A stretch of 64,000 nt of DNA from Eledone cirrhosa (taxonomy: Eukaryota), in contig CAXHJY010000210.1 of NCBI GenBank assembly GCA_964016885.1, positions 1 through 64,000 on the forward strand, written 5' to 3'. Shown here one piece after another: positions 1 through 64,000 of the stretch. A program made the translations under genes and the position numbers. A model generated the notes under the pieces. The model was not told the DNA's origin. It saw nothing but the letters and a program-made list of their open reading frames with translations, and searched no databases. Every line of letters begins with the position of its first letter. Position 1 is the first letter of the stretch.

Positions 1-113
1 CCACCTTCATGATGTGTGAAGAAAAAGATGCATCATCGCTCATATCTATGCCCCAGGTCTCGTATCGATTTTGACACGGGGATATCGGTCCCTCCTGGTC
101 CTGTGTTCCACTA
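1..113 (-). mobile_element. 5'-truncated CR1-clade LINE fragment (family of 31146-35910), runs off the window start
   Basis: Near-identical to about 31849-31970 (RT C-terminal region); ends in CTATA merging into (TA)n. Confidence 0.9.
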
Positions 114-3506
<3,393 letters not shown>

Positions 3507-3846
3507 GGAGGCACATGGCTTAGTGGTTAGAGCATTGGCCTTGCAATCGAAAGGTTGTGAGTTCAATTCTCAGACCGGGTGATGTGTTGTTTCCTTGAGC
3601 AAGACACTTTATTTCACATTGCTCCAGTTTACTCAGCTGTAGAAATGAGATGATAGGGACTGGGGTCCCTATCATTCCACTGCAAAGTGGTCGTGCAGGT
3701 GCCACGGCAAAAAAGCACCCAGCACTCACTGTAAATGAGGTTGGTGTTAGGAAGGGCATCCAGCTGTAGAAATCAAGCCAGCATCAATTCCCGTCCCACC
3801 CTTGCAAGCAGGGAAAAGTGGACGTAAAATGAAAATGAAATGATGA
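3507..3846 (+). mobile_element. tRNA-derived SINE with RTE-derived 3' tail
   Basis: Pol III A box TGGCTTAGTGG and B box GTTCAATTC; CCTTGAGCAAGACACTT core; hairpin 3650-3675; tail CCCGTCCCACCCTTGCAAGCAGGGAAAAG.GGACGTAAAATGA matches the RTE end at 6063-6104. Confidence 0.88.
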
Positions 3847-3898
3847 TATATATACATACATATATATATATACATATATATATATACATTATATATAT

Positions 3899-6110
3899 AT
3901 GATTTAGAGACGTATGACATAGATAATAACTGGAAGTTCTTACGTGACAACTTGCTGAAGGCTACTGATGAAACCTGTGGCTGGAGCAGAGCTCCAACCA
4001 GACAGTGACCTGGTGGTGGAACAGCAGTGTAGATAAGGCTATTAGAGACAAAAGACTAGCATGGAAGGCTTGGAATAAGGGTGGGAGTAGGGAAGAATAT
4101 ACAGACACTAAGAGAGAAGCTAGACGTCAGGTGTACTTAGCACGCAGGAGGCAGAGTGTAGGAGGTTTGCCAATGTTCTGCGACGGGAAGATCAGAGGCG
4201 TGCGGTGTTCCACATTGCAAAGGCAGTGTGTCAATGCAAATCAGATGTTGTTGGTGATAAATGTGTCCGGGATGATGCCGGTGTACTTAGTGTCACGAAT
4301 GACCAGAAAAAAAAAAAAAGAAAAAAGGAGGCCTGGAAATGTCATTATGAGAGACTGATGAATGTGGAGAACGAATGGGAGAGAGAGAAATTACCCTTGG
4401 TAGATCCGACAGAGGGACCAGCTATTGAGATTGACGAATATAGGGTCCAAGAGGCGATTAGGGAAATGAAAAATGGTAAGGCGGCCGGACCATCGGGAAT
4501 AGTTGCTGAGATGCTGAAGGCATCAGGGGACGTAGGCACTAAACTGGTTGCACGCATCATCAATCAGACTATACATGGTGGTGTCATACCCAAAGACTGG
4601 TGCAGCAGTATTCTCATAAATTACTACAAAGGTAAAGGGGATGCTTTGGAGGAGCAATTATAGGGGTATAAAACTGATAGATCAGGTTATGAAAGTGGCA
4701 GAAAGGATTTTAGCACAACTAATTAGAGAAAGGGTCAAACTAGATGAGATGCAGTTTGGTTTTGTGCCTGGGAAGAGTACAACAGATGCCCTCTTCTTGG
4801 TGAGACAAATGCAAGAGAGGTTCTTAGAGAAGAATAAGCCACTATACTTAGCCTTTGTTGACCTAGAGAAGGCCTTTGATAGGGTACCCCGATCTGTCAT
4901 CTGGTGGTCCCTAAGGAAGCTGGGTGTTGAGGAATGGCTTGTAAGGACAGTGCAAACTTTGTACAGAGGTACTCTCAGTAAAGTCAGGGTAGGAATGGAG
5001 TTTAGTGAGGAATTCCAGATACAAGTAGGAGTACATCAGGGTTCGATCCTCAGCCCGCTCTTGTTCATTATAGTCCTCCAAGCCATAACAGAGGAGTTTA
5101 AGACTGGCTGTCCATGGAACTTCTCTATGCTGACGATCTGGCTCTTATAGCAGAATCAGTAGAGGAGCTAGGGAATAAATTCCGGCTATGGAAACAGCAG
5201 TTGGAAGCAAGAGGACTGAGAGTAAATCTAGCTAAGACAAAAGTGTTGACGAGTAGAAAAGAGGACAAAACCCTGATTCCGTCAGGGAAATGGCCATGTT
5301 CGATATGCAGAAAAGGAACTGGCATAAATTCTATAAGATGCACACAATGTAGGTCCTGGGTACACAAGAGATGTAGCGGGATAGCAGGCAAACTAACAGG
5401 TAGGGAGAAATATGTATGCAGTAGATGTACAGGGAAATTAGACAGTAGAAGTCGCACTGATAGATACATTTTTCAAATGCGAGAGGGCGCTATAGAAGTG
5501 GTGGATAGTTTCCGGTACCTAGGAGATCAGATTAGCATGGGAGGAGGGTGTTCCGAGGCCATAGTATCTAGAATAAGGACGGGTTGGAAGAAGTTTAGGG
5601 AGCTGCTTCTGCTGATGAAGAAGGGTTTCTCCCTGCGTATGAAAGGCCGGTTATATGATGCCTATGTGAGGAGCGCGATGCTGCATGGTAGTGAGACATG
5701 GGCAGCTACCGCAGAAGATATGCGACGGCTGGAGAGAAATGAGGCAAGCATGCTCCGTTGGATGTGCAGTGTAAATGTGCGTGAACGACCCAGCATAAAT
5801 GTGTTGAGAGAGAAACTGTGTCTGAGAGGGATAGAATGTAGTGTACGGGAGAGGAGACTGAGGTGGTATGGACATGTGATGCGCATGGAGGATGACCGAT
5901 GGGTGAAGAAGTGCCAGGAAATGCCAGTTGAAGGAAGACGTGGTAGAGGTAGACCACGAAAAACATGGGCGGAGGTGGTGAGAACAGACCTCAGATCATT
6001 GAAGCTCACGGTGGAGATGACGAGGGACCGTGACGAGTGGAGAGATGCTGTGCTGAATAAGACCCGTCCCACCCTTGCAAGCAGGGAAAAGCGGACGTAA
6101 AATGATGATG
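3899..6110 (+). mobile_element. RTE LINE family A, 5'-truncated and frameshifted, (ATG)n tail
   Basis: ORF pieces 4205-4663, 4641-5150 and 5114-6100 with [35 protein letters not shown]. Confidence 0.93.
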
Positions 6111-7562
<1,452 letters not shown>

Positions 7563-7614
7563 ATAAAATAAAGTTAAATATAAGTCAAATGATTAAAATT
7601 TAGCTTCGTTTATT

Positions 7615-7669
7615 ACTGCTATATATATTTCAGTGACAGCCATCTTTGGCTGTGACCTCTTCAGGCAGT
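7615..7669 (-). ncRNA. Minimal type I hammerhead ribozyme motif
   Basis: Reverse complement of 7894-7948. Confidence 0.75.
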
Positions 7670-7893
7670 TTGAATTAGTATGGTATAGACAAGTACATAT
7701 GTTGTTTAGGTGTATGATATTGTCAATACTCTGAAATGCCCAGTTCCTTGTTCGGTTGTTAATTCACTGGGGAACTCTGATATGACTCCAGTTCCCCTGT
7801 GAATTAACCCAACAAGGAACTGGGCATATCAGAGTATTGACAATATTATACACCTAAACAACATATGTACTTGTCTATACCATGCTAATTCAA

Positions 7894-7948
7894 ACTGCCT
7901 GAAGAGGTCACAGCCAAAGATGGCTGTCACTGAAATATATATAGCAGT
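7894..7948 (+). ncRNA. Minimal type I hammerhead ribozyme motif
   Basis: ACTGC-CTGAAGA-GGTCACAGCCA(AAGA)TGGCTGTCACT-GAAA-TATATA-TA-GCAGT: stem I, core, stem II, palindromic stem III, UH site. Confidence 0.8.
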
Positions 7949-8092
7949 AATAAACGAAGCTAAGTTTTAATCATTTGACTTTTATTTCACTTTATTTTAC
8001 ACTACTCCGGAGTAACCAAACCAACCTGCGCACTTCGTCGAGTGCTCCAGCCTGCATACTGAGGGTTGGTATACAACCAACATAAACTCAAA

Positions 8093-8093
8093 A

Positions 8094-8125
<32 letters not shown>

Positions 8126-8479
8126 CATATATAATATATATACATATATAATATATATATATACATATATAATATATATCTACATATATAATATATATAT
8201 CTACATATATAATATATATCTACATATATAATATACATATATAATATATATCTACATATATATATATATACATATATAATATATATCTACATATATAATA
8301 TATATCTACATATATAATATATATCTACATATATATATACATATATAATATATATCTACATATATATATATATACATACATATATATACACATATATATA
8401 CATATATATATCTACATATATATATCTACATATATATATCTACATATATCTACATATATATATCTACATATATATATCT

Positions 8480-8522
<43 letters not shown>

Positions 8523-8557
8523 CAATATATATCTACATATATAATATACATATATAC

Positions 8558-8588
<31 letters not shown>

Positions 8589-8599
8589 TAATATATATA

Positions 8600-8632
<33 letters not shown>

Positions 8633-8661
8633 ACATATATATATATATATACATATATATA

Positions 8662-8693
<32 letters not shown>

Positions 8694-8768
8694 CATATAC
8701 ATATATACATATACATATACACATATACATATACATATATATATACATATATATATATATACATATAT

Positions 8769-8803
<35 letters not shown>

Positions 8804-8912
8804 TATATACATATATATATACATATATATATACATATACATATATATATACATATATATATACATATACATATACATATATATATACATATATATATAC
8901 ATATACATATAC

Positions 8913-8944
<32 letters not shown>

Positions 8945-9022
8945 ATACATATACATATATATATATATACATATATATATACATATACATATATATATAT
9001 ATACATATATATATACATATAC

Positions 9023-9053
<31 letters not shown>

Positions 9054-9124
9054 CATATACATATATATACATATACATATATATATATATACATATATAT
9101 ACATATATATATATATACATATAC

Positions 9125-9155
<31 letters not shown>

Positions 9156-9222
9156 CATATATATATACATATATATATATACATATATATATATACATAT
9201 ATATATACATATATATATATAT

Positions 9223-9265
<43 letters not shown>

Positions 9266-9268
9266 TAT

Positions 9269-9301
<33 letters not shown>

Positions 9302-9334
9302 TATATAATATATATATATACATATACATATATA

Positions 9335-9366
<32 letters not shown>

Positions 9367-9440
9367 ATACATATACATATATATATACATATACATATAT
9401 ATATACATATACACATATATAATATATATATATATATACA
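8093..9440. repeat. (TA)n array with TCTAC/TAAT then TACA variant units
   Basis: Direct reading. Confidence 0.97.
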
Positions 9441-10970
9441 TTTCGACCGCGGACGGCTAACATAACCCCATCGCCCCCCGCCCCCCACCGCCCCCAACCC
9501 CCAAACGCAATCCAAAACTTCAGAGTTGGTACCATAAATGTAGGCACCCTAAAGGGTCGCGCTAACGAGGTTGTAGAAATGCTTGAACGTAAGGAGGTCG
9601 ATGTTTGTTGTATTCAAGAGACCAGGTGGAGGGGTGGGTCTGCTAGGTTCATTGAGGGTAAAAAACGATGTTATAAGCTTTTCTGGGTGGGAAACGACGA
9701 TGGGCTGGGTGGAGTAGGAATCATGGTAGCAGAAAAGTGGGCAGATAAGATAATAGACGTAAATAGAGTGAACGACAGAATAATTAAAATACGACTTGTC
9801 CTCAATAGAACTACGGTGACAGTAATATCTGCGTACGCACCCCAATCGGGACTGCCCGGCACTATAAAAGACAGATTCTATGAGACACTGATGCTAACTA
9901 CCTCCCAAATATCCGACAGTGACTATATAATTATCGCAGGCGACCTAAATGGTCACGTTGGACAACATTGTGACGGCTACGACGAAATCCATGGAGGCTA
10001 TGGGTTTGGTACTAGAAATGAGGAAGGCTCCAGAATCCTGGAATTCTGTGATGCAAATAACCTAACTATCTGTAACACTAACTTCAAAAAACGTGACAAT
10101 CACCTGATCACCTATAGATCCAGGGAACACACAAGCCAGGTAGATTATATCCTTACCAGAAGACGTGACAGAGTGTCTGTTGTAAACACTAAATCCCTCC
10201 CCCATGAAGAATGCACCTCCCAACATAGACTGATAATTAGCGACCTCATAGTCAGGACGAGACGTACTCGACAACAGAAGAGGACTATCCTCAGGAGGAA
10301 AATATGGAAGCTAAAGGACCCCACAGCCAGGAATAAATTTCAAAGCATATTACTTGATGCTTTCGACAGTAAGGAAGAACATTTAGAGTCGGACAATATA
10401 GAGGGAGAGTGGGAATTTCTGAAAGCAAACCTGCTGTTGGCGACAGACGAAGTCTGTGGCTGGAGCAGGCCTGTAGGCAGGAGGAGAGTAACATGGTGGT
10501 GGAACAGTAAGGTGGAGGGGTCAATTAAGGCCAAAAAGCAGGCTTGGAAAGTATGGCGGGATGGGGGAAGTAGAGAGGACTATCAAGTGGCCAGGATGGA
10601 AGCTAGGAGACAAGTGTACTTAGCAAGAAGGGAAGCTGAGGAAAGAAAGTTCAAGCATGTTCTACAACGCGATGACCAAAAACGTGAGGTGTTCAGGATT
10701 GCTAGGCAATGCGTCAAGGAAAACCGTGATATTGTCGGGGAGAAGTGTGTACTAAACGACGATGGCACATTTGCCATCACCGACGCTGATAAGAAGGTAG
10801 CTTGGAAGTGTCACTATGAAAGGCTACTAAATGAGGAGAATAATTGGGAGAAAGGCAGTCTCCCCCATATCGACCCAATAGAGGGACCAGCAGTGTTACT
10901 CGAGGGGAGTATAATAAGTAAGGCAATCAAGGATATGAAGACGGGTAAGGCGGCTGGCCTTCGGAAATAG
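9441..10970 (+). pseudogene. RTE ORF N-terminal half: AP endonuclease and linker
   Basis: Frame of the 9579 ORF is open back to 9441 ([15 protein letters not shown]); broken at GKAAG/PSGI by a frameshift. Confidence 0.88.
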
Positions 10971-10978
10971 TTGCTGAG

Positions 10979-12553
10979 ATGCTGAAGGCATCTGGCACGG
11001 TGGGACACACCATGGTCACCCGCATAGTTAACCAAGTCGTACAGAATGGGGTTGTTCCGAAGGACTGGCATAGCAGCATCATCGTTAACTGTTATAAGGG
11101 TAAAGGAGACGCCCTAGATAGGAGTAACTATAGAGGCATTAAATTAATCGACCAGGTCATGAAGGTCACGGAAAAAGTAATAGCGCAACTAATCAGAGAG
11201 AGAATTGACCTAGATGAAATGCAGTTCGGGTTTGTGTCAGGCAAAAGTACCACAGACGCTCTTTTCATAGTACGACAACTACAGGAGAAGTACCTAGCTA
11301 AAGGTAAACCCCTCTACTTAGCTTTTGTCGACTTGGAGAAAGCCTTCGACAGAGTCCCCCGCTCCATTATCTGGTGGGCTCTTAGAAAACTAGGCGTTGA
11401 CGAATGGCTTGTGAGGGCTATACAAGCCATGTATAAAGAAACAGTCAGCAAGGTTAGAATTAACAACGAATATAGTGAAGAGTTTAGCGTAAAAGTTGGC
11501 GTCCATCAGGGCTCTGTTCTCAGCCCACTACTATTTATTATTGCCCTTCAGGCTATAACAGAGGAGTTCAAGACAGGCTGCACATGGGAACTCCTATACG
11601 CAGACGACCTGACACTCATAGCGGAATCAATGGCCGAGCTAGAGAAGAAATTCCAAACATGGAAGCACGGCCTAGAGTCAAAAGGACTTAAAATTAACCT
11701 GGCTAAGACCAAAGTACTAGTTTGTAGGAAAGAAAACAAAGCGGCGGTCCCTTCTGGGAAATGGTCGTGCTCGGTGTGTAGGAAAGGCGTAGGTAGAAAC
11801 TCCATTTTATGTCCTAAATGCAAAGTATGGGTGCATAAAAGATGTAGTGGGATCACAGGTAAGCTAACTAAGAACATAGATTTTACATGTGGCCGGTGCT
11901 CTGGTGCAATAAGTAGCAGCAAGTGCCCACAAACTACTAGCTCTTTCAATTGCGCAGAGGGTTCTATAGAAATAGTGGACAGCTTCCGTTACCTGGGCGA
12001 TAAAATCAGCAGTGGGGGAGGGTGCTCTGAAAGTACTGTAGCTAGAGTCAGAACTGGTTGGAAAAAGTTCAGAGAGCTTATACCACTATTAGCTGCTAAA
12101 GGGTTCTCACTAAAAATGAAAGGCAGGTTGTACGATGCCTGCATACGAACATCAATGCTGCATGGCAGTGAGACCTGGGCATTGTGTGCAGAGGATATAC
12201 GCAGACTAGAGAGGAACGAAGCTTGCATGCTCCGCTGGATGTGTAACAGTAATATACGTGAACGGCAAAGCATAAACGAACTAAGGAAAACATTAGAGAT
12301 AAGAGGGATCAGATGTTGTTTACTCGAGAGAAGGCTACGTTGGTATGGACACGTGATGCGCATGAAAGTCGATAGCTGTATAACAAAGTGCAGGGCAATA
12401 AAGATAGACGGTAGTCACGGAATAGGCAGACCTAGAAAAACCTGGGACGAGCTGATAAACTCCGACATCACACACTTACACCTCTCCAAGACAATGTCAC
12501 TGGACCGAGACCTTTGGCGGTACTCAGTAACAGAGAAGACCCGCCTTACCTAA
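10979..12553 (+). pseudogene. RTE ORF C-terminal half: reverse transcriptase with PHD-like insertion
   Basis: [34 protein letters not shown]4HC3 cluster, [13 protein letters not shown]. Confidence 0.9.
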
Positions 12554-12942
12554 ATATATAGTAAAACCTACTCCAGCCAGTAGGCATCTCTAACAAAAGA
12601 CACCCCGTCCCACCACCACCACCCGATCCACACCACCCCGTTCTATGTAAAGTTATGTTGGTGCCGCGCCATCGAGGCCGAAACAAATGAGATCGTGTAG
12701 GTGTCACGACAAAAAAACACAGTCCACGCTGTAATGTGGCCGTGTAGGCAACACGGTAAAAACCTCCCAGACCCACACTGTAAATGTGGTTGGTGTTAGG
12801 AAGGGCATCCAACTGTAGAAAACCTGCCAGACAGTCCTATGCGAGCAAGACAATCACTCTTGCCTCAAGTGGGACTACCCCCGTCCAAACCCATGCAAGC
12901 GTGGAACACGGACGTTAAACGTTGATGATGATGATGATGATG

Positions 12943-13593
12943 ATACATATATATATACATATACATATATATATATATACATATACATATATATACATAT
13001 ACATATATATACATATACATATATATACATATACATATATATATACATATACATATACATATATACATATATATATACATATATATATATACATATATAT
13101 ATATACATATACATATACATATATATATATACATATATAATATATATATATACATATACATATATATATACATATATATACATATATACATATATATACA
13201 TATATACATATATATATACATATATACATATATATATACATATATACATATATACATACATATATACATATATATATACATATATATATACATATATATA
13301 TACATATATACATATATATATACATATATATACATATATATATACATATATACATATACATATACATATATACATATACATATATATATACATATACACA
13401 TACATATACATATACATATACATATATATATACATATACACATACATATACATATATACATATATATATATATATACATATATATATACATATATATACA
13501 TACATATATACATATATACATATACACATATATATATACATATATACATATACACATATATATATATACATATATACATATACACATATACAC

Positions 13594-13640
<47 letters not shown>

Positions 13641-13717
13641 CATATATACATATACATATATACATATACATATATACATACAAATATACATATATACATA
13701 CATATATACATATATAC

Positions 13718-13750
<33 letters not shown>

Positions 13751-13771
13751 CATATATATATACATATATAC

Positions 13772-13803
<32 letters not shown>

Positions 13804-13813
13804 ACATATATAC

Positions 13814-13845
<32 letters not shown>

Positions 13846-14155
13846 ACATATATACATATATATACATATATATATATACATATATACATATATATACATA
13901 TATATATATACATATATACATATATATACATATATACATATATATATACATATATACATATATATACATATATACATATATATATACATATATATATACA
14001 TATATATATATATATACATATATATATACATATATATATATATACATATATATATACATATATATATACATATATATATATATACATATACATATATATA
14101 TACATATACATATATATATACATATATATATACATATATATATATATACATATAT
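12943..14155. repeat. (TA)n/(TACA) array
   Basis: Direct reading. Confidence 0.97.
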
Positions 14156-14284
14156 GGAAAGTTATATTTAAATTGTTGGGTTACAACTAGTAAATATTTA
14201 TAACTGATATAAAAGCACTCAACAAGTATTTGGAGTATATTTACGATATTAAATAAATGGAAACTATATTTATAAAACCATATT

Positions 14285-14350
14285 TATTTCATTATATATA
14301 TTTCAGGGATATCATATTAACAATATGTTATGCCTTCCTCAGACAAAATA
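14285..14350 (-). ncRNA. Minimal hammerhead ribozyme motif in pLTR
   Basis: TATTTTGT-CTGAGGA-AGG..CCT-GAAA-TATATA-TA-ATGAAATA on minus strand. Confidence 0.72.
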
Positions 14351-15648
14351 CAATATAGACAGTTTTATAGATAAATAGATTTGACATACCGTTCAACATC
14401 GACTTGTATTTGAGAAAGTTGATTTGGCAGTGAAAAATTGTAAACAGAAAGAAAGAAAGAGAGAAAGAAGGAAAGAAAGAAAGAAAATGAAGAAAAAGAA
14501 GAAATGCATGTAACAAAATAGAGAGATGGAAAGATAGATAAAGAGAAGAACTTCATGTAAAGAAACAGAGAGAGATATATATAGAGAGGAAATAGATAGA
14601 GATAGACATATATAGAGAAAAGTAGGTAGTTGGAACGTATCAATGATACATTTATTTATTTATTTATTTATTTAGCTCTAGTATTAATGTAAGGGAGATA
14701 TATGTGGTTAGGGAAGAACCCAGCCGTTATATAGAGAGAAAAATGAAAAGTAACCAGACATAGGCGAGGCATAATTTGAAAACCCTATGTTTTAATGTAG
14801 AAGTATTAGTACGTATAAAAACCAGGCGCTATAATGTAAATATCAGTATTCCTGAATGAGACACGTATCCATAATGTGTGAAAAGTAATGATCTTATGTT
14901 TAGTTTTAAAAATTCATATGTTTATATGATAACTACAAACATCGATGTGAATTTACGTGATCAATTCTGCAGATCTCTATTTCACACGGAGAACATTCTC
15001 ATTGTGCTATAAAAATTTAAGTATACATATATGTGTATATATATACACATATATATAGAGTCTATATTAATTTTAACAATACTATTCTTGTCTTTACTCT
15101 ACATGATTATCTATCAAGCAGAAATAGAGAACAGATTTCAATATATTAATAAAAAAATATCAGAAACAAAAACAAAAAATAATAATGATAATAATAATAA
15201 TAATAAATAATAATAAAATAGAAAACTAAAAACTAAAAAATATTACAAAAAAATATTACATATTAAAAATAAAAATATTAGAAAATATTACAATAAAAAA
15301 TAAACCACAAAGATCAACCCTTCAAAATTAATTGACAATATATTGCCAAGTTCATTATAAGCATCAGAGTCGAAAAACAGATAAAGCTAAAAATTATTTA
15401 TCAAATCGCATCTAGCAAAAATCATTTCAAAAAGTTTAGGATGCCCATTTGGTCTACATGTGTTCTTATATTTAATATAGAAGTTTATGTAGTGTAACGT
15501 TTATTCGAAATATTTGGAGCATCAACTTTTAGGGTAGTTTAATTTTTCATGAAGAATGTTTAAATAAAAATAAAAATAAGAATAAAAAGAAGAAATCGAA
15601 AGATTTATCGGCTAGTTTCCCAAATAATTATAAAACAAACTAAATATA

Positions 15649-16110
15649 CTACATTTTAAATTTAAATTTATATTTAAAAGTTGAGTTTAATCTATGTTTG
15701 CAGCAACTGAATAAATTTGTCCGTAGATTAAGGGAATTTTTAGATTTTAGTATAAAGAATATCTCCTCTGCGCAGAGGTCACATGTCTCAAAGGATGAAT
15801 TAAAAGGAATCCCTCTTGAGACTATATTCCAAGCCGTCGAATATCTAACGTTATCTAGCTTAAGTTGCCAGAGTACGCCTGATAGTGCTGTTGAAGATTT
15901 TTTGCTTGGATCTGTGAAAGAATTCTTGTGGTTATTATAGCGAAGTTTAAATTCCGTCAATGTGGAACCGACGTAGTTAAAAGAATTAGAGTCAGTTTTA
16001 ACATTACAATTGTATATTATATTTTTAACTAAGCAGTTGTTATTTAACGGACATTTAGATCTATCTCTACAGTTACATTTGTTAACTTGTATATTATTTA
16101 TGCTATTATC
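15649..16110 (-). pseudogene. PLE C-terminal GIY-YIG endonuclease fragment
   Basis: [44 protein letters not shown]. Confidence 0.88.
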
Positions 16111-16374
16111 ACTTTTCTCTATATATGTCTATCTCTATTTCCTCTCTCTCTATATATATCTCTCTCTGTTTCTTTACATGAAGTTCTTCTCTTTATCTAT
16201 CTTTCCATCTCTCTATTTTGTTACATGCATTTCTTCATTTTCTTTCTTTCTTTCCTTCTTTCTCTCTTTCTTTCTTTCTGTTTACAATTTTTCACTGCCA
16301 AATCAACTTTCTCAAATACAAGTCGATGTTGAACGGTATGTCAAATCTATTTATCTATAAAACTGTCTATATTG

Positions 16375-16440
16375 TATTTTGTCTGAGGAAGGCATAACAT
16401 ATTGTTAATATGATATCCCTGAAATATATATAATGAAATA
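16375..16440 (+). ncRNA. Minimal hammerhead ribozyme motif in inverted pLTR
   Basis: CTGAGGA at 16383, GAAA at 16421, TATATA loop, TA site 16431-16432. Confidence 0.72.
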
Positions 16441-16607
16441 AATATGGTTTTATAAATATAGTTTCCATTTATTTAATATCGTATATATACATATATATAT
16501 ATATACATATATATATATACATATATATATACATATATATATATATATACATATATATATATGTATATGTATATATATATGTATATATATATATACATAT
16601 ATATATA

Positions 16608-16784
16608 TTGGGAACCCCTACATGGACACACTAGAAGAGGAAGACCAAGGTTAACATATGTTGATGCCCTAAGGACAGACATTGGTCTGTTGGAGATGCA
16701 GGATATGGCAGCGATAATGAGGGACAGAGACCGCTGGAGAGAACTCGTCCATGGATCTCGGGAATTTTACCCGCCTTAGATAGA
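16608..16784 (+). mobile_element. 3' end fragment of a fourth RTE-like LINE family, (TAGA)n tail
   Basis: [29 protein letters not shown], then stop and TAGATAGA. Confidence 0.8.
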
Positions 16785-18489
<1,705 letters not shown>

Positions 18490-18651
18490 GGTAAATATAC
18501 ACGGGTGTGTATGATTGTGTATAGAAGATTATATTAATAAGAGGAATTCCAACTTTGTCTGATTTACTCGTTTTATTTACAATCCTTTAAAATATATATA
18601 ATGGTATTATAATGAAATAGTATGATAGAATATTAAATTCTCAGTGTTAAT

Positions 18652-18690
18652 TGAACAAGTACTTTTATGCTTTCGCAATCTTCAGATTCA
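18652..18690 (-). ncRNA. Degenerate minimal hammerhead motif
   Basis: TGAAT-CTGAAGA-TTGC(GAAA)GCAT-AAAA-GTAC-TT-GTTCA; core GAAA reads AAAA. Confidence 0.55.
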
Positions 18691-19056
18691 TGATATGTGG
18701 TGACAGTCGTGTTTGCAATTTTCAACTGTAATGAGATGGGTAAATTTCCTACCTTTTATACATTTTATACAGAGAAAAGTGGCTCCAGAATGCAAAGTCC
18801 TGTAAACTGTATTTCGACCAATCAGTGTGTTGTTTCACTGAATTACTACAGCTGATTGGTTTAAGCGAAACGGCTGGTTGAGCATGCTAAAGACCAATAG
18901 TCATACCCAATTGTTTTGCTTTTTGAAATGATGAAAATAGCATTTTCTATTAATCATCACCATCAACATCACTTTTATTATTATTATTATTGTTGTTGTT
19001 GTTGTTGTTAGTGGTCGTGGTCATAGTGGTAGTAAAAGTAATACCCTTAGGCGTTA

Positions 19057-37481: not shown

Positions 37482-37912
37482 TACTAGTTTCAAGCTTATT
37501 AGCTATCGTCAGCAACGTATACCTTGATGCCAGATATGCAAATTGGGCTACTCAGCCGTTAATATGCAGAAGGTACGTATATACGTTCAACAATCTGGCA
37601 GGAAAGCATACGTTGCTGACGATAGCTAATAAGCTTGAAACTAGTAAAGCGTTCCTTTGTCAGTGTTGAACAAACGAGCAACGATGGCTGCTGGACACTA
37701 CGGCTTAATACGGGATGTTTGTTTACAAACACACAGAGCATTATAATAAATGTTCGGTGAATCCATACGTACATATATGTATATGTGTGCATGTATGTAT
37801 ACATACTACTGTACGTCTGTATACATATATGTATGTACGTGTACATACTTATATTTAAGTAACCGCCGTACTAAGAGTGGGAAATGAAATTTCGTTTCAT
37901 TTTTTTTTGTTT
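37482..37912 (+). mobile_element. About 430-bp non-coding HHR fold-back mini-element, copy 1
   Basis: Perfect inverted repeat 37482-37520 / 37608-37646 made of the HHR; 3' hairpin AAATGAAAT-TTC-GTTTCATTT; second copy at 46207. Confidence 0.8.
37610..37652 (+). ncRNA. Minimal hammerhead ribozyme motif
   Basis: ACGTTG-CTGACGA-TAGCT(AATA)AGCTT-GAAA-CTAG-TA-AAGCGT. Confidence 0.72.
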
Positions 37913-38210
37913 ATATATATATATATAAATATATATATATACATATATATGTATACATATATATATACATGTATACAATACATGTATACATATATATATA
38001 TATATGTATACATATATATATATATGTATATATATGTATATATATATACATATATATATATACAAGGATTAGAATACTGGAGCGTGTTTGAGTCAAACAC
38101 CCTCTTCGTATTATAGAAATGACAGTAAAAGGTATAGCTCAATGTAGTTAAACAGAGCCAAAAAATTAGGAGAGTAAAACAAAGAATCCTTTAATACATC
38201 AAAAGTTTTT

Positions 38211-38255
38211 ATTAGCCGACAATGTTTTGTCCTATTAAGGACTCATCAGGGCAAT
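38211..38255 (-). ncRNA. Hammerhead motif with GAAA to AAAA change
   Basis: ATTGCC-CTGATGA-GTCCT(TAAT)AGGAC-AAAA-CATTG-TC-GGCTAAT. Confidence 0.68.
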
Positions 38256-39226
38256 CAAAACAACAAGAGGTAATTTCGGCAGATACAAGCCAGAAACTCC
38301 GAAGAATATTATATATAACATTATGATATTTAAACTTTATATATCATGTAAGATGTCTGGATTTTTTAATATTGTAATATGTAACATTATGATATTTAGA
38401 CTTTACATATCATGTTAGATGTCTGTATATTTTTTTCTGTAACATCATATTTTTTTTGTAACATCATAATTGTTCCCTGTACCAATATAGTTTTTTTGAG
38501 TATTATTGTATTATATTATATGATTTATATTTCCTCATTTATTATGTAACCCAGTATGAATCATTTTGTACATATTGTTTATGGTAATTGTTAATATGTT
38601 AACATTTTATCATTGTATTTCACTGTGACATCTATATTGTTTCTGTAAATTAACCGGGGATTATCTATTCTACTTTATTATATTGTATTGAATTATATAA
38701 TTTTGTTGTTTATTATTTGTTGTAAGTGTTTCTTGTAATTATATCATATTATTGCCTCATGTATATTGGGTAGATGTATTAGTATTATTTTCACTATTAC
38801 CATGCTTATTTTTAATATTCAAACTTCTAATAGGGCTTAATTTCTGTGTAATAGAAAATAGATATGTGTATTGTAATATGTGTGTGTGTGTGCACATATA
38901 TACATGTATATATTGTACCTTTTGATTTTTAATTTGGAACTTTAATGTTGGTATAAATATATTAATATTATAATGTATTATATTGTGTTATATATAATTC
39001 CTGCTCTATATAACCAAATTTGTTTAGATTTAAGTTGGTGGCTTTGGACTATATTTATAATATGGTTCTTAACGTTATCTACATCCTTAGTTATTATAAT
39101 TTTATTATTTTTATCTTTATTTTCATTTTTATTATCGTATATCTTTGCAAGAGATTAGTGTATGTACACTCCATATTCTTCGGAGTTTCTGGCTTGTATC
39201 TGCCGAAATTACCTCTTGTTGCTTTG

Positions 39227-39271
39227 ATTGACCTGATGAGTCCTTAATAGGACAAAACATTGTCGGCTAAT
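39227..39271 (+). ncRNA. Hammerhead motif with GAAA to AAAA change
   Basis: ATTGAC-CTGATGA-GTCCT(TAAT)AGGAC-AAAA-CATTG-TC-GGCTAAT. Confidence 0.65.
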
Positions 39272-39327
39272 AAAAACTTTTGATGTATTAAAGGATTCTT
39301 TGTTTTACTCTCTTAATATATATATAC

Positions 39328-39381
<54 letters not shown>

Positions 39382-39383
39382 TC

Positions 39384-39471
<88 letters not shown>

Positions 39472-39505
39472 TCATATATATATATATTCATATATATATA
39501 TATAC

Positions 39506-39568
<63 letters not shown>

Positions 39569-39597
39569 CATATATATATATACATATATATATATAT

Positions 39598-39707
39598 TCT
39601 CTTTTACTCTTTTACTCTTTTACCTGTTTCAGCCATCCGGCTGAGGCCATGCTGGGGCACCGCCCTTGTTGCTACACATTTTATCTCCAGCCTGGATAGG
39701 TTGGCCA
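39598..39707 (-). mobile_element. 110-bp 3' end of the CR1 family at 31146
   Basis: Matches 31146-31246 with one extra GTAAAAGA tail unit. Confidence 0.92.
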
Positions 39708-39792
39708 TATATATATATACATATACATATACATACATATATATATATACATACATATATATATACATATATATATATACATATATATATAT

Positions 39793-40366
39793 GGTGGCTG
39801 CCAACTCGTTTTCGAGTACGGCCACTACTCTATATCCATGTAGGAGAACCCCTACCGATGCGCTGAACGAGTGTGACTTTTTAGTCCAGCCAGCGACTTG
39901 AAAACTCTGGTACAAACACTACACTTGTGACAATTATTGACACATAGTGCTGGGCCCATGGTACCATGTTACGACAAGTGCAGAGAGATCTCCAGATATA
40001 AAGCAATGCCTGTGCCGTGAAGCTTTTATAGTGAGCAAAGGCACTGCACAAAGCCAGTCCCACTCTCTTAACCAAGATGATATTTACCAAAAAGAAGAAC
40101 AAGTCAACATCATTGGATACCATCAGGGTTGCAGGTGTTATATCAGAGTTTTCCTTCTCCTAGAATTCTGCCTTGACAAAGGCTAAGGGGTCATCTCTCC
40201 CGGTGATTTTGGATGGCCATTGACTCTTAAGTGCTCCTTTGCCCTTTGACAGGTTTTGTTTTTAGCCCTGCAGGATGTCCAAAGTCACCCTCCTCACCAA
40301 GAAACCTTGGTGGGGTTGCCAGTTTAGTCGCCAACGACCCGACCATGAGACAGGTTGTACTGGGAT
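39793..40366 (-). mobile_element. Non-coding interspersed element with RTE-5'UTR-like head, copy 1
   Basis: Second copy 48338-48893 shares one end exactly; GGCGACTAA and CTAGGAGAAGGAAAACTCTGA motifs recalled from RTE 5' UTRs. Confidence 0.65.
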
Positions 40367-40374
40367 ACATGTAT

Positions 40375-40408
<34 letters not shown>

Positions 40409-40730
40409 ATACATACATATATATATATACATACATATATATATATACATACATATATATATATACATACATATATATATATACATACATACATACATAT
40501 ATATATATACATACATATATATATATATACATACATATATATATATATATACATACATACATATATATATACATATGTATATATATATATATACATATAT
40601 ATATACATATGTATATATATATATATACATATACATATACATATGTATATATACATATATATATACATATGTATATATACATATATATATATACATATAT
40701 ATATATACATATATATATACATATATATAT

Positions 40731-42663
40731 ATCATCATCATCATCATCATCATCAGGTTTAGCGTCCGTGTTCCACGCTTGCATGGGTTTGGACGGGGGT
40801 TTTCCCACTTGAGGCAAGAGTGGTTGTCTTGCTCGCATAGGACTGTCTGGCGGGTTTTCTACAGTTGGATGCCCTTCCTAACACCAACCACATTTACAGT
40901 GTGGGGCTGGGAGGTTTTTACCGTGTTGCCTACACGGCCACATTACAGCGTGGACTGTCTGGCGGGTTTTCTACAGCTGGATGCCCTTCCTAACACCAAC
41001 CACATTTACAGTGTGGGGCTGGGAGGTTTTTACCGTGTTGCCTACACGGCCACATTTACAGCGTGGACTGTGTGTTTTTTGTCGTGACACCTACACGATC
41101 TCATTTGTTTCGGCCTGGATGTTGTGGGACCAACATAACTTTACATTGAAAGGGGCGGTGTGGGTGGGGTGGAGGGTGGTGGGACGGGGGTGTGTTTTGA
41201 TAGAGATGCCTACTGACTGTAGTAGGTTTTTACTTTGTATTTAGGTAAGGCGGGTCTTCTCTATTACTGAGTACCGCCAAAGGTCTCGGTCCAGTGACAT
41301 TGTCTTGGAGAGGTGTAAGCGTGTGAGGTCGGAATTTATCAGCTCGTCCCATGTTTTTCTGGGTCTGCCTACTCCGTGGCTACCATCTATCTTTATTGCC
41401 CTGCACTTTGTTATACAGCTGTCGTCTTTCATGCGCATCACGTGACCGTACCAACGTAGCCTTCTCTCGAGTAAACAACATCTGATCCCTCTTATTTCTA
41501 ATTTTTTCCTTAGTTCGTTTATGCTTTGCCGTTCACGTATATTACTATTGCACATCCAGCGGAGCATGCAAGCTTCGTTCCTCTCTAGTCTGCGTATATC
41601 CTCTGCACACAATGCCCAGGTCTCACTGCCATGCAGCATTGCTGTTCGTATGCAGGCATCGTATAACCTGCCTTTCATTTTTAGGGAGAACCCTCTAGCG
41701 GCTAATAGTGGTATAAGCTCTCTGAACTTTTTCCATCCAGTTCTGACTCTAGCTACTGTACTTTCAGAGCACCCTCCCCCACTGCTGATTTTGTCACCCA
41801 GATAACGGAAGCTGTCCACTATTTCTATAGAACCCTCTGCGCAGTTGAAGGAGCTAGTATTTTGTGGGCACTTGCTGCTACTTATTGCACCAGAGCACCG
41901 GCCACATGTAAAATCTATGTTCTTAGTTAGCTTACCTGTGATCCCACTACATCTTTTATGCACCCATACTTTGCATTTGGGACATAAAATGGAGTTTCTA
42001 CCTACGCCTTTCCTACACACTGAGCATGGCCATTTCCCCGATGGGACCGCCGCCTTATTTTCTTTCCTACAAACTAGAACTTTAGTCTTAGCCAGGTTAA
42101 TTTTAAGGCCTTTTGATTCTAGGCCGTGCTTCCACGTTTGGAATTTCTTCTCTAGTTCGGTCATTGATTCAGCTATGAGCGTTAGATCATCTGCGTATAG
42201 GAGTTCCCATGGGCAGCCGGTCTTGAACTCCTCTGTTATAGCCTGAAGGGCAATAATAAATAGTAGGGGGCTAAGAACAGAGCCCTGATGGACACCAACT
42301 TTTACGCTAAACTCTTCACTATATTCGTTGTTAATTCTAACCTTACTGACTGTTTCTTTATACATGGCTTGTATAGCTCTCACAAGCCATTCGTCAACAC
42401 CTAGTTTTCTAAGAGACCACCAGATAATGGAACGGGGGACTCTGCCGAAGGCTTTCCCCAAGTCGACGAAAGCTAAGTATAGGGGTTTACTTTTAGCTAG
42501 GTACTTCTCCTGTAGTTGTCGTACAATGAAAAGAGCGCCTGTGGTACTTTTGCCTGACACAAACCCGAACTGCATTTCATCTAGATCAATTCTCTCTCTG
42601 ATTAGTTGCGCTATTACTTTTTCCGTGACCTTCATGACCTGGTCGATTAATTTAATGCCTCTA
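40731..42663 (-). mobile_element. RTE family B, 5'-truncated, uninterrupted RT frame 41241-42663, tandem duplication in 3' UTR
   Basis: Highly similar to 11131-12942; (CAT)n on + strand at 40731-40754. Confidence 0.95.
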
Positions 42664-42933
42664 CATATATATATACATATATATATATAAATACATATAT
42701 ATATATAAATACATATATATATATAAATACATATATATATATATACACATATATATATATATACACATATATATATATACATATATATATATAAATACAT
42801 ATATATATATAAATACATATATATAAATACATATATATATATACACATATATATATATACACATATATATATACACATATATATATGTATACATATATAT
42901 ATATACATATATATATATATACATATATATACA

Positions 42934-42967
<34 letters not shown>

Positions 42968-43004
42968 CATATATATACATATATATACATATACATATAT
43001 ATAC

Positions 43005-43044
<40 letters not shown>

Positions 43045-43067
43045 CTACATATATAATATATATCTAC

Positions 43068-43098
<31 letters not shown>

Positions 43099-43115
43099 CA
43101 TATATAATATATATC

Positions 43116-43156
<41 letters not shown>

Positions 43157-43764
43157 ATACTTTAGCAGATAGGCTAAAAGATTACAACTCAGAAACGATA
43201 TATACATATATATATATATATATATATCTACATATAATATATATCTACATATATATATATACATACATATATATACACATATATATACATATATATATCT
43301 ACATATATATACATATATATATCTACATATATATATACAATATATAACTACATATATAATATATATATACACATATGTATATATATACATATATAATATA
43401 TATATACACATATATATATATATATACATATATATATATCTACATATATAATATATATCTACATATATAATATATATTTACATATATAATATATATTTAC
43501 ATATATAATATATATTTACATATATAATATATATTTACATATATAATATATATATACATATATAATATATATTTACATATATAATATATATTTACATATA
43601 TAATATATATACATATACATATATATATACATATATATATATACATATACATATATACATATATATATACATATATATATACATATATAGACATATATAT
43701 ATATACATATATATATACATATATACATATATATATATACATATATATATACATATATATATAC

Positions 43765-43854
<90 letters not shown>

Positions 43855-43855
43855 C

Positions 43856-43914
<59 letters not shown>

Positions 43915-43985
43915 CATATATATATACATATACATATATATATATATATACATATATATACATATATATATATATATATACATAT

Positions 43986-44016
<31 letters not shown>

Positions 44017-44951
44017 CATATATACATACATACATATATATATATATACATATATACATACATACATATATATATATATACATATATACATACATACATA
44101 TATATATATAATGCATATATACATATATATACATATATACATATATATACATATATATATATATGCATATATACATATACATACATATACATATATATAC
44201 ATATATATATATATGCATATATACATATACATATATACATATATATACATATATACATATATATACATATATATGTATATATACACATATATATATATAC
44301 ATATATAATATATATTTACATATATAATATATATTTACATATATAATATATATATATATACATATATACATACATATATACATATATATGTATATATACA
44401 CATATATATATATACATATATAATATATATTTACATATATAATATATATTTACATATATAATATATATATATATACATATATACATACATATATACATAT
44501 ACATATACACATATATATATACACATATATATATACATATATATATACATATATATATACATATATATATATATATACATATATATACATATACATACAT
44601 ATACATACATATACATATATATATACATATATATACATATACATATATATATACATATATATATACATATATATACATATACATATACATATATACATAT
44701 ACATATATACATATACATATATACATATATATATATATACATATATATATATACATATACATATATACATATACATATATACATATACATATATACATAT
44801 ACATATATACATATACATATATACATATATATACATATATATATACACATATATACATATATATATACATATATATACATATATATAACATATATATATA
44901 ATACATATAATATATACATATATATACATATATATATATACATATATATAC

Positions 44952-44984
<33 letters not shown>

Positions 44985-45201
44985 CATATATATACATATA
45001 TATACATATATATATATATACATATATATACATATATATATATACATATATATACATATATATATATATACATAATATATACATATATATACATATACAT
45101 ATATATACATATATATATATATACATATAATACAATACAATATATATACATATATATACATATACATATATATACATATATATATATATACATATATATA
45201 C

Positions 45202-45264
<63 letters not shown>

Positions 45265-45376
45265 CATATAATATACATATATATACATATATATATATAT
45301 ATACATATATATACATATATATATATATATATACATATATACATATATATATATACATATATATACATATATATAC

Positions 45377-45407
<31 letters not shown>

Positions 45408-45512
45408 CATATATATACATATATATATATACATATATATATATACATATATATATATACATATATATATATACATATATATATATACATATATATACAT
45501 ATATATATATAC

Positions 45513-45565
<53 letters not shown>

Positions 45566-46112
45566 CATATATACATATACATATATATATACATACATAT
45601 ACATATATATATACATATATATACATATATATATACATATATATACATATACACATACACATATATATATACATATATATACATATACACATAGATACAT
45701 ATATATACATATACACATACACATATATAGATACATATATATACATATACATATATATATACATATACATATACATATATACATATATATACATATACAT
45801 ATATACATATATATACATATACACATATATATATACATATATATACATATACACATATATATACATATACATATATACATATATATATATATACATATAT
45901 ATACATATACACATATATATTACATATACACATATATATACATATATATATATATATACATGTACATATATATATATATATACATATATATACATATACA
46001 TATATATATATATATATACATATATATACATATACATATATATATATACATATACATATACATATATACATATACATATATACATATACATATATATACA
46101 TATACATATATA

Positions 46113-46145
<33 letters not shown>

Positions 46146-46206
46146 ATATATATACATATATACATATATATATACATATATACATATATATATACATATA
46201 TATATA
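42664..46206. repeat. (TA)n array with TTTAC/TAAT and TACA units; unique island at 43151-43197
   Basis: Direct reading. Confidence 0.95.
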
Positions 46207-46638
46207 TACTAGTTTCAAGCTTATTAGCTATCGTCAGCAACGTATACCTTGATGCCAGATATGCAAATTGGGCTACTCAGCCGTTAATATGCATAAGGGT
46301 ACGTATATACGTTCAACAATCTGGCAGAAAAGCATACGTTGCTGACGATAGCTAATAAGCTTGAAACTAGTAAAGCGTTCCTTTGTCAGTGTTGAACAAA
46401 CGAGCAACGATGGCTGCTGGACACTACGTGTTAATACGGGATGTTTGTTTACAAACACACCGAGCATTATAATAAATGTTCGGTGAATCCATACGTACAT
46501 ATATATATATGTGTGCAATGTATGTATACATACTACTGTACGTCTGCATACATATATGTATGTACGTGTACATACTTATATTTAAGTAACAGCCGTACTA
46601 AGAGTGAGAAATGAAATTTCGTTTCATTTTTTTACATT
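46207..46638 (+). mobile_element. HHR fold-back mini-element, copy 2 (HHR at 46336-46378 on +, inverted arm 46207-46245)
   Basis: Colinear and highly similar to 37482-37912. Confidence 0.8.
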
Positions 46639-46752
46639 TATATATATATATATATAAATATATATATTATACATATATATGTATACATATATATATATGT
46701 ATACATATATATATATGTATCTAAGTGTATACATATATATATATATATATAC

Positions 46753-46792
<40 letters not shown>

Positions 46793-47330
46793 GTATATAA
46801 TATATATATATATACGTATATATATATATATATATATACGTATATATATATATATATATAATATATATATATATATACGTATATATATATATATATATAT
46901 ACGTATATATATATACGTATATATATATATATATACGTATATATATATATATATATATATACGTATATATATATATATATATATATATATACGTATATAT
47001 ATATATATATATGTATATATACGTATATATATATATATATACGTATATATATATATATATATATATATACGTATATATATATATATATATATATATATAC
47101 GTATATATATATATATATATATATATATACGTATATATATATATATATATATATATATACGTATATATATATATATATACGTATATATATACGTATATAT
47201 ATATATATATATATATATACGTATATATATATATATATACGTATATATACATATATATATATATATATACGTATATATATATATATATATATATATATAC
47301 GTATATATATATATATATATATATATATAC

Positions 47331-47374
<44 letters not shown>

Positions 47375-47448
47375 GTATATATATATATACGTATATATAT
47401 ATATATATATATATATACGTATATATATATATATATATATATATATAC

Positions 47449-47482
<34 letters not shown>

Positions 47483-47507
47483 GTATATATATATATATAT
47501 ATATACG

Positions 47508-47538
<31 letters not shown>

Positions 47539-47671
47539 CGTATATATATATATATATATATACGTATATATATATATATATATATACGTATATATATATA
47601 TTATATACGTATATATATAAAATATATATATATATATATATATATACGTATATATATATATATATATATAC

Positions 47672-47720
<49 letters not shown>

Positions 47721-47721
47721 T
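46639..47721. repeat. (TA)n array with TACGTA units
   Basis: Direct reading. Confidence 0.97.
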
Positions 47722-48179
47722 GATATAAAAGACGCAATAAATATAAAAGAATTACAACCAAAATTAAATAGAAAACATTAGTGGAACAGCAACATCACCA
47801 CTTACAATTAAGGACAAAATGAAAACACACACACATAGAACAAACAACCAACCAGTAACATGTAAATAAACAAATAAATAAACGAATATAAACACACACA
47901 GACACCCGGATGTGGCGCATGCGCAGACTGAGCACACAACACACAGAAATAAGATGGCGTAGGACAGAACAAAGGAGAGGCACAAAAACAAAGAAAATAA
48001 TCTGAAGAGGTCACAGAATGTGTGACGAAAGAACTTTGACAATATATAAACAACCATCTGGTCGTGGAACCAACCAACCAACCGGAAATTTATAAATTCC
48101 TAAATTTATAAATTTATTATAATAAATTGAAGAACTGGTGCGTGTATTTCTTATTGGCAACATGACCCTCCCAAAGTAT

Positions 48180-48185
<6 letters not shown>
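47722..48185 (+). mobile_element. PLE 3' end: last GIY-YIG codons plus pLTR with HHR-like core (48002-48036)
   Basis: [19 protein letters not shown]-stop; CTGAAGAG-GTCACA(GAATG)TGTGAC-GAAA; stem I not evident. Confidence 0.7.
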
Positions 48186-48249
<64 letters not shown>

Positions 48250-48337
48250 GTATACATATATATGTATGTGTATATATATATATGTATATATGTATACATA
48301 TATATATATGTAGATATATATGTATACATATATATAT

Positions 48338-48892
48338 GGTGGCTGCCAACTCGTTTTCGAGTACGGCCACTACTTTATATCCATGTAGGAGAACCCCTAC
48401 CGATGCGCTAAACAAGTGTGACTTTTAGTCCAGCCAGCGACTTGAAAACTCTGGTACAAACACTACACCTGTGACAATTATTGACACAGTGTTGGGGCCT
48501 TGGTACCATGTGACGACAAGTGTAGAGAGATCTCCAGATACAAAGCAATGCCTGTGCCGTGAAGCTTTTATAGTGAGCAAAGGCACTGCACAAAGCCAGT
48601 CCCACTCTCTTAACCCGAGTTGATATTTACCAAAAAGAAGAATAAGTCAACATCATCGGATACCATCAGGGTTGCAGGTGTTATATCAGAGTTTTCCTTC
48701 TCCTAGAATTCTGCCTTGACAAAGGCTAAGGGGTCATCTCTCCCGGTGATTTTGGATGGCCATTGACTCTTAAGAGCTCCTTTGCCCTTTGACAGGTTTT
48801 GTTTTTAGTCCTGCAGGATGTCCAAAGTCACCCTCCTCACCAAGAATCCTTGGTGGGGTTGCCAGTTTAGTCGCCAACAACCCGACCATGGG

Positions 48893-48893
<1 letters not shown>
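48338..48893 (-). mobile_element. Non-coding element with RTE-5'UTR-like head, copy 2
   Basis: Highly similar to 39793-40350. Confidence 0.65.
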
Positions 48894-48923
<30 letters not shown>

Positions 48924-49022
48924 CCTATATGTATATATAGGTATATATATACATATATGTATATATGTATACATATATATATATATGTATATATGTATAC
49001 ATATATATATATGTATATATAT

Positions 49023-50776
49023 GGAAAGTTATATTTAAATTGTTGGGTTACAACTAGTAAATATTTATAACTGATATAAAAGCACTCGACAAGTATTTGG
49101 AGTATATTTACGATATTAAATAAATGGAAACTATATTTATAAAACCATATTTATTTCATTATATATATTTCAGGGATATCATATTAACAATATGCTATGC
49201 CTTCCTCAGACAAAATACAATATAAACAGTTTTTATAGATAAATAGATTTGACATACCGTACAACATCGACTTGTATTTGAAAAGTTGAATTGGCAGTGA
49301 AAAAATTGTACACAGAGAGAAAGAAAGAGAGAAAAAGGAAAGAAAGACAGAAAACGAAGAAAGAGAAGAAAAAGAAGAAATGCATGGAACAAAATAGAGA
49401 GATGGAAAGATAGATAAAGAAAAGAACTTCATGTAAAGAAACAGAGAGAGATATATATATATAGAGAGAGGAAATAGAGATAGATATATATATATAGAAA
49501 ACTAGGTAGTGGGAACATCCGTTGAGTAAACGTATCAATGATACATTTATTTATTTATTTATTTAGCTCTAGTATTAATGTAAGGGAGATATATGTGGTT
49601 AGGAGAGAAACCAGCTGTTATATAGAGAGAAAAATTAAAAATAACCAGACATAGGCGAGGCATAAAAACCCTATGTTTTAATGTAGAGGTATTAGTATGT
49701 ATAAAAACCAGCCACTTTTAATATAATATGCATATTATATTATCGGCTAGGAAAACTTTGATAGAATTTAATGACCAACTATGGACCAGAGCAGATAGAG
49801 ATAGCAATTTTGACATTACTATGGGATCATCCGACTCAGCTCAGGTAACTGACCTTGTGGGCTTATTTTTAATCAATTCGCTACATAGGAAAATACCTGG
49901 TACTACCGGAGGTTTATATAGAGATGACATGCTTTTACTTATTGATAATAATAACTCTGAACTAAATAGAAAATGTAAACAAATTACACAATTTTTTAAT
50001 TACTTTAATCTTAAAATAGAAATTGAGAACAACCATAGAATAGTCAATTTCCTAGATATAACATTAAATCTCAACACATGTCTTCACTATCCTTTTCACA
50101 AGTTGAATGAAAACTTAAACTATGTCAACTTTAACTCTAACCACCCCAGATCTGTCAAAAACACTATAGTAAACTCTGTTCAAAAACGTATCTCTAGGAT
50201 CTCGTCGAATAGAAAGATTTTCGACGAAAAAGCCAATACTACAATGAAGCATTAGCTAGAGCAGGATATACTGATAAGATTATGTACATAGATAATGATA
50301 GACAAACTAAACAAAATAACAACTATTTTAATTACGGCAACAACCTTAACAACTATAATAGAAAGCATTACAATAATTCCAAAGGCAAAAAAGAAATAGA
50401 ACTAGGAACATAATTTGGTTTGCCCCCCCTTTCTCACTAAACATTAAAACCCACATCGCTAAACTATTTTTAAAGCTCTTGATAATCGCTTCCCTAGAAC
50501 ACATAGGTATCACTCAATTTTCAATAGACATACTATAAAATTAACCTACTCATCCACCAAAAATTTAGCACAAAATATTAATAGAATAAATAATAGGAAC
50601 TTAAAACCTAGTGATAATAGCATAAATAATATACAAGTTAACAAATGTAACTGTAGAGATAGATCTAAATGTCCGTTAAATAACAACTGCTTAGTTAAAA
50701 ATATAGTATACAATTGTAATGTTAAGAACTGACTAATTCTTTTAACTACGTCGGTTCCACATCGACGGAATTTAAA
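49023..50776. mobile_element. PLE of the 14156 family: 3' end on minus (49023 to about 49715) joined to an inverted RT-EN segment on plus
   Basis: 49023-49711 matches 14156-14825; HHR 49152-49217 (-); 50611-50776 is the reverse complement of 15947-16113. Confidence 0.88.
49728..50776 (+). pseudogene. PLE reverse transcriptase to GIY-YIG start, frameshifted
   Basis: [49 protein letters not shown]. Confidence 0.88.
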
Positions 50777-50800
50777 TATGTAATATATATATAGTATATA

Positions 50801-50846
<46 letters not shown>

Positions 50847-50854
50847 TATACATG

Positions 50855-50887
<33 letters not shown>

Positions 50888-50889
50888 AC

Positions 50890-50920
<31 letters not shown>

Positions 50921-51109
50921 TATATACATATATATACATATATATACATATATATATATATATTTATGTATATATATATATATACATATATATACATATA
51001 TATATATATATACATATATATACATATATATACATATATATATATATATTTATGTATATATATATATATACATATATATACATATATATATATATATACA
51101 TATATATAC

Positions 51110-51142
<33 letters not shown>

Positions 51143-51180
51143 CATATATATACATATATATATATATACATATATATACA

Positions 51181-51242
<62 letters not shown>

Positions 51243-51249
51243 CATATAT

Positions 51250-51294
<45 letters not shown>

Positions 51295-51353
51295 TATACA
51301 TATATACATATATATACATATATACATATATATACATATATATACATATATAC

Positions 51354-51406
<53 letters not shown>

Positions 51407-51451
51407 CATATATATACATATATATATATATACATATATATACATATATAT

Positions 51452-51510
<59 letters not shown>

Positions 51511-51560
51511 ACATATATATACATATATATACATATATATATATATATACATATATATAC

Positions 51561-51603
<43 letters not shown>

Positions 51604-51637
51604 TATACATATATATATATGTATATATATATATGTA

Positions 51638-51721
<84 letters not shown>

Positions 51722-51773
51722 CATATACATATATATATGTATATATATATATATATATATTACATATATATAC

Positions 51774-51818
<45 letters not shown>

Positions 51819-51905
51819 TATACATATATATATATGTATATATATATATGTATATATGTATATATATATGTATATATATATATATATATATATACATATA
51901 TATAC

Positions 51906-51950
<45 letters not shown>

Positions 51951-52033
51951 TATACATATATATATATGTATATATATATATGTATATATGTATATATATA
52001 TATACATATATATATGTATATATATACATATAC

Positions 52034-52070
<37 letters not shown>

Positions 52071-64000: not shown

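Follow-up and report, generated by a model that had tools for sequence, protein, structure and literature searches.

A hammerhead-bearing fold-back element in a (TA)n microsatellite of Eledone cirrhosa as a likely duplicated fragment of a Penelope-like insertion

A 430-bp non-coding element that carries a hammerhead ribozyme motif within a fold-back is most likely an ordinary fragment of a Penelope-like element (PLE), left by one event that was probably duplicated afterwards. It occupies positions 37482-37911 (plus strand) of the 64,000 nucleotides of Eledone cirrhosa DNA analyzed here (hereafter the window; contig CAXHJY010000210.1, assembly GCA_964016885.1), and a second copy is found at 46207-46638 on the same strand. 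The origin to which most weight is given, tentatively and at a little under an even chance, is a dead, 5'-truncated, head-to-head insertion of a PLE terminal repeat in a (TA)n tract; its left end would have been produced by annealing of the target TA to a UA of the RNA template, and the insertion was probably copied afterwards at the DNA level. PLE hammerheads, inverted truncated arms and (TA)n targeting were all known previously.

Anatomy of the element and its hammerhead motif

The element is located between TA-type microsatellites, and (TA)n-type tracts flank both sides of the two copies, the adjoining microsatellite measuring 1.5-3 kb. The GC content is at most 41% and the longest frame, 103 codons from stop to stop, has no Pfam match. 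The first-pass annotation of this DNA described a non-coding unit with a hammerhead in a 39-bp inverted repeat, and both the perfect repeat and a type I motif are present. The left arm (37482-37520, minus strand) extends from the 5' strand of helix I to the UH, stops at the predicted cut and matches 37608-37646 over 39 bp with 0 mismatches, the arms being 87 nt apart. The repeat runs 15 bp further with 4 mismatches (37521-37535, minus strand, against 37593-37607) and then gives way to a 57-nt spacer (37536-37592) that contains the inversion point. The exact point of inversion is not fixed; the candidate head-to-head junction is a perfect 12-bp palindrome (37575-37586) that occurs elsewhere in the window only at 46301, in copy 2. 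When the adjacent segment 37540-37574 was compared with the downstream region, 109/500 and 185/500 shuffles scored as well in the two orientations. Both outer ends are sense 3' ends facing outward, i.e., a head-to-head arrangement, and the predicted fold of the element has a z of -12.8 on the plus and -13.8 on the minus strand, with 0/100 equally stable shuffles on each.

The inverted repeat had been called terminal and equated with the hammerhead itself, descriptions that hold in part. The left arm is the only one at an element terminus; the right arm lies inside the element, with 265 nt between it and the right end. Both arms are confined to the ribozyme sequence that precedes the cut, and the 3' strand of helix I follows the plus arm only. 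The 265 nt downstream of the cut (37647-37911, plus strand) are non-coding, and over their last ~100 nt they share homology with the end of a distantly related element at 54473-54703 (plus strand; 0/1000 shuffles as good) that has neither hammerhead nor fold-back. A terminal stem-loop followed by a T-run (37881-37911, plus strand) is conserved between them, which identifies the right end as the regular end of the family.

The complete sense motif, a type I hammerhead of the PLE kind with a long helix I, spans 37585-37672 on the plus strand, and cleavage is predicted after 37646. The core lies at 37616-37622, the GAAA at 37637-37640 and the UH, here UA, at 37645-37646, which together give the CUGANGA...GAAA...UH arrangement. 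Helix I of the plus arm is formed by 37585-37615 and 37647-37672 (duplex -24.4 kcal/mol, 2/300 shuffles as good) and closes across the cut, with a G.A adjoining the core. Helix II has 4 bp and a 4-nt loop, and helix III consists of 1 bp with a palindromic CUAG loop (A-CUAG-U; self-duplex -4.8 kcal/mol). In the minus-strand arm the 3' strand of helix I is absent. A hammerhead descriptor found 9 motifs in the window, 4 of them in the two copies, and 0 when the 30.6 kb outside the microsatellites was shuffled 100 times. A local Rfam search at E <= 10 returned no hammerhead family and three miRNA-hairpin matches below gathering scores; over the whole window, matches between microsatellite and miRNA models dominated the Rfam output, and the repeat finder was likewise overwhelmed. 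The exact motif had 0 occurrences in metagenome contigs and 0 in viral contigs, collections that are not expected to include this host. Among sequencing runs compared by 44 sequence words, no RNA run was listed; four runs of a single study matched 0.20-0.50 of the words and may represent the source sample, and the small shares in 16 other organisms (0.07-0.18) carry no weight as evidence.

PLE type I hammerheads share with this motif the conserved core, a helix III of one base pair closed by a palindromic loop and a likely dependence on dimers, and those with a small palindromic helix III are thought to act as dimers; close pairs of motifs on opposite strands were also noted among them, minimal hammerheads 100-700 bp apart on opposite strands being known in Schistosoma (PMC4209133). 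The present motif differs in the 4-bp helix II, the base of which is a U.U pair and not G10.1-C11.1, in a helix I of ~20 bp with bulges, and in matching no Rfam family. A U.U at this position is known from the axolotl motif HHR_Amex2, where it accompanies weak cleavage of the monomer.

Read on the minus strand, the left arm passes into (TA)n directly after the predicted cut (after 37482), as the first-pass annotation had noticed, within an ambiguity of 2 nt. The placement of the end exactly at the cut has to be relaxed: the last TA belongs to the arm and to the flanking repeat alike, so that three placements of the junction, including the cut itself, fit the sequence.

The second copy and the predicted effect of the fold-back

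The copies are 8.7 kb apart and ~97% identical, with 12-13 substitutions and 2 single-base indels. Inversion, palindrome and left end are identical in both, in agreement with the earlier claim that the copy at 46207 has the same end, and the right ends coincide within a few bases. Since all junctions are held in common, the copies count as one event. The left junction was formed once, whether or not the copies are a duplication.

A later duplication of DNA is the likely source of the second copy, short of proof. Over their first 50 nt, the right flanks pick each other as best match in the window (edit distances 1 and 2, the runners-up being at 2 and 3), and a rare 37-nt variant of the repeat is confined to the upstream sides of the copies, with three occurrences ahead of copy 1 and one ahead of copy 2. 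The match between right flanks is not unique at 70 and 90 nt, and the left flank of copy 2 does not select copy 1. In a block-level k-mer test, the left flanks of the copies rank 21-30 of 300 pairs and their right flanks have no private k-mer in common, whereas the two sides of an insertion at 48339 rank 1. The caveat of the first-pass annotation that both copies may descend from one duplication thus agrees with the identical junctions, the 50-nt right flanks and the 37-nt variant, but the block-level test of the flanks does not single the pair out.

The insertion at 48339 belongs to a pair of ~550-bp repeats (39799-40362 and 48339-48892) that are 96% identical and have nearly the same ends; we presume that they are an internally deleted non-autonomous element of RTE type. 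The segments 39799-40347 and 48344-48890 (offset 8545) were considered as proof of a segmental duplication and set aside, their flanks being different and their ends possibly fixed.

The antisense arm had been proposed to sequester the sense hammerhead, and structure prediction agrees. In the plus transcript that includes the left arm, the probability of being unpaired is at most 0.0005 over the core; the fold reaches -106.1 kcal/mol as opposed to -66.9 kcal/mol with the core held open, a cost of 39 kcal/mol. Without the left arm, 4/7 core positions are predicted to be open (0.93-0.97) and 3 mostly paired. In the minus transcript the complement of the arm comes before the arm itself, and the duplex of the arm with its own flank amounts to -7.7 vs. 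-13.9 kcal/mol. The fold-back is therefore predicted to keep the ribozyme core paired in transcripts of both strands, and an element inactive on both strands would have no evident route to regenerate its left end.

Insertion of Penelope-like type and the neighboring elements

The PLE-type origin put forward in the first-pass annotation is supported by the terminal hammerhead, the (TA)n target, the head-to-head inversion and the similarly built PLE fragments nearby. Endonuclease-positive (EN+) PLEs regularly show inverted 5'-truncated copies of the pLTR, tails on one side and insertion into (TA)n (PMC8557442); the tail is optional and of 30-40 bp (PMC8557442, PMC3846280), and palindromes are common at the inverted junction of head-to-head copies (PMC3846280). 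The element resembles such truncated inverted-pLTR copies in its terminal hammerhead, its head-to-head arm, a palindrome at the candidate inversion point, the greater length of one end and the (TA)n target (PMC8557442, PMC3846280). It departs from them in a one-sided extension of 265-266 nt vs. 30-40 bp and in a short end that falls on the predicted cut.

No ORF and no parent pLTR of the element were found in the window, nor was the autonomous PLE with the same pLTR that had been anticipated, the search having been made within these 64 kb. Comparison with the PLE fragments of the window gave no significant match, the spacer and hammerhead region scoring within the range of shuffles; the best score of the downstream part in the window was 39, to an RTE element, with shuffles reaching 34. 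Since no parent pLTR is found in the window, membership among the PLEs rests on anatomy and not on homology.

The preferred origin would proceed as follows. A PLE RT-endonuclease would cut the (TA)n tract and prime from both target ends. The first cDNA would start at the usual end of the family, the stem-loop and T-run ending at 37911, and run for ~325 nt; the second would start upstream at the UA and run for 55-95 nt. The UA would be selected by annealing of the target TA to the RNA template, and it happens to be the predicted hammerhead cut as well. A head-to-head fusion of the two cDNAs close to the 12-bp palindrome would follow, and the insertion would later be duplicated as DNA.

Four other insertions that combine an inverted arm with a longer end on the opposite side (7566-8090, 14159-16482, 24435-27482 and 38067-39317) serve as internal controls; 38067-39317 lacks a hammerhead, and neither it nor 7566-8090 has a tested ORF. 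The homology of their inverted arms to the TA tract at the end is 2, 3 and 2 nt, and 8/9 nt near 16482. A TA at the junction is thus the rule in the window, with 5/5 inverted arms, including the 2 nt of copy 1, ending on a TA/AT match to the repeat, in line with the earlier caveat that TA microhomology alone could give such a junction. Past the TA, the flank of the arm and the template agree at 2/10 nt, and at 1-3 in the other arms. The position of the arm is less usual: ~80-102 nt separate the four neighboring arms from the long end, as against 265-266 nt for the arm of copy 1, which indicates that the latter did not begin at the customary second start. The stretch from the core to the right end contains 38 TA sites, of which the cut is one, and an end guided by TA would accordingly fall on the cut ~3% of the time.

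Two of the other insertions have canonical hammerheads, and their inverted arms end 58 and ~52 nt past the cut (0/2 at the cut), their long ends lying 152 and 138 nt past it. In the family that includes 14159-16482, 49026-50776 and 59169-59223, the long end is the same in 3/3 insertions and the secondary ends differ (~16482 and 50776), the one at 50776 lying deep in the ORF, inside the endonuclease region.

The fragments 25727-26728 and 49722-50255 have no Pfam match; they match ESM Atlas clusters with HTH_animal, GIY-YIG or RVT_1 (scores 0.93-0.97, 11-69% of members), and their translations show a CxCX5C linker followed by a GIY-YIG-like motif. According to PMC8557442, this linker is that of the Hydra clade of PLEs, nearly all families of which insert into (TA)n. 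The CxCX5C fragments, including the family of 14159-16482, may thus be Hydra-clade-like, a motif-level lead.

Several features of these neighbors are worth recording in their own right. The insertion at 7566-8090 is a near-complete palindrome (arms of ~215 bp, 7566-7997, 93% identical) with a hammerhead motif in each arm and a 93-nt one-sided tail, and represents another head-to-head PLE-type insertion without an ORF. The 24435-27482 element is a piece of a PLE whose inverted repeats measure 800 bp and are 98.6% identical; they include a possible variant hammerhead core with an initial U, the two arms reading UUGAGAA and UUGAGUA, together with a long helix II. A further hammerhead-like motif, with a non-palindromic helix III, is located at 47994 in a 450-bp insertion (47729-48175) devoid of an inverted arm. 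The one-sided tails of the elements at 7566, 14159, 24435 and 38067 (~80-102 nt) exceed the 30-40 bp reported for PLEs.

Alternative origins of the left end and of the unit

Ribozyme cleavage is the strongest competitor for the origin of the left end, a possibility that we rate as real but clearly below TA-guided annealing. The left cDNA of the same single PLE insertion, later duplicated, would have been primed on the free 3' end of hammerhead-cut RNA, the terminal UA of which paired with the nicked (TA)n; the cut would probably have been made by a dimer formed through the palindromic helix III. A fuller version, held at the same tentative level, is that a PLE RT dimer copied two RNAs, a cut and an uncut one, joined by the palindromic helix III, and that the left junction is a fossil of priming from the cut end. 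The junction lies within 2 nt of the predicted cut, 1/38 TA sites, and well away from the 80-102 nt by which the four other arms fall short. Helix I is long and intact and helix III self-pairing, and the arms differ at 4/15 positions beside their perfect part, as two template molecules might; these differences preserve helix I no better than random changes do (29/81 and 493/2835 as good), and a compensatory change in the left arm was rejected as not significant.

A ribozyme-defined 3' end has been proposed for the telomeric Terminons, and in Terminons and Athena the 3' end of the element likewise adjoins a hammerhead and matches the repeat to which it attaches (PMC6431247). Those elements are endonuclease-minus, telomeric, giant and coding and are attached to telomeric repeats, whereas the present one has a 2-nt TA match in an interstitial microsatellite; the reverse-complement telomeric repeats and telomeric position of Terminons are absent here, the arm being followed by (TA)n.

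Against priming from a cut end stand the single event on record, the 0/2 other canonical hammerhead arms that end at the cut and the TA match at the end of every inverted arm in the window (5/5). The U.U at the base of helix II, associated with weak monomer cleavage in the axolotl motif, points the same way. In vitro, the one PLE tested (PAc) did not need cleavage (PMC11167929): the cut lies at +26 but reverse transcription begins 111-118 bp inside the ORF, mutants of the ribozyme core are inserted as usual, and none of the RNA-seq reads had its end at the cut. A likelihood ratio of up to ~38 for cleavage over a random TA, combined with a prior, set by judgement, that 1-2% of secondary ends derive from cut RNA, leads to roughly 30-40%.

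If cut-end priming is true, PLE hammerheads would act in vivo in an endonuclease-positive element and would make a priming end matched to the target; their in vivo role is described as unknown in PMC7761336 and PMC8557442. PLE-type insertions in (TA)n are abundant in this genome, and insertion ends piling up at the cut would be direct genomic evidence of cutting in vivo and of the supply of a priming end. No report of endonuclease-positive PLE insertions ending at the cut was found in the part of the literature searched, which comprised main texts; the supplements of bioRxiv 10.64898/2026.07.22.740005 and PMC11167929 may bear on end positions.

The first-pass annotation saw a mobile, non-autonomous, retrozyme-like fold-back unit moved whole by a PLE RT, with self-cleavage defining one end. 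This proposal is not sustained and is considered improbable. The two copies do have the same ends and are ~3% apart, and shared flanks between them are not proven; the unit, at 430 bp, low in GC and non-coding, is within the 150-450 bp range of retrozymes and has the short helix II of canonical type I motifs (PMC4209133). Non-LTR retrozymes are also non-coding, of low GC and equipped with a type I hammerhead, a PLE origin has been proposed for them and solo monomers exist (PMC7229834 and bioRxiv 10.64898/2026.07.22.740005). They form tandem arrays, of at least two same-strand type I hammerheads head to tail, whereas each copy here has one sense ribozyme and a second that is antisense and incomplete, and is separated from the other copy by unrelated elements. 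The left end, antisense on the plus strand, cannot cut; on the minus strand the arm has no helix I partner and is preceded by its own complement, and the fold-back would block cleavage. Part of the flank evidence, moreover, favors duplication of a single insertion with all junctions in common.

Another way to reach the present end, unlikely in our estimation and marginally more so than a retrozyme-like unit, is that the left arm was once longer, ended at the usual offset and, ahead of the duplication, was trimmed to the TA by a deletion between arm and (TA)n. In its favor are the TA match at the end, the TA-rich sequence that an arm of greater length would have brought beside 1.5-3 kb of microsatellite, and the microhomology deletions known in PLE copies (PMC3846280). 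Against it, the palindrome at 7566-7997, whose arms measure ~215 bp, persists at 93% identity in the same surroundings, and a deletion that fell on the cut would again be chance.

The least probable of the readings considered is a non-autonomous Helitron-like (HLE2/HINE) element with a hammerhead fold-back, copied by rolling-circle DNA transposition: transposition as a unit would explain the identical ends, the right end has the stem-loop and T-run, and the relative at 54473-54703 has a subTIR-like inverted repeat of 11 bp, but copies 1 and 2 have no such repeat beyond 5 bp (862 and 887/1000 shuffles as long), below the 11-17 bp of subTIRs, and the minus strand ends in CTAG, which is the loop of ribozyme helix III, with no 5' TC. 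The 3' stem-loop, T-rich end, inner microsatellite-like tract and 5' fold-back recall HINE/DINE-1 elements as described in PMC4067079 and PMC11417382, from which the element differs in having no subTIR pair in either copy and a gap of 87 nt vs. 3-22 bp between the perfect fold-back arms. An HLE1 element (Helitron; 5' TC, 3' hairpin-CTRR between A and T) was rejected, the CTAG at the minus-strand end having no TC at the other end.

The relative at 54473-54703 is itself HINE-like: its first bases form the 11-bp inverted repeat with 54622, ~70 nt from the end (0/1000 shuffles), it has a terminal stem-loop, and a 10-mer is common to it and to copies 1 and 2 and found nowhere else in the window. 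The idea that it starts at the ribozyme cut was dropped, as there was one weak register and 14-544/1000 shuffles were as good over 12 settings.

The window as a whole contains ~30 kb of TA-type microsatellite interrupted by transposon islands, in which Pfam detects RT in five long frames, some with an apurinic endonuclease; this landscape may be typical of cephalopod genomes. LINE copies lie at 9423-12936, 3949-6100, 40739-42661 and 62787-64000, and a PHD-finger match follows the RT frames at 5102, 10949 and 41241. A PLE-like endonuclease fragment on the minus strand (18494-19536) has a CX4CxxC linker, unlike the two CxCX5C families. The interruptions of the microsatellite are strongly one-stranded over the 64 kb (C 2293 vs. 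G 273 on the plus strand, 155 tracts), a bias that could be due to replication direction or to an effect of the assembly.
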